DNA from: Patescibacteria group bacterium | GTDB taxonomy: Bacteria; Patescibacteriota; JABMPQ01 | Direction of reading: 5' to 3' | DNA length: 57,063 nucleotides | Assembly: GCA_041749335.1 (NCBI GenBank) | Contig: JBGTBM010000004.1 | Location: 1-57,063, forward strand | Shown here: piece by piece, positions 1-57,063 of the stretch | Layout of the letters: the number at the start of each line of letters is the position of its first letter | Numbering within the stretch: position 1 is the first letter of the stretch | Notes under the pieces: generated by a model | Databases searched by the model: none | Told to the model about the DNA's origin: nothing | The model's input: the letters and a program-made list of their open reading frames with translations, nothing else | Translations under genes and position numbers: made by a program

Positions 1-592
1 TCCGCTGACCCACTCCGCAGATCCCCTGCAATTGCGTATCACAGGTAATGGTAGTACCGGCGGTGCAGACGTTACCGAGGCAGCCATCGTCCGGCGTGCC
101 GTTGCAGTTCTGGTCGATGCCATCCCCGCAGACTTCCGTCAGAGTCCCGGGCAAAACATTCGGAACACATTCGCCGTAACCGCTCCGGTCCGGCAAACAC
201 GTCCTAATGCCAACTGAACACACTCCTTCAAATGAAGTATAACAGGGAACTTGATCGCCCGCTTCGCATGGATTATCACATCCTTCATTAATTTGTCCAT
301 CACAGTCATTATCGATCGAATCCGAACAATATTCTTGTACATGTCCGGGATAGGTGAGAAATTCACACTCTCCCCATGCACTCCCATCATCCAAACAAAC
401 TCTCTTGCCGATCTCACACACTCCAAAAGCCCCTGTGTTACAGGAGCGGACATCACCCGGATTGCAGGCTCTATCAATTCCATTTCCATTGTTGTTATAG
501 TTATTACCACCAATAACATTATTGTTATTATCATCACAACCGGTAAAAACCATTAAACAACATAGATAAAAACCAATACTGATTCTGTGCAT
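1..592 (-). CDS. Cys/Asp-rich repeat lipoprotein (MopE-like 'putative metal-binding motif' repeats); runs off the left edge
   Basis: Not in the ORF track. My translation from ATG 592 (SD AGGAGGAG) reads MHRISIGFYLCCLMVFTGCDDNNNN...CSDSIDNDCDGQINEGC...EVCGDGIDQNCNGTPDDGC and is open to position 1. Lipobox FTG-C. Confidence 0.8.
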   Translation of the reverse strand, partial: MHRISIGFYLCCLMVFTGCDDNNNNVIGGNNYNNNGNGIDRACNPGDVRSCNTGAFGVCEIGKRVCLDDGSAWGECEFLTYPGHVQEYCSDSIDNDCDGQINEGCDNPCEAGDQVPCYTSFEGVCSVGIRTCLPDRSGYGECVPNVLPGTLTEVCGDGIDQNCNGTPDDGCLGNVCTAGTTITCDTQLQGICGVGQR

Positions 593-692
593 CCTACTCC
601 TCCTTCTGGGTTGGTTGACATCATTCAGATTTTAATTCTTCGAAATTTTTTAGCTAATTGTAAGGTTCAATCCGTACTATTCCGAACATTAC

Positions 693-721
693 ACATTAAT
701 TACTTTTATGCAAATTGTCAA
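693..721 (-). promoter_or_regulatory. sigma70-type promoter
   Basis: TTGACA (716-721), 17 nt, then TAATGT (weak -10). Confidence 0.4.
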
Positions 722-848
722 GTATTTTCAACTCTTTCAATTGCTAATAGATATTACCATTTTACAATAAAAAAAGCTCATTTGATTAGCTTGCGCCATA
801 TCATTTGAGCTTGTTGTGTTTATAAGGATCTAATATTTATCAGAAATT

Positions 849-1982
849 CTATTCAGGCGGTGGACAAGCATCACCTCCCAGGTTGCACGAAAGCAACGAG
901 GGACAAGCGGGTTCACTTTGCACATCGACATTGCACAAAAACGTATTGAGAGTGAATTGCACACACGGGTCCGGTACGAACAGCACCGACCCGGGGCTAT
1001 CCGAAGAGGCTCCCGTACGCGGCATGAACCAGTTATAACCGACCTCCGCAGGCACCGGGAAGACGACCATGTTTCCGGTCTGAATCCCCGTCACCCACAG
1101 ATTTCCTCGGCTATCGTTGGTCCAAAATTCCATCAAATGGAAGTCGGTTGCACGCTCCCCCGAAAGCCAAACCTCGTCGCCGTAGCGAGCAAGAGTCAGA
1201 CTCGGACAAGCCGGACAGCCTTCGTCCACCTGGCCGTCGCAGTCATTGTCCAGACCATCGCACATTTCGGGAGCGCCGGGATACACCGCAGCATTGCTGT
1301 CATCACAGTCAGTCGCGGTGGTATAACCGTCGCCATCCGCATCCACGGGAACGGTGCAACCCTCGTCCACCAAGCCGTTGCAGTTGTCGTCCAGCCCGTT
1401 GCCGCATACCTCGGGAGTACCCGGATGCACGTTGGGATTGGCATCGTTACAATCTCCCTGATTGGGAGTATAGCCATCCCCGTCCTGATCCAGATCGCCC
1501 GGATCGATAGTGCAACCCTCGTCCACCAAGCCGTTGCAGTTGTCGTCCAGCCCGTTGCCGCAGACTTCGGTTTGAGGTCCGACCTGTCCGAGGCACTGAT
1601 CGCCCCAGACGCCATCGGTACAAACCTGAACTCCGGCTTGACACACTCCGACGTCGGTCCCGCAAGGCCTGGACATGCCGCTTTCGCAGCCGCCGCATCC
1701 TTCGTCCACCAAACCATCGCAGTCATTGTCGTGGCCATCGCACAGCTCGGGAGCATCCGGATAAACGACGGGGTTCTCGTCGTTACAGTCGCCCTGATTG
1801 GGCGTGAACCCATCGTCGTCCCGGTCCAGATCGCCTGGATCGACATTGTTATTGTTATTTACCCCGGCATCCCCCACTGGGCACGCCGGACAATTGTCAT
1901 TGACCGGACCGCCGACATCCATGGCACAAGCGTTCAAGAAAAAGATGGAAATGAAAATGAAATAAAGATTGCGATTTCCCAT
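849..1982 (-). CDS. Lipoprotein with MopE-like Cys/Asp repeats
   Basis: Lipobox LNA-C; repeated DxDxDGY..xDCND...PE.C.G.DNxCxG.VDEGC; SD AGGAGG. Confidence 0.85.
1354..1562. repeat. Identical 53-bp direct repeat within the CDS (1354-1406, 1510-1562)
   Basis: gtgcaaccctcgtccaccaagccgttgcagttgtcgtccagcccgttgccgca occurs twice. Confidence 0.9.
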
Positions 1983-2012
1983 GTTCTTTCCTCCTGTCTG
2001 TTGTGAAAAACT

Positions 2013-3167
2013 CTAGAACTGATATCCGATAGTGAAAATTCCTCCAACTCCGAATGTCTTGTGGATCCCCCCATTCTCTGGCCAGCGTAACTGTGCCAGA
2101 AGGAGATCTGCCGACACCCGGAGATGTTTGAAAAACAAACCATAAATTCCCACTGAACCTCCCAGAATCTCGTATTCCGAAAGGTTGCGGTAGTTTAGGT
2201 TCCAATTGCCGAAAGCCGAAAGATTCATTCCCACCATCGGGTGGAAATTGATTCCCAGCCCGCCCTTGGCATAGACCGACAGCATCTGCTGCTGCGCCTC
2301 GTACCCAATGCCGCCTTCGATCTGAAGGTCAAGCCGCTCGGGTACCAGCACAAAGCCCATACCGACCATGCCGCCAAAGTTATGACGCCATGCCGGTCCA
2401 CGGCTTAGCAGGTACCAACCACCAGCCCAAATCTTGAGCCAGTCCGGCAACACTCGATCGCCGTCCTTTCCGGCAACTCCCGCCTGTCCGTCCTTACCAT
2501 CCTGGCCGCGCTCTCCATCCTTGGCCTTAGGCAGATACAGTTTGAGCTTACCATCCTGATACTCACCCCGAGGCTTTTCATCCTCGGAAAGCTGAACCAC
2601 CTCAACAGTGGTGATCTTGCTTCCCGGAGAGCCGGGCTCTCCATCTTTCGCCTTGGGCAGATACAGTGTCAGTTCGTCGTTCTGAAGCTCGGACCGAGGC
2701 TTTTCACCCGGCCGAAGCTCCACAATCTTCACCGACTTGATCTTGGGAGAATTCCCATCTTTGCCGTTGAGACCGTTGCAGACCTTGATGGTGAGCAAAC
2801 GCTTGGCGCGATCATATGTATAACCAAACTTGCGATCCGCGGGACAAATGACCTTAACTTTCATATTGGTATTTTTGATGATCTTGCCGGGTTTGCGCTT
2901 ACCGCAACCAGAAGAACCATTCCCATTGAGGGGTGTGAGCTCTGAACGCTTCGTACAGATTTCACTACTCAATCGAGCCAAGTTCGCCCTGATCAAAAAT
3001 TTCTGACGGACCAAACTTGCTTTCCTTTCTGGATCGGTAGTGATGTTGAGCTCGAGATCGATTTTTTCCAATCTCGATTTCAACACGTCGTATTCCGTAC
3101 CTTGAGCAGACACATCGTTCACATTCAAAAGCAAAAAGGAAATCGCCAAAAAAATCATTTTCTTCAT
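2013..3167 (-). CDS. Secreted protein: coiled coil, collagen-like/fibre repeats, C-terminal beta-barrel-like region
   Basis: Signal peptide (VSA-Q); GKDG/GxxG triplets; two ~42-aa repeats ending LYLPKAKDGE; alternating hydrophobic strands ending in GYQF. Confidence 0.7.
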   Translation of the reverse strand: MKKMIFLAISFLLLNVNDVSAQGTEYDVLKSRLEKIDLELNITTDPERKASLVRQKFLIRANLARLSSEICTKRSELTPLNGNGSSGCGKRKPGKIIKNTNMKVKVICPADRKFGYTYDRAKRLLTIKVCNGLNGKDGNSPKIKSVKIVELRPGEKPRSELQNDELTLYLPKAKDGEPGSPGSKITTVEVVQLSEDEKPRGEYQDGKLKLYLPKAKDGERGQDGKDGQAGVAGKDGDRVLPDWLKIWAGGWYLLSRGPAWRHNFGGMVGMGFVLVPERLDLQIEGGIGYEAQQQMLSVYAKGGLGINFHPMVGMNLSAFGNWNLNYRNLSEYEILGGSVGIYGLFFKHLRVSADLLLAQLRWPENGGIHKTFGVGGIFTIGYQF

Positions 3168-3296
3168 TTCTCTATCCTCCTGTTTGTTGTAAATTTAGAA
3201 TTTCCGATAAATTATCAACGTACTAACTTTATTTTCTCTCCGAGCCAGCAAAAATATTATTTTTTCTGATTTTGAGCAAAAATAAATTTTCATAAG

Positions 3297-3325
3297 AACT
3301 TACCATTATTCAATATTTTTGTCAA
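3297..3325 (-). promoter_or_regulatory. sigma70 promoter with extended -10
   Basis: TTGACA (3320-3325), 17 nt, TGn-TAAGTT. Confidence 0.55.
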
Positions 3326-3402
3326 GTATTTTTTCTAAAATAATACCCACTCTTTCTTTGAGTAGGTATTTAATAGGACATTAGGTCAAGGTACATCTAT
3401 TT

Positions 3403-3792
3403 TTATTTGGCACAAACAGCACAGAGGCTACTCAACAAATCAACCTGACTTTGTTCCAACTCTCCCAGTCTATGGGATATCTTTTTCACATCTTCCAGCG
3501 AAATCTTGTTGCTGTTTGTCTGCTCAATTTCTTTGTTCAGTTTTTCAACTTCACTTCGGTACTGCTGTGAATCATCACTATTACACAGGCGACCGATGCA
3601 GCCCTGATTTGCCAACACTACCTTCACCCGTAGCTTCATTTCTTGCAGCTGTTCTCGAACTTTATTGCGTTCGGCAGATGAGGTTTCTGCTTGGCCGCTG
3701 CCTTCTTTCTTTTTGCCACAGCCAGAGAAGCAGAATACTCCACAACACGATACAACCAAAAGCAAATAAATTTTGTTTCTGAAAATCTCCAT
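3403..3792 (-). CDS. Small coiled-coil lipoprotein
   Basis: Lipobox FSG-C; SD AGGAGG; helical body. Confidence 0.75.
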   Translation of the reverse strand: MEIFRNKIYLLLVVSCCGVFCFSGCGKKKEGSGQAETSSAERNKVREQLQEMKLRVKVVLANQGCIGRLCNSDDSQQYRSEVEKLNKEIEQTNSNKISLEDVKKISHRLGELEQSQVDLLSSLCAVCAK

Positions 3793-3843
3793 GACATTTC
3801 CTCCTGTCTGTCAGTGATTTTATGTGCCATCCAAAATCTTTAT

Positions 3844-3872
3844 AGCATATTATAATTTAAAATTTTTGTCAA
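3844..3872 (-). promoter_or_regulatory. sigma70 promoter
   Basis: TTGACA (3867-3872), 17 nt, TATGCT. Confidence 0.55.
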
Positions 3873-3882
3873 TAGTTATTAT

Positions 3883-3923
3883 AAAAAAAGAAGCCCACTC
3901 GTTACAAAATGTATTGAGTGGGC
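3883..3923 (-). terminator. Intrinsic terminator, shared family
   Basis: GCCCACTC...GAGTGGGC stem followed by a T-run on the minus strand. Confidence 0.75.
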
Positions 3924-3947
3924 ATAAGGGGCGGGTAAAGAGCAGAA

Positions 3948-4622
3948 TTACTGGCAGTAGCACTCGGATCCGGTTCCACAGGATGAAACCAGATAGTCTC
4001 CGGAAACTGATGCGCCGGCTAGCTGAAAGCTCCCGACGTCTGTCCAGACCTGCGTGTCGTCACGGAGGGTGAGAAACAGGTTGCCGGTGACACTGCAGCC
4101 CGGAAGTTCCAACGTGGCCGAGTTGCTCTCGACGCTGTAGGTCGCGGACGGAGCGGTAGAAATGTCCTGCTGATCCACGAAGAAACGGACCTTCGCGACT
4201 TGCTCTGGCTTGACATAGCCGAGCATTCCCTTGATGCAGCCGTCTTCACCGAGAGCGAATTGCACATCGAGCAGGATGTGACCGCAGGTGCACGTAAAGT
4301 TCATGGAGGAGCTTGCGACCGCAGGTTCATCGCTTTCCAGAAGACAGTCGAAGTACTGGAGTTCCTCGTCGTACCCGCAGGTATCACCATACGCGACGCA
4401 ATCGATCTCCTGGAGCTCGCCTTCTTCGCACCAGACGACCTTGCCGTCCTCGGTGCACTGGCCTTCGAAGCTGATACCGTTGCAGGGATCGCTGGGTTGA
4501 TCCGGGCACACCGAACATTCGGGACAGGGACGCTGCTGTTGCGGCTCGTCGCCCTGGTCCAGTCCGCAGTTCACGAAGACCACCATCGCTCCCACGAGGC
4601 TGATCGAAACCATGTTCTTCAT
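3948..4622 (-). CDS. Cys-rich lipoprotein
   Basis: Start reassigned to ATG 4622 after GAGGAGG; hydrophobic leader ending VN-C; Cys-rich module C.GISFEGQC..DG.VVWCE. Confidence 0.75.
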   Translation of the reverse strand: MKNMVSISLVGAMVVFVNCGLDQGDEPQQQRPCPECSVCPDQPSDPCNGISFEGQCTEDGKVVWCEEGELQEIDCVAYGDTCGYDEELQYFDCLLESDEPAVASSSMNFTCTCGHILLDVQFALGEDGCIKGMLGYVKPEQVAKVRFFVDQQDISTAPSATYSVESNSATLELPGCSVTGNLFLTLRDDTQVWTDVGSFQLAGASVSGDYLVSSCGTGSECYCQ

Positions 4623-4714
4623 CTTCATCCTCCTCTTTTGGCTATTTGCCAGATGTCTTTGTGATTGGTTAAAGATCTTTCCGATTTTATTATCTGTAAA
4701 ATCTTGAATATAAA

Positions 4715-4743
4715 ATGATATCATATTTATGATATTTTGTCAA
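4715..4743 (-). promoter_or_regulatory. sigma70 promoter with extended -10
   Basis: TTGACA (4738-4743), 17 nt, TGn-TATCAT. Confidence 0.65.
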
Positions 4744-4796
4744 TACTTTTTTACAAAAAATATCATGAACATACCTATTATCCATCTATTTGATAT

Positions 4797-4871
4797 AAAA
4801 AGAAAAACCCGCTCTTGGTGATACAGGATGTATCGAGCGGGTTAAGTAGGAAGGTGCGAATGTGAGGTGGG
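4797..4871 (-). terminator. 3' UTR and terminator, near-duplicate of 6005-6074
   Basis: AACCCGCTC...GAGCGGGTT stem plus T-run; 32-bp block 4834-4865 is identical to 6039-6070. Confidence 0.85.
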
Positions 4872-5486
4872 TCAGGTGTTACAGGGTTTGTAGCCGAGAC
4901 CCTCACCTGGCGTGGGCTCGCTGACACAGACATTGGATCCACGTCTCTCCGATCGAGGGGTGATCACGAGCCACTTGGATCCCTTCTTGAGCTGGAAGTT
5001 CCGGCAGTTCTCCTCCATCCGCTGAGGATCGAGACTGAACACGCCATTACTCCCCAGACCGCGATAGTAGATCCCGGGGCATCGATTGTCCCCCAGACGG
5101 CCGCCGTACTGCAGAGCCTGCCATCCCTGACAGTTCTCCGTGTAAACGACGTTGCCGACGACCCGGATCACCCTGCACTCGGACTGATCGGAACTACCGC
5201 TGCCATCGCTGGGAGGGGCGGGCGGCTTCTTGTAGGAATGCCGCCGCGTGGGAGGAGTCGGCTTCTTGCAGATCTTCTCCAGACAGTCGGCGTAGCCGTC
5301 GACGATGCCCTGGAGCGTGTTCACCTGCTGCTTGAGATCGGAGACCTGCTTCTGAAGCTTGTCGACGTCCGGCTTGACCTTGGACTTGGCTCCACTGCAG
5401 TTGCCGTCGCAGCTGCGACCCAGGTAGATGGCTCCCGCTACGAGAGCGATAACCACCACGATACTGATGATGTTTCTTCGATTCAT
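4872..5486 (-). CDS. Membrane-anchored or secreted Cys-containing protein
   Basis: N-terminal TM helix, coiled coil, Pro-rich linker, Cys-containing C-terminal domain; GC-rich codons. Confidence 0.75.
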   Translation of the reverse strand: MNRRNIISIVVVIALVAGAIYLGRSCDGNCSGAKSKVKPDVDKLQKQVSDLKQQVNTLQGIVDGYADCLEKICKKPTPPTRRHSYKKPPAPPSDGSGSSDQSECRVIRVVGNVVYTENCQGWQALQYGGRLGDNRCPGIYYRGLGSNGVFSLDPQRMEENCRNFQLKKGSKWLVITPRSERRGSNVCVSEPTPGEGLGYKPCNT

Positions 5487-5535
5487 TTCTCATTTCCTTT
5501 CTGCGGTCTTGGTTGGGGTTAAAAACACCTTGTTT

Positions 5536-5590
5536 GCTTCTCAAAACAAGCTGGAAAAAAATATTTTTTGTCCAATTTGCTTTGAGAAGC
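5536..5590. repeat. 5' leader hairpin (~55 nt)
   Basis: GCTTCTCAAA...TTTGAGAAGC inverted repeat; similar to 6994-7049. Confidence 0.8.
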
Positions 5591-5646
5591 TACCTCACAT
5601 TTTCAAAGTTCTAGATATGAAAATATAATCATTTTCAAATCATAGC

Positions 5647-5675
5647 AGTGTATCATACTATCAACTTATTGTCAA
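5647..5675 (-). promoter_or_regulatory. sigma70 promoter with extended -10
   Basis: TTGACA (5670-5675), 17 nt, TGn-TACACT. Confidence 0.65.
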
Positions 5676-6004
5676 GGCTTTTTGTCAATTTATTGTAACT
5701 AACTACTATTTTTAGGCTTATTAATAATATTATTTGGTAAATATTTAATTAACATTTTATTTAGAATTTAGTCTTTAGTCATTAGTTGCTTAGCTATTAG
5801 GAATCTATTTATATTTTCATATTTCTTACTTCATTCTTTATGCTTTATAATTTATTTTTTTTAATTCCAAATACGAAATACTTAATACTAAATTATCCTA
5901 ACTTTCAATAAAATTACTTCCTACACTATATTTTGTATTTTCGCACTTATAATGTTCAATATATAATTTCACTATTGACTAACTTACTAATGCGCTAATC
6001 CCTA

Positions 6005-6074
6005 TATAAAAGAAAAACCCACTCAATACAGAACGTACCGAGCGGGTTAAGTAGGAAGGTGCGAATGTGATGTG
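6005..6074 (-). terminator. 3' UTR and terminator, near-duplicate of 4797-4871
   Basis: AACCCGCTC...GAGTGGGTT stem plus T-run. Confidence 0.85.
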
Positions 6075-6932
6075 CTACTTGGAAGAGGCGTGCTTGATGT
6101 AGACGCCCAACGATCCGAGGAAGGCCACGCCGTGGGGTGAGCCGAGATGATGGTCACCAAAGTGATGTTGATATCCGACTCGCGCCTGATACCAAAGCAC
6201 CGCCTGCTTACCCATGCCAATCTCTCCTCGCGCTCCCAGTCCCATGTACAGCATCCCTCGTTTCTCACTGGCGGGAAACACTCCAACGTTTGTGTGGGTC
6301 TCCGAGGAGTTGAAGTATCCGGCACCGCCAAGGTAGGCCAAGGGAAAAATCCACTTGAACCCGGCGGGATGCCAAGCCACATCAACCTCCCCCATCACCT
6401 GATGCTCGGCTGCATCGTAGTAGCCGTCAGCGAGGTCATAACGGTCCTTGCCCAGCCACTGGTAGTGCAGCTGGATGTTCAACTGGTACGTGTTCTTCCC
6501 TTGCCACTGTTTGTGCAGCAGCAGATAGGGATGAACGATGCCCATGTCTCCATCCTGCAGGTCTACCAGTAGATCCAGCCGGAACGTCACGTCCACTGCC
6601 TTACCCAACTTGAGCTGAAGGGTGGGACCGAGTAGATACTCGTCCCTGTCGGTCCAGGTCTGATACTGGTACTGGAACCTGCCGCCGATGGAAACCGGCA
6701 AGCTCTTTGCGAACTGCCACCGGCCTTCGAGACAGACATCCGCGCCGGCAGTGTAGCCGGCCACACACGCTGCCAGTTCCGAGTAGTTCGTGGCTGCCGG
6801 AGCCGAGGGGCTCTTCTGGCCATTGAAGTCGTAGCGCAGCTCACCGTATCCCACGGCCGAATTCTGCGCCGCCGCATCCGAAACCAACACCATCATGACG
6901 GAAAACACAACGAACTTCGTCCAGAATTTCAT
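6075..6932 (-). CDS. Secreted protein with beta-barrel-like strand pattern
   Basis: Likely start MKFWTKF at 6932 after GGAGG; signal peptide AAA-Q; many Y/W/G-rich amphipathic strands. Confidence 0.7.
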   Translation of the reverse strand: MKFWTKFVVFSVMMVLVSDAAAQNSAVGYGELRYDFNGQKSPSAPAATNYSELAACVAGYTAGADVCLEGRWQFAKSLPVSIGGRFQYQYQTWTDRDEYLLGPTLQLKLGKAVDVTFRLDLLVDLQDGDMGIVHPYLLLHKQWQGKNTYQLNIQLHYQWLGKDRYDLADGYYDAAEHQVMGEVDVAWHPAGFKWIFPLAYLGGAGYFNSSETHTNVGVFPASEKRGMLYMGLGARGEIGMGKQAVLWYQARVGYQHHFGDHHLGSPHGVAFLGSLGVYIKHASSK

Positions 6933-6993
6933 GGAATCCTCCACCCCCGCCTTGCGGGGTCCCCTAGTAGGGGAAGCTTGGGTTTTTTAATTT

Positions 6994-7049
6994 AACTTCT
7001 CAAAGTAAACTAAGTACAATCTTTTCTACCCAATTTACTTTGAGAAGTT
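6994..7049. repeat. 5' leader hairpin (~56 nt)
   Basis: AACTTCTCAAAGTAAA...TTTACTTTGAGAAGTT, 16-bp perfect outer stem. Confidence 0.85.
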
Positions 7050-7112
7050 TTAGCACATCTTTTTAAGGAACATGCTCTTTTACATAAATAATCATTTCTA
7101 GCATATCGCAGC

Positions 7113-7141
7113 ATAGTATCATATTATTACTTTTATGTCAA
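7113..7141 (-). promoter_or_regulatory. sigma70 promoter with extended -10
   Basis: TTGACA (7136-7141), 17 nt, TGn-TACTAT. Confidence 0.65.
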
Positions 7142-7265
7142 GGGTTTTTATTATTTATTCAAATTTCTGTAATAGAATTATCCCTTTTTATGCTTTTTAA
7201 TATTTTAATAAATCCCCCTTTTAAAATGTTTCAAATCAAGATAATATTTAAACATAAATATAATT

Positions 7266-8414
7266 ATGAAAAATACATTAATAATTTCCAGCTTTTTTCC
7301 TCCTGATCACGGTGGAATACAAAATTATATTTTTAATTTCGCCAAAAGATTGCCTCATGAAAAAATCTTTATTTTAACTGACAAAAATACCAATTCATTA
7401 TCTTTTGACAATAAACAAAATTTTAAAATATATCGGAAAAGTTTTAAAAGCCCCTTGCGTTATATTAAATTATCTTCACTTGATCTGCTCTTGAAAGCCA
7501 GAAGAATTATTAACCAAAACAATATTGAACTGCTAATTGCAGGACATTTTTTCTTACCGGCGCTCACCTGCTATCTGCTTCATCGCTTAACCGGCATCCC
7601 CTATCATATTTTTACTTATGGCACCGAGATTACCGAATTGAAAAATTCTTCTGATTTAAAAAGAAAGTATATGCATAAAATCCTGGATCAAGCCGATAAA
7701 ATTTATACCATCTCGGATTATTTGAAAAATATTCTAATAGAAAATAGGGTTAAAGAGAAGATAATTATCAAAATTTATCCCGGTGTAGATACACAGCGCT
7801 TTACACCAAAAGATAATTTACTGGCCAAACAACACATTTCTAATCTTTTGAAAACAGATTTAACCGATTATAATATTATTTTAAGTTTAGGAAGATTGGT
7901 TAAAAGAAAAGGCCAAGATATGGTGATAAAGTCTTTATCAAACATATTGATAAAATTTCCTAAAACAAAATATTTAATTGTTGGAGATGGTCCCGACCGA
8001 GAATATTTAAGAAATTTAGTTAAAATAAATAATTTATCCAATTATGTAATTTTTGCCGGCGCACCTGATAATAATAATATTTTAGATTACTATCAAGCCT
8101 GTGATATTTTTTCTATGCCATCACGAACTTTAGAAAAGTCACAGGATGTTGAAGGTTTTGGGATAGTTTATTTAGAAGCGGCCGCCTGTGAAAAACCCGT
8201 TATCGCGGGTAAAGGCGGCGGAGTCGCTGAAGCCGTTTCTGAACAGACCGGCATAATTGTTGACTCCACCAACCCCGATGAAATAGCTAAGGCCATTATT
8301 TTATTGCTTGAAAATCCGCATATTGCTAAAAAATTGGGTGAGAACGGACGCCAAAGAGCAATTAAAGAGTTTAATTGGGATAAATTAGCAGAGTTATTAA
8401 AAATAAATATCTAG
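7266..8414 (+). CDS. Glycosyltransferase family 4
   Basis: FPPDHGGIQ, GRLVKRKG and EGFGIVYLEA motifs. Confidence 0.92.
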   Translation: MKNTLIISSFFPPDHGGIQNYIFNFAKRLPHEKIFILTDKNTNSLSFDNKQNFKIYRKSFKSPLRYIKLSSLDLLLKARRIINQNNIELLIAGHFFLPALTCYLLHRLTGIPYHIFTYGTEITELKNSSDLKRKYMHKILDQADKIYTISDYLKNILIENRVKEKIIIKIYPGVDTQRFTPKDNLLAKQHISNLLKTDLTDYNIILSLGRLVKRKGQDMVIKSLSNILIKFPKTKYLIVGDGPDREYLRNLVKINNLSNYVIFAGAPDNNNILDYYQACDIFSMPSRTLEKSQDVEGFGIVYLEAAACEKPVIAGKGGGVAEAVSEQTGIIVDSTNPDEIAKAIILLLENPHIAKKLGENGRQRAIKEFNWDKLAELLKINI

Positions 8415-8424
8415 TTTATTAATT

Positions 8425-8459
8425 AAAAAAACATCACTCCGTATCGTTGATGTTTTTTT
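8425..8459. terminator. Bidirectional terminator
   Basis: A7-CATCA...TGATG-T7 between convergent genes. Confidence 0.7.
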
Positions 8460-8467
8460 GTAATATA

Positions 8468-9532
8468 TTATTCAAATTTCCCGGTTTTGATCCACCTTTC
8501 AACCTTGTCAGGTGAATATTTATCTTCCTCAATCTTTTTATAATTCTCCTGAATATCTTCCGAAGAATAGATGATATTATTTTCCGACGGCACCCGTTCG
8601 TCCTGCAACTCTATTTTAGAAATACCCAAACTATCCATACCAGATGCTAATCTGCTTTTAACTTCTTTTTTGGGAATCTGTTTTATTTCTTTGGGTTCAA
8701 TTCTAATATTTATTGGAGAAGCGATGGGTTGCTCCACATTTTTTTTATATTCCTTTAGCTCGGAGGCAATTCTTTCCTTAACCTTACTAACCGAAGTTTT
8801 TTGTGGTTCTATTCTTTTTTCTAATTTTTTTATTATGGAATGAGAACTCTTTTCCAATTTTTTATCTTTTTTATTTTCAATCTTTGGCATGGTTTTTACT
8901 TTCATTCCGGCGGTGTATTTTTCCCTTGGTTTCCTTTCGCTTAATAAAAATATTATCGCTAACGAGGTCATTAATCCTAAAATAAAGCCGGCAAAAATAT
9001 TTAGTGCAATATTGGGCCGCGCAATCTTATCAGTTGTAATCGGAGCGTCAATTAATTTGGTTTCAATTTGAGATTCAGCCCCATGATATTGCTTGCCATT
9101 ATTAATTACTACATAAGCTATTGCGTAAGCTAATTGTTCGGCTTGGTTTCTATTTTTATCATAAACATCAATCTGCAAGGTTCCGGTATCGCCAACCACC
9201 CGAGCATCTACTGCTTTTTCCCATTCTTTCTTCCTCTCCTCTAAATCTTTGCTATATGTATTTTTATCAATTTCAAAACCAGAAGACATTACCTGGTCAA
9301 AAAAAGTGCTGGTATATATTACCTTTGATAATATGCCCGCAACCGTTTCTGCCGAACGCGTCGCTGTGTAAGCATCAGCATTATCTTTTTGTTTTTGAAT
9401 CACCAAAAGTTGAACAGTAGATTGATATTCAGGCGTTTGGATAATGCTAACAATAAAACTGGCTATAGTTACTATTACTACGGCTGATGCGATTATATAC
9501 CAATATTTTTTTACAGCATTAAAAAAATTCAT
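8468..9532 (-). CDS. Wzz/CapA-like chain-length determinant protein
   Basis: Two TM helices; PEYQSTVQLLV and P..RPN motifs; charged tail. Confidence 0.75.
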   Translation of the reverse strand: MNFFNAVKKYWYIIASAVVIVTIASFIVSIIQTPEYQSTVQLLVIQKQKDNADAYTATRSAETVAGILSKVIYTSTFFDQVMSSGFEIDKNTYSKDLEERKKEWEKAVDARVVGDTGTLQIDVYDKNRNQAEQLAYAIAYVVINNGKQYHGAESQIETKLIDAPITTDKIARPNIALNIFAGFILGLMTSLAIIFLLSERKPREKYTAGMKVKTMPKIENKKDKKLEKSSHSIIKKLEKRIEPQKTSVSKVKERIASELKEYKKNVEQPIASPINIRIEPKEIKQIPKKEVKSRLASGMDSLGISKIELQDERVPSENNIIYSSEDIQENYKKIEEDKYSPDKVERWIKTGKFE

Positions 9533-9596
9533 AATAATTTCTATCTTTTCATATTGCTAATAGTATATCATATAAATCTTAATAAGTCAAATTTTT

Positions 9597-10445
9597 CTAT
9601 TCTTTGTATTTTCCCCTGATATAATTTATGCGAATCTTTATTAATTCTTTAAAAGATTTAAAAGTATCCTTGAGCGGGTTAACCTTTGAACCTTGATCTT
9701 CATCATACCAGTCAACCGGGACTTCAATTATTTTAAAACCTAATTTTTGAGAAATTAGTAAGAGTTCGTCGTCAAAGCCAAATCCGTCCAATCTTTGCAG
9801 AGGATAAACCTTTTTGGCTGCTTTTTTGGAGTAAGCTTTAAAACCACATCTGGTATCGTTATAATCCAATCCTAAAACTATATATAGCAACAGGTTTCCT
9901 CCGCGAGCCATCAGTCTTCTTATCCATGGTTGTTTTTTCTTTACCTGGCTTAACTTTGTCTGCCCGGTAAACAATACCTCAAAAACGCTTTTTACACGTT
10001 TCCAAAATCCAGGCCAAAATTTATTGCTTGGCACTAGAGGTTTATCGGTATACCTGGAACCGATCACAACGTCATAACCCTTTTCAAAATATGGAGCTAA
10101 TTTATCAAATTCTCTTATATCAGTAGAGCTATCGGCATCCATAAAAAGAATTGTATCGCCCTGCGCCAGTTCCATTCCCCTATTAACTGCATCGCCCTTG
10201 CCAAAACGCGCTTTTCTTTTTTCAAATGAAAGTTTAGCTAAATCATAATTAGCTTCCTGATCAATTTCACCCTCCATCTTTCTAACTATTTCTTCTGTTT
10301 TATCCCTAGATCCATCATCACAGACAATTATTTCAGATCGGTAATTCTGCTTTAGGATAAATTCTTTAATTTTATTTAATGTGCGCTCAATTCTTTTTTC
10401 TTCATTATAAGTTGGCACAATAACAGATAATTTAATGTTTTCCAT
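9597..10445 (-). CDS. GT2 glycosyltransferase (dolichyl-phosphate glucosyltransferase-like)
   Basis: VPTYNEE, DDGS.D, DAD and DTRCGFK motifs. Confidence 0.9.
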   Translation of the reverse strand: MENIKLSVIVPTYNEEKRIERTLNKIKEFILKQNYRSEIIVCDDGSRDKTEEIVRKMEGEIDQEANYDLAKLSFEKRKARFGKGDAVNRGMELAQGDTILFMDADSSTDIREFDKLAPYFEKGYDVVIGSRYTDKPLVPSNKFWPGFWKRVKSVFEVLFTGQTKLSQVKKKQPWIRRLMARGGNLLLYIVLGLDYNDTRCGFKAYSKKAAKKVYPLQRLDGFGFDDELLLISQKLGFKIIEVPVDWYDEDQGSKVNPLKDTFKSFKELIKIRINYIRGKYKE

Positions 10446-10446
10446 A

Positions 10447-10857
10447 CTAGTGATTATTAACTTTATCTAAATAGTCCTGCAGTATTATTTGCGCGGATAC
10501 AATATCTCTATGTCCAATCTTACTATTTTTTTTGTTTTTAATAAATGTATCCGCTAATTTTGATGAATAGCGTTCATCAACTTTTTCAATATTAATTTTA
10601 ATGCTTTTTTTAAGATTTTCTAAAAATTCTAAAGTTTCAGCAGTTTGGCTAGTAATAACGTTTTTAAGTCCGAGGGGAATGCCTATTATTATTGATTTAA
10701 TATCATTCTCATCAACAAGTTTTTCAATTTCAAAAATACTATCATCCACAGACTTATTAAAAATTACCTTAAAGCCCAGAGCTATTTTATTGGAATGATC
10801 TGAAATCGCCACGCCGATTCTTTTTTTCCCATAGTCAAGTGCAAGTATTCTTGGCAT
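10447..10857 (-). CDS. ruvX: YqgF/RuvX nuclease
   Basis: LALDYGKKRIGVA, DERYSS. Confidence 0.92.
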   Translation of the reverse strand: MPRILALDYGKKRIGVAISDHSNKIALGFKVIFNKSVDDSIFEIEKLVDENDIKSIIIGIPLGLKNVITSQTAETLEFLENLKKSIKINIEKVDERYSSKLADTFIKNKKNSKIGHRDIVSAQIILQDYLDKVNNH

Positions 10858-11601
10858 TTATTTTGTTAATATTTCAAATCCATTTTTGGTAACAACCACC
10901 GTATGCTCGAAATGAGCAGAAAGCGAATTATCTTGAGTTAAAAAGGTCCAACCATCCTTCGCCAGTTTCACTCGATAACTACCAATATTGACCATCGGTT
11001 CAATCGCCAAAACCATTCCCTCTTTCATAATGGGACCGCCATTTCCCTTTCCAAAATTAGGTATTTGCGGATCTTCATGCACTTTATAGCCAACCCCATG
11101 ACCGGTTAAATCCCTGACAACCGAATAGCCTTGAGATTCAACATACTTTTGTATCGCTTCAGATATTACTCCAATCCGCAATCCCGGATAAATGCTTTTA
11201 ATGCCAACGTTTAGCGCGTTCCTGGTGATTTTAATTAGTTTTTTTGCTGATTGAGATATTTTCCCTACACCAACGGTAACTGCATGATCCGTAAATAATC
11301 CCCTATATTTCAAGCCAAAATCCAAACCGACTATGTCTCCTTCTCTTAATATTTTATCAAATGGGAATCCATGTACAACCTCATTATTGATTGACACGCA
11401 TAAATTAGCCGGAAATCCGTTATAGCCCTTGAAAGATGGAATGGCGTTGTTTTTTTTGGCTAATATTCCAGCCATCAAATCAAGTTCAGAGGCATTTATT
11501 CCGGGTTTTATATTTTTTGATAAATCCTTAATAATATCGGCCAATATTTTGCCGCCCTCCTTTAATAATTTTATTTCTTCTTTTGTTTTATAAGTTATCA
11601 T
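10858..11601 (-). CDS. map: Methionine aminopeptidase type I
   Basis: GHGVG..HE.P, EPM, SAHFEHT. Confidence 0.97.
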   Translation of the reverse strand: MITYKTKEEIKLLKEGGKILADIIKDLSKNIKPGINASELDLMAGILAKKNNAIPSFKGYNGFPANLCVSINNEVVHGFPFDKILREGDIVGLDFGLKYRGLFTDHAVTVGVGKISQSAKKLIKITRNALNVGIKSIYPGLRIGVISEAIQKYVESQGYSVVRDLTGHGVGYKVHEDPQIPNFGKGNGGPIMKEGMVLAIEPMVNIGSYRVKLAKDGWTFLTQDNSLSAHFEHTVVVTKNGFEILTK

Positions 11602-11662
11602 GTTTAAAAAAAGTCATGAAAATGACTTTTAATTAATTATTCCGATAAAGTTTTTACTGGTT

Positions 11663-12334
11663 TTATACATATAAAGCTATGTTCTCCATAATATCTTCAT
11701 AAACCTTCTCTAAATCCTGATTGCCGTCTATGTCATATAATACATTACGTGATCGATATTCTTTAGCTACCGGAACCACTTTTTTATGCGCCCATTCTAA
11801 TCTTTCTTTAACTTTCTCCGGAGCATCGTCTGCCCGCTTAATCAATTTGCCTGAGCATTTCGGACATTTACCTCCTTCTTTTAATCCATTTTCCTTATAA
11901 TTATTCTTACATGTACTGCAAACTAATCTTTTACTTAATCTATCGATAGTAATTTTTTCAGGCACATCAATATTAAACACCATAATATTTTTTCTATTCA
12001 AATCATTGAAGATTTTATCAAGGTCCTTAACTTGATTCAGGGTTCTGGGATAACCGTCAATGATTAATTTTTGCCTAGAGTCCAATTGATATATTTTTTT
12101 TGTTAACAATTTGCTGGCAATATCATCCGGCAACAGTTTTCCTTCAACCATAATGGTTTTATAAATAAATCTTCCTATGTCTGTATCTTTTTTTGCCTCT
12201 TCTCTCAATATTTTGCCCATTTCAATACATTCAAAACCCAGGCGTTCAATCAACAGCCTGGCTTGTGTTCCTTTTCCTGAACCCGATGGTCCAATCAATA
12301 ATATGGTTAATGGATTTTTATTTTCCTTAGCCAC
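11663..12334 (-). CDS. adk: Adenylate kinase with Zn-type LID
   Basis: GPSGSGKGTQ, DGYPR, CxxC...CxxC. Confidence 0.95.
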   Translation of the reverse strand: MAKENKNPLTILLIGPSGSGKGTQARLLIERLGFECIEMGKILREEAKKDTDIGRFIYKTIMVEGKLLPDDIASKLLTKKIYQLDSRQKLIIDGYPRTLNQVKDLDKIFNDLNRKNIMVFNIDVPEKITIDRLSKRLVCSTCKNNYKENGLKEGGKCPKCSGKLIKRADDAPEKVKERLEWAHKKVVPVAKEYRSRNVLYDIDGNQDLEKVYEDIMENIALYV

Positions 12335-12345
12335 TTATTTATTTA

Positions 12346-13626
12346 TTAATAAAAACTGTCGTAATCCCGCATGACAACTTGCGACTCAATTTGTTTTACG
12401 GTTTCAATAACAACAGACACCACAATCAATATTCCTGTTCCTCCAATAACCAAAGATGGAATATCTGTTATGACCTTCATGATAAACGGCAATACCGCCA
12501 CTAAACCTAGAAATAATGCTCCGGTTAAAGTAATTCGATTTAAAATTCTATGCAAATATTCAGAAGTATTTCGCCCCGGCCGAATTCCTGGAATAAATCC
12601 TCCTTGTTTTTGGATATTTTCTGAAATTTGCTTTGGATCAAAAGTAACCGCGGTATAAAAATATGTGAAAAGAACCACTAAAATAAAATATAGTACTCCG
12701 TAAAAAAACTGATTATCAAATAAAGATGTGACTCCTTGCGCTGCCTTGGCAATCGTTTCATTCTGAGAATTAACAAAGAAATTTGCCACCATTCCCGGGA
12801 ATATCATTATTGACATAGCAAATATAATCGGTATTACTCCGGCCTGATTAACTTTTAGGGGGATATGTGAAGCGCTTCCTCCATACATTTTAGTACCTCG
12901 CACTTGCCGCGCAAAAGAAACTGGAATATTACGCTGGCCTTCGGTAATAAATACAATTCCAGCCACGACCACAACAGCGATTACCGCAAAAATTATTAAA
13001 TCAAATAATTTGGATGAATCAAAGCTTACTATTGTTTGCTGGATTGCTTGCGGTATAGCGCTAACTATTCCGGCAAAAATTATTAAAGAAATTCCATTCC
13101 CAATCCCATTTTCTGTTATTAGCTCTCCAATCCACATCAAAAATACCGTACCGGCAGTCATCACCAATAAGGTTGTAATTAAGTTAAAGATTGAGATATC
13201 GCCTATAATCTGCTGACCGGATCTTTGCAATAAAGTGATCATTGCATAGGCTTGTAGCGCCGCTAAAGGTACGGTTAAATATCTGGTAATTTGATTAATT
13301 TTTTGTCGCCCAGCCTCTCCCTCTTCACTCTTCAATTTTTCTAAAGCCGGAACAACCATAGTTAAAAGCTGCATAATAATGGAGGCGGTAATATATGGAC
13401 CTACGCCCAATGCTACCACTGAAAAATTGTCCATAGCGCCACCGGTAAACATATTCAAAAGTCCAAAAATTTGGTTATTTTCAAAAAATTTCTTCAGTAT
13501 GGTAACATCTACGCCCGGAACCGGAATATGCGCCGCCAAACGGAAAATAACCAACATTATCAATACATAGAATATTTTTTTTCTAAGATCTTTAATTTTA
13601 AATATTTGCTTTATTTTCTCTAACAT
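12346..13626 (-). CDS. secY: Preprotein translocase SecY
   Basis: LGVGPYITASII, GIGNGISL, IPGIRPG; likely start MLEKIKQ. Confidence 0.97.
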   Translation of the reverse strand: MLEKIKQIFKIKDLRKKIFYVLIMLVIFRLAAHIPVPGVDVTILKKFFENNQIFGLLNMFTGGAMDNFSVVALGVGPYITASIIMQLLTMVVPALEKLKSEEGEAGRQKINQITRYLTVPLAALQAYAMITLLQRSGQQIIGDISIFNLITTLLVMTAGTVFLMWIGELITENGIGNGISLIIFAGIVSAIPQAIQQTIVSFDSSKLFDLIIFAVIAVVVVAGIVFITEGQRNIPVSFARQVRGTKMYGGSASHIPLKVNQAGVIPIIFAMSIMIFPGMVANFFVNSQNETIAKAAQGVTSLFDNQFFYGVLYFILVVLFTYFYTAVTFDPKQISENIQKQGGFIPGIRPGRNTSEYLHRILNRITLTGALFLGLVAVLPFIMKVITDIPSLVIGGTGILIVVSVVIETVKQIESQVVMRDYDSFY

Positions 13627-13640
13627 AAAATTCTTATTTA

Positions 13641-14291
13641 TTATTCCAAAATAAACCACCACCAAAAATCAAATCTTTTGCTGCCGTCAGGTTTTTTTAT
13701 CAATCTCTTTTGAGCCTCCTGATTAATAAATTTAAACCTTTCATCGTTTTCTATAATATATTTGCGGAATATTACATCAAGTCCGCCGATTTCTTGACAA
13801 AATTTATCAGTAATATCACAAGTTTCTATTCGATCTTCCCGCTTGGACCATCTGCCTGTCCAAATATCCATCTCATCATAAAGATATTTTATTTCATCTC
13901 TTAGATCCAGCATTTTAAGTACATACTCATTTGAACTTGTTGCTATATCTTGAATAAAAATCTTATATTCCGCGATTCTAGCATCTAATGATTTTTTAAT
14001 ATATCCGATCATTTCATCGTTGCTGATTTTATCAAAAATAACATATAGTTGCTGATACATTCCGTTTCTTTCGTTTTTCATTTGTATAAAGAGCTTTTGG
14101 CTAATTTCCTTATTCGGTATTCCATATTGTTCTTCAAAAAAATCAATTTGATTATTTAATTTCTGTGCCATTATCAAAGATTCAGTAATAACAGCGTAAT
14201 TTAATTCAGCTTCTTTAATGCTAATCGCAAGCCTGTCTTTTGTTTCCTTGATGGCCTGCCAGTCTATTTCAATTTGTTTTTCTTTTTTCAT
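13641..14291 (-). CDS. Hypothetical helical protein inserted between rplO and secY
   Basis: Long ORF overlapping the rplO end; C-terminal FWWW; start uncertain (14291 or 14312). Confidence 0.65.
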   Translation of the reverse strand: MKKEKQIEIDWQAIKETKDRLAISIKEAELNYAVITESLIMAQKLNNQIDFFEEQYGIPNKEISQKLFIQMKNERNGMYQQLYVIFDKISNDEMIGYIKKSLDARIAEYKIFIQDIATSSNEYVLKMLDLRDEIKYLYDEMDIWTGRWSKREDRIETCDITDKFCQEIGGLDVIFRKYIIENDERFKFINQEAQKRLIKKPDGSKRFDFWWWFILE

Positions 14292-14760
14292 TCTTATTTT
14301 TTTCTTTTTCAAGAACTTCAGTCAAACTTATTTCTCCGCCTAAATTTTTAATTTTTTTAATCGCTCCTTTTGTTGCTCTATCAATCTTTATATTAAATTT
14401 CTTTTTTGTATCTCCGGTATTAATAAGTTTTACGGGAAATTTTTCGGTTTTTATAATTCCGGCCTTTTTTAATTCTTTTTTATTAATTGTGTCGCCGTCC
14501 TTAAAATTTTTATTTAAAACAAATATGGAGATTTCTTGTATTTTATTTTTTATGCCCTTGAACCCCTTTTTTTTGGGAATTAATCTTACTAATGGGGTTT
14601 TACCGCCTTCAAAACCAGGATAAAAACTCGATCCTGTGCGTGATTTTTGTCCTTTCATGCCACGGCCTGAATAAGTCCCTAAGCCCGACCCATAACCTCG
14701 GCCCACTCTCTTTTTCCTTTTTTTTGCTCCTGCTGCTGGTTTTAATTGGTGTAATTTCAT
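14269..14760 (-). CDS. rplO: 50S ribosomal protein L15
   Basis: RVGRG.GSG.G..SGRG.KGQ, FEGG. Confidence 0.97.
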   Translation of the reverse strand: MKLHQLKPAAGAKKRKKRVGRGYGSGLGTYSGRGMKGQKSRTGSSFYPGFEGGKTPLVRLIPKKKGFKGIKNKIQEISIFVLNKNFKDGDTINKKELKKAGIIKTEKFPVKLINTGDTKKKFNIKIDRATKGAIKKIKNLGGEISLTEVLEKEKNKNEKRKTN

Positions 14761-14777
14761 TTTCTTATAATAAAATA

Positions 14778-15326
14778 TTAATTCTTGTTTAATTCATTAA
14801 CGATGGCTTTCCCAAAATCCTCAGAAGCTTCTACGCCCCTGGCAGTAATTATTCCGCCATCAACAACAACATCTTGCTCAATATAAATTACTTCTTCTTG
14901 CTCAAAAACTTCTCTGCCGCCTTTATCAGTTTCAGAAACATAGACTGTGGCTTTTTTATTTTTTAATACACCGGCTTTCGCTAATATTTGGGGAGCCATG
15001 CAGATCGCGCATAATAATTTATTGGCTTCGATGGCTTGGCGGCATATTGCATAAGCGTCTGAGCTGTTTAGATATTCAACTGCTCCCGGCCCGCCAATAA
15101 ATACCACTGCGTCAAATTCTGAAGCTCTTATATTATTAATCAATAAATCTATTTTAATCTCTCCCCCATATTTTCCGCGCGCCGTACCTAAGGATGAACT
15201 GCATACTTCCACTTTTGCTCCGCTTACCTTAATAATATTTTTAACATTGCGATACTCAAAATCTTGATAATCATTATATGCCACAATAAATAAAACTCTT
15301 TTTTCCTTTAATGCTTTATCGGACAT
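14778..15326 (-). CDS. DJ-1/PfpI family protein
   Basis: D.E, FIGGPG, AICMAP, DG.IITARG. Confidence 0.9.
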   Translation of the reverse strand: MSDKALKEKRVLFIVAYNDYQDFEYRNVKNIIKVSGAKVEVCSSSLGTARGKYGGEIKIDLLINNIRASEFDAVVFIGGPGAVEYLNSSDAYAICRQAIEANKLLCAICMAPQILAKAGVLKNKKATVYVSETDKGGREVFEQEEVIYIEQDVVVDGGIITARGVEASEDFGKAIVNELNKN

Positions 15327-15329
15327 AAT

Positions 15330-15884
15330 TTATTTTTTAACATTTTTTTCTTCCCGAACTCCATTTTCAGATTTTATTTCTTTCTTATCTTTGTTCTTTG
15401 ACGACTTATCTTTTTCTAACAATATCACCTCGGTAGTTCTTAAATTTTTCAATGCACTAATAGTAGCTTGAACATTATTGGTTTTATTAGAAGATCCCTG
15501 CATTTTGCTAACAATATCTTTAATGCCAGCCAATTCAATCACGGATCTAACGGCTCCACCGGCAATAATACCGGTACCGGGACGAGCAGGTTTTAAAAAT
15601 ATTTTAGCCGCTCCAAGCTTAACTAAAACCTCATGAGGAATAGTCCCATTGGTTATAGGAACCGTGATCATGTTTTTCTTAGCTTGAGTTACCGCCTTAG
15701 ATACCGCGCTGGAAACGTCAGATGCCTTACCAATCGCTACTCCTACTCGGCCCCTTTTATCCCCGATGGCAACTGTTGCTCTAAATCTAAACCTTCTGCC
15801 TCCGGCTACAATCCTAACTACACGCGCAATATCAATTATTTTTTGATCAAATTCACTTTTTTCTTTTTTGTTAAATTTTTTCAT
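15330..15884 (-). CDS. rpsE: 30S ribosomal protein S5
   Basis: GGRRFRF, PGTGIIAGG. Confidence 0.97.
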   Translation of the reverse strand: MKKFNKKEKSEFDQKIIDIARVVRIVAGGRRFRFRATVAIGDKRGRVGVAIGKASDVSSAVSKAVTQAKKNMITVPITNGTIPHEVLVKLGAAKIFLKPARPGTGIIAGGAVRSVIELAGIKDIVSKMQGSSNKTNNVQATISALKNLRTTEVILLEKDKSSKNKDKKEIKSENGVREEKNVKK

Positions 15885-15892
15885 GAATTATT

Positions 15893-16255
15893 TTAAAATT
15901 TTAAACCGCCTTTTCTGGCGCCTTCCGCTACTGCTTTAATCAGTCCATGATATTTAAATCCTCCTCGATCAAAAACAACATCTTCTATTTTTAAATTTAA
16001 TGCCTTGGCTGCTATTTCTTTACCTACCATTTCCGCTTCTTCAATATTAACATTTTTAGTCAGATCTTTGCCTTTCTTTATATGAATATCAGAAACTGAA
16101 GCTATTGTTACGCCCTTCTCATCATTAATTAGCTGCGCATTAATATGGCGATTGCTTTTAAATATAGCAAGTCTTGGTCTAGTTATAGTTCCAGAAATTT
16201 TCACTCTTATCCTGCTATGTCTTCTTTTTCTTTGGTTAGATTTAACGTTTTTCAT
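15893..16255 (-). CDS. rplR: 50S ribosomal protein L18
   Basis: RPRL, VFDRGGFKYHG. Confidence 0.97.
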   Translation of the reverse strand: MKNVKSNQRKRRHSRIRVKISGTITRPRLAIFKSNRHINAQLINDEKGVTIASVSDIHIKKGKDLTKNVNIEEAEMVGKEIAAKALNLKIEDVVFDRGGFKYHGLIKAVAEGARKGGLKF

Positions 16256-16263
16256 ATTTTTTA

Positions 16264-16824
16264 TTATTCACCGCCCCCCTCAGAACCAACTACTTTCTTT
16301 CCTGCCTTTTTTCTAATATGTTCATCGATGTATTTTATACCCTTACCCTTGTAAGGCTCCGGTTTTTTATATTCTCTAATTCTTGCGGCAAATTGGCCTA
16401 CTTCTTGTTTATTAATACCCGCTATAGTAATAACGTTTTTTTCCACTTTTACTTCTATATTTCCAGGAATTTCAACTTCAACCGGATGAGAAAATCCCAG
16501 ATTGAGCGTTAACTTTTTTCCTGCCGATTGAGCATTGTAACCAACACCATTTATTTCTAATTTCTTCTCAAATCCTTCCTTAACTCCCTTTATCATATTG
16601 TTAATTAATGCCCTAGTCGTTCCCCATATTGCAGACAATTCGATCGAGTTGCTTTCTGTAGGAATAGATAAATTGATTAATTTATCCTTTATTTCAATTT
16701 TAACTCTTTTATCAAATACAAAATCCAATGTTCCCTTGGGGCCTTTGCATATAATTTTCCCGTCATCAATTTTGACTTCAACTTCCGCCGGTATATTTAT
16801 TTGTTGTCTTCCTATTCTCGACAT
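16264..16824 (-). CDS. rplF: 50S ribosomal protein L6
   Basis: MSRIG, PEPYKGKGI. Confidence 0.97.
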   Translation of the reverse strand: MSRIGRQQINIPAEVEVKIDDGKIICKGPKGTLDFVFDKRVKIEIKDKLINLSIPTESNSIELSAIWGTTRALINNMIKGVKEGFEKKLEINGVGYNAQSAGKKLTLNLGFSHPVEVEIPGNIEVKVEKNVITIAGINKQEVGQFAARIREYKKPEPYKGKGIKYIDEHIRKKAGKKVVGSEGGGE

Positions 16825-16837
16825 TATATTTAATTAT

Positions 16838-17227
16838 TTACCAAATTTCACAAACTACTTCACCGCCAATTTCCTTTTTTCTGGCTTCTTTGTTGGTTAT
16901 CAAACCTTGCGAAGTTGATATTATTGCTATTCCGGTATTCTGCATTACCCATGGCAAATCATCTTTGCTTCTATAAACCCTTTTGCCCGGCTTGCTAATT
17001 CTTTTAATAAACTTTATCACCGGCTGACTATTTTTATATTTTAAAGCAATTTTAATATTTTTTTGCGGCGCCTTGCCAATTAATTCAATATTTTTAACAA
17101 AGCCCTCTTTTTGTAAAATACCACCTAATTCAAATTTAACTTTTGAATAGGGCACTAAAACTTCTGCATGATTTATGCTTTGAGCATTTCTTATTCTTGT
17201 TAACATATCTGCGATTGGATCTGTCAT
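16838..17227 (-). CDS. rpsH: 30S ribosomal protein S8
   Basis: DPIADMLTRIRNA. Confidence 0.97.
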   Translation of the reverse strand: MTDPIADMLTRIRNAQSINHAEVLVPYSKVKFELGGILQKEGFVKNIELIGKAPQKNIKIALKYKNSQPVIKFIKRISKPGKRVYRSKDDLPWVMQNTGIAIISTSQGLITNKEARKKEIGGEVVCEIW

Positions 17228-17252
17228 AATAATATTTTTATAATTATTTAAA

Positions 17253-17438
17253 TTACCAGCTGGCTTTTTTCACTCCCGGTATTTTCCCCTTATTTGCTAA
17301 TTCCCTAAAACATATTCTACAAACTCCATATTTTCTCATATATCCATGTTTGCGTCCACAAAGCTCACACCTTCTTATGATGCGTGTTGAATATTTGGGA
17401 GTCTTATTCGCCTTTGCTATTAATGATTTTTTTGCCAT
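17253..17438 (-). CDS. rpsZ: 30S ribosomal protein S14, Zn-binding type Z
   Basis: RC..CGR...CRICFRE. Confidence 0.95.
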
Positions 17439-17980
17439 TATTTTGCTTTAAAAGGAAATCCTAATAATTTTAACATCTTTAATGCCATTTCCTTATTGGT
17501 AGCATTAGTGTTTATGGTAATTTCTAATCCATGAATATGATCCACTTCATCTGCCTTAATTTCTGGAAAAACAATCTGCTCCTTCAAACCAATAGAATAA
17601 TTTCCGCCGTCATCTACGCTTTTAACTGATAGGCCTCTAAAATCTCTTATTCTGGGAAGAGTAACATTTATTAGCTTATCCAAAAATTGATACATTCTAT
17701 CCTTTCTTAATGTTACTTTTAAACCGACAACCTGTCCATCTCGTATACCAAAACCCGAAATAGCCTTTTTAGAATAGGTTTTTATTGGATATTGGCCGCT
17801 AACTTTTACCACGGTATTTATCATATAATCTAATAATTTTTTATCTTTAAGGGCCTGCCCGGTACCGACATTGATTACAACCTTCTTTATTTTTGGCACT
17901 TCAAAATCATTAGAAAGATTCAGATCTTTTTTCATTTTTGGCACAACTTCTTTTAGATAATATTCTTTTAAACGATTCAT
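17438..17980 (-). CDS. rplE: 50S ribosomal protein L5
   Basis: LPRIRDFRG. Confidence 0.97.
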
Positions 17981-17998
17981 ATAATTTTAATTTTTCAA

Positions 17999-18313
17999 TT
18001 AACTTAGAGCTTCATTGCATTTTTTACATATTCGCTGCTTCTTGCCTTTTTCTTCGGTATTTTTAATACCGACTCTCGTACTTTTATTACATTTTGGGCA
18101 TACGATCATAGCGTTAGAAACATTAATGGGAGCAAAAAATTCTATTCTCTGTCCTTTCTCTCCTTGTCTTCTTGGCTTAATATGTCTAATCATTTTATTT
18201 ACATTTTCTACCACAATTTTATTATCGCTCGCTAAAACCTGAGAAATTTTTCCCTTTTTACCTTTATCTTTTCCAGCTATTATCTGTACGTTATCGCCTT
18301 TTTTAAATTTCAT
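17999..18313 (-). CDS. rplX: 50S ribosomal protein L24
   Basis: KKGD.V.IIAGKDKGK. Confidence 0.97.
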   Translation of the reverse strand: MKFKKGDNVQIIAGKDKGKKGKISQVLASDNKIVVENVNKMIRHIKPRRQGEKGQRIEFFAPINVSNAMIVCPKCNKSTRVGIKNTEEKGKKQRICKKCNEALS

Positions 18314-18318
18314 ATATT

Positions 18319-18684
18319 TTATAATACTTCTTCTGCTAAAGATACAATTTTATTAAAACCCTTATTTTTCAATTCTTTCATAACCGGACCAAATACTCTG
18401 GTTCCTCGGGGTTCTTTACCTTCAATAATCACCGCCGCATTTTCATCAAATCTAATTACCGTGCCATCGGGGCGCTGATATGGCTTTTTTTGCCTTACCA
18501 TTACCGCTTTTACCACCTCTTTTTTCTTAACGGTGCCGCCGGGGATAGCTTCTTTGACCGATGCTACAAAAATATCACCGACCCTAGCAATACTTGGATG
18601 ACCCCCGCCCAAAAGCCTAAAACACTCAATTACTTTGGCTCCGGTATTGTCTGCTACTTTTAATTTTGATTCCGGTCTAATCAT
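18319..18684 (-). CDS. rplN: 50S ribosomal protein L14
   Basis: [16 protein letters not shown]. Confidence 0.97.
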
Positions 18685-18685
18685 A

Positions 18686-18961
18686 TTATTTGGTAATTAT
18701 TTTTATTACTCTCCACCTTTTATCTTTACTTAATGGCCGACATTGCTTAATTTCAACCAAATCACCAATCTTAAATTTATTTTCTTTGTCGTGCGCCTTG
18801 TATCTATCACTTACCTTGAATTTTTTTTCGTATTTTGGATGAAATTTTACTCTATCAACTTTAACAATTACAGTCTTGTCTGCTTTATCGCTTACAACCA
18901 CGCCTTGCAATATCTTAATATTCTTTTTTTTATTATTATTCTGGGTCATAATTTTATTCAT
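18686..18961 (-). CDS. rpsQ: 30S ribosomal protein S17
   Basis: GVVVSDK, CRPLSK.KRW. Confidence 0.96.
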
Positions 18962-19187
18962 TAACTTTATTAGCGCTTTCTAAACCTATGCCGTTCCCGC
19001 TCAATCTTTTCTCATTTAAAATAGTTTTTATTCTAGCAATATTATTCTTTCTATTTCCGATTTCTTTAAAATTTTTAATTTGCTTGGATGCAACTTTAAA
19101 ACGAAGCTCTCTTAATTCATTTCTTTCTTGAGCTAATAATTTATGCAATTCCTTCTCATCTTTTGATCTTATATCAGTAATTTTCAT
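18954..19187 (-). CDS. rpmC: 50S ribosomal protein L29
   Basis: ELRF...IARIKT; operon position. Confidence 0.93.
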   Translation of the reverse strand: MKITDIRSKDEKELHKLLAQERNELRELRFKVASKQIKNFKEIGNRKNNIARIKTILNEKRLSGNGIGLESANKVNE

Positions 19188-19597
19188 TATTTTTCATTAT
19201 AAATAAATTTCGTCTTCACCGGCAGTTTATGCGCCGCCAATCTCATTGCTTCACGAGCAACCTCAATATCTACACCGCCCATTTCAAATATAATTCTTCC
19301 TGGTTTTATCGGAAAAACAAAATGGTCTACTGATCCTTTACCTTTACCCATAGGAACTTCCAAGCCTTTTTTGGTAATTGGCTTGTCGGGAAATATTCTT
19401 ATCCAAATTTTACCGCCCCTTTGCACAAATCTTGTCATTGCCCTTCTTGAAGCTTCAATTTGTCGAGACGTAATCCACTTTGAATCTAATGCTTTTAAGC
19501 CAAATGAACCAAAAGATAGCTCATTCCCTTTATGAGATATTCCCTTACTTCTCCCCTTCTGCCATTTCCGGTGTTTTACTTTTTTAGGCATTAACAT
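19187..19597 (-). CDS. rplP: 50S ribosomal protein L16
   Basis: [15 protein letters not shown]. Confidence 0.97.
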
Positions 19598-19606
19598 ATA
19601 TCTATA

Positions 19607-20266
19607 TTATCCTTGATTATTATCTTTATTATCTTTACTAAAAACTTCACCTTTATAAATCCATACTTTTATTCCGATCACTCCGTACGTGGTATAAGCT
19701 CTAGCTGTAGCAAAGTCAATATTCGCTCTAAGCGTATGCAACGGCATACTTCCTTCTGCAAGCCATTCCCGGCGCGACATTTCAGAACCATCTAGCCTGC
19801 CAGATACCATTACCTTGATTCCTTTTACTCCAGCTGCACTCATCGATCTATCAATGGCTTGTTTTATCACCCTTCTAAAAGAAATCCTTTTTTCCAGCTG
19901 TTCTGCCATCACATAACCTACTATAGCGGCATCTGCCTCTGGGTTTTTAACTTCCTGGATATTTATGTTAATCTTTTCATTAACTATTTTTTCTATTTCC
20001 TTTTTTAATTCTTCAATTCCAGTCCCCCCTCTGCCGATAATAATTCCCGGCCTAGATGAAAAAATATTTATTTTTATCGCTTGAGGAGATCTCTCAATTT
20101 CTATCCTGGAAATTGCGGCATTTTTAAGCTTATTTAAAATAAATTTCTCAATTTTTACATCATTTAAAAAATTCTTGCGATATTTTTTCTTATCTGAAAA
20201 CCACTTGGAACTCCAAGTTTTTATTATACCTAGTCTAAAACTAATTGGACTAACTTTTTGACCCAT
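19607..20266 (-). CDS. rpsC: 30S ribosomal protein S3
   Basis: MGQKV.P, PLHTLRA.ID. Confidence 0.97.
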   Translation of the reverse strand: MGQKVSPISFRLGIIKTWSSKWFSDKKKYRKNFLNDVKIEKFILNKLKNAAISRIEIERSPQAIKINIFSSRPGIIIGRGGTGIEELKKEIEKIVNEKININIQEVKNPEADAAIVGYVMAEQLEKRISFRRVIKQAIDRSMSAAGVKGIKVMVSGRLDGSEMSRREWLAEGSMPLHTLRANIDFATARAYTTYGVIGIKVWIYKGEVFSKDNKDNNQG

Positions 20267-20279
20267 AAATGTTTATTAT

Positions 20280-20816
20280 TTATCCGCTTTTTCTTCTGAA
20301 CACTTTTTTAAATATTCCCTTTTTATTGCCTGCGTCTGAAATTTTTTCCTTATTAATATCCTTAAAATCTTTTTTTACCGGCTCATCTTTAATAATCTTT
20401 TTTACCGCTTCTTTTTCTTTGGGCTTTTTATCAGATTCAAGATTTTTTAACTTGCTCTTCTTTGTCGACTTTTTTTTGCTTTTTACCTTTTCTTCCAAAG
20501 TGATAATTATATGTGATGTCCTTTTTAAAATCGGATAGGCCCTGCCATATGCTCTTGGCATCCATCTTTTCAGCGTTGCCCCCTCATTTACCAATATTTC
20601 TGAAATAAATAAATTTTCTTCTTCAAATGAAAAATCATTTTTTGCAGTAGCGACCGCAGACTTTAACAATTTTCTAACCGATTGAGAAGCCTTTTTTGAA
20701 TTAAATGTAAGAAATTTTTCCGCTTCTTGCACATCTAGACCTCTAACAAGATCCGCTACTAAACGTACCTTTCTGGGACTAATATGCAAATGTTTTAATT
20801 GAACTTTAACTGGCAT
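20280..20816 (-). CDS. rplV: 50S ribosomal protein L22 with Lys-rich C-terminal extension
   Basis: ISPRKVRLVAD, PRAYGRA. Confidence 0.96.
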   Translation of the reverse strand: MPVKVQLKHLHISPRKVRLVADLVRGLDVQEAEKFLTFNSKKASQSVRKLLKSAVATAKNDFSFEEENLFISEILVNEGATLKRWMPRAYGRAYPILKRTSHIIITLEEKVKSKKKSTKKSKLKNLESDKKPKEKEAVKKIIKDEPVKKDFKDINKEKISDAGNKKGIFKKVFRRKSG

Positions 20817-20831
20817 AATGATTTTATAAAA

Positions 20832-21185
20832 TTATTCTTTCCCCTTAGCTGGTGCTTCAGATTCCGCAGTTGCTGCTTGTGTTTTCGCAGCACTGGCCGC
20901 CGCCGCCGCTGCTGCTTCTTCCTTGGCGATTTTACCTCCATGAACAACAAATTTTCTTGTAGGAGAAAATTCTCCCAATTTGTGGCCAACCATATCTTCC
21001 GTGACAAATACCGGAACATGCTCTTTACCGTTATGTACGCCAAAAGTAAACCCTACCATCTCGGGAAAAATAGCAGAACTTCTTGACCAGGTTTTAATAA
21101 TTTTTTTATCGCCGGGATTAGAATCATTCACTTTCTTTAAAAGCTTTTCGTCACACCATGGTCCCTTTTTTAAACTTCTTGACAT
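20832..21185 (-). CDS. rpsS: 30S ribosomal protein S19 with Ala-rich tail
   Basis: [16 protein letters not shown]. Confidence 0.97.
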
Positions 21186-21208
21186 ACAATTTTATCTATA
21201 TAAATTTA

Positions 21209-22054
21209 TTATCTCTTCCTTTTTTTCCTGAATTTTATAATCAAATTACTTGATTTCTTCTTCTTTTTTCTTGTTTTTACTCCCAGTGCGGGCTTTCCCC
21301 AAGGAGTCTTGGGATGAACTAAACCAATAGACGTTCTACCTTCACCACCACCATGCGGATGGTCTACAGGGTTCATTGCCTTACCTCGAACAGCTGGCCT
21401 TACGCCCATCCATCTTTTTCGTCCCGCTTTGCCGATAACAACATTCTCATGATTAACATTACTAACCACTCCAACACTAGCCATACAATCTTTTAACACT
21501 TTTCTTATTTCGCCTGAAGGCATTTTTAGATGAGCAAAATTTCCCTGGATTTCTATTAATTGGATAGAAGAGCCGGCCGACTTCCCTAACTGACCGCCTT
21601 TATTAATATCTAATTCTACATTATGCACTTGCGTTCCAGCCGGTATATATCTGAGAGGCATTCTACTACCCAAAGAGGCATCAATTTTTTTCTGTGAGAT
21701 TACTAATTTATCGCCAACCTTTATCCCTTCTGGAGCAATTATATATTTTTTTTCTCCGTCGTCAAATTTGATTAATGAAATAAAAGCTGATCGATAAGGA
21801 TCGTATTCTACTGTTTCAATCGTGGCGGGAATATTATACTTATTTATCTTAAAATCGACGAAACGATATTTTCTTTTACAGCCACCGCCCTTATGTCTTA
21901 CCGTTATTCTTCCGGTTTGTTTAGACCTGCCAAAATGGCTTGAAATTTTTTTAGACAACCTTTTATTGGGCTTGTCGGTAGTAATAGAACTAAAATCGCT
22001 GCCGGTCATAAACCTTCTTGATGGAGTTACTGGTTTGTATTTCTTTATTGACAT
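21209..22054 (-). CDS. rplB: 50S ribosomal protein L2
   Basis: MNPVDHPHGGGEG. Confidence 0.98.
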   Translation of the reverse strand: MSIKKYKPVTPSRRFMTGSDFSSITTDKPNKRLSKKISSHFGRSKQTGRITVRHKGGGCKRKYRFVDFKINKYNIPATIETVEYDPYRSAFISLIKFDDGEKKYIIAPEGIKVGDKLVISQKKIDASLGSRMPLRYIPAGTQVHNVELDINKGGQLGKSAGSSIQLIEIQGNFAHLKMPSGEIRKVLKDCMASVGVVSNVNHENVVIGKAGRKRWMGVRPAVRGKAMNPVDHPHGGGEGRTSIGLVHPKTPWGKPALGVKTRKKKKKSSNLIIKFRKKRKR

Positions 22055-22066
22055 AATAATTTTTTA

Positions 22067-22489
22067 CTAAACTCCTTCATATACTTGTATATTCTGACCT
22101 TGTTTAAGGGTAACAATTGCTTTCTTTTTATCTTTAGTTCTGCCCTGATATTTCCCATATCTTCTCTTTTTACCAGATAAATTAATAATATTAATCTTAA
22201 CCGAATCTACTCCGTAAATATCTTTAATTGCCTGCCTAATTTGTTTTTTATCTGCATCCTGAAAAACCTCAAATACATATTTATTTTCCGCAGTTAAATA
22301 TGTCGCCTTTTCCGAAATAGTCGGGCTGACTATCACCCTATATGCGCTGCTATTAATCCTGGCAACCGGTTTTTTAGCTTTTTCTTTGGCCTTCTTATTT
22401 TTATCAACTTTAACAACATCCGATTTTTTATTAACTTTTTCGGATTTACCTTCTTTCTTTCCTTTTTTGAATGTATCTAATATTGACAT
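22067..22489 (-). CDS. rplW: 50S ribosomal protein L23 with N-terminal extension
   Basis: P.ISEKA, KKAIVTL. Confidence 0.94.
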   Translation of the reverse strand: MSILDTFKKGKKEGKSEKVNKKSDVVKVDKNKKAKEKAKKPVARINSSAYRVIVSPTISEKATYLTAENKYVFEVFQDADKKQIRQAIKDIYGVDSVKINIINLSGKKRRYGKYQGRTKDKKKAIVTLKQGQNIQVYEGV

Positions 22490-22494
22490 ATATT

Positions 22495-23127
22495 TTATTC
22501 GGAACGCATTTTATTTAAAACTTCTAAACTATCTTTTGATAAAACCAAGTATTTATTAGTTAAAACATTATAGGCATTTAAATTAGCTGCCATTTCCAGA
22601 TTTAAATTTTTAATATTTCTAAATAACCTGGCAACATTTTCATCTACTTTATGCATAACAACCAAGGCATTATTATTTTTAATTTTTAAATTTTTTAACA
22701 TCAGGGCTGCTTCTTTTGTCTTTTTATCCTTAAAATCAAATTTGTCGACTAAAACAATTTTTTTATCGCTAAATTTAGAGGAAATTACCATTAGTAATGC
22801 CTTTTTTCTTTCCTTCTTATTTAATTTACGCGTATAGTTTCTTTCCGTACTTGGACCAAAAGTTACACCGCCGCCTTTCCATAGAGGAGATCTGATAGAT
22901 CCGGCACGCGCTCTTCCGGTACCCTTTTGCTTCCATGGCTTTCTACCCCCGCCCCTTACTTCTGATCTAGTTTTAGTAGAAGCAATATTTTTTCTAATAT
23001 TACCCAAATAAATCTCTACATAGCGATGAACTAAATTTGGATTAATTTCAATGCCAAAAATTTCTGGATCAACTTTTTCTTCTCCAATCTTTTCTCCTTG
23101 AATATTGTATAATGGCAAGCTTATCAT
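22495..23127 (-). CDS. rplD: 50S ribosomal protein L4
   Basis: KPWKQKGTGRARAGS. Confidence 0.97.
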   Translation of the reverse strand: MISLPLYNIQGEKIGEEKVDPEIFGIEINPNLVHRYVEIYLGNIRKNIASTKTRSEVRGGGRKPWKQKGTGRARAGSIRSPLWKGGGVTFGPSTERNYTRKLNKKERKKALLMVISSKFSDKKIVLVDKFDFKDKKTKEAALMLKNLKIKNNNALVVMHKVDENVARLFRNIKNLNLEMAANLNAYNVLTNKYLVLSKDSLEVLNKMRSE

Positions 23128-23131
23128 TTTT

Positions 23132-23746
23132 TTACTTAGCTACAATAGTTAATAGTGTATTTCTAGCTCCCGGTAAAGCACCGCTGATGGCAATTAAATT
23201 ATTATCTTTATCTACCTGTATGATTTGCAAATTTTTTATACTGGTTTTCTTATTCCCATGTCTTCCTGCCATTCTAATTCCCTTGAGTGTATGCTGAGGA
23301 AATCGAGAGCCAATTGATCCTGGAGCTCTTTCATCATGCCTATGCCCATGAGTTTTTGGAGATCCCTTAAATCCATGCCTTTTTACCACTCCGGTAAAAC
23401 CTTTTCCCTTAGAAATTCCTGATACCGTGATATAATCTCCTGATGCAAAATCACTTATTTCAATTTTTTGGCCGACTTTATAATTTTCAACTTCATCAAC
23501 TCTAAGTTCAATCAATTTACTTATATGCTGTAATTCCTTCTCCAGCTTTTTTAAATGTCCCTTTTCCGGTTTATTAATATTTTTTTTACGGCCAATACCT
23601 ATTTGAATCGCATTATACCCATCTTTCTTTTCATCCTTAATTTGAGTTACAACACAATTTTCAGCAGAAACCAAAGTAACTGGAATCATTTTATCTTTTT
23701 CCAGTATTCTGGACATACCAACTTTTTTTCCTACAATAAATTTCAT
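23132..23746 (-). CDS. rplC: 50S ribosomal protein L3
   Basis: GKKVGM, SKGKGF.G; likely start MKFIVGKK. Confidence 0.96.
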   Translation of the reverse strand: MKFIVGKKVGMSRILEKDKMIPVTLVSAENCVVTQIKDEKKDGYNAIQIGIGRKKNINKPEKGHLKKLEKELQHISKLIELRVDEVENYKVGQKIEISDFASGDYITVSGISKGKGFTGVVKRHGFKGSPKTHGHRHDERAPGSIGSRFPQHTLKGIRMAGRHGNKKTSIKNLQIIQVDKDNNLIAISGALPGARNTLLTIVAK

Positions 23747-23910
23747 GGTAATGCTATAAAACAAATTATATTAATAAAAAATGGGACCTTTGGCCTTTCT
23801 TTATGGCCCAGAAAGCCCCTCCGTATTCTGGCTTTCTATTCAAACATTCACAAACTTTACAGTTTTGCTATTAACAAACATAAAATTTTATTTATGCGTG
23901 TAAAACAATA

Positions 23911-24255
23911 TTACATTTTAATTTCTACATCAACTCCCGCAGGCAAATTAAGATTAGTCAAAGCATCAATCGTCTTGCCGGTTGGCTTAATAATGTCAAT
24001 CAGCCTCTTGTGAATTCTCATCTCATATTGTTCTCTCGAATCCTTGTGAACAAAAGATGATCGAATTACTGTATCGCGATGTTTTTCAGTGGGCAAAGGC
24101 ACTGGACCAGAAATTTCTGCCCCAGAACGCTTCGCGGTATCAACAATTTGTGATGCCGATTGATCAATGATCTTATGATCATAAGCCTTAATTTTGATTC
24201 TAATTCTTTGCGCGGGAATATTGTTTTCCTCGACTGCTTCTTTCTTTTTCGTCAT
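23911..24255 (-). CDS. rpsJ: 30S ribosomal protein S10
   Basis: [17 protein letters not shown]. Confidence 0.97.
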
Positions 24256-24306
24256 TAAATAAATGTGCTAATTTAATTAATATATATTACAAATTATGTA
24301 ATTCTT

Positions 24307-25500
24307 TTATTTGCTAATTTTAGTCACTATACCGGCGCCTACTGTCTTGCCGCCTTCGCGAATAGCAAATTTCATTCCCTCTTCCATGGCGACAGCTGAT
24401 CCTAATTTTACATCAACATTAACCGTATCTCCCGGCATTACCATTTCTGTTCCCTCGGGAAGTTTAACAATTTCTCCGGTAACATCAGTTGTTCTTACAT
24501 AAAACTGCGGTTTATAGCCAGCGGTAAAAGCTGTGTGTCTTCCACCTTCTTCTTTAGTTAAGATATACACTTCAGACTTAAATTCGCTATGAGGTGTTAT
24601 ACTTCCTGGTTTAGCCAGAACTTGGCCTCTTTCCACTTCTTCCTTCTTGGTACCTCTTAAAAGTATTCCGGCATTATCCCCGGCTTGACCTTCTTCTAGC
24701 TGTTTATTAAACATTTCAATTCCAGTAACCACAGTTTTTTGCGTTTCACTGATTCCCACAATTTCAACTTCATCATTTAGCTTCACTGCCCCTCTCTCAA
24801 TTCTTCCGGTAACTACCGTACCACGGCCTTCAATTGAAAAAATGTCCTCAATTGGCATTAAAAATGGTTTTTCTACATCTCTTTTAGGTTCAGGAATATA
24901 TGTATCAAGCGCATTCAAAAGATCTAATATTGGTTTTCCATCTTCGCCGGTAGGATTTTCTAAAGCTTTTAAAGCCGATCCTCTAATAATTGGAATTTCA
25001 TCTCCGGGATATTCATATTTTTTAAGCAATTCTCTGACTTCTTCTTCAACCAAATCAATCAGATCTGGATCATCAACTTGATCAACTTTATTTAAAAAGA
25101 CAACGATAGCAGGCACTCCAACTTGTCCAGCTAACAAAATATGCTCTCTGGTTTGAGGCATAGGACCATCAGCGGCAGAAACTACCAAAATAGCGCCATC
25201 CATTTGAGCGGCGCCGGTAATCATATTTTTAATATAATCGGCATGGCCCGGACAGTCAACATGAGCATAATGTTTCTTCTCTGACTCATATTCACAATGA
25301 GAAGTGGCAATAGTAATGCCTCGTTCTCTCTCTTCCGGAGCATTATCAATTTGATCCACGGATTTTTCTGATGCTTTGCCTTTACCAGTTGCATTAATAA
25401 CCTTGAGAATTGCAGCGGTTAAAGTAGTCTTGCCATGATCAACATGACCAATAGTTCCAACGTTTACGTGAGGCTTGCCTCTTTCAAATTTTTCTGGCAT
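24307..25500 (-). CDS. tuf: Elongation factor Tu
   Basis: [17 protein letters not shown]. Confidence 0.99.
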
Positions 25501-25701
25501 ATTTTTTCTCCAAAAATAATTATTAATTACTTATATAAATATTCTTTCGTATTATAGTTTTATTTTGACCGGATGTCAACAAATAATAATACATTTTGTA
25601 ATTTTAATTAAGGCCTGTCATTATTAACCTTAAATAAAGCAAATAAATACTTTTTAATTATCAGAATAAAAAAATATTTATTCTATCCACAGATGTGGAT
25701 A

Positions 25702-26052
25702 TTAATCATCTTCTTCACCCATATCATAATAGTAGCTCAAATTTTCTTCTCCATTATAAAAATTATCTACTCGGTCTTTGGCGTTTTCTCTTTCCATCTG
25801 CTCGCCATATTCATTAATTTGATCATCTTGCTGATTTGATTTCCATTCAGCAATTGCCCGATTAATATTATCTACCAAAACCGTATCGGAATCCAATGGG
25901 CTGTTTTCTTTCTTTACGGCCGTATTAATCTTTTTATATTCATCAATACTCATTACCACCAAGGCCGGCTCATGATTATCAAAAATAACAAACCGATCCC
26001 TTTTATTATTTTTTATTAGATCCTTGATTTGTGATAATTGCTCGTTATTCAT
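25702..26052 (-). CDS. Hypothetical protein, weak Phd/YefM-like N-terminus and acidic tail
   Basis: FVIFDNHEPALVVMSIDEY resembles the Phd beta-alpha motif. Confidence 0.6.
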   Translation of the reverse strand: MNNEQLSQIKDLIKNNKRDRFVIFDNHEPALVVMSIDEYKKINTAVKKENSPLDSDTVLVDNINRAIAEWKSNQQDDQINEYGEQMERENAKDRVDNFYNGEENLSYYYDMGEEDD

Positions 26053-26067
26053 ATGAATAATTATTTA

Positions 26068-28146
26068 TTATTCGTTTTTATTATCGCCGATTATTTTTTC
26101 CGCAACATTTCTGGGAACTTCTTCATAATGGTTAAATTCCATCGTATAATTGGCGCGGCCTTGAGTTAAAGATCGAAGTGAAGTTGCATAGCCAAACATT
26201 TCCGCCAAAGGCACCATCGCCTTCACCACCTTCATGTTTGATCGATCTGACATATCCTGAATTTGCGCTCTTTTAGAATTCATATCGCCAATGACATCAC
26301 CCATAAATTCTTCTGGGGTGGTTACTTCAATTTTCATCATGGGTTCCAATAATATCGGCGTTGCTTTTTTTACTGCCGCTTGGAATCCCATTGATCCTGC
26401 GATCTTAAACGCTGCTTCTGATGAATCCACGTCATGATATGAACCATCAAATAGCGTGGCTCTCACATCTATTACGGGATAACCCGCGATAACGCCTCGG
26501 TCCATGGCTTCTTTAATACCTTTTTCTACCGCCGGAATAAATTCTTGCGGAATCACTCCGCCCCTAATTTCATTAACAAATTCAAATCCTTCGCCTCTTT
26601 TTCTTGGCTCAACTTTTATATATACGTGGCCATACTGACCTCGACCGCCGGATTGTTTAATGTATTTTCCTTCCGCCTCAGCCATAACCTTAACTGTTTC
26701 TTTAAAAGCGACTTGCGGTTCACCCACGTTAGCCTCAACCTTAAATTCCCTCCTCATTCTATCTACGATAATATCAAGATGCAATTCTCCCATACCGGAA
26801 ATTATCGTTTGTCCGGTATCTTCATCGGTTTTTCTTTTAAAGGTTGGATCTTCTTCCGATAATTCCTTTAAAGCATTGGCCATTTTTTCTTGATCGGCCT
26901 TGGTTTTTGGTTCAATCGCTATCGAAATAACCGGTTCGGGGAATGTAATCTTTTCTAAAATTACCGGATGGTCTTCATCGCATAAAGTATCGCCGGTAGT
27001 TGTTCCTTTTAATCCAACAACCGCCGCTATATCACCGGAAAAAACTTGCTTTTCTTCTTCTCTTTTATTGGCATGCATTCTTAAAATTCTGCCCACTCTT
27101 TCTTTCTTGCCGGAATTCGCATTAAGCACGTAAGATCCGGACTGCAAAGTTCCTGAATATACTCTAAAAAATATTAATTTTCCGACAAAGGGATCGGTAG
27201 CCACTTTGAATGCCAGAGCGGCAAACGGACCTTCGTCATCTTCTTCTCGAGTTTCTTTTTCGTTGGTTTTGGGATTAATTCCTTTTACCGGAGGCACGTC
27301 CAGGGGAGAAGGTAAATATTTAACTACCGCGTCTAAAATCGGCTGAACGCCTTTATTTTTTAAAGCTGTCCCGCAAAATACCGGGATCACGGCATAAGAT
27401 ACTACTCCCTTTCTTAAAGCTTGCTCTAATTCTTCACTGGATATTTCTTCTCCGGCCAAATATTTTTCCATCAAGGCATCTTCCTGTTCTACTACCTTTT
27501 CAATCATTTTTTCTCGATATTCTTTAGCCTTGTCTTGCATATCGGCGGGTATTTCAAATTCTTCAACGATCTCTCCCATATCTCCTTTAAATCGATAGGC
27601 TTTTTGTTTAATTAAGTCTATTACGCCTTCAAATTTATCTTCTGCTCCAATCGGCAATTGTACCGCAAAAGCATTGGTGGAAAGCCTCTCCTGAATTGAA
27701 TTAAGAGCGCTATAAAAATCAGCTCCTGTCCTATCCATCTTATTAATAAAACAGATGCGCGGAACTTTATATTTATCGGCTTGGTGCCACACTGTTTCTG
27801 ATTGCGGTTCCACTCCGGCAACTCCATCAAACACCACTACTCCGCCATCCAATACTCTCAATGATCTTTCCACTTCAACCGTAAAATCAACATGCCCGGG
27901 AGTATCAATAATATTTATTCGATGATCTTGCCAAAAACAAGTAGTAGCGGCAGAGGTGATGGTAATGCCTCTTTCTTTTTCTTGTTCCATCCAATCCATC
28001 GTAGCCTCGCCCTCATGCACTTCGCCAATTTTATGCGATCTTCCGGTATAAAATAAAATTCTTTCGGATACCGTAGTTTTACCGGCATCGATATGCGCAA
28101 TGATTCCGATGTTTCTTGTTTTTTCCAGTGGAAATTGTCTTGGCAT
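26068..28146 (-). CDS. fusA: Elongation factor G
   Basis: [24 protein letters not shown]. Confidence 0.99.
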
Positions 28147-28161
28147 GTTAATTTATAATTA

Positions 28162-28521
28162 TTAATTTTTTCTTTGATTATTCGGATCTTTTCTTTTAAT
28201 AGTAATATAATAGATTAATGCTCCGACCCAGCCGGCCAGCACCACCACCAAAATCCATAGCATTTTATCGTTTTCTTTTTCAAAATTTCTTTTTGTCACA
28301 TCAACTATCATCCAAATCCATAACGCAATTCCCAACAAATTTACCAACATCATTAATCCGACAAATAGCATCCATAAAAACCAAAAGCTAAATATTGTTC
28401 CCATAATTAAAGCTACTGCCCCTCCGGCAGCAATATCGTTTGCATCCTTAGCATTACCCGCAAAGGGTATAAAAAAAACGCTGACGATTGTAAATAATTT
28501 TACTAATCTGCGGTTATTCAT
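28162..28521 (-). CDS. Membrane protein with PLDc_N-like domain
   Basis: W.WMIVDV....K.LWILVV...G.VGALIYY. Confidence 0.75.
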   Translation of the reverse strand: MNNRRLVKLFTIVSVFFIPFAGNAKDANDIAAGGAVALIMGTIFSFWFLWMLFVGLMMLVNLLGIALWIWMIVDVTKRNFEKENDKMLWILVVVLAGWVGALIYYITIKRKDPNNQRKN

Positions 28522-28553
28522 CTTTAAATAGTCTTAAAAAAATAATGTGCAAT

Positions 28554-29018
28554 TTATGCATAATGCGCGAAGGCTTTATTTGCTTCTGCCATTCTATGCG
28601 TATCTTCTTTTTTCTTGACAGCCGCGCCTTGATTTTTTGATGCTTCCAATATTTCATTGGCCAATTTAACCGACATTGCCTTGCCTTTTTTCTTTCTGGC
28701 GGTTTCAATCAGCCAGCGGAAAGCCAAAGTATTTTTTCTGTCTCCCTTAACTTCATAAGGAATCTGATAGTTGGCGCCGCCGATTCTTTTACCCTTAATT
28801 TCCAAATCCGGCGCGATATTTTTTAAAGCCGAATCAAATACATCCAGCGGATCCTTGTTGGTTTTTTTAAATACAATATCCAGGGCATTATAAACTATTT
28901 TTTGCGCCGCGCCCTTTTTTCCACACAACATAATTTGATTAATAAATCTGGAAATCAATAAATTATTGAATTTTGGATCTGGTTGTAATACTTTTTTTTC
29001 TGCTCGCGATCTTCTCAT
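28554..29018 (-). CDS. rpsG: 30S ribosomal protein S7
   Basis: GGANYQIP, HRMAEANKAFAH. Confidence 0.98.
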   Translation of the reverse strand: MRRSRAEKKVLQPDPKFNNLLISRFINQIMLCGKKGAAQKIVYNALDIVFKKTNKDPLDVFDSALKNIAPDLEIKGKRIGGANYQIPYEVKGDRKNTLAFRWLIETARKKKGKAMSVKLANEILEASKNQGAAVKKKEDTHRMAEANKAFAHYA

Positions 29019-29031
29019 ATATTATAAATAA

Positions 29032-29514
29032 TTATTTTTTATCCTTCGCTTTTTCAGCTGCCGGGGCCGAAGCTGTACCGGCTTCACCGCCGCCTCCGAT
29101 ATTTTTCGCTCCATATTTACTGCGGCCTTGTTTCCGATTGTCTACTCCGCCGGTATCAAATCTTCCGCGCACCACATGATATTTTACTCCGGGAAGATCC
29201 TTAACCCTTCCCCCTCTAATCATTACGATGGAATGTTCCTGTAAATTATGCCCTTCGCCGGGAATATATGCCGTTACTTCCATGCCGTTGGTCAGCTTCA
29301 CCTTGGCAATTTTTCTAAGAGCCGAGTTTGGCTTTTTGGGTGTTACGGTTGTTACCTTAGTACAAACGCCTTTTTTAAACGGACTGCCGCCTTTTCTGGA
29401 AGCTTTGGCGCCTCTATTTTTTATCGTATTCCAACCCTTCTGCAATGCTGGTGCTTTTGATTTTTTTGATGCTTTTCTTCTTTTTTTTCTAACTAACTGA
29501 TTGATTGTTGGCAC
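29032..29514 (-). CDS. rpsL: 30S ribosomal protein S12 (GTG start) with C-terminal extension
   Basis: [26 protein letters not shown]. Confidence 0.98.
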
Positions 29515-29656
29515 GGAATTTTAATTAAAATTTAATAAATTAATGATTGCAATAAAAAAACTAAACCACTTTAACAAAAATTTAAATCAATTTATTTTTG
29601 ATTTAGAGTTATTATTACACCATTTTTATAATCGGTCAATAATATTTTTTAAAATA

Positions 29657-30283
29657 TTATAAATATAAAAACCAATCAATCGCTCTAATCACTATTCCAA
29701 ATAAACTACTGAAGAAAAATCCGCCAAACATTACCAAACCGATCAAAATAAAAAATCCGTATCGCTGCAAAAATATTTTAACATTATCCATTGATCGCGG
29801 TAAAAATGCAAAAAGTAATTTTGAACCATCAAGGGGCGGGATGGGAAGCAAATTAAAAATCATCAAAATACCGTTTATTAGCACCAAAAAATATAGAAAC
29901 TGAAACAAGGCGTTTTCCGGCCTCAGATTAAATAAAGGATAGATAAATTTAATTACCAAGCTAAAAATTATCACCATTAAAAAATTTGACAGCGGACCGG
30001 CAATGGAAACGTAAGCGGGTCCCCATTTCTGATTTTTCAAATTATACGGATTGAAAGGCACCGGTTTGCCCCAGCCGAATCCGGCCAAAAATAATAAAAT
30101 CGTACCCCATAAATCCAAATGAGATAAAGGGTTTAAAGTTAATCTGCCCTCATTTTTGGCGGTCGGATCGCCCAAATAATATGCCATCGCCGCATGCGAA
30201 AACTCGTGGACTGTCAAAGCCATTATTATTGCAATCGCTGCCGCGAAAAATAGGATTGGTTCTTGTGCTAGTAAATTAATCAT
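29657..30283 (-). CDS. Site-2 protease, M50 family
   Basis: HEFSH, AGPLSN, NLLPIPPLDG. Confidence 0.92.
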   Translation of the reverse strand: MINLLAQEPILFFAAAIAIIMALTVHEFSHAAMAYYLGDPTAKNEGRLTLNPLSHLDLWGTILLFLAGFGWGKPVPFNPYNLKNQKWGPAYVSIAGPLSNFLMVIIFSLVIKFIYPLFNLRPENALFQFLYFLVLINGILMIFNLLPIPPLDGSKLLFAFLPRSMDNVKIFLQRYGFFILIGLVMFGGFFFSSLFGIVIRAIDWFLYL

Positions 30284-30431
30284 TTTGGAATAGTCGTTAG
30301 CTTTTAGTCATTAGTAAATAGTAATTTTAAAATAAGAACGCTAATCACTAACTACTAAAAATAAATTATTGCTTTGTTTTATTTATTATGTTAAGTTGTT
30401 TTCATAATAATTACTAATACATAATAATCAT

Positions 30432-30605
30432 ATGTCTAGAACGTGTCAAATCTGCGGCCGCGGACCGCTTTCAAGTGTTAGCCGCAGCCATTCCAATATC
30501 GCTACTAAAAGAAAACAATACGTAAATTTGCAATGGGCGCAGAAAGATGGCAAGCGCGTCAAAGCCTGCACCAAATGTATTAAGAGTATGCATAAGACAA
30601 AATAA
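30432..30605 (+). CDS. rpmB: 50S ribosomal protein L28 (57 aa, Zn-ribbon form; below the ORF-track cutoff)
   Basis: MSRTCQICGRG...SRSHSNIATKRKQYVNLQ...KACTKCIKS. Confidence 0.92.
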   Translation: MSRTCQICGRGPLSSVSRSHSNIATKRKQYVNLQWAQKDGKRVKACTKCIKSMHKTK

Positions 30606-30633
30606 ACAGGATCGATTTTGAATAGATAAAATT

Positions 30634-30656
30634 AAAGCCCCGAATGGGGTTTTTTT
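30634..30656 (+). terminator. Intrinsic terminator after rpmB
   Basis: AAGCCCC-GAAT-GGGGTT followed by a T-run. Confidence 0.7.
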
Positions 30657-30844
30657 ATTTACGTTCATTTAGATGTATTTAGAATAATGAATAATGAATT
30701 AGCAAGTAAGTAACTGGCAGCTAATTAGCTTATTAGTAAGTCAGTAGCTGTAAGTTATCAGATGACAGATAGAAGATATTAGATTTCAAGTTTTTTGTCT
30801 CTTGCTACCCATGTCTTATATCTTTTTTACACGTTATACAAAAT

Positions 30845-30881
30845 AAAAAAAGCCCGCATGGTATAAAAACCGCTGCGGGCA
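30845..30881 (-). terminator. Intrinsic terminator after the DGR-target-like gene
   Basis: GCCCGCA...TGCGGGC followed by T7 on the minus strand. Confidence 0.75.
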
Positions 30882-30940
30882 TTATGATTAAAGAACAAAG
30901 AGCTAAGGATAAAAAAATCTAAAGTTCTGAGAGCTGAGTA

Positions 30941-31558
30941 CTACTTGCAGAGGAGGGCCGGGTAATCGTCATCCCAACGAATGCCGAGCCAGCTGAAATG
31001 CCTGCACCACTCACCGCCGTTCCAACACAGACAGCACACATACAGGCGGCCGTCCGAGTAGCGGTAGATCGTCCCCCAGAAGAAGATGTATTTGTCTTTC
31101 CACTCGTCCGGGATGAGATAAGTATGCCCAATCAAATAGTCGAGCACGTTAGCATTGAGGATGAGTTTGCGCTCCAGCTTCTTGCGCAGCTCGTGACCCC
31201 CGATCCCTACGCTCTTTTGCTCAACGTCGAGATAGAGCTCGATTCGGTTTAGATTCAACTCAAACTGGCCACCCTTGAGGTGCTCAACTACTTCCCAGCC
31301 TTTGGGGAGAAGGGGGACGGCGTCGCAGTCGATGATGTGCCTCTTCTCGTTAATCTCGAGTTCGCCGCGCAGAAACGCTTTAGCTCCCTCGATGCCGCCG
31401 ATTTTATTAAGGATCGCTTCCAGCCGGCCCAGAGTGAGTTCTCCGTATTTCACCGGAGAAAATTCCCGTCCTGCCAGCACCTTCTTTACCGCTTCCTTGC
31501 CGCCCAGCAGTTCAATCAGACTCACCGCTTCCTGCAATGTCATGCTTCCGTATTCCAT
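30941..31558 (-). CDS. Putative DGR target (variable) protein with CLec-like C-terminus
   Basis: C-terminus FWGTIYR..DG.LYV.CL.WNGG.W.R.F.WL..RW...YPALL resembles CPR DGR variable regions as I recall them; variable-looking codons are mostly NNY; duplicated N-terminal YG..TL...EA....(L/I)GG.E motif. Confidence 0.7.
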   Translation of the reverse strand: MEYGSMTLQEAVSLIELLGGKEAVKKVLAGREFSPVKYGELTLGRLEAILNKIGGIEGAKAFLRGELEINEKRHIIDCDAVPLLPKGWEVVEHLKGGQFELNLNRIELYLDVEQKSVGIGGHELRKKLERKLILNANVLDYLIGHTYLIPDEWKDKYIFFWGTIYRYSDGRLYVCCLCWNGGEWCRHFSWLGIRWDDDYPALLCK

Positions 31559-31625
31559 TTGGTACTCCTTGGAGCTAGTTGCTCCGCCAAAGATTTGCCT
31601 CTACCCGAGACAGGGGCTTCTCGAT

Positions 31626-31677
31626 ATGAGAAGAGCTTGCTCTAGCCAATTATTCAGCTAGAATAAACTCTTCTCAT
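31626..31677. repeat. 5' leader hairpin (~52 nt)
   Basis: ATGAGAAGAG..TCTAGC...GCTAGA..CTCTTCTCAT. Confidence 0.8.
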
Positions 31678-31707
31678 TTTTAAAATAATACAAGAATCAA
31701 CTTTGAT

Positions 31708-31736
31708 ATTTTAACAATTAATTTTGATATTGTCAA
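31708..31736 (-). promoter_or_regulatory. sigma70 promoter with extended -10
   Basis: TTGACA (31731-31736), 17 nt, TGn-TAAAAT. Confidence 0.7.
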
Positions 31737-31950
31737 GGGTTTTTGGTAATGTGCACACATATATAGCAGTTAGTGGCTAGATTTTGGATAGTAAGTAATT
31801 AGTGATTATTTAGAAATTAGAGAATTAGATATTAGAAATTATTTTGTATTTTATTACTTTCTATTAAACTTTATATGTTTTGTATTACATAATAAAAAGA
31901 GGCTTAAATTAACCTCTTTCAACTCAAATCTTAAATCTGTCATCTAATAT

Positions 31951-32814
31951 CTATTTCTGGCATTTGGAACAATAATGCGTCCCCCTCTGCCCCACTTTAA
32001 TTTTTTTAATAATCACATCTTTGCACCGCAGGCATTTCTTTCCGTCCCGCCGATATACTTTTAAAAGCTTGGTGAAATTACCTTTTTTGCCATTACCGTC
32101 AACATAATCACTAAAAGTGGTCCCCCGCCATGCAATCGCTTTTTTAATAATTTTATTGGCGGCTTGATAAATATTTTTGATATCGCTTTTTGATATATTT
32201 TTGGCTTTTCTGGTTGGCTTAATTTTCACGTCCCACAATATTTCATCGGCGTAAATATTTCCGACTCCCGCGATTAATTTCTGGTTCATTAAAACGCTTT
32301 TAATATATGTAGATCTTCCTTTGAAAATTTCTGTTAATTTTTCCACCGTAAAATCATCTTTAAGCGGTTCAATCCCAAATTCCCGCAAGATTTTATCTAA
32401 ACCTTTTTTATTCTCAATCCGGGCATATCCAAAAGTGCGCAGATCATTGAAAAATAATTTGGATTTATCTTCAAACTCATAAATTATGTGAGAATATTTA
32501 TTGGGCAGTTTCCCCATTTTGGGAAAATCATGTCCGCCGGCCGTATATGATCCGTTATCGCAATAAATCAATTGCCCCGTCATTTTCATATGCATTAACA
32601 GAAATTTATCTGTAGTTTTAAGATCAAAAATTAATAATTTTCCCACCCGATCAATTTTTTTAATACTCTCGCCTTGCAAACTTCCGATAAATTTCTTGGC
32701 GGTCATGCCCGGAATCATATTTTTGCGGTTCACAAAAACCTTGGTAATTTTTTTGCCAATTATTTTTTTTGATAAATCTCTCCTAATTGTTTCCACCTCT
32801 GGCAATTCCGGCAT
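31951..32814 (-). CDS. mutM: Formamidopyrimidine-DNA glycosylase
   Basis: MPELPEVET, GVGNIYADE, C-terminal zinc finger. Confidence 0.97.
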   Translation of the reverse strand: MPELPEVETIRRDLSKKIIGKKITKVFVNRKNMIPGMTAKKFIGSLQGESIKKIDRVGKLLIFDLKTTDKFLLMHMKMTGQLIYCDNGSYTAGGHDFPKMGKLPNKYSHIIYEFEDKSKLFFNDLRTFGYARIENKKGLDKILREFGIEPLKDDFTVEKLTEIFKGRSTYIKSVLMNQKLIAGVGNIYADEILWDVKIKPTRKAKNISKSDIKNIYQAANKIIKKAIAWRGTTFSDYVDGNGKKGNFTKLLKVYRRDGKKCLRCKDVIIKKIKVGQRGTHYCSKCQK

Positions 32815-32830
32815 AATAATTTAATAATAT

Positions 32831-33544
32831 TTATAAATAATTTAGATCCGATTCCCATTTCTTGGGATTATTTTTTATATATTTTTTAATATTACGCAAT
32901 TCATTTTCATTTCTAATAATTCGATCATAATACCCCGACTGCCATAATTTATTTCCAATTGTTTTTTGAATAATATTTATTTCCTTTGTCGTTTGCATTT
33001 TAAACCTACCGATAATTTTTGGAATTAACATCTTTCGACGAATAACGCGATTATCAATATTTTTATCATTTTTTTCCCGTAGAGACAATTCATGAATTGT
33101 CTCTACACCACGGATTGTCTCAACATTATTATGATCCACGCCATGAATTGTCTCTACGTCACGAATTTTCTCGACATTATTATGATCAACATCATGAATT
33201 GTCTCTACGCCACGGATTGTCTCTACATTATTATGATCCGTTTTATTAATTGTCTTAATATTGCCGTGTAAGACAATTATTCCGTGAATATGATTGGGCA
33301 TAATTATAAAATCATCCAATTTTATACCCAAATGATTATTATTTAATTCTGTCCAAAATTTTTCAATAATTCTGCCCCGCCATGACATATCCATTTTGCC
33401 GTCTTTAACATCGCCAAACAAACATGTGTGATCCTTCGTACAAATGGTAACAAAATAATAACCACTATTCGAATAATTCCAATTCTGTAATCGGGTGGAT
33501 TTTATCCGATATTTATTTTTAAATAATTCCTCCTTTTTTATCAA
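32831..33544 (-). mobile_element. REP-associated tyrosine transposase (Y1/HUH, IS200-like fold)
   Basis: YFVTICT, MPNHIHGI (HUH), WQ.GYYDRIIR, YI.NNP. Confidence 0.88.
33079..33240. repeat. 28-bp REP-like palindrome plus 3 x 51-bp in-frame tandem repeat inside the transposase
   Basis: GTAGAGACAATTCATGAATTGTCTCTAC at 33079-33106; peptide unit DHNNVE(T/K)IR(G/D)VETIH.. three times. Confidence 0.88.
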
Positions 33545-33553
33545 ATTTTATAT

Positions 33554-33994
33554 TTAATTTCTACCGTAAACCCCCACCAATTCCGCTTGATCAATAATAT
33601 GCCCTGCCATCGCATTTAACAAATCCTGCTTGGTATTGTCTTCAATCAAAAATAATTCATCATCGAGGGAGTATAAACGAAAAAAATATCGATGCTCGCC
33701 CGCCGGCGGACAGGGACCACCATAACCCGGCTTACCAAAATCAGTCGCGCCTTCCATGGCATCAGACGGAACGCTATTTTCCGCAATGCCCGGTGTTTTT
33801 GGATTAATATTCCACACCGTCCAATGCGTCCAATTACAGGATGGCGCGTCCGGATCATCGCAGATTAAAACCAGGCTTTGCGCATTTTCCGAAACATCAA
33901 TAAATTCTAAGGGGGGATTGATATTTTCGCCATCGCAGGTATATTGGGCGGGAATTTTTTCAAGGTGGTTAAAAGCAGGGCTGATGATTTTCAT
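33554..33994 (-). CDS. YbhB/YbcL (PEBP/RKIP) family protein
   Basis: DPDAP, HW..WNI, YGGPCPP.G.HRY. Confidence 0.93.
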   Translation of the reverse strand: MKIISPAFNHLEKIPAQYTCDGENINPPLEFIDVSENAQSLVLICDDPDAPSCNWTHWTVWNINPKTPGIAENSVPSDAMEGATDFGKPGYGGPCPPAGEHRYFFRLYSLDDELFLIEDNTKQDLLNAMAGHIIDQAELVGVYGRN

Positions 33995-34004
33995 AATTAT
34001 TAAT

Positions 34005-35342
34005 TTAATGATTTATCTTTTTAATATATTCTTTAATATTAAATTTTCTTTTTAATCCGTCAGCGCTCATATATCTCACGTAGCCGTAAATTTTTCTCTC
34101 TCCCCAAGGCCGGTCATGCACGCCGCCGATTGACCAGGCAATCCCGGCATAGCCATTGGGATCACGGCCGTCTAACTCATATTTGTCGTTTAGATAAATA
34201 GCAATTTTTAAGGCCGTCATTGGATCTTTAGTCCATTCAAGAATTTTCTTCGCCCAGTACATACGCATGTATCCATGCATCTTGCCAGTTTTCACCATTT
34301 CTATTTGCGCCGCGTTCCAAATTTCATCATGACTCTTGGCATTTTCCAGTTGTTTTTTTGTATAAAGATATTGCCTCTTATCTTTCTGATGCTTTATTAA
34401 AGATTTTCGCGCCCACTCGGGGAACCCTGCAAATTTATCATAGTTTTTTTCATAGTAGCAAAAATTATCCGCCAACTCACGCCTGATTATTAATTCTTCC
34501 AAAAATGCATCTTTGTTGTTTTTGCCGGCCTTGGATTTTTTTACTTCTAGGGCCACCCGCTGCGCAGATATTTGGCCAAAATGAAGGTAAGGCGATAAAT
34601 TTGATTGGCCGTCTCGGGCCGGATCATTGCGATCTCGGGAATAATTATTTAATTTCTTATCAACAAAAAGCTTCAGCGCTTTCTTTGCTGCTTTTTCTCC
34701 CGGCTTAATCCAATCTACAGGCTTTATCACATGATCAATTTCTAATTTTGTTAAAATATCCTCCCAACGATTTTTAACTTTTTTAGATTTTAATTTTTGT
34801 TTTTTAACTTGAGGGAATTCAACTAAAAATTTATCTAATTTGTTTGTAATTTTTTTTCTGATGGTAAAAGCAGCATACTCTTTTTTATCCGACGCCTCCC
34901 AAGCCGGCACAATATTGTGCGCATCCACTTCATGAAAAGCGATGTTAATTTTATTCGCCATCGCAGCTTTCCATTTTCTTTTTATTCGCAAAGGATCAAA
35001 GTCAGTTACCAATAAACCCGCTTTATTTTTCTTCAAAAATGTTGGAATTTCTTCTGCCGGATCTCCCCAGAGCAGATGAAAAGCAATATTTTTATTGATT
35101 AAATCTCTCTCTAGCTGCTGCAAGCCCTCAAGCATGAAATCATACTGCCGCAGTGTTGCGCCTAAAAAATTTTTAATCAAACAAAAACAGACTAATATAT
35201 TTTGGTTATTTTCATTTGCTTTTTCCTGCGCATAAAGCAGCGCCCAATTGTCCCGGACTCTTTGATCCCGGCTCATCCAATAGATAATTGAGCCCTTTTT
35301 AATCGCCTTAGTATTCAATTTTTTTATTCTGTCTAAATGCAT
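34005..35342 (-). CDS. phr: Class II CPD photolyase
   Basis: YWMSRDQR..DNWAL, SPYLHFGQIS, GKMHGYMRMYWAKKILEW. Confidence 0.95.
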   Translation of the reverse strand: MHLDRIKKLNTKAIKKGSIIYWMSRDQRVRDNWALLYAQEKANENNQNILVCFCLIKNFLGATLRQYDFMLEGLQQLERDLINKNIAFHLLWGDPAEEIPTFLKKNKAGLLVTDFDPLRIKRKWKAAMANKINIAFHEVDAHNIVPAWEASDKKEYAAFTIRKKITNKLDKFLVEFPQVKKQKLKSKKVKNRWEDILTKLEIDHVIKPVDWIKPGEKAAKKALKLFVDKKLNNYSRDRNDPARDGQSNLSPYLHFGQISAQRVALEVKKSKAGKNNKDAFLEELIIRRELADNFCYYEKNYDKFAGFPEWARKSLIKHQKDKRQYLYTKKQLENAKSHDEIWNAAQIEMVKTGKMHGYMRMYWAKKILEWTKDPMTALKIAIYLNDKYELDGRDPNGYAGIAWSIGGVHDRPWGERKIYGYVRYMSADGLKRKFNIKEYIKKINH

Positions 35343-36182
35343 TTATTTAAATACGGTATAAATAAAAAATATAAAACCGATCGCGCCGGTTAAATATGGA
35401 TAAATTTTATATACTCTGCCAATCTTTATATCCGAAAAAATTAAAATCATTAATGGCACCAAGGGATAAACCAGCAAAATTATCCACCAATATAAAGGTA
35501 TTTTAAAATATAGAATTCCCGCAAAACTCACCCAAAATAAAAAGCATAAAAATAAGGAAGGACTTTTACCAAATTTAACTGCGGTAGTTTTTATCCCGGC
35601 ATCTTTATCATATTTAATATCGGGAACAGCAGAAAAAAGATGCATAGCTGAAGTCCAAAAGAACAGCGCCAAAATCACATCCCAAGAAGGAAAGAGGCCG
35701 CTGGCTTGATGATAGCCGATCAGGCCGGGAATAAAATATAAAGCATTAGAAGAAAAATCCAATATCGGGCGCGCTTTAAATCTAACCGGCTCAGCGCTAT
35801 ATGTATAAGACAAATATACAAAAACGACTAGCAGTATCAATTCAGCAAGATCAAAATTAAGCATAATGGCGGCAATAAAAAAAACGAAGGAATATAAAAT
35901 AATCTTGGATAATTCTTTTCGCTCTTGCTCGATTAATTTGTGTTCGTATTCACCTTTCTTCGGATTTTTTTGGTCTTCTGCGGCATCATAATAATCATTG
36001 ACTCCATATAAAAATATATTGGCCGGGATCATAAAAAGAAACAAATAGAAAAAGAATTGAATATTTATAAATTCGTTCAAATTATCTACGCCAAACGCAT
36101 AACCCAGCAGATATGTTCCGCCTAAATACAGCCAAAATCTTATGCGTGAAACCTTGAAGCCCAATTTTAATAATGCGAACAT
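35343..36182 (-). CDS. UbiA-family prenyltransferase (lycopene elongase CrtEb/LyeJ-like)
   Basis: SR..FWLY, YGVNDYYD...D..NPKK, YSAEPVRFK, D...D..AGIKTTA; adjacent to crtB and crtI. Confidence 0.8.
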   Translation of the reverse strand: MFALLKLGFKVSRIRFWLYLGGTYLLGYAFGVDNLNEFINIQFFFYLFLFMIPANIFLYGVNDYYDAAEDQKNPKKGEYEHKLIEQERKELSKIILYSFVFFIAAIMLNFDLAELILLVVFVYLSYTYSAEPVRFKARPILDFSSNALYFIPGLIGYHQASGLFPSWDVILALFFWTSAMHLFSAVPDIKYDKDAGIKTTAVKFGKSPSLFLCFLFWVSFAGILYFKIPLYWWIILLVYPLVPLMILIFSDIKIGRVYKIYPYLTGAIGFIFFIYTVFK

Positions 36183-36185
36183 GAG

Positions 36186-37016
36186 TTATTTGATTAAGCG
36201 CATGGTATTGTTGCTGATTTTCATCATAATATACGGAACCCCGGGTTTTATTTTTTCTTTGAAGATTTTCAAAGGATTTTTTTCTATATTTTTTGCTGTC
36301 CAGCCGTATAAATCCGATGCGGTTTTTATCGGAATCAGATAGCGTTTAGGAATATACTGATATCCCTTTTCAGCTTCTTTCTGCCAACCTTTATATCTTT
36401 TCAGTTGGAATTTAATAAATTTATTAAAGTTGTTTTTATTTTTTGAAATTGTAGATTCTTTTAAATTTTTCAATTTGAATTTTTCCAAATCTTCTTGCGG
36501 AAAATATATTCGCCCTAATTCATTATCCTCATTTATATCTCTTATAAAATTAATGAATTGCATCGATCGACCTAACATACTAGCCTTATTATAAGATTTT
36601 TTTGAAAGTCCCATAATTTTTGACATCATTAGGCCGATTACTTCAGCAGAACCGTGCATATATTCGACCGTATCACTTAATTTTTCGTATTTTCTTTCAA
36701 ACAAGTCCATCTCCATCGACTTAAAAAAATTATCGATCCATTCTTTTTCAAATTTCCTTTTATTCAAAAGATCTACAAATGAATCAACCACTTCGTCGTT
36801 CACTTTTTTCCCGCTTAATGCTTTATAATATTTTTCTTTAAATTTAAAATAATTGTTTTTTTGCGTCGGCCGGCTATCAACATAGTCATCTGCCTTGCGT
36901 ACAAAACCATATAAGCGAAAAACGTCGCCTCGCACCCCGGTGGGAAAAAACAAACTGGAATAAAAATAAGTTCTACTGCCCTTTTTAAATATGTTAAATA
37001 TTTTTTTACTTACCAT
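36186..37016 (-). CDS. crtB: Phytoene/squalene synthase
   Basis: LYGFVR.ADDYVD, Q.INFIRDI.ED..LGRIYFP. Confidence 0.9.
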   Translation of the reverse strand: MVSKKIFNIFKKGSRTYFYSSLFFPTGVRGDVFRLYGFVRKADDYVDSRPTQKNNYFKFKEKYYKALSGKKVNDEVVDSFVDLLNKRKFEKEWIDNFFKSMEMDLFERKYEKLSDTVEYMHGSAEVIGLMMSKIMGLSKKSYNKASMLGRSMQFINFIRDINEDNELGRIYFPQEDLEKFKLKNLKESTISKNKNNFNKFIKFQLKRYKGWQKEAEKGYQYIPKRYLIPIKTASDLYGWTAKNIEKNPLKIFKEKIKPGVPYIMMKISNNTMRLIK

Positions 37017-38475
37017 AATCTTCTTTGATTAAATTATTAACAATTTGGGAAGAAATTAAAGTGGTGGGAATACCAATGCCGGGATGAGTATATTGTCCGA
37101 CATAATATAATTCTTTAACCTTTTTGCTTTGATGAGCAGGACGAAAATTAAGCGATTGCCACAAGGTATGAGTTAAACCCAAAGAAGTGCCCTTATAGGC
37201 ATTGTATTTTCCAATGAAATCACGGTGCGCAAATATTTTTTTTACGACGATTGAATCCTTAATACTTTCTCCCACAAGTTTTTCCATACGAGATATTATT
37301 TTATCAAAATATTTATTTCTAAAATCATCTTCATCCTTAAGTCCGGGAGCTACGGGCACTAAAATAAAAATTATATCGCAGCCCGGAGGCGCAATAGTAC
37401 TATCGGTTCTCGTCGGTACGCAAGTATAAAAAGAGGGATATTCCGGCCATTCCGGACTCTTGGCAAATATTGATTCAAAATGTTCCTCCCAATCGTAATC
37501 AAAATACAAGGAGTGGTGCAATAATTGCTTTATCTTTTTATTAAGCCCCAAATAAACGATAAAAGCTGATGGAGCAATAATTTTTTTCTGCCAATATTTT
37601 TCCGGATAAGTTTGATATTTTTTATCCAATAATTCGGTTTCGGTGTGGTGATAATCGGCGGATGAAACCAACACATCATAATTATATAAACCCATTTGAG
37701 TTGTTATTTTTCTCTCATCCGGATTTATTTTTTTAACCGGATTATTTAATATAATTTTCACTCCATTGTCTTGAGCTAAGCTCACCAACGAATCTATAAA
37801 CTTACTAAACCCGCCCTGTGGATAAAAAACTCCCATATCAAAGTCAACATGCGCCATAATCGAATAAAGAGCAGGAATATTTTTAGGTGATCCTCCCAAA
37901 AAAACTATGTTATAAAGCAATACCTTTATTAACTTTTCATTTTTAAAATATTTGCGGGCAAATTTCCCAATATTGGTTAAAGCTCTGATTTTAGATCCCT
38001 TTTTTATTACATCAAGATCTATTAAATCAGTTAGCTTTTTAAAATCTGCATAAAGAAATTTTTCTTTTGCGATATCATATTGGAGCTTGGAAATTTTTAA
38101 ATATTGTTTTAACTTTTCCGCCCCTCCCCGCTCTAATGATTCAAATAAATCAAATATTTTTTGCTTGGAAGCAGGTACATCAATAATGTCGTCCCGGCCA
38201 AAAAAAATCCGATATGACGGATCCAGCCTTTTTAAACTCATAAAATCTTCCGGTTTTTTATCAAATTCAGCATAGAAATTTTCAAAAATATCCGGCATCA
38301 AATACCAGCTCGGCCCCATATCAAAAGTAAAATCCTGTTCGCTAAACACTGAAGCGCGGCCTCCGACTTCCTTGTTTTTTTCTATAATGGTAACTTTGTG
38401 CCCCTGTTTAGCGAGAAGTGCGCCCGCGGAAAGCCCTCCCACCCCAGCACCGATCACCAGTATATTTTTTTTCAT
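37006..38475 (-). CDS. crtI: Phytoene desaturase family
   Basis: GAG.GGL, FDMGPSWYLMPD, LYYVG..THPG.G.P. Confidence 0.92.
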   Translation of the reverse strand: MKKNILVIGAGVGGLSAGALLAKQGHKVTIIEKNKEVGGRASVFSEQDFTFDMGPSWYLMPDIFENFYAEFDKKPEDFMSLKRLDPSYRIFFGRDDIIDVPASKQKIFDLFESLERGGAEKLKQYLKISKLQYDIAKEKFLYADFKKLTDLIDLDVIKKGSKIRALTNIGKFARKYFKNEKLIKVLLYNIVFLGGSPKNIPALYSIMAHVDFDMGVFYPQGGFSKFIDSLVSLAQDNGVKIILNNPVKKINPDERKITTQMGLYNYDVLVSSADYHHTETELLDKKYQTYPEKYWQKKIIAPSAFIVYLGLNKKIKQLLHHSLYFDYDWEEHFESIFAKSPEWPEYPSFYTCVPTRTDSTIAPPGCDIIFILVPVAPGLKDEDDFRNKYFDKIISRMEKLVGESIKDSIVVKKIFAHRDFIGKYNAYKGTSLGLTHTLWQSLNFRPAHQSKKVKELYYVGQYTHPGIGIPTTLISSQIVNNLIKEDYGK

Positions 38476-38482
38476 ATATTTT

Positions 38483-39625
38483 TTATTTATTATCTATGCC
38501 AATTGCTTGAGAAATATTGTTAAAACCATCCCGCCTTAATAATTTTACCAAGCCTCTATTTATTTCACTTACAACATGGGGGCCCTTAAATATTAGACCT
38601 GTTATCATTTGCAGCAGAGAAGCACCCAACTTTATTTTTTTATAAGCATCTTGAGCGGTAAATATCCCGCCACATCCTATTATCACAAACTTACTATCTG
38701 TTTCTTTATAAATAAATTTTATCATCTCATTGGAAATATTCTCAATTATTTTTCCGCTTAAACCGCCTTTTTCAGGAATCTCGCTGTCATAAATATTAGG
38801 CAAATTCCTTTTTTTCGTAAGATTGCTGCAGATAAATCCACTAATATTAAATTTTTCCGATAAAGAAATAATTTCTAAGAGCTCATTTTTTGATAAATCG
38901 GGAGATAATTTTATAAAAATCGGCTTTTCTTTTTTATGTAATGTTATCGCTTGCAGCAGCTCGCCCAAGCTTTTTTTGTCGGTAAAAGGTTGGCCGCCGT
39001 AAGCATTCGGACAGCTAATGTTAATCGTAATATAATCTCCCAATGATTCAAGCCTGCTATATGCTTTCAAATAATCAGCTGTTCCATCGCTCAAATCCAC
39101 CGTCTTGGGGCTATTGGTTTTAGCTAAACTTATACCCACAGGAAAATTGAATTTTTTATTAATTAAATTATTATATATTTTTTCGCATCCCAAATTATTT
39201 AAGCCATAATAAACAGCAATGCTTTGTGAATTGATAAGACGCCATAATCTCGGCTTCGGATTGCCCTTGCATGGCTCGCCTGTTATGGATCCAATTTCCT
39301 CATAACCAAAACCCAAAGAAGGTAGTATTTGTGTTAACTTGGCGTCCTTGTCAAATCCGGCTGCTAATCCGATCGGGTTTTTAAACTTTATCCCGCATAT
39401 TTCCTGTTCCAAGGCTTTATTTTCGTAATAAAATAATTTTTTTAATACATTCGTTTTAAATCGGCTTTTACCGAAAGATTCTCCTTTTAAAATCATTTGA
39501 TCATGAATTTTTTCCGGATCGAATTTAAAAAATATTTTTTTAATAATTTTTTCGTAGCCGGTTTTATAAATTTTATTTCTTACTCCAATATATTTATCAT
39601 TCATATTATATTTTATTTTTAACAT
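38483..39625 (-). CDS. pyrD: Dihydroorotate dehydrogenase, class 2 (quinone)
   Basis: NPIGLAAGFDK, GNPKPRL, NISCPN, GGLSG; start may be 39604. Confidence 0.92.
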   Translation of the reverse strand: MLKIKYNMNDKYIGVRNKIYKTGYEKIIKKIFFKFDPEKIHDQMILKGESFGKSRFKTNVLKKLFYYENKALEQEICGIKFKNPIGLAAGFDKDAKLTQILPSLGFGYEEIGSITGEPCKGNPKPRLWRLINSQSIAVYYGLNNLGCEKIYNNLINKKFNFPVGISLAKTNSPKTVDLSDGTADYLKAYSRLESLGDYITINISCPNAYGGQPFTDKKSLGELLQAITLHKKEKPIFIKLSPDLSKNELLEIISLSEKFNISGFICSNLTKKRNLPNIYDSEIPEKGGLSGKIIENISNEMIKFIYKETDSKFVIIGCGGIFTAQDAYKKIKLGASLLQMITGLIFKGPHVVSEINRGLVKLLRRDGFNNISQAIGIDNK

Positions 39626-40283
39626 CTTTGACTTCTACCGCATCCTTGATGTGAAAATCGCCAACTCTGGTTCTTGTAAGCTCCGCAATATATCCTCCGG
39701 TTTTTAACTCCTTTCCAATATCTCTAGCGAGAGACCGAATATAAACTCCGGGGCCGGTTACAACTTTTATTTCAAGATAAGGCCACTGATATTTTAAAAT
39801 TTCTATGGATTTTATTTCTACCGGCCTTGGCTTTAAATCAATTTTTTTTCCGGCGCGCGCAATTTGGTAAGCCTTTTTCCCCTTAATTTTAATTGCGCTA
39901 TAGCGTGGCGGAATTTGTTGAATTTTTCCCAAAAAAAAGGTTAAGGCTTGAGAAATCTCCTTGAAAGAAGGAATATTTTTAACCGCTATTTTTTCTTTCT
40001 CGCCTTCTGCGTCATCGGTTGTGCTGTTCATCCCCAATCGGATGGTCGCCAAATACTCTTTTTCTTTTTTAACAATATCTTGAAGCCTCTTTGTCCCCTT
40101 GCCGATGCCTACCACCAAAACTCCGGAGGCAAGCGGATCAAGCGTTCCGGCATGACCCACTCCCTTTTTCAAACCCAAAACTTTTTTTATTTGAGTCAAA
40201 ACATCATTGGAAGTCGGCCCCAGCGGCTTATTAATTACGATTATTGTATCTAAATTATTTGGCATTATTTTCAAATTTCTCAA
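39606..40283 (-). CDS. truB: tRNA pseudouridine(55) synthase
   Basis: GHAGTLDPLASG, PP.YSA.K, YIRSLARD. Confidence 0.95.
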   Translation of the reverse strand: MRNLKIMPNNLDTIIVINKPLGPTSNDVLTQIKKVLGLKKGVGHAGTLDPLASGVLVVGIGKGTKRLQDIVKKEKEYLATIRLGMNSTTDDAEGEKEKIAVKNIPSFKEISQALTFFLGKIQQIPPRYSAIKIKGKKAYQIARAGKKIDLKPRPVEIKSIEILKYQWPYLEIKVVTGPGVYIRSLARDIGKELKTGGYIAELTRTRVGDFHIKDAVEVKDVKNKI

Positions 40284-40329
40284 AATTATTACTGCATTTT
40301 TTAATATAATCGTTTATTTTATATTAATG

Positions 40330-41184
40330 TTATTGATTAAGGCTTTTTAGCTGGTTTTTAAGCGCTTGGTATACTTTATCGCCCTTAAAATACTGGCCAA
40401 TCATTTCGATTTTCTGCTGCGCCATAATTTTATTGATCATATCAAGATAGCGCTGATAAATCTTTTCAACTCCCTTCTGGCCAACATGGCTGGCATAATC
40501 CCGATATGCCTCCAATTGCATTCTCATCATTTCTATCGTTTGAATCTTTACTTTATGATTTTTTAATTCTTTATTATTTCTCGCTTCAAAAAGTTCCATT
40601 AGTTCTTTTACCGATTCAATATCGGCTCCGACAATCAACTTTGGAATATTATTAATTTCACCTCTAAAATTGAGATTTTCTGATTCAAAATATTTTATTT
40701 GAGTTAATCTCCCGGTTTCAATATCGCTCTTTATTTTTTTTAATTTTTTTAAAATCGCATCAGAGCTATAAGTCACATCAATTGCCAGGGCTAGATGAGA
40801 AACACCTTCGTCTCTATCAAATTCAACTATGGTATCCACTCCGTTTCTAATGTCATCATATTTTGAAGCTTTAATGGTATAAGCCCCCGAGCCCAGCCAT
40901 TCATTTTGCTCAATTTGATTATCGATAATTACTTCGAAAATAGTTGCTAATTTTTTGGACCTTTCTCTCTGCGCATCCGTTTCCTGAGAAAATTGTTTTT
41001 CCATTTGTGCAACATATTCCTGGTCTTTTTTTACTCCCACCTCTCCATACAAATCCCTAAATTCATCCATATCTATTTGCATATCAATAATCTCTTCTTG
41101 CGCTCTTAGATACATTGTTTCGATAAATTTATCGACCATGGGATCGCCTTCAAAATAGGCCACTCCTCTTCTTGATTCTATCAT
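40330..41184 (-). CDS. Hypothetical protein
   Basis: Full-length ORF; D...GVD...LAIDVT weakly recalls a PD-(D/E)XK core. Confidence 0.65.
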   Translation of the reverse strand: MIESRRGVAYFEGDPMVDKFIETMYLRAQEEIIDMQIDMDEFRDLYGEVGVKKDQEYVAQMEKQFSQETDAQRERSKKLATIFEVIIDNQIEQNEWLGSGAYTIKASKYDDIRNGVDTIVEFDRDEGVSHLALAIDVTYSSDAILKKLKKIKSDIETGRLTQIKYFESENLNFRGEINNIPKLIVGADIESVKELMELFEARNNKELKNHKVKIQTIEMMRMQLEAYRDYASHVGQKGVEKIYQRYLDMINKIMAQQKIEMIGQYFKGDKVYQALKNQLKSLNQ

Positions 41185-41200
41185 TTGATTATATTATTTA

Positions 41201-42046
41201 TTATTTTTTATCCTGATCAATGCCAATTTCTCCAGCTAGCTTTATTTGTTTTAGCCCCTTGGGATCAATTCCAGCCAAATCATTACCGGGAAAAGACTGA
41301 ATCAGCTTAATTCCCTCTATATCTATTTTAACTCGATTTTCTGAAGCCATAATGACATCAGCTTCTCCAATCTTGCCTTTATTCGGACCTTCAGTAATAA
41401 ATATTTTTCTGGCATCCATGATAACCAGATCGGACTTAATTATTAAATTTAGTTCAGCAATTTTTTCTTCGATATTGCGCATATGCAGCGCTACTCTTTG
41501 CACCGGCTTCATAAAGCCTACCGATAGCTTAAGAGCGCCGGTATATTTGGCCTGAAAATGGGTTTTACAGCAGGGGAGCAGAATTAACTTATCCGGACGC
41601 TCAAGTATATCCGGAACTGACACGCTTTTTAAATATTTTGCTTCAGGAATTTCCTTTTTTACCCATTCTCTTTCTTCAAACACATAAATCCGCGGAGGAT
41701 TTTTCATTTGTAATAAATTAAACACCCCTTTATCTTCCATTACCCTGCGGGTATTAATGCTCATGGTCGATGAATCCCCGGTCATGACGATTTTAGCGCC
41801 CGCTTCATAGCAAAGCTCAACGCAGCACTTTAAAAAATCAATATCGGTAGAAGCAGGATAGGGATCGGCTGTATTAAAATTCGGCTTCAACATTACCGTC
41901 TCACCGGCCTTAATAAATTTTGAAAATCCTCCAATTTGATCAACTGATTTTTTAATTGACTCTTTTAAATTGTTTTCAACTTTGATTTTTGATACTTGCG
42001 GCATAATATTATTTTCCTGCCAAATTTTTTTCTCAATTTTTGCCAT
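41201..42046 (-). CDS. DUF362 family protein
   Basis: VMLKPN, P..KTH....TGALK..VG, EGP..G; start may be 42004. Confidence 0.85.
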   Translation of the reverse strand: MAKIEKKIWQENNIMPQVSKIKVENNLKESIKKSVDQIGGFSKFIKAGETVMLKPNFNTADPYPASTDIDFLKCCVELCYEAGAKIVMTGDSSTMSINTRRVMEDKGVFNLLQMKNPPRIYVFEEREWVKKEIPEAKYLKSVSVPDILERPDKLILLPCCKTHFQAKYTGALKLSVGFMKPVQRVALHMRNIEEKIAELNLIIKSDLVIMDARKIFITEGPNKGKIGEADVIMASENRVKIDIEGIKLIQSFPGNDLAGIDPKGLKQIKLAGEIGIDQDKK

Positions 42047-42142
42047 TGTTTTTCTAATTACTAAACACTAATCCCTTATTACTATCAATAATTATACCAT
42101 AAAAAAATATCCGCTTTAGGCAGATATTTATTTTATAGAATT

Positions 42143-42334
42143 TTAGCCAACTATTTTAAGCAATTGATCAACTATTTTTTGATGCTTTACTTCATCCAAC
42201 TCAATCTTTTTTACCGCGTCTTTATAACCATTTACTTCCAAATCTACCACGATTTTAGCGGCATTTTCTTCGGCCATTTTTTCTAGATTTTTTGCCCTTT
42301 GCAATATTTGTATCAAGGTTTTTCTATCTGCCAT
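42143..42334 (-). CDS. Small ferritin-like helical hairpin protein
   Basis: A..LE..AE...I..DE.KH. Confidence 0.6.
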   Translation of the reverse strand: MADRKTLIQILQRAKNLEKMAEENAAKIVVDLEVNGYKDAVKKIELDEVKHQKIVDQLLKIVG

Positions 42335-42338
42335 ATTT

Positions 42339-42545
42339 TTATTTTAATTCCCCAAATAATTGTTCCAATGACTTTTTATGCTCTTCGCTTTCTGCAATCA
42401 TTATATCAAGCAGTCTTTTAGCTTCCTCTTTCTTTTCACCAAAAAACTCCATATATTCTTCATCCCGAATAAGCTTTAAATATGTATCAACAAATTCATC
42501 TTCCCATAAAATTCCTTGCTTTATCAAACTTTCTATATTTTCCAT
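42339..42545 (-). CDS. Small ferritin-like helical hairpin protein
   Basis: I.WE.....Y...M..ES.EH. Confidence 0.6.
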   Translation of the reverse strand: MENIESLIKQGILWEDEFVDTYLKLIRDEEYMEFFGEKKEEAKRLLDIMIAESEEHKKSLEQLFGELK

Positions 42546-42555
42546 TTTATTGTTT

Positions 42556-43341
42556 TTAATATAACTTAATTTGATGGGCTAAATTACAGCAATCACAGCC
42601 CCTGCCATAATGCTCGCCGAAAGATAAAATTAAAGCCACCGGATTTTCCGCAGTTGAATTCAATATTGCTTGCTGGGTAGCGCTATCTATATAATCAACT
42701 CCATCTTCATATTGAATGCCCTCAATTGCATCATTTTTATAACATCCCAGATTAAATTTATAAATCTCCCCCTCTTGTTGATTAATAGTATTCCCTTCAG
42801 ATATGCCTTGCTGCAAACTGTCTTTAAATTCCTCATCGACAAATTTAGCGATATTAAAATAAATATTTGTCTGAGTTTCGTCAAAAACAACCTCGTCCTT
42901 TAATTCTGCATAGCCGCAAACTACAGTGTCAAACTCATCGTCCCCAAATATGCCATAAGTAGTTGTAGTTTTTAAAGCAACTTCTTTATTAAATTCGCAA
43001 GGATTTACACCGGCAGTTTGGTCTCCTTCTTCCGAGCCTTCTTCTGAATCACTAACAATATTTTTAATATCACTTAATTGTTTATTTAAATCCTCTCGTT
43101 CATCTTCACACTGATCTAATTTAGCCTTTTGATTATTAATACTATCCTTTAAAACATTTTCATTTTTTTCACAATCGCTTTTAATATTATTTTTCACTCC
43201 CTTTTGCCACCAATATACACCAAAGCTGGAAATTCCGGATGTCAACATTAATAAAAACAACACCAATAAAATAAAAAGAAATATTTTCAATCCTCTATGG
43301 TTATTTTTATCTGGATCTTTTGATTTTTTTTCTTCGGACAT
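42556..43341 (-). CDS. Membrane-anchored hypothetical protein
   Basis: Likely start MSEEKK; TM helix, coiled coil, Cys-containing domain ending GCDCC. Confidence 0.7.
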   Translation of the reverse strand: MSEEKKSKDPDKNNHRGLKIFLFILLVLFLLMLTSGISSFGVYWWQKGVKNNIKSDCEKNENVLKDSINNQKAKLDQCEDEREDLNKQLSDIKNIVSDSEEGSEEGDQTAGVNPCEFNKEVALKTTTTYGIFGDDEFDTVVCGYAELKDEVVFDETQTNIYFNIAKFVDEEFKDSLQQGISEGNTINQQEGEIYKFNLGCYKNDAIEGIQYEDGVDYIDSATQQAILNSTAENPVALILSFGEHYGRGCDCCNLAHQIKLY

Positions 43342-43577
43342 AATTAATATATTATTTATTTTAATGGTAGTATAGCAAATTTTATATATTTTAAAAAGTA
43401 TAAATTTTATATATTTATGTACCAAAAATATTTTTTACAAACTATTTATCCACACATATCTCAATTAACCTTATTAAAGCATCATTGAGCATCAATATTA
43501 TATATAAATAAATATTGCAAACAATGATATATTTATATAAGTGAAAATAAATATAAATAATTAAATAAGGAGAAAAA

Positions 43578-46163
43578 ATGAAAAACATTCTCAAATGGAC
43601 AACTATTGCTTTTGCGTTGTCTTTTTTTGTTGCTCTGGGGTTCACACCCGGTGCCAATGCTTTTACCGTCACCGACGGCTTGCATGTGCAAAGTGTAAGT
43701 TTTTTGGGCGGGAGCATTTTAAATCCGCAAGGATCGTTGGTCTTTGCTGATAATCTTGATATCAGAGGATATCTGCACAATGAAACCGGTCAAGTGGTAA
43801 TACAAGACGACCTGGTTATAAATGGAAAGATTATTTCAAACTTACAGCAAGAGTACGGTGGAGTGACAGATTACCGCGGTACGGTATTTAATAGTACGGC
43901 TGATTTTACCGTAGGAGACAATATGATGGTGGATGGTTATATCTGGCGAAGAGCCGGGGACATTAAATTATTTGATGGCGTAATGGTCCAAGGCGATCTA
44001 TACCCATATAATAATAATATGTACAACTTGGGCACTGCATCCAAGAAATGGAAAAATGTCTACACTGAAAATCTTTCCAGCTCTGATTTGATTTTTAGCA
44101 ATTTAATTAAAGGCCCGAATGCTAATTTTACCGATGATGTAGTAGTCGGAGATATGCTAACCGTTAACGGCGTTGCCACTTTTAAAGATACTCTAAGTGT
44201 ATCCGGCCTGGCTACGCTAGATGGAGGCATTACAGCAGACGGAGGAGTGTTTACTGTGGCAAATACATCCGGAAATATCTATTCTGGAGGTACTCTGGAT
44301 GTTGATGGCAATGTAAACTTTGACGCCAATCTCGCTCTTGCCGGAATAGCTGATATCCAGACAAATATATATAATTCAACTGGATCATTGGTAATTAACG
44401 ACAATCTTGAAGTATGGGGATTAACTGATCTTCAGAGCAATGTATCTAATTCCATGGATGACTTAACTTTAGATGACAATACCCATATTACTGGAAATTT
44501 AACTTCTGACGGTATGACTTGGTTACAAAGCGGATTAGATGTTGATGGCACTGCTGAATTTGACGGCATGGTTATGCTAACCAACGGCCCATTAGTAAAT
44601 CAAGGTAATACCCAACTTCAAGGGAATCTTGGAGTATGGGGAATTGGCAATTTTAAAGGTGATGTTTATCTTGGAAGCGGCGGCGATGACACAATTGCTT
44701 TAAACGGGGCTGAAGTATCGATAGCTGATACCTCCGGAAGCACTTGGAGTATTGATAACGATGGTAATGCAATCATAAATTCATTGGTAAACACCGGAAC
44801 AAGCGATTTACAAGGCAATGTATATAATTCAACTAGCGATTATATGTATATTGGCGATAGCTTATTATCAAATGGTGGTAATAACATTCAAAGATACTTA
44901 GGCAACAGTGCCAATCCATGGAATGAAATTTGGCTAGATGGTGCAGTCGTAATCCGAGATGCCGGTACTGGCAGCGCTCAACACAGCGCAAGTTTCGGCT
45001 TTGTCGAAAATACAAGTACCTATGAAGCTACTATGTATACCGATCAATATTATATGGTAGATGATGGTAATCTTGGTACTAACACCAGTACCTTACGTGC
45101 TAACCGGCTGGAAGTAACTGATGGAACTAATACTTCAACTTACGGTGTGAGTACAGATATCCAGGGTTCTATTGAAAATTCCACTGGTGATTTAGCTTTA
45201 AATGATAATTTATCAGTTACCGGAGACATCCTCCCAAGCACAGACGCGACTTACAATATCGGTTCAACTAGTCTTAGATGGCAAGATGGCTACTTCTCTA
45301 ATTCAGTGAATATTGGCTCTACTTTAACCCTGTCTGATGCAGGTATATCAGATGACAATAGCAATGTTATTGTTAACGATAATCTAGAGGTGAACGGCAC
45401 ATTAAATTCTACTGGAACCACCACAATCAATGGAACCTTATCGCTTGACACTGGATCAATCACTGATTCTACCGGTGCTATTTCTTTCGGAAATGAGAAC
45501 TTAAGCACTACTGGTACATTATCAGCTGGTGCAGCTACTTTTACCTCGGTTGATGCCGGGGGTGGACTGATTCAAACTACAGGAAATATTCAAGGTGGCG
45601 CAGCAACATTTACCTCATTAGCGGTAACGAATAATGCCACCGTAGGTACAACTTTGGGAGTTACTGGTCTTGTAACTGCATCAAATGGTTTAAACGTATC
45701 GGGATCAAACTTTACCGTAGGTCCATTTACAGTCTCTCCTGCTGGTAATCTAACAGGGGCTTCTGGTAGCAACAGCATGTGGACAAATGATGAAGGATAT
45801 CTAACTTCTTATACTGAAACTGACCCTATCTTCGGAGCTTGGGATAAATCCACAGGTATTACTGTAACAGAATCACAGATATCCGATTTACAGGCATATC
45901 TAACTGTTGAAACAGATCCTGTCTTTACTGCATGGGATAAATCAACAGGCATAACTATAACAGAATCACAAATATCCGATTTACAGACATACTTAACCGC
46001 TGAAACTGACCCCGTATTTACTGCTTCTGCTGCGGCTAATATTACTTCAGGCGCTGGGGCTCCTGCAGGTGCTTGTACTACTGGAAATCTATACACAAAT
46101 ACGACTGGCGGTGCCGGAACTACACTTTATGTCTGTGAAGCTGGCGCTTGGGCAGCTAAGTAA
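43578..46163 (+). CDS. Large secreted beta-rich fibre/adhesin-like surface protein
   Basis: Signal peptide (ANA-F); G/T/N/D-rich beta repeats; three Y.(L/I)G....W motifs; 31-aa ETDP repeats; SD AAGGAG. Confidence 0.8.
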   Translation: MKNILKWTTIAFALSFFVALGFTPGANAFTVTDGLHVQSVSFLGGSILNPQGSLVFADNLDIRGYLHNETGQVVIQDDLVINGKIISNLQQEYGGVTDYRGTVFNSTADFTVGDNMMVDGYIWRRAGDIKLFDGVMVQGDLYPYNNNMYNLGTASKKWKNVYTENLSSSDLIFSNLIKGPNANFTDDVVVGDMLTVNGVATFKDTLSVSGLATLDGGITADGGVFTVANTSGNIYSGGTLDVDGNVNFDANLALAGIADIQTNIYNSTGSLVINDNLEVWGLTDLQSNVSNSMDDLTLDDNTHITGNLTSDGMTWLQSGLDVDGTAEFDGMVMLTNGPLVNQGNTQLQGNLGVWGIGNFKGDVYLGSGGDDTIALNGAEVSIADTSGSTWSIDNDGNAIINSLVNTGTSDLQGNVYNSTSDYMYIGDSLLSNGGNNIQRYLGNSANPWNEIWLDGAVVIRDAGTGSAQHSASFGFVENTSTYEATMYTDQYYMVDDGNLGTNTSTLRANRLEVTDGTNTSTYGVSTDIQGSIENSTGDLALNDNLSVTGDILPSTDATYNIGSTSLRWQDGYFSNSVNIGSTLTLSDAGISDDNSNVIVNDNLEVNGTLNSTGTTTINGTLSLDTGSITDSTGAISFGNENLSTTGTLSAGAATFTSVDAGGGLIQTTGNIQGGAATFTSLAVTNNATVGTTLGVTGLVTASNGLNVSGSNFTVGPFTVSPAGNLTGASGSNSMWTNDEGYLTSYTETDPIFGAWDKSTGITVTESQISDLQAYLTVETDPVFTAWDKSTGITITESQISDLQTYLTAETDPVFTASAAANITSGAGAPAGACTTGNLYTNTTGGAGTTLYVCEAGAWAAK
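45815..46025 (+). repeat. 93-bp in-frame tandem repeat (about 2.3 copies)
   Basis: ETDP(I/V)F.AWDKSTGIT.TESQISDLQ.YLT. unit. Confidence 0.85.
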
Positions 46164-46178
46164 AATATAAGCTTTGAT

Positions 46179-46211
46179 AAAAAACAGTCTCTCTCAAGCG
46201 GGGCTGTTTTT
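46179..46211. terminator. Bidirectional terminator
   Basis: AAAAACAG...CTGTTTTT. Confidence 0.6.
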
Positions 46212-46410
46212 GATTATATTAAAAAAGAGAGATAAGCGTTCTCTCTCAATAAATTTTTTTATTATTTTTCTTCCAAGGGGTCTCCATCCTCCAGCATAGC
46301 CAGCAATATCGCCGGAAGAGATAAAATTATTCTCATTAACTGATCTAAAATTTTTATCAGATAGAATAATTCTTCCCTCATTTAATTTCTCCTTGCAATG
46401 TGCCTTCTGA

Positions 46411-46965
46411 TCAAATAGTCCGGATTTTTCTGAATTCTTTTCTAATTGCCTTATAATCCGGAATAGCATATGCTACCAGATTCCAAAAATTTTGTGAATG
46501 GTTTAGCTCTTGGAGATGGCACATCTCATGCACAATAATATAATCAGCTAGATTTGGCGGCAGTTTAATTATTTTATAATTATAATTTAGGTTTTTTTGC
46601 GCTGAACAGCTTCCCCATCTGGTTTTTTGATTTCTAATAAAAATTTTATTATATGAATAATTATATAAGCGATTAAATCTGGCAACTCTCAATCGGGTAA
46701 ATTCTCGCGCCGCTTCTTTTAACTTTTGATAATCATACTTGCTACTTTTGATTAAAATACAATCTTTACTCTCAATAACCCTTTTTAAGATCCAATCAGC
46801 CTTAGCTTGTAAAAATTTTTGCGCATAGCTTTTTCCGGCTAACCAGGGGAGTGTTACCACCAACCCCCGATCAGGATAAAAAGAAATTCGCAAATTGCTC
46901 GCGCGATAGCTCTTGCGCATCTCATATTCCACTTCCCGACCTTTTAAAATGATTTTTTCTTTCAT
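46411..46965 (-). CDS. YgjP/DUF45-like metallopeptidase
   Basis: QKTRWGSCS, YIIVHEMCH...NHS..FW. Confidence 0.9.
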   Translation of the reverse strand: MKEKIILKGREVEYEMRKSYRASNLRISFYPDRGLVVTLPWLAGKSYAQKFLQAKADWILKRVIESKDCILIKSSKYDYQKLKEAAREFTRLRVARFNRLYNYSYNKIFIRNQKTRWGSCSAQKNLNYNYKIIKLPPNLADYIIVHEMCHLQELNHSQNFWNLVAYAIPDYKAIRKEFRKIRTI

Positions 46966-46973
46966 CTATTTTA

Positions 46974-47180
46974 TTATGCTTTTTCCATTTCGGCCTTGAT
47001 ATCTTCAAATTCATTTTCTACTTTTTTTAGGCGGTTTTTCATTTCTCTAATTAAAGTAGAACCCACTTTTACTTTTTTAAGACCTTCCTCGACATCCACG
47101 TCTTCCTGCGATTCAAACCAGCTAACGATATCTTCCAATTTTTTCATTGAGTTTTGAATATTTTTGTTGTCTTTTGGCAT
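46974..47180 (-). CDS. xseB: Exodeoxyribonuclease VII small subunit
   Basis: LEDIV..FE....VEEGL; follows xseA. Confidence 0.85.
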   Translation of the reverse strand: MPKDNKNIQNSMKKLEDIVSWFESQEDVDVEEGLKKVKVGSTLIREMKNRLKKVENEFEDIKAEMEKA

Positions 47181-47190
47181 TTATTTATAG

Positions 47191-48708
47191 TTAATTTTTA
47201 ATTATTTTATTTATTTTAGATTTAACACTGCCATCAAATAAATCTACTTTAATATCTTGCTTGATTTTAAGATTTTTGACGCTTTTTATCACCTTACCGG
47301 CATTATTGTAAGCGATGCTGTAACCCAATTTAAGATTCCTTGCCGGATTGTTGCTTTCTAAATATTTACTCCACAAATTAATTTTTTCCTTATTCCGCTT
47401 CAGTTTGTAATCAAACAATCTCATCAGTTGGGATTTTTTTTCAGAAATTTTTTCACGATTCTTTAATATTTTACTTTGAATATTCTCAAACTCTAGCCTA
47501 ATCAGATCTCGGTACATTTCATATTTTGCCAGCAATTTGCCAAAATTATTTATTAATTGCTGAGCTTGAAAATTAATTCTGTTTTTTCTGGCATTGATTA
47601 TTTCATCAAACTTATACTGTAATCGCTGCGTAAAATCTTCAATAAATTCCTCGGTCTTCTGCCAAGACTCATTTATTCTAACGGCAGCGGCAGTGGGAGT
47701 AGATACCGACACATCGCCCACCATACTGGCTATAGGAACATCTCTTTCATGGCCGATGGCGCAAATTGTGGGAATAGTAGATGCAAAAATTTCTCGTCCT
47801 ACCCGCTCATTATTAAAAGCTTGTAAGTCCTCTAGGCTGCCTCCGCCCCTAGTGATAATCAAAACATCCAAACCGACAGTTATTTCATTAAAATATTTTA
47901 TCGCCTTAATGATTTCCGGTACGGCCTTAATACCTTCAACTCTCACATCGTAAAATTTTATTTGATGTCCTCGATCAATCAAATTTTTCCTAAAATCATC
48001 AATCGCCGCCCCTGATCTTGATGTTATTAGTCCAATTTTATTAATATTTTCGGGCAATATTCTTTTTCTTGCAAACAGACCTTCTGATTCTAGTTTCTTT
48101 TTTAATAGTTCATAGGCTTTCTTCAGCGAGCCCTCGCCCGCCAGTTCAAAACTTTGCACTACCATGCTAAAACGGCCCTTAGGTTTATGAATATTGGGAT
48201 ATCCTTCCACCTTGATTTCCATCCCGTCTTCCAGCTCCAATCCTATCATTTGATAAAAATGCGGCGGGATCCAGCAATTTAAAACACTGACATCTTTTTT
48301 ATCTTTCAGCAAAAAATATGTTCCGGAAGTATGAATATTTATGCCCGAAATTTCTCCGATAATGCGGAAACTTTCCGCGTCCTTTACTAAAATACCATTA
48401 ATGTAATCTAAAAAATTACTGACGGTAAAAATTTGATCTAAATCCATTTGTCCCTTAACTTGAACCTCGCCGTGAATCTTCTGTAAAATTAAATCTCCAA
48501 ATTGAGCCAGTTTTTTTTCTCCAATGCCTTTAATATTTAATAATTCTTCATTGTTTTGGGGCATCTTATCGGCAATTTCAAAAATGGTAGCATTTTGTAA
48601 AACTTTATAAGTTTCAATGCCCATTTTTCTGGCTAATTCGTTGCGTAAATTAGTCAATTTTTTAATTATATCGGTTTTGGAAATTTTAAATTTTAGCTCA
48701 TTGGCCAT
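47191..48708 (-). CDS. xseA: Exodeoxyribonuclease VII large subunit with N-terminal HRDC domain
   Basis: IGLITS.SGAA..D, RGGGS.EDL.AFN, IGHE.D, TPTAAA; HRDC-like N-terminus. Confidence 0.92.
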   Translation of the reverse strand: MANELKFKISKTDIIKKLTNLRNELARKMGIETYKVLQNATIFEIADKMPQNNEELLNIKGIGEKKLAQFGDLILQKIHGEVQVKGQMDLDQIFTVSNFLDYINGILVKDAESFRIIGEISGINIHTSGTYFLLKDKKDVSVLNCWIPPHFYQMIGLELEDGMEIKVEGYPNIHKPKGRFSMVVQSFELAGEGSLKKAYELLKKKLESEGLFARKRILPENINKIGLITSRSGAAIDDFRKNLIDRGHQIKFYDVRVEGIKAVPEIIKAIKYFNEITVGLDVLIITRGGGSLEDLQAFNNERVGREIFASTIPTICAIGHERDVPIASMVGDVSVSTPTAAAVRINESWQKTEEFIEDFTQRLQYKFDEIINARKNRINFQAQQLINNFGKLLAKYEMYRDLIRLEFENIQSKILKNREKISEKKSQLMRLFDYKLKRNKEKINLWSKYLESNNPARNLKLGYSIAYNNAGKVIKSVKNLKIKQDIKVDLFDGSVKSKINKIIKN

Positions 48709-48779
48709 GATATTAAGTTTATCACAACTAAACGTAAGATTCTATATGTGCTATAATTTATTATATATAAATTTAAATT

Positions 48780-49808
48780 ATGAATAATAAAAATAAAAAA
48801 GTTTTTTTAATTGCTGGAATTATGGCTATGAGCATCATTATCTTACTGACTTTAGCATTAGAGGCTTATCTAATTTATCGCGCGATGAAAAATGATGAAA
48901 AATTAATTCCGGCACAAGAAATAAATCAAGATGAAGCCACCCTTGATAAAAATGCAGCGAAACCGGAAATCCCAAATAACTTAGATGTAAATAAAGCCGA
49001 AGAGAAAAAAGATGAATCCACCAATGATATCAGCAATAATAATGAAACTTTAAAATCCGCCGGCATAACCAATATTAAGAAAAAAGATTTATATGATTCC
49101 AGCCAGACAGAGACCATCAGCTTCGACTCCGCCAAATTCATAATTTATCCCCTTGAAAATATTACAGGTACTGAACAAGAAGAGGGATATTTCGAAGCAT
49201 ACCAAGATATTAATCTAATCTATTCATCGGATAAGTTATATAAAATCTCAAATATTTTTTCTTTCGATTATAATACCGGAACTTATATTATAGCAACCGC
49301 ATATTCAGGCGGAGCTCATTGCTGTTTTACTCAATATATATTTTATCAAGACGAAAAAGAAAAGCTAACGCTGGTACGAGAAATGGCCACCAATAATACC
49401 GCCATATCGCCAGATAGCTTTTTGGTGAAAAATGGGAACTTATATTTATCAATCATGGACGATCGTTTTTCTTACTTTTATACAAGCTATGCATCATCTT
49501 ATTCATATAACCAGTTTTATCAGCTAAATAAAAATAATATAGCGCTAAATAACGAACCCTTCAAAGAAGATTTTATTAAAGAGGCAAAGCGCTGCGAATT
49601 AGATCTTAGCACAATTAATCCATCTGATATTTATTCTTTGGAAGATTGGTTTCCAACTTTAATTTGCAAAATTACTAATTATTGGCATGCCGGAGACCAA
49701 GACAAAGCCTGGGATAATTTTAATGATTATTTTAGTAAATTTAAAGCAAGTGAAAACCCAAGCGTCGTTAGGCAAGAAATGGAAAATATTTTACAAGCGG
49801 AATACTAA
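48780..49808 (+). CDS. Membrane-anchored hypothetical protein
   Basis: N-terminal TM helix; YSGGAHCC motif. Confidence 0.7.
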   Translation: MNNKNKKVFLIAGIMAMSIIILLTLALEAYLIYRAMKNDEKLIPAQEINQDEATLDKNAAKPEIPNNLDVNKAEEKKDESTNDISNNNETLKSAGITNIKKKDLYDSSQTETISFDSAKFIIYPLENITGTEQEEGYFEAYQDINLIYSSDKLYKISNIFSFDYNTGTYIIATAYSGGAHCCFTQYIFYQDEKEKLTLVREMATNNTAISPDSFLVKNGNLYLSIMDDRFSYFYTSYASSYSYNQFYQLNKNNIALNNEPFKEDFIKEAKRCELDLSTINPSDIYSLEDWFPTLICKITNYWHAGDQDKAWDNFNDYFSKFKASENPSVVRQEMENILQAEY

Positions 49809-49828
49809 TTGTAATTTGTTTTTTTAAT

Positions 49829-51097
49829 CTATATTTTAATCTTTAGCAACTCTTCCCAATGCGTGGTAAAACACATGGATTTGCTTAGCTGTCTCATCCT
49901 CCAAGGCCTCTTTATGCCTTCAGCAGCATATTTGATCGCACCGCCGCCCCAAATTTTGTTTATTTCGTCATAGATTTGCATCAATCTGTCTTTCTGGGGA
50001 TTGGGGTTTTCATAAAACATATTTAACTGCACTTTATCTTCCGGGATCAAATCCAGCATCATTACCCCGGCTTTTTTATATTGATACCCGCTGCGATATA
50101 TTTTTTTTAGACTTTGTAGTGAATAATTTATTAGTTCAGGGGTATAAGAAGTTGCTACCGGCAAACGAAAATTAATGCCGTTAAAATATTGCGGCTCATT
50201 TTTTTTAAACCTGTTGGTAGCAACAAAAACCATTGCCAAGTTAGCTGCCAACTTATGCTTGCGTAACTGCTCCGCAGCCGATGATGTAAAATAAGAAACC
50301 GCTTCGCTTAAATCCTGCAAATTTTTCATTGGTTTTCCAAACGAACGTGAAAACAAGATACTTTTTTTAGGCTGTTCCACCCGTTCCAAGCGTAAACAAG
50401 ATTGTCCCTTAAGCTCTTTTACCGTTCTTTCTCCCATAATAGTCATCTTTTCTCTTATCCATTTCTGGCGCGCCTTTTTAAGCCCCAGGGCAGTATAAAT
50501 TCCGTTATCGCGCAAGATTTTAGCGTATTTACGCCCCACGCCCCACACATCACCCACATCAAGCTGATTAAGCAGTTCATCGCTATAAAGATTGTCAGTT
50601 AAATTCAATACCCCATTAAATTTTGAATGTTTTTTAGCTAGTTTGTTGGCCGCCTTGGCTAAAGTCTTGGTAGGCCCAATTCCGATTGAGATGGGAATTC
50701 CAGTACATTTTCTTACTGTTTCCTTAATATGCCGGCAATAATTTACCAAATCACCCTTAATTCCCCTTAAAGACAAAAAGGCTTCATCAATCGAATATAT
50801 CTCTATGTCCGGAGTAAACTGGCTAAGGGTTTTCATTATTCGGCTAGACATATCGCCGTATAAAACAAAATTAGTAGAAAATAATCGAATATTGTATTTT
50901 TTTATCAATTTCTGATATTTAAACATTGGGGCTCCCATTGGAATACCTAGATCTTTTGCTTCATTGGAGCGTGAAATGGCGCAGCCGTCATTATTTGATA
51001 AAACCACCACCGGTTTATTTTTTAATTTTGGATCAAAAACACGCTCGCAGGAAACAAAAAAATTATTACAGTCTACTAAGGCATAAATTTCTTTCAT
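49829..51097 (-). CDS. umuC: Y-family DNA polymerase, UmuC-like
   Basis: DCNNFFVSCER, VLSNNDGC, YSIDEAF, C-terminal W.MRQ...S..FTT.W. Confidence 0.93.
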   Translation of the reverse strand: MKEIYALVDCNNFFVSCERVFDPKLKNKPVVVLSNNDGCAISRSNEAKDLGIPMGAPMFKYQKLIKKYNIRLFSTNFVLYGDMSSRIMKTLSQFTPDIEIYSIDEAFLSLRGIKGDLVNYCRHIKETVRKCTGIPISIGIGPTKTLAKAANKLAKKHSKFNGVLNLTDNLYSDELLNQLDVGDVWGVGRKYAKILRDNGIYTALGLKKARQKWIREKMTIMGERTVKELKGQSCLRLERVEQPKKSILFSRSFGKPMKNLQDLSEAVSYFTSSAAEQLRKHKLAANLAMVFVATNRFKKNEPQYFNGINFRLPVATSYTPELINYSLQSLKKIYRSGYQYKKAGVMMLDLIPEDKVQLNMFYENPNPQKDRLMQIYDEINKIWGGGAIKYAAEGIKRPWRMRQLSKSMCFTTHWEELLKIKI

Positions 51098-51137
51098 AAC
51101 TAGATTTAATAATTATATTTAAATGATAGGGGAGATA

Positions 51138-51596
51138 TTATTTCACCCGATGAATAACATAAGTAACTACGCCCCATACCTCAAAATCGTCATCCGCAGT
51201 TACTGTAATATTATTATAATCAGGATTTTCAGCCATTAAATAAATACTTTTCCCTTTCTTTTTCAGGCGCTTAATGGTAAATTCGCCCGCAAACATTGCT
51301 ACTACAATGCTATTATCGACAGCTTCCAACGACCTATCTACTATTAAGATGTCTCCCGAATTAATTCCAGCTCCAATCATTGACATCCCTTCTACCTGAA
51401 CAAAAAATGTGGCCGCCGGTTTCTTTATTAGATACTCGTTAAGGTCTAATTTTTTTTCTATAAAATCATCCGCCGGCGACGGAAACCCGGCCGAAATTTT
51501 TGATATAAAAAGCGGCAATTTTTGCCTGGTTCTTTTATCAAAACTAAAAATTTTAGCGATATTGGATATATGATTTTTTATAATATCTCTACTCAT
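51138..51596 (-). CDS. umuD: UmuD (S24 autopeptidase)
   Basis: SAGFPSPADD, G.SM, FTIKRL. Confidence 0.93.
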   Translation of the reverse strand: MSRDIIKNHISNIAKIFSFDKRTRQKLPLFISKISAGFPSPADDFIEKKLDLNEYLIKKPAATFFVQVEGMSMIGAGINSGDILIVDRSLEAVDNSIVVAMFAGEFTIKRLKKKGKSIYLMAENPDYNNITVTADDDFEVWGVVTYVIHRVK

Positions 51597-51664
51597 TTAA
51601 TTAAATTAACGACAACAATTATATATTTTATTTATACCCGGCCCCCCTTTTTTCTCAAAAAACC

Positions 51665-51693
51665 TTGACATAGATTTAATAATATGTTATTAT
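51665..51693 (+). promoter_or_regulatory. Strong sigma70 promoter with extended -10
   Basis: TTGACA, 17 nt, TGn-TATTAT. Confidence 0.75.
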
Positions 51694-51699
51694 ATGAAC

Positions 51700-51943
51700 A
51701 TCATGGGATATTCGGAGCGCGCCCGTATCCATACGGTCTCACACCGATATCCACGCTCTCTTGTACCTAGGAGGTCAAATACGCAAGGAGGTCCCCACCA
51801 TGAACTGCAGACTGAACGACTGCCATTACCGCTTTACCTGACCGCAGCTCTCAGCCCAAGGACACCATAACGACTCGAGCGGAAGATTTCTACTTTCAAG
51901 CCACACCAGGCCGGAAAGAAAGAAATACTTCCGCTTCTTTTTT
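51700..51943 (+). ncRNA. Candidate structured sRNA or small-peptide mRNA
   Basis: GC-rich island between the promoter and a GAGCGGAAG...CTTCCGCTTC-T6 end; AAGGAGGT followed by the ORF MNCRLNDCHYRFT* (51800-51841). Confidence 0.5.
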
Positions 51944-51947
51944 TATC

Positions 51948-52619
51948 TCAATATGCTCCTTCAATCTCCGGCTTAATTAATTCCGGCTCGTCATTGATCG
52001 GTTTATTAACTTTTTTCGAAACTTGATACATTTCCATATTTTCGCCCGGATACGGCATTAAATATTCCGGTACTTTAGATATTTTAGTGTTTTTATCTAT
52101 CCATTTTTTTTCATTTTTTTCCTCCAATATTGCCGGCATGCGATCATGGATTTTTGCTACTAGTTTATTGGCGTCGACAGTAATAATTGTAAAAGTTTTT
52201 ATTTCCCTGCCACCAGCATCTTTCCAAATGTCATACATTCCCGCCATGGCAAAAAGCTCATTATCTTTTCTTTTGATAAAATAAGGCATCTTGCCATTTT
52301 GTCTATCCCATTCATAAAAACCATTAGCCGGTACCAAACAGCGCTGGGTTCTTAGGGGCTTGCGGAAAGCGGGCTTAGAACTTAATGTTTCCGCGCGCGC
52401 ATTGATCATGCGGTAACCAATTTTTGGATCTTTAGCCCAAAAAGGAATCAGCCCCCATTTCATTATTTCAACTTTATTATCGCCTTTTTCCTGCTTGATA
52501 ATGGGAAAGTTATGGCCGGGAGCTATGCTGTAATGGATCTTTAAATCTAATAAATTATTTTTTACATTAAAACGCGAATAAAATTTTTGAATGTCATAGA
52601 AAGCAAAACGTCCACACAT
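51948..52619 (-). CDS. SOS response-associated peptidase (SRAP/YedK/HMCES)
   Basis: MCGRF N-terminus, INARAET, GFYEW, IHDRMP. Confidence 0.95.
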   Translation of the reverse strand: MCGRFAFYDIQKFYSRFNVKNNLLDLKIHYSIAPGHNFPIIKQEKGDNKVEIMKWGLIPFWAKDPKIGYRMINARAETLSSKPAFRKPLRTQRCLVPANGFYEWDRQNGKMPYFIKRKDNELFAMAGMYDIWKDAGGREIKTFTIITVDANKLVAKIHDRMPAILEEKNEKKWIDKNTKISKVPEYLMPYPGENMEMYQVSKKVNKPINDEPELIKPEIEGAY

Positions 52620-52736
52620 TTATTTTGATTAATTTTAGTATAAGTATTATAGCAATAATCCCATTGATAAAAAGATTAAATATGTAAATTAAAAAGCCCG
52701 CGATCGGGCCTTTTATATATTCTTTTAAATAAATAA

Positions 52737-53405
52737 TTAGTTTTTTAAACAATAGATAGCATAAATTACCCAACGATCATTTTCCATTTGAAGCGCAAAG
52801 TCCCAGCTATCTTCATATTGTCCTCCGTACTCCGCCTGTACGGTAATATATGCCTCTTCTCCATAAACATCTCTATTGCTGATTTTAATATCGCTGGGGC
52901 CATCCTGAATACACAAAGTCTGTTGAATAAAATTTGGATCGTCAAACTGATTTTTCAGTTCCATGGCCAAATAACTCTTAGCTTCAACTTTGTTTAGTTT
53001 AGATTCCGGTAAAGTTCCCAGTGCGCTATTTAGGTAATTATTTACCGTCTCTTCCGGATTTAGCTCTGCTAGTGCTTCAACTTCAATCTCTGCCGTGCTA
53101 TCTTCGCCATCAGAATTTTCCAAATCTTTATAAATATCCTCTTGAAATTGTTCGATATCAAATCCGGATTCGTTTTCTGATAGCTTTTTTGCTTCATTAA
53201 TAATTTTCTTGCCAACCGTAAAATATCCTACTACTGATAAAATTATAATAACTACCACCAAACCGCCGCAGCATCCGATCAGCCACTTCCACCAGTTATT
53301 TTTTTTCTTTCCGGTCGCAGCCGCCCTTGATGTGTTCCCGCCGCTACTTTCGACTGCCTCGTCTTTACTCATTTTTTTTCCTAAATTTGCGTTTTTATTA
53401 TCCAT
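52737..53405 (-). CDS. Membrane-anchored hypothetical protein
   Basis: WLIGCCGG TM helix, acidic linker, NTF2-like-looking C-terminus. Confidence 0.7.
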   Translation of the reverse strand: MDNKNANLGKKMSKDEAVESSGGNTSRAAATGKKKNNWWKWLIGCCGGLVVVIIILSVVGYFTVGKKIINEAKKLSENESGFDIEQFQEDIYKDLENSDGEDSTAEIEVEALAELNPEETVNNYLNSALGTLPESKLNKVEAKSYLAMELKNQFDDPNFIQQTLCIQDGPSDIKISNRDVYGEEAYITVQAEYGGQYEDSWDFALQMENDRWVIYAIYCLKN

Positions 53406-53477
53406 TTTTAAAAACTTATTTATTTTTTAAATCAAATTATATAAGTAATATTTTATCCTGTGTTTTATATTATCTAA

Positions 53478-53645
53478 TCGCAATTGCTGAACGAAGCTCG
53501 AACCTATTTTGAACAAAATCCCGACTGATTTCCGCGCTTCGCACGGCAGAAACTGAACGCTCGGGCGGGCAAAAATTCCTTCCCCCCCCCTTCCTTTTTG
53601 CCCGCCTGCCGGAAACCCCCAGCAATTTTTTCGGACGGCGGGGCC
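53478..53645 (+). repeat. Left copy of ~170-bp inverted repeat
   Basis: TCGCAATTGCTGAACGAAGCTCGAACCT...TTTTCGGACGGCGGGGCC matches the reverse complement of 56747-56925. Confidence 0.92.
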
Positions 53646-53701
53646 TTAAATTGGTGGCGGGGGTAAGATTTCGAGATTATTTTAATTTAACACCAATCAA
53701 A

Positions 53702-55081
53702 TCAAAAATAAAGATCTCTTTCTCCTTTTTCTATTCTTTTGAGCCGATTTTTTGTTTCCTGTTTAATATTGGGGCTTGGAATTTTTTCAAGATAGTGATT
53801 TATAATTTTTAGTCCTAGTTTTTTGACTTGTTCTGAAGCATAATCTTCTAGATACTCTTTAAAAGTTAAAATTGCATTGGGCCGACAAAGATTTTGGATC
53901 TTTCCAGATTTTAATAATTTCATGATAGTTTCACCAGTTCGGCCCAATCTATAACACGCAGTGCAAAAACTAGGCAACAATCCCTGCCGGAGAATTGATT
54001 TTACGACTTCGTCCACACTCCGGTGATCTTGCAAGGAAAATTGTTCTAAAGCTTCTTCCTTACCGTAACCTCCGGGAGATGCCATAGAGGCCGCACTGGT
54101 TTGAGAAATGCCAATTTGGAACGCTTTTGCTCTTATCTCCGGTTTTTCTCGCGTTGATATTATCATCCCAGTATAGGGAACAGCCATTCTCAGAATGGAA
54201 ATAATTTTAAGTAATTGCCCTTCGCTTACTTTGTGCGGTAGATTCAGGTCTACCGTTGGCGCCGGTTGGAATCTTGGGACTGAAATTGTATGTGGGCCAA
54301 TATTGTATTTTTTATCAAGATATTGTGAATGAGATATTAGAGCTAAGGTATCAAATTTATAATCGAACAGGCCATAAAGTACTCCCAAACCAACATCATC
54401 TATCCCTGCCTCCAGCGCCCGATCGTGAGTAAAAAGCTGCCTTTCATAATTTGCTTTGGGGCCATGGTGTAATTTTTGATAAGTTTCCTGATGATAAGTT
54501 TCCTGAAAGAGTTGATAAGTGCCAATGCCGGCCGTTTTTAATTTACGATAATTTTCTACGGTCGTGGCGGCTATGTTGACATTAACACGTCTTATCTCGC
54601 CTTTGCCGGACTTGGTTTGGTAAATTGTTTTAATAACATCAACAACATAATCAATAGGATTGATGATCGGATGTTCGCCAAATTCAAGCAATAATCTTTT
54701 ATGCCCCATATCTTCTAAAATTCTTACTTGTTCTCTAACTTCCTCTAAACTCAATTTCTTTCGCGGCACGGAATTACGACAATGAAATCCGCAGTAATCG
54801 CAATCATTAACACAGAAACTCGAAATATATAATGGAGCAAAAAACACCAAACGTTCTCCGTAAATTTCATTTTTTATTCTAGCTGAGGTAGCAAACATCC
54901 GCTCTATTAGTTCTGATTTCTCTGTATGGAGTAAATAGCTAGCTTCTTTTAGGGTTAGCCCCTTTTTCTTGAGCGCCTTATTTAGAATTTTTTCTATAAC
55001 ACCTCCAGAATAATTATATTCTGTTTCTTTCAAAATTCTCCAGATTTTATTTTCGTCAATAACATCTTTGATGTTGGGCAT
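53702..55081 (-). CDS. hydG: [FeFe]-hydrogenase maturase HydG-like radical SAM enzyme
   Basis: CVNDCDYC; FQETYH; GPHTISVPR; C-terminal Cx2Cx22C, which separates it from ThiH. Confidence 0.88.
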   Translation of the reverse strand: MPNIKDVIDENKIWRILKETEYNYSGGVIEKILNKALKKKGLTLKEASYLLHTEKSELIERMFATSARIKNEIYGERLVFFAPLYISSFCVNDCDYCGFHCRNSVPRKKLSLEEVREQVRILEDMGHKRLLLEFGEHPIINPIDYVVDVIKTIYQTKSGKGEIRRVNVNIAATTVENYRKLKTAGIGTYQLFQETYHQETYQKLHHGPKANYERQLFTHDRALEAGIDDVGLGVLYGLFDYKFDTLALISHSQYLDKKYNIGPHTISVPRFQPAPTVDLNLPHKVSEGQLLKIISILRMAVPYTGMIISTREKPEIRAKAFQIGISQTSAASMASPGGYGKEEALEQFSLQDHRSVDEVVKSILRQGLLPSFCTACYRLGRTGETIMKLLKSGKIQNLCRPNAILTFKEYLEDYASEQVKKLGLKIINHYLEKIPSPNIKQETKNRLKRIEKGERDLYF

Positions 55082-55086
55082 AAAAT

Positions 55087-56355
55087 TTATTTATTGTCTA
55101 ATTGTTCACGCATTCTTTCCTCAAGCATTTTATAACTTTCCTCATATTTAAACAAACCGTACTTTTCCCAAATGTTTTCTTCTTTATAAAACTTATCAGG
55201 ATAAATTTTATAAAGAGGTCTATATTCAGCTGGCGTTAAATTAAACATTAATGAATTAGCTCCAGCTTGTAATGATCTTTTGCGACCCTCTTCACCGGCT
55301 AAAGTTTCTAGAGCGGTAACTACCGGGATACGAGTATTTTTCATCAATAATCTTAAAATAGAAATCATTTTTAGATTCATTTCAACGCCCCCGGATGGAA
55401 AATTACTAAGAGGTGTATTATCACAAGGGATAAAAGGTCCTAAGGAAACCATATGAGCCCATTTTTTTATCATTAAAATATCGTCGGCTAAATCCTCAAT
55501 AGTCTGTCTCGGTAACCCAACAAGAGAACCGGTGGCGATAAAATAACCTAATTCTTTCATAAACTTTAAATGCTCAAGACGATTTTCAAGATTTTTCCCG
55601 TGGGGATGAAATTTCTTAAATAACTCGGGGCTGGAAGTCTCAAAACGGAAAAGCACACCCGAAGCCCCTGCCTCTTTCATTTTCTTATAGCATTCATAGT
55701 CCCTTTCGCCTATACTGATAAAAATGAATACTCGGCATTTCTTTTTAATTTCTTTAATAATCTCACAGAGCATCTCGCTTGTATAAAAATAATCTTCGCC
55801 CGATTGAAGTACTAGAAGTTTATAACCCTTTTTACGTACTGCTCTTTCTGCTGTATCAATTATTTCATCTATACTCATTCGATAACGTCGTAGCATGCGA
55901 TTTTCTTTTCTTAATCCACAATAAAGGCAGTCATTTTTGCAAAAATTTGAAAATTCAATTATTCCATGAATGCAAATAAAATCCTTAAGATAAGTTTTAC
56001 GAATAATGTTTGCTTCGGAAAAAAGAGCCTCTTTTTCTGACCCCTGAGTATTTAATAAATAAACGATTTCGTCCTTTGCTAAATCCCGAAGACGGGACGT
56101 TTCAATAACATTTTTGAATTTATTGCTTAACTTTGAGATGTCAACATTTTGAGAATTTTCTAATAATTCGATGATTTCCAGGGCATCGTTTTTTGATATT
56201 TTTTCAAGAGCTAAATCACCGATGGATAAAATCCAATCGCCAACTTTCAAATTGGAAATTAAAGGCCCTTTAACTTTCTTAATTTCATTGCTATCTCGAA
56301 TAACGGCGTGGTTACTTTCTAGCTTTATAACTTGGGCTGGTATTGTTAAACACAT
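55087..56355 (-). CDS. HypC/HupF-like domain fused to HydE/BioB-like radical SAM enzyme
   Basis: N-terminal MCLTIPAQV...VGDWIL...G.ALEKIS..DA; IEFSNFCKNDCLYCGLR; LQSGED; GPFIP...TPL; YKIYPDK. Confidence 0.82.
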   Translation of the reverse strand: MCLTIPAQVIKLESNHAVIRDSNEIKKVKGPLISNLKVGDWILSIGDLALEKISKNDALEIIELLENSQNVDISKLSNKFKNVIETSRLRDLAKDEIVYLLNTQGSEKEALFSEANIIRKTYLKDFICIHGIIEFSNFCKNDCLYCGLRKENRMLRRYRMSIDEIIDTAERAVRKKGYKLLVLQSGEDYFYTSEMLCEIIKEIKKKCRVFIFISIGERDYECYKKMKEAGASGVLFRFETSSPELFKKFHPHGKNLENRLEHLKFMKELGYFIATGSLVGLPRQTIEDLADDILMIKKWAHMVSLGPFIPCDNTPLSNFPSGGVEMNLKMISILRLLMKNTRIPVVTALETLAGEEGRKRSLQAGANSLMFNLTPAEYRPLYKIYPDKFYKEENIWEKYGLFKYEESYKMLEERMREQLDNK

Positions 56356-56370
56356 TTTGAATTAAATAAA

Positions 56371-56571
56371 TTACTTAATAAAATCATCAACGCCGATTTC
56401 TAACGCTTTGGCGATTTTAGTTAATGTTTCTATTGTTGGATTTTGATTAACACCGTTTTCTATTTTAACAATGGTATTTAACGACAAATCAGCAAGTCGA
56501 GCCACCTTTTCAAGAGAATAGCCTTTTTTGTTTCGTAGCCTCCTTAGATTTTCAGAAATTTTATTTGACAT
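56371..56571 (-). CDS. XRE-family HTH regulator
   Basis: LRRLR.KKG.S.E..A....IE.G...NPTI.TL.KIAKAL. Confidence 0.92.
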   Translation of the reverse strand: MSNKISENLRRLRNKKGYSLEKVARLADLSLNTIVKIENGVNQNPTIETLTKIAKALEIGVDDFIK

Positions 56572-56746
56572 GCCCTTTATTATTGTTTAACATTATAATA
56601 TATCGATTATTTTATAAAGTGTTTATTCTTTCTACTATAATGATAACTAATTTTAAATCTTTTGTCCACAAAAATCATCAAGGGAGTTCCACCTTGTTGC
56701 ACGCGCACGGGAAGGGCGGGGCAAGCGCAACTATTCTTTTTCTTTC

Positions 56747-56925
56747 GGCCCCGCCGTCCGAAAAAATTGCTGGGGGTTTCCGGCAGGCGGGCAAAAAGGA
56801 AGGGGGTGGGGGGGGAAGGAATTTTTGCCCGCCCGAGCGTTCAGTTTCTGCCGTCCCGCCAACGGCGGGAGCAATCAGTCGGAGTTTCGTTCGAAAAAGG
56901 TTCGAGCTTCGTTCAGCAATTGCGA
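56747..56925 (-). repeat. Right copy of the inverted repeat
   Basis: Reverse complement of 53478-53645 with a few substitutions and indels. Confidence 0.92.
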
Positions 56926-57063
56926 CCAATCAAGACATTTCAAATTTTCAGGGGAAAGAGCTTGCTCGCTCGCCCCGCCGGAGTTTATCCCGCATGGCGA
57001 TGCGGGAGCGGGTCTCGCTTCGCAAAAAGCCCTGCCCTCCTGCGCTTTTTCAGCTACGGCGGG
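56875..57063 (-). CDS. 3' end of a gene entering from the right edge, probably a site-specific (serine) recombinase
   Basis: Open frame ...FCEARPAP...GGASEQ...ENLKCLDWSQLLNEARTFFERNSD*; resembles CPR recombinase tails as I recall them; no catalytic domain visible. Confidence 0.5.
   Translation of the reverse strand, partial: PAVAEKAQEGRAFCEARPAPASPCGINSGGASEQALSPENLKCLDWSQLLNEARTFFERNSD

Follow-up and report, generated by a model that had tools for sequence, protein, structure and literature searches.

Counterparts of the array in related genomes

The gene array described here lies at one end of a 57,063-nt stretch of DNA from a Patescibacteria group bacterium (contig JBGTBM010000004.1 of assembly GCA_041749335.1, positions 1 to 57,063; hereafter the window), and the three of its proteins that were searched have almost no homologues elsewhere. 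Among 5.8e9 proteins, p7 had six homologues and the p5 family comprised four proteins, p5 itself included, while p3 had one full-length relative cluster among 1.84e9 representatives. Within a set of 40 related genomes, p7 was present in two and p3 was not found. In the relative L006, the p7 protein was 82% identical to that of the window, and the promoter, leader hairpin, SD, 3' UTR, a spacer of 18–25% GC and the next unit were all kept. Leader 7 was 88% identical between the two (187 of 213 aligned positions) and the 3' UTR of unit 7 86%. At four-fold sites of p7, 41 of 107 were identical, with GC of 0.69 and 0.66, and two-fold sites of this pair were 77–80% identical.

L003 and L005 belong to another genus of the same family. 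There, p7 and then p6 were found at 65–73% GC behind TTGACA, a 17-nt spacer, TGTGATACTAT and an SD, in a different gene neighbourhood. In these two relatives as well as in L006 the p6 homologue followed that of p7. GC at four-fold sites reached 0.94–1.0 in L005, beyond what weak codon selection would normally attain in small populations. Both the degree of GC enrichment and the gene content of the array varied between relatives.

Organization of the array

Positions 1–7150 of the window contain six self-contained units with seven genes for exported proteins, all on the minus strand (Table 1), and the array extends past the window start into a second contig. Its ORFs showed 51–59% GC in 500-nt windows, compared with ~20–37% in the spacers and ~29–41% in the remaining window, and contigs of this genome range from 33 to 40%. 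The GC-rich composition ended at the ORF borders. An initial annotation had described co-oriented GC-rich genes with AT-rich spacers, 3403–3792 being the least shifted, and both points were confirmed (GC3 0.45–0.76 against a genome mode of ~0.33, with the lowest value for that gene).

Also as annotated, each unit had its own promoter of the type TTGACA, 17-nt spacer, TAnnnT (6 of 6), a strong SD (AGGAGG, GGAGG or AAGGA) preceded every start (7 of 7), and the 3' hairpins noted for complete units were found, with a U-run terminator, at the end of all six (fold z −3.8 to −7.6). The promoters are near-consensus sigma-70, mostly with an extended −10. Four were listed by a promoter scan and two, whose −10 hexamers were too weak for the scanner, were read from the sequence. 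Leaders were 45–175 nt long, and a single promoter served p3 and p2, which are separated by 30 nt. Within the window, ribosomal genes, tuf and fusA had no SD, as had been observed for most ribosomal genes, and the anti-SD, which the annotation had proposed to check, was intact (CCUCC at the 16S 3' end). The leaders of units 7 and 6 are paralogous and contain a 19-bp hairpin, for which covariation was seen in leader 7, and the 3' UTRs of these two units have 45 nt in common (93% identity); the ORFs inside these flanks are unrelated. The remaining units had only consensus signals in common. Thus, the earlier idea of standardised UTRs in a common frame was mostly wrong. A glycosyltransferase gene and a chain-length-type protein gene neighbour the array.

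Table 1. Features of the array and of two further units in the window.
Feature	Position	Strand	GC3	Details
Unit 7 promoter	7113..7141	-		TTGACA, 17 nt, TG-extended TACTAT; scan, 10/12 matches, TG present; conserved in L006, similar one in L003/L005
Unit 7 leader, ~174 nt	6933..7106	-		GGAGG SD; 19-bp hairpin at 6995–7048 and GC-rich proximal hairpin
p7, 285-aa secreted protein	6075..6932	-	0.72	Outer-membrane-type beta-barrel fold
Unit 7 3' UTR and terminator	6008..6052	-		Fold −20.7 kcal/mol, z −7.6; also in motif scan
Unit 6 promoter	5647..5675	-		TTGACA, 17 nt, TG-extended TACACT; scan; conserved in L006
Unit 6 leader, paralogue of leader 7	5487..5640	-		AAGGA SD; hairpin 5536–5590
p6, 204-aa membrane-anchored protein	4872..5486	-	0.76	Coiled coil, Cys-containing C-domain
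Unit 6 3' UTR and terminator	4796..4846	-		Fold −19.2 kcal/mol, z −6.1
Unit 5 promoter	4715..4743	-		TTGACA, 17 nt, TG-extended TATCAT; scan, 11/12 matches
p5, ~226-aa Cys-rich lipoprotein	3948..4628	-	0.68	GAGGAGG SD; VNC-G lipobox by eye
Unit 5 terminator	3880..3925	-		Fold −17.3 kcal/mol, z −6.3
Unit 4 promoter	3844..3872	-		TTGACA, 17 nt, TATGCT; scan
p4, 129-aa lipoprotein	3403..3792	-	0.45	Coiled coil; AGGAGG SD
Unit 4 terminator	3338..3375	-		Fold −14.6 kcal/mol, z −6.4
Unit 3 promoter (two-gene operon)	3297..3325	-		TTGACA, 17 nt, TG-extended TAAGTT; by reading
p3, 384-aa secreted protein with repeats	2013..3167	-	0.59	AGGAGG SD
p2, 377-aa lipoprotein	849..1982	-	0.63	Four MopE-type Cys-rich motifs, PF11617 E 6e-42; AGGAGG SD, 30 nt past p3 stop
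p3-p2 operon terminator	768..815	-		Fold −16.2 kcal/mol, z −4.0
Unit 1 promoter	693..721	-		TTGACA, 17 nt, TAATGT; by reading
p1 5' part, MopE-repeat lipoprotein	2..592	-	mosaic	Pfam; AAGGAGG SD; runs off contig
Collapsed tandem repeat within p1	1..136	-		Unit ~135 nt; depth 205–217 vs ~14.5
p8, 205-aa non-exported protein	30941..31558	-	0.70	Phylum-wide family
Small GC-richer unit, ~250 nt	51690..51950	+		Own promoter and terminator

The products are two MopE-repeat lipoproteins (p1 and p2), a collagen-like protein (p3), two small lipoproteins (p4 and p5), a coiled-coil anchored protein (p6) and a 12–14-stranded outer-membrane-type beta-barrel (p7). The last has a Sec signal peptide, and its predicted structure (AF2 pLDDT 81) matched 12–14-stranded outer-membrane barrels with VIA Z of 14.7–12. 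This predicted barrel occurs in a genome without outer-membrane biogenesis genes: Omp85/BamA, LpxC, secretin and TolC-type families were not found in it. The match of p6 to an Lpp-like zipper lay only beneath Pfam's cut-off. p3 has a collagen-like G-x-x stretch, and its C-terminal region, which ends in GYQF, is probably a small beta-barrel anchor, judging from weak Atlas leads and the sequence pattern. p1 resumes on contig C9, from 135588 down to ~134880 (tblastn match to the contig end), where it is followed by a terminator (fold z −3.8). The contig breaks at the array end because a tandem repeat in p1 was collapsed, with ~14 copies by depth and an assembly joint that goes back 136. Along the p1 part in the window, GC3 was 0.2–0.4 and climbed to 0.8, and a second MopE gene was likewise mosaic.

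A GC-rich gene class across the genome and the phylum

Genome-wide, the GC3 histogram had a single mode at 0.30–0.35 and a thin right tail, and 17 of 969 ORFs had GC3 of at least 0.55. These high-GC3 ORFs are a significant outlier tail, not a second mode. The exact promoter motif occurred within 350 nt upstream of 10 of the 17, compared with 65 of 901 low-GC3 ORFs (Fisher p 9e-8), and an SD of at least 5 nt preceded 14 of 17 versus 174 of 901 (p 6e-8). When the longest-ORF start was used, an SD of at least 6 nt was found in 41% and 3%, respectively (internal-ATG control, 0.9%). N-terminal export signals were present in 9 of 17 class members and 151 of 952 other ORFs, and SD use overall was independent of export (16/85 versus 144/884). 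The shift affected codon positions 1 and 2 as well. Thus, the distinct gene class proposed in the initial annotation is borne out as GC-rich ORFs with a consensus promoter, SD, terminator and enriched export signals in an SD-poor, AT-rich genome; the lack of genome-wide bimodality that the annotation had named as a refutation did not apply outright, the class being a significant outlier tail, although GC3 is not strictly bimodal. Export of every product held throughout the array but not in the wider class, whose non-exported members include p8, an IS110-like transposase and a 479-aa protein; an ORF adjacent to tRNA-Leu also belongs to it.

Two recurrences of the architecture had been suggested. 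At 30845–31736 it was indeed repeated (p8 has its own TTGACA promoter, a long leader, an AAGGAG SD and a conserved 3' UTR), although the product has no signal peptide. The other, at 51665–51943, did not hold up: this plus-strand unit has no co-oriented protein gene and could encode just a 13-codon SD-led ORF or a 58-codon ORF. It is either a short coding unit or a non-coding RNA, and no Rfam family matched it.

The p8 family was present in 29 of 300 other genomes and the IS110-like family in 13 of 300. Across the phylum, GC3 exceeded that of neighbour ORFs at 19 of 20 p8 loci (mean +0.18) and 11 of 12 IS110-like loci (+0.14). These values followed local genome GC (r 0.42 and 0.85, respectively), and both families remained above adjacent ORFs even in the sampled genomes with the highest GC. 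Flanks reached 0.59–0.63, i.e., GC-rich Patescibacteria exist. Three p8 paralogues in this genome, 54–64% identical in amino acid sequence, all had four-fold GC of 0.74–0.85.

Codon preferences of the class ran counter to those seen in bulk as well as ribosomal genes: Lys AAG was used at 0.71–0.78 (0.22 in bulk genes and 0.29 in the ribosomal block), Ile ATC at 0.61–0.79 (0.17 and 0.13) and Leu TTA at 0.01 (0.40 and 0.48). Therefore, this dialect is not ordinary high-expression codon bias. The genome has 41 tRNA genes, including eight C34 species. Compared with synonymous shuffles, native class ORFs had a mean fold z of −2.6, and 36 control genes −0.78 (Mann-Whitney p 0.003). With local shuffles, the extra stability persisted in p3, p6, p2 and one other ORF; surplus structure was weak in p7 and absent from p5 and the p8 copies.

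Origin and possible role of the array

Building on the observed anatomy and statistics of the class, its conservation in relatives, its codon dialect and the phylum-wide GC3 excess of two of its families, we tentatively suggest that the block may be an island of cell-envelope genes in a monoderm-type Patescibacterium, which would provide these genes with an autonomous, SD-dependent route of expression. Bulk genes would initiate on start regions that are unstructured and rich in A/U, with no SD involved, and GC-rich structured mRNAs, unable to start in this way, would rely on SD/anti-SD pairing. Hairpins at the 5' and 3' ends, an SD and a structured GC-rich body could together produce long-lived, strongly initiated messages, which may be decoded largely via G34 and C34 tRNAs hardly used by bulk genes. 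Expression of surface proteins would then be decoupled from housekeeping translation. Selection may keep the GC-ending dialect, whose purpose may be mRNA stability or translational insulation. Several observations speak against this reading, namely the very high four-fold GC in L005, the uneven GC3 of the units, the shift at codon positions 1 and 2, the transposase and the patchy families in the class, the lack of surplus mRNA structure in p5 and the p8 copies, and general SD use that is not linked to export.

We consider it less likely that the class is instead of foreign ancestry, i.e., that ORFs from a GC-richer mobile or accessory pool, in GC-rich Patescibacteria (which, as shown above, are known) or in hosts, brought portable signals (consensus promoter, SD and terminator) and ameliorated slowly, which would make the array an old island of arrivals. 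Composition is atypical at all three codon positions, and the unequal GC3 of the units together with the mosaic MopE genes looks more like modules imported or of different ages. The transposase and the tRNA-Leu-adjacent ORF in the class, and the patchy distribution of p7, p3, p8 and IS110-like families, are what one would expect of mobile genes; the neighbourhood of the p7-p6 pair also differs in the other genus. By our arithmetic, neutral decay from an ancestor of ~0.8 fits the two-fold-site counts of the window and L006 as well as stationarity does. However, the AT-rich promoter, leader and 3' UTR abut the ORFs exactly and are conserved between relatives, so that a single transferred segment with native UTRs, an alternative raised earlier, was rejected, and very large protein sets showed no donor homologues of p7, p5 and p3. 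GC3 of p8 and IS110-like genes tracks the resident genome and stays above that of neighbours even where GC is highest, and therefore long residence is favoured over fresh arrival from one reservoir. The diverged p8 paralogues, all with high four-fold GC, also speak against foreign ancestry.

It is improbable that the products, most notably the beta-barrel(s), have their site of action in or on a host that is diderm and GC-richer, e.g., as a pore or anchor in its outer membrane, with the dialect, SD and promoter mirroring host-type signals. The Sec-exported barrel in a genome without the outer-membrane families listed above, the export of all array products and the varying GC enrichment between relatives would suit such a role, but no evidence of a transfer route was found, and the organism, with its own anti-SD and full tRNA set, is able to express the array genes itself. 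The dialect is also common to the non-exported p8, transposase and 479-aa protein, and no host is needed to account for composition. Tuning of the cassettes to the machinery of a GC-rich host has a low probability.

A capture or diversification mechanism, the other process invoked in the initial annotation, would be an integron-like, retroelement or recombination system that places ORFs in a common expression frame. The similar flanks around unrelated ORFs in units 7 and 6, the different array content of relatives and the ~14 identical tandem repeat units in p1 are compatible with it. Nevertheless, this reading is largely refuted and very improbable: no attC-like or other repeat is common to all units, each of which has its own promoter, the genome has no reverse transcriptase and the window no tRNA, no silent copies of array genes were found elsewhere in the genome, and the array is flanked by its glycosyltransferase and chain-length-type neighbours. 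Finally, a chimera that joined GC-rich and AT-rich organisms during assembly or binning, which the position at a contig end and the high depth over 1–136 might suggest, was refuted. Logan contigs of one run span every junction at an even depth of 12–15, in agreement with a second run from that study, and 4924–8213 is also spanned, at ~92% identity, by a 3501-nt contig that comes from a different study. Contigs of two relatives show the same GC/AT interleaving, and the collapsed repeat explains the depth.

Overall, the interpretation given in the initial annotation was partly supported. An envelope gene island with its own expression channel remains our preferred, if tentative, reading. A GC-rich codon style with its own strong start signals, in a tiny AT-rich bacterium of symbiotic type and kept by its relatives, is an unusual arrangement.

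A GC-rich, SD-led gene class in an SD-poor genome

Positions 1–7150 of the window hold an array of seven ORFs, all on the minus strand and arranged in six units, with p3 and p2 forming one operon (Table). GC content in 500-nt windows was 51–59% across the array ORFs vs 25–37% in the spacers, and the array is flanked by envelope-polysaccharide genes (a glycosyltransferase and a chain-length-type gene). A TTGACA, 17 nt, TAnnnT promoter was found in all six units (four from the scanner and two read from the sequence), and three of the four scanner-listed promoters carried a TG extension. All seven starts were preceded by an SD (AGGAGG, GGAGG or AAGGA), and each of the six units was closed by a hairpin and U-run, with fold z-scores of -3.8 to -7.6 relative to shuffles.

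Table. Coordinates of the array genes, other GC-rich genes and associated elements (C4 is the contig of the window; L numbers are loci).
Feature	Contig	Positions	Strand	GC3	Remarks
p7	C4	6075–6932	-	0.72	
p6	C4	4872–5486	-	0.76	
p5	C4	3948–4628	-	0.68	
p4	C4	3403–3792	-	0.45	
p3	C4	2013–3167	-	0.59	
p2	C4	849–1982	-	0.63	
p1	C4	2–592	-	mosaic	open at contig end
19-bp leader hairpin, two copies	C4	6995–7048; 5536–5590	-		
Collapsed MopE repeat	C4; C9 (L041)	1–136; 135276–135588			
p8	C4	30941–31558	-		outside the array
p8 family member	C6	16769–17314			
p8 family member	C7	88989–89609			
Further p8 family members					loci L010–L029
IS110-like gene (L039)	C3	43406–44716		0.77	AGGAGG SD
479-aa ORF (L040)	C10	195342–196781		0.80	genome maximum of GC3
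254-aa ORF (L043)	C6	35584–36638		0.57	directly downstream of tRNA-Leu(TAG)
Second MopE and laminin-G lipoprotein gene (L042)	C9	45117–46259		0.57–0.73 in MopE modules, 0.23–0.40 elsewhere	consensus promoter, 7-nt SD
Small transcription unit	C4	51690–51950	+		
Other contig end	C4	56614–57063			53% GC
tRNA genes Pro-CGG, Leu-CAG, Gly-CCC	C10	295176–295486			side by side

The genome is 1.03 Mb in 10 contigs (33–40% GC per contig), 97.5% complete with 0% contamination, and genomes of relatives are 0.5–2 Mb. Among 969 ORFs predicted by a simple longest-ORF caller, with none dropped, GC3 had a single mode at 0.30–0.35 and a thin tail in which 17 ORFs reached at least 0.55; a few high-GC3 calls, such as C3 30606–31070 and C10 146087–146335, are probably wrong frames. 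Of the 17 high-GC3 ORFs, 10 had the exact promoter motif in the 350 nt before the start, vs 65 of 901 low-GC3 ORFs (p = 9e-8), and an SD of at least 5 nt preceded 14 of 17 vs 174 of 901 (p = 6e-8). An SD of at least 6 nt at the longest-ORF start was found for 41% of high-GC3 vs 3% of low-GC3 ORFs, the control value at 4231 internal ATGs being 0.9%. The 3' end of 16S rRNA has the canonical anti-SD CCUCC, and regions upstream of rpsL, rpsG, fusA, tuf, rpsJ, rplB, rpsH and their neighbours in the window are A/T-only. Because promoters and SDs are enriched in high-GC3 ORFs, the anti-SD is intact and the ribosomal genes have no SD, the GC-rich, SD-led class reported in the initial annotation stands, although its members are significant outliers in a tail (17/969) and do not form a second GC3 mode. 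According to a crude hydrophobicity rule, export signals were present in 9 of 17 class ORFs vs 151 of 952 other ORFs (p = 5e-4); by the same rule, SD-led genes in general showed no such enrichment.

Every GC/AT junction was crossed by contigs of sequencing run X1, which may be the source run, at a depth of 12–15, and X2, a run of the same study, agreed. In X3, which came from another study, a single 3501-nt contig spans 4924–8213 at ~92% identity and links the glycosyltransferase gene, which is AT-rich, to p7 and p6. Genomes of ~90% identity are present in the runs behind X3 and X4. The contigs across the junctions rule out a chimera of GC-rich and AT-rich DNA, which had been named as a possible source of the pattern. 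Inside p1, a tandem array of ~14 near-identical MopE-repeat units of ~135 nt was collapsed in the assembly, and the contig therefore ends there; depth at window 1–136 was 205–217 vs ~14.5, with an assembly joint that 'goes back 136'. p1 runs on into contig C9 and ends with a terminator in the final 0.75 kb of that contig, and the end of C9 and the start of C4 adjoin in the genome.

Untranslated regions and relatives of the array

When the UTRs and spacers were searched against the genome, no element common to all units was found. Shared UTR sequence is confined to the units of p7 and p6, which have paralogous leaders and a 45-nt stretch of 3' UTR at 93% identity. The standardised UTRs proposed for the array as a common frame are therefore limited to this pair. 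Both leaders contain a 19-bp hairpin, which is also kept, with compensatory changes, in L006, a locus with a p7 homologue. The hairpin is not a terminator, since no U-run follows it, and it may serve as a 5' stabiliser or protein-binding site. In Rfam the leader hairpins gave only sub-threshold miRNA and sRNA look-alikes, and nothing reached the gathering score over the whole window.

L006 is a 2.3-kb metagenome contig with a p7 of 82% amino acid identity. It has the promoter, leader with hairpin, SD and 3' UTR as in the window, followed by a spacer of 18–25% GC and then a p6 unit. Leader 7 of the window shares 88% identity with its L006 counterpart and the 3' UTR of unit 7 shares 86%, vs 38% (41/107) at four-fold sites of p7, indicating that the UTRs are under constraint. 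In L003 and L005, from another genus of the same family, a p7 homologue (~29% amino acid identity in the codon alignment) precedes a p6 homologue and a further lipoprotein unit. These units are 65–76% GC, each with a TTGACA promoter and SD, inside DNA of 33–45% GC, and the gene neighbourhood of p7-p6 is unlike that of the window.

Composition and patchiness of the array are those of a recently acquired island, but the three proteins searched point to no donor. p7 has six relatives among 5.8e9 proteins, p5 has four there when itself is included (three besides itself), and p3 has one full-length relative cluster among 1.84e9 representatives and no match in the 40 related genomes searched.

Maintenance or relic

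On sequence comparison, maintenance of the GC-richness of the class appears likelier than plain amelioration. The main alternative is that the GC-richness reflects amelioration of foreign DNA or repeated import from GC-richer genomes. Several features agree with this alternative: GC3 is uneven between units and the MopE genes are mosaic, the bias is near total in L005, the shift extends to the first and second codon positions, and the class includes mobile-looking genes. However, composition switches exactly where the ORFs meet their conserved AT-rich UTRs, which argues for maintenance. GC at four-fold sites of p7 was 0.69 in the window and 0.66 in L006 despite strong divergence at such sites, with G/C swaps at 20 of 53 S-S sites. 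Alone, this pair is indecisive, because two-fold sites are 77–80% identical and the four cell counts are fitted as well by neutral decay that starts at an ancestral value of about 0.8 (our own arithmetic); with four-fold sites apparently near saturation (41/107 identical), we rejected it as proof of maintenance. Further observations in favour of maintenance came from other families. Three p8 paralogues in this genome, with 54–64% protein identity, all have four-fold GC of 0.74–0.85. Among the loci fetched, 19 of 20 p8 genes and 11 of 12 IS110-like genes had a higher GC3 than the ORFs beside them, with p-values that are overstated because related genomes are not independent. Also, GC3 rises with local genome GC (r = 0.42 for p8 and 0.85 for IS110-like genes).

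Regional processes, such as biased gene conversion or transcription-coupled repair, are unlikely because the adjacent transcribed leaders and the non-conserved spacers beside the ORFs are AT-rich (20–30% GC). Ordinary translational selection for 'optimal' codons is ruled out as the cause, since the ribosomal-protein block is even more A/T-ending than the bulk of genes and the class favours the codons that the bulk shuns. For example, Lys AAG accounts for 0.71–0.78 in the class vs 0.22 in the bulk and 0.29 in the ribosomal block, and CAG for ~0.8 vs 0.33 and 0.31. Similarly, both ATC and TTC are at 0.61–0.79 in the class vs 0.17 and 0.14 in the bulk and 0.13 and 0.07 in the ribosomal block, respectively, and TTA is at 0.01 in the class vs 0.40 and 0.48. 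Escape from nucleases by motif avoidance gained nothing from 9.6 kb of class ORFs compared with synonymous shuffles, a test that was uninformative: no motif was missing, and only generic signals (TA, off-frame stops and C-runs) were seen.

The class ORFs also fold more stably than their synonymous shuffles (mean z -2.6 vs -0.78 in 36 control genes; Mann-Whitney p = 0.003), with z-scores of -7.4 for p3, -6.6 for p2 and -3.4 for p6. With local shuffles, which keep the heterogeneity of composition, the values were -6.6 for p3, -3.5 for p6, -3.3 for the 479-aa ORF and -2.7 for p2; p5 was at 0 and p7 at -1.2. Excess mRNA structure of the class is thus partially supported. The genome has 41 tRNA genes, eight of them C34 species, and the three tRNAs clustered on C10 decode G-ending codons only.

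Predicted products of the array

Pfam returned nothing beyond MopE motifs and one weak hit to an Ig family. PF11617 MopE-type motifs were found in p2 (142 bits in four stretches) and p1 (37 bits; cut-off 27), whereas p7 and the C-terminal 150 residues of p3 had no Pfam match even at E 5. p1, p2, p4 and p5 are putative lipoproteins, in which FTGC, LNAC, FSGC and VNCG were read by eye as candidate lipoboxes. p6 has a membrane anchor and a coiled coil, and its Lpp-like coiled-coil Pfam matches are sub-threshold only. A PHROGs search gave nothing useful. For p3, which ends in GYQF, ESM Atlas scores were at most 0.80, and the small OMP-like clusters among the matches are no more than leads.

p7 has a signal peptide, ending in A-x-A/Q, in all seven aligned homologues, and its AF2 model (pLDDT 81) is all-beta with 13 strands. 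The best 50 VIA matches listed were all membrane beta-barrels or barrel-containing, with the BrkA beta-domain first (Z 14.7, rmsd 3.8 over 202 residues), followed by CymA, AIDA-I, EspP, Omp33, OmpG, FapF and FadL. Foldseek also returned membrane barrels only, at low TM-scores. Where a C-terminal aromatic beta-signal would lie, the last strand ends in G-x-Y-[IF]-K, then a short tail. p7 is predicted to have an N-terminal Sec signal peptide followed by a closed all-beta transmembrane barrel of outer membrane (OM) type. No family match to Omp85, LpxC, secretin or OEP/TolC was found in this genome, the positive controls being detected in 7, 4, 6 and 7 of 14 genomes, respectively; in this cell, neither a membrane to house the predicted barrel nor machinery to assemble it is obvious. 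This modelled barrel in a genome without OM machinery would be the strongest hook for a host-directed function.

Other GC-rich genes in the genome

Of 301 Patescibacteria genomes, this one among them, 30 carry the p8 family (29 of the 300 others), often in multiple copies. Its members have long leaders, one subtype with a GCCAYAGC...GCUGUGGC hairpin, and 3' UTRs with repeated CUUUGG/CCUUGG-like words ahead of the terminator. The C-terminal domain of p8 was modelled at pLDDT > 90 and weakly resembles C-type-lectin-like domains, including variable proteins of diversity-generating retroelements (DGRs) (Z 3.4–4.5). In VIA the best Z was 4.5, the matches being mostly C-type-lectin-like and FGE-like domains with two DGR variable proteins at Z 3.4–3.5, and the best Foldseek match was the C-domain of Bd2740 (E 0.015). 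This resemblance is a lead only.

The IS110-like class gene, a putative transposase gene, is present in 13 of 300 other Patescibacteria genomes. It scored 29.4 bits against Transposase_20 (cut-off 21.3) and 17 bits against DEDD_Tnp_IS110, below the cut-off of 29. About 150 nt upstream of it, the sequence is GC-rich and structured up to a terminal U-run, and this stretch could be a guide or bridge-type RNA. The 479-aa ORF encodes a basic, CxxC-rich protein with no Pfam family and a strong excess of mRNA structure (z -3.3 to -3.8). The 254-aa ORF also has no Pfam family, and its position by a tRNA gene may mark where a small mobile element integrated. In the window, the small GC-richer unit on the plus strand has a TTGACA promoter, AAGGAGG followed by a 13-codon ORF, and a strong terminator; Rfam had no family for 51550–52050, and the unit may be a small RNA or micropeptide gene. 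At the other contig end there are several GC-rich repeats that resemble hairpins, but no ORF there is convincing.

Significance and comparison with known systems

The GC-rich gene class is genuine and extends beyond this genome, and the GC-rich dialect of the array is typical also of other accessory families across the phylum. The most economical account of the sequence data is that the array is an inherited island of autonomous, SD-dependent and probably stable-mRNA units for envelope proteins. A far-reaching joint reading, which we consider improbable, is that Patescibacteria would have two translational 'languages', AT-rich and SD-less for the bulk of genes and GC-rich and SD-led for a small maintained set read by otherwise idle G34/C34 tRNAs. 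The second would act as a switch, for example by remaining active during starvation or detachment or by being turned on at host contact, and its barrels, useless to a monoderm cell, would be placed in the outer membrane of a diderm host, where they would form a pore for docking or feeding.

If true, an ORF-limited, stable codon dialect combined with SD use in an otherwise SD-less genome would offer a clean natural case for asking how to link initiation mode, mRNA structure and tRNA supply, and it would challenge the habit of taking every GC-deviant gene as a recent transfer. The bias shared by the unrelated p8 and IS110-like families would suggest that genome evolution in Patescibacteria follows a general rule not described so far, which could be checked on thousands of existing genomes. 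Likewise, an OM-type barrel in a lineage without OM biogenesis genes would be a concrete candidate for how an epibiont touches or taps its host, a question for nearly all such epibionts. For Patescibacteria, neither a GC-rich gene class led by SDs nor beta-barrels were found described in the openly available main texts covered, including PMC6851277 and bioRxiv 10.1101/2025.02.28.640651.

Several known systems resemble the array in part. Like integron cassette arrays, it consists of co-oriented, unrelated small ORFs with short structured elements between them. Unlike in integrons, each unit has its own promoter with no Pc-type common promoter, UTRs and spacers searched against the genome held no attC-like site common to the units (only the 45 nt of units 7 and 6 are shared), and the 3' hairpins are ordinary terminators with U-runs. 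Integron-like capture is unsupported, given the lack of a common site and these promoters. A diversity-generating retroelement is likewise unsupported, since the 97.5%-complete genome has no RVT_1 match for a reverse transcriptase, and a genome search revealed no DNA repeat of array or p8 ORFs beyond paralogy that could be a template. In Borrelia vls, an antigenic-variation locus, surface lipoprotein genes are much GC-richer than the very AT-rich genome and the bias is conserved among relatives, as in the array. The array proteins, however, are several and unrelated, each with its own promoter and terminator, and tblastn of all of them against the genome returned self and MopE-motif matches, with no silent or donor copies, which argues against vls-like gene conversion. 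With no shared site, separate promoters, no RVT_1 and no silent copies, the capture or diversification mechanism suggested in the initial annotation is very improbable.

In the Streptomyces bldA/TTA system, a small gene class uses codons rare elsewhere in the genome, so that a few tRNAs could gate its translation. The class described here similarly uses codons rare in the rest of the genome, but as a mirror image, with GC-ending codons in an AT-rich genome and over whole ORFs instead of single codons; the only hint of tRNA gating is the three clustered C34 tRNA genes. The hairpins of the E. coli ompA 5' UTR, the STAB-SD of Bacillus thuringiensis cryIIIA and 3' retroregulator hairpins are mRNA-stabilising architectures. 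They surround the genes of abundant envelope or secreted proteins with a stem-loop in the 5' UTR, a strong SD and a hairpin at the 3' end. The array units have a similar layout around genes for envelope proteins, and differ in the GC-rich coding body and in that stability of the array mRNAs is predicted from sequence. Finally, atypical genomic islands, like the array, are clusters of accessory surface-related genes that deviate from the core in base composition and codon usage and are patchy in relatives. No integrase, tRNA or direct repeat was seen at the array borders, and there is no tRNA anywhere in the window. Unlike such islands, the array has no detectable donor lineage, its deviation is towards GC and confined to ORFs beside AT-rich, conserved regulatory flanks, and the same GC-shifted families recur across many genomes of the phylum.
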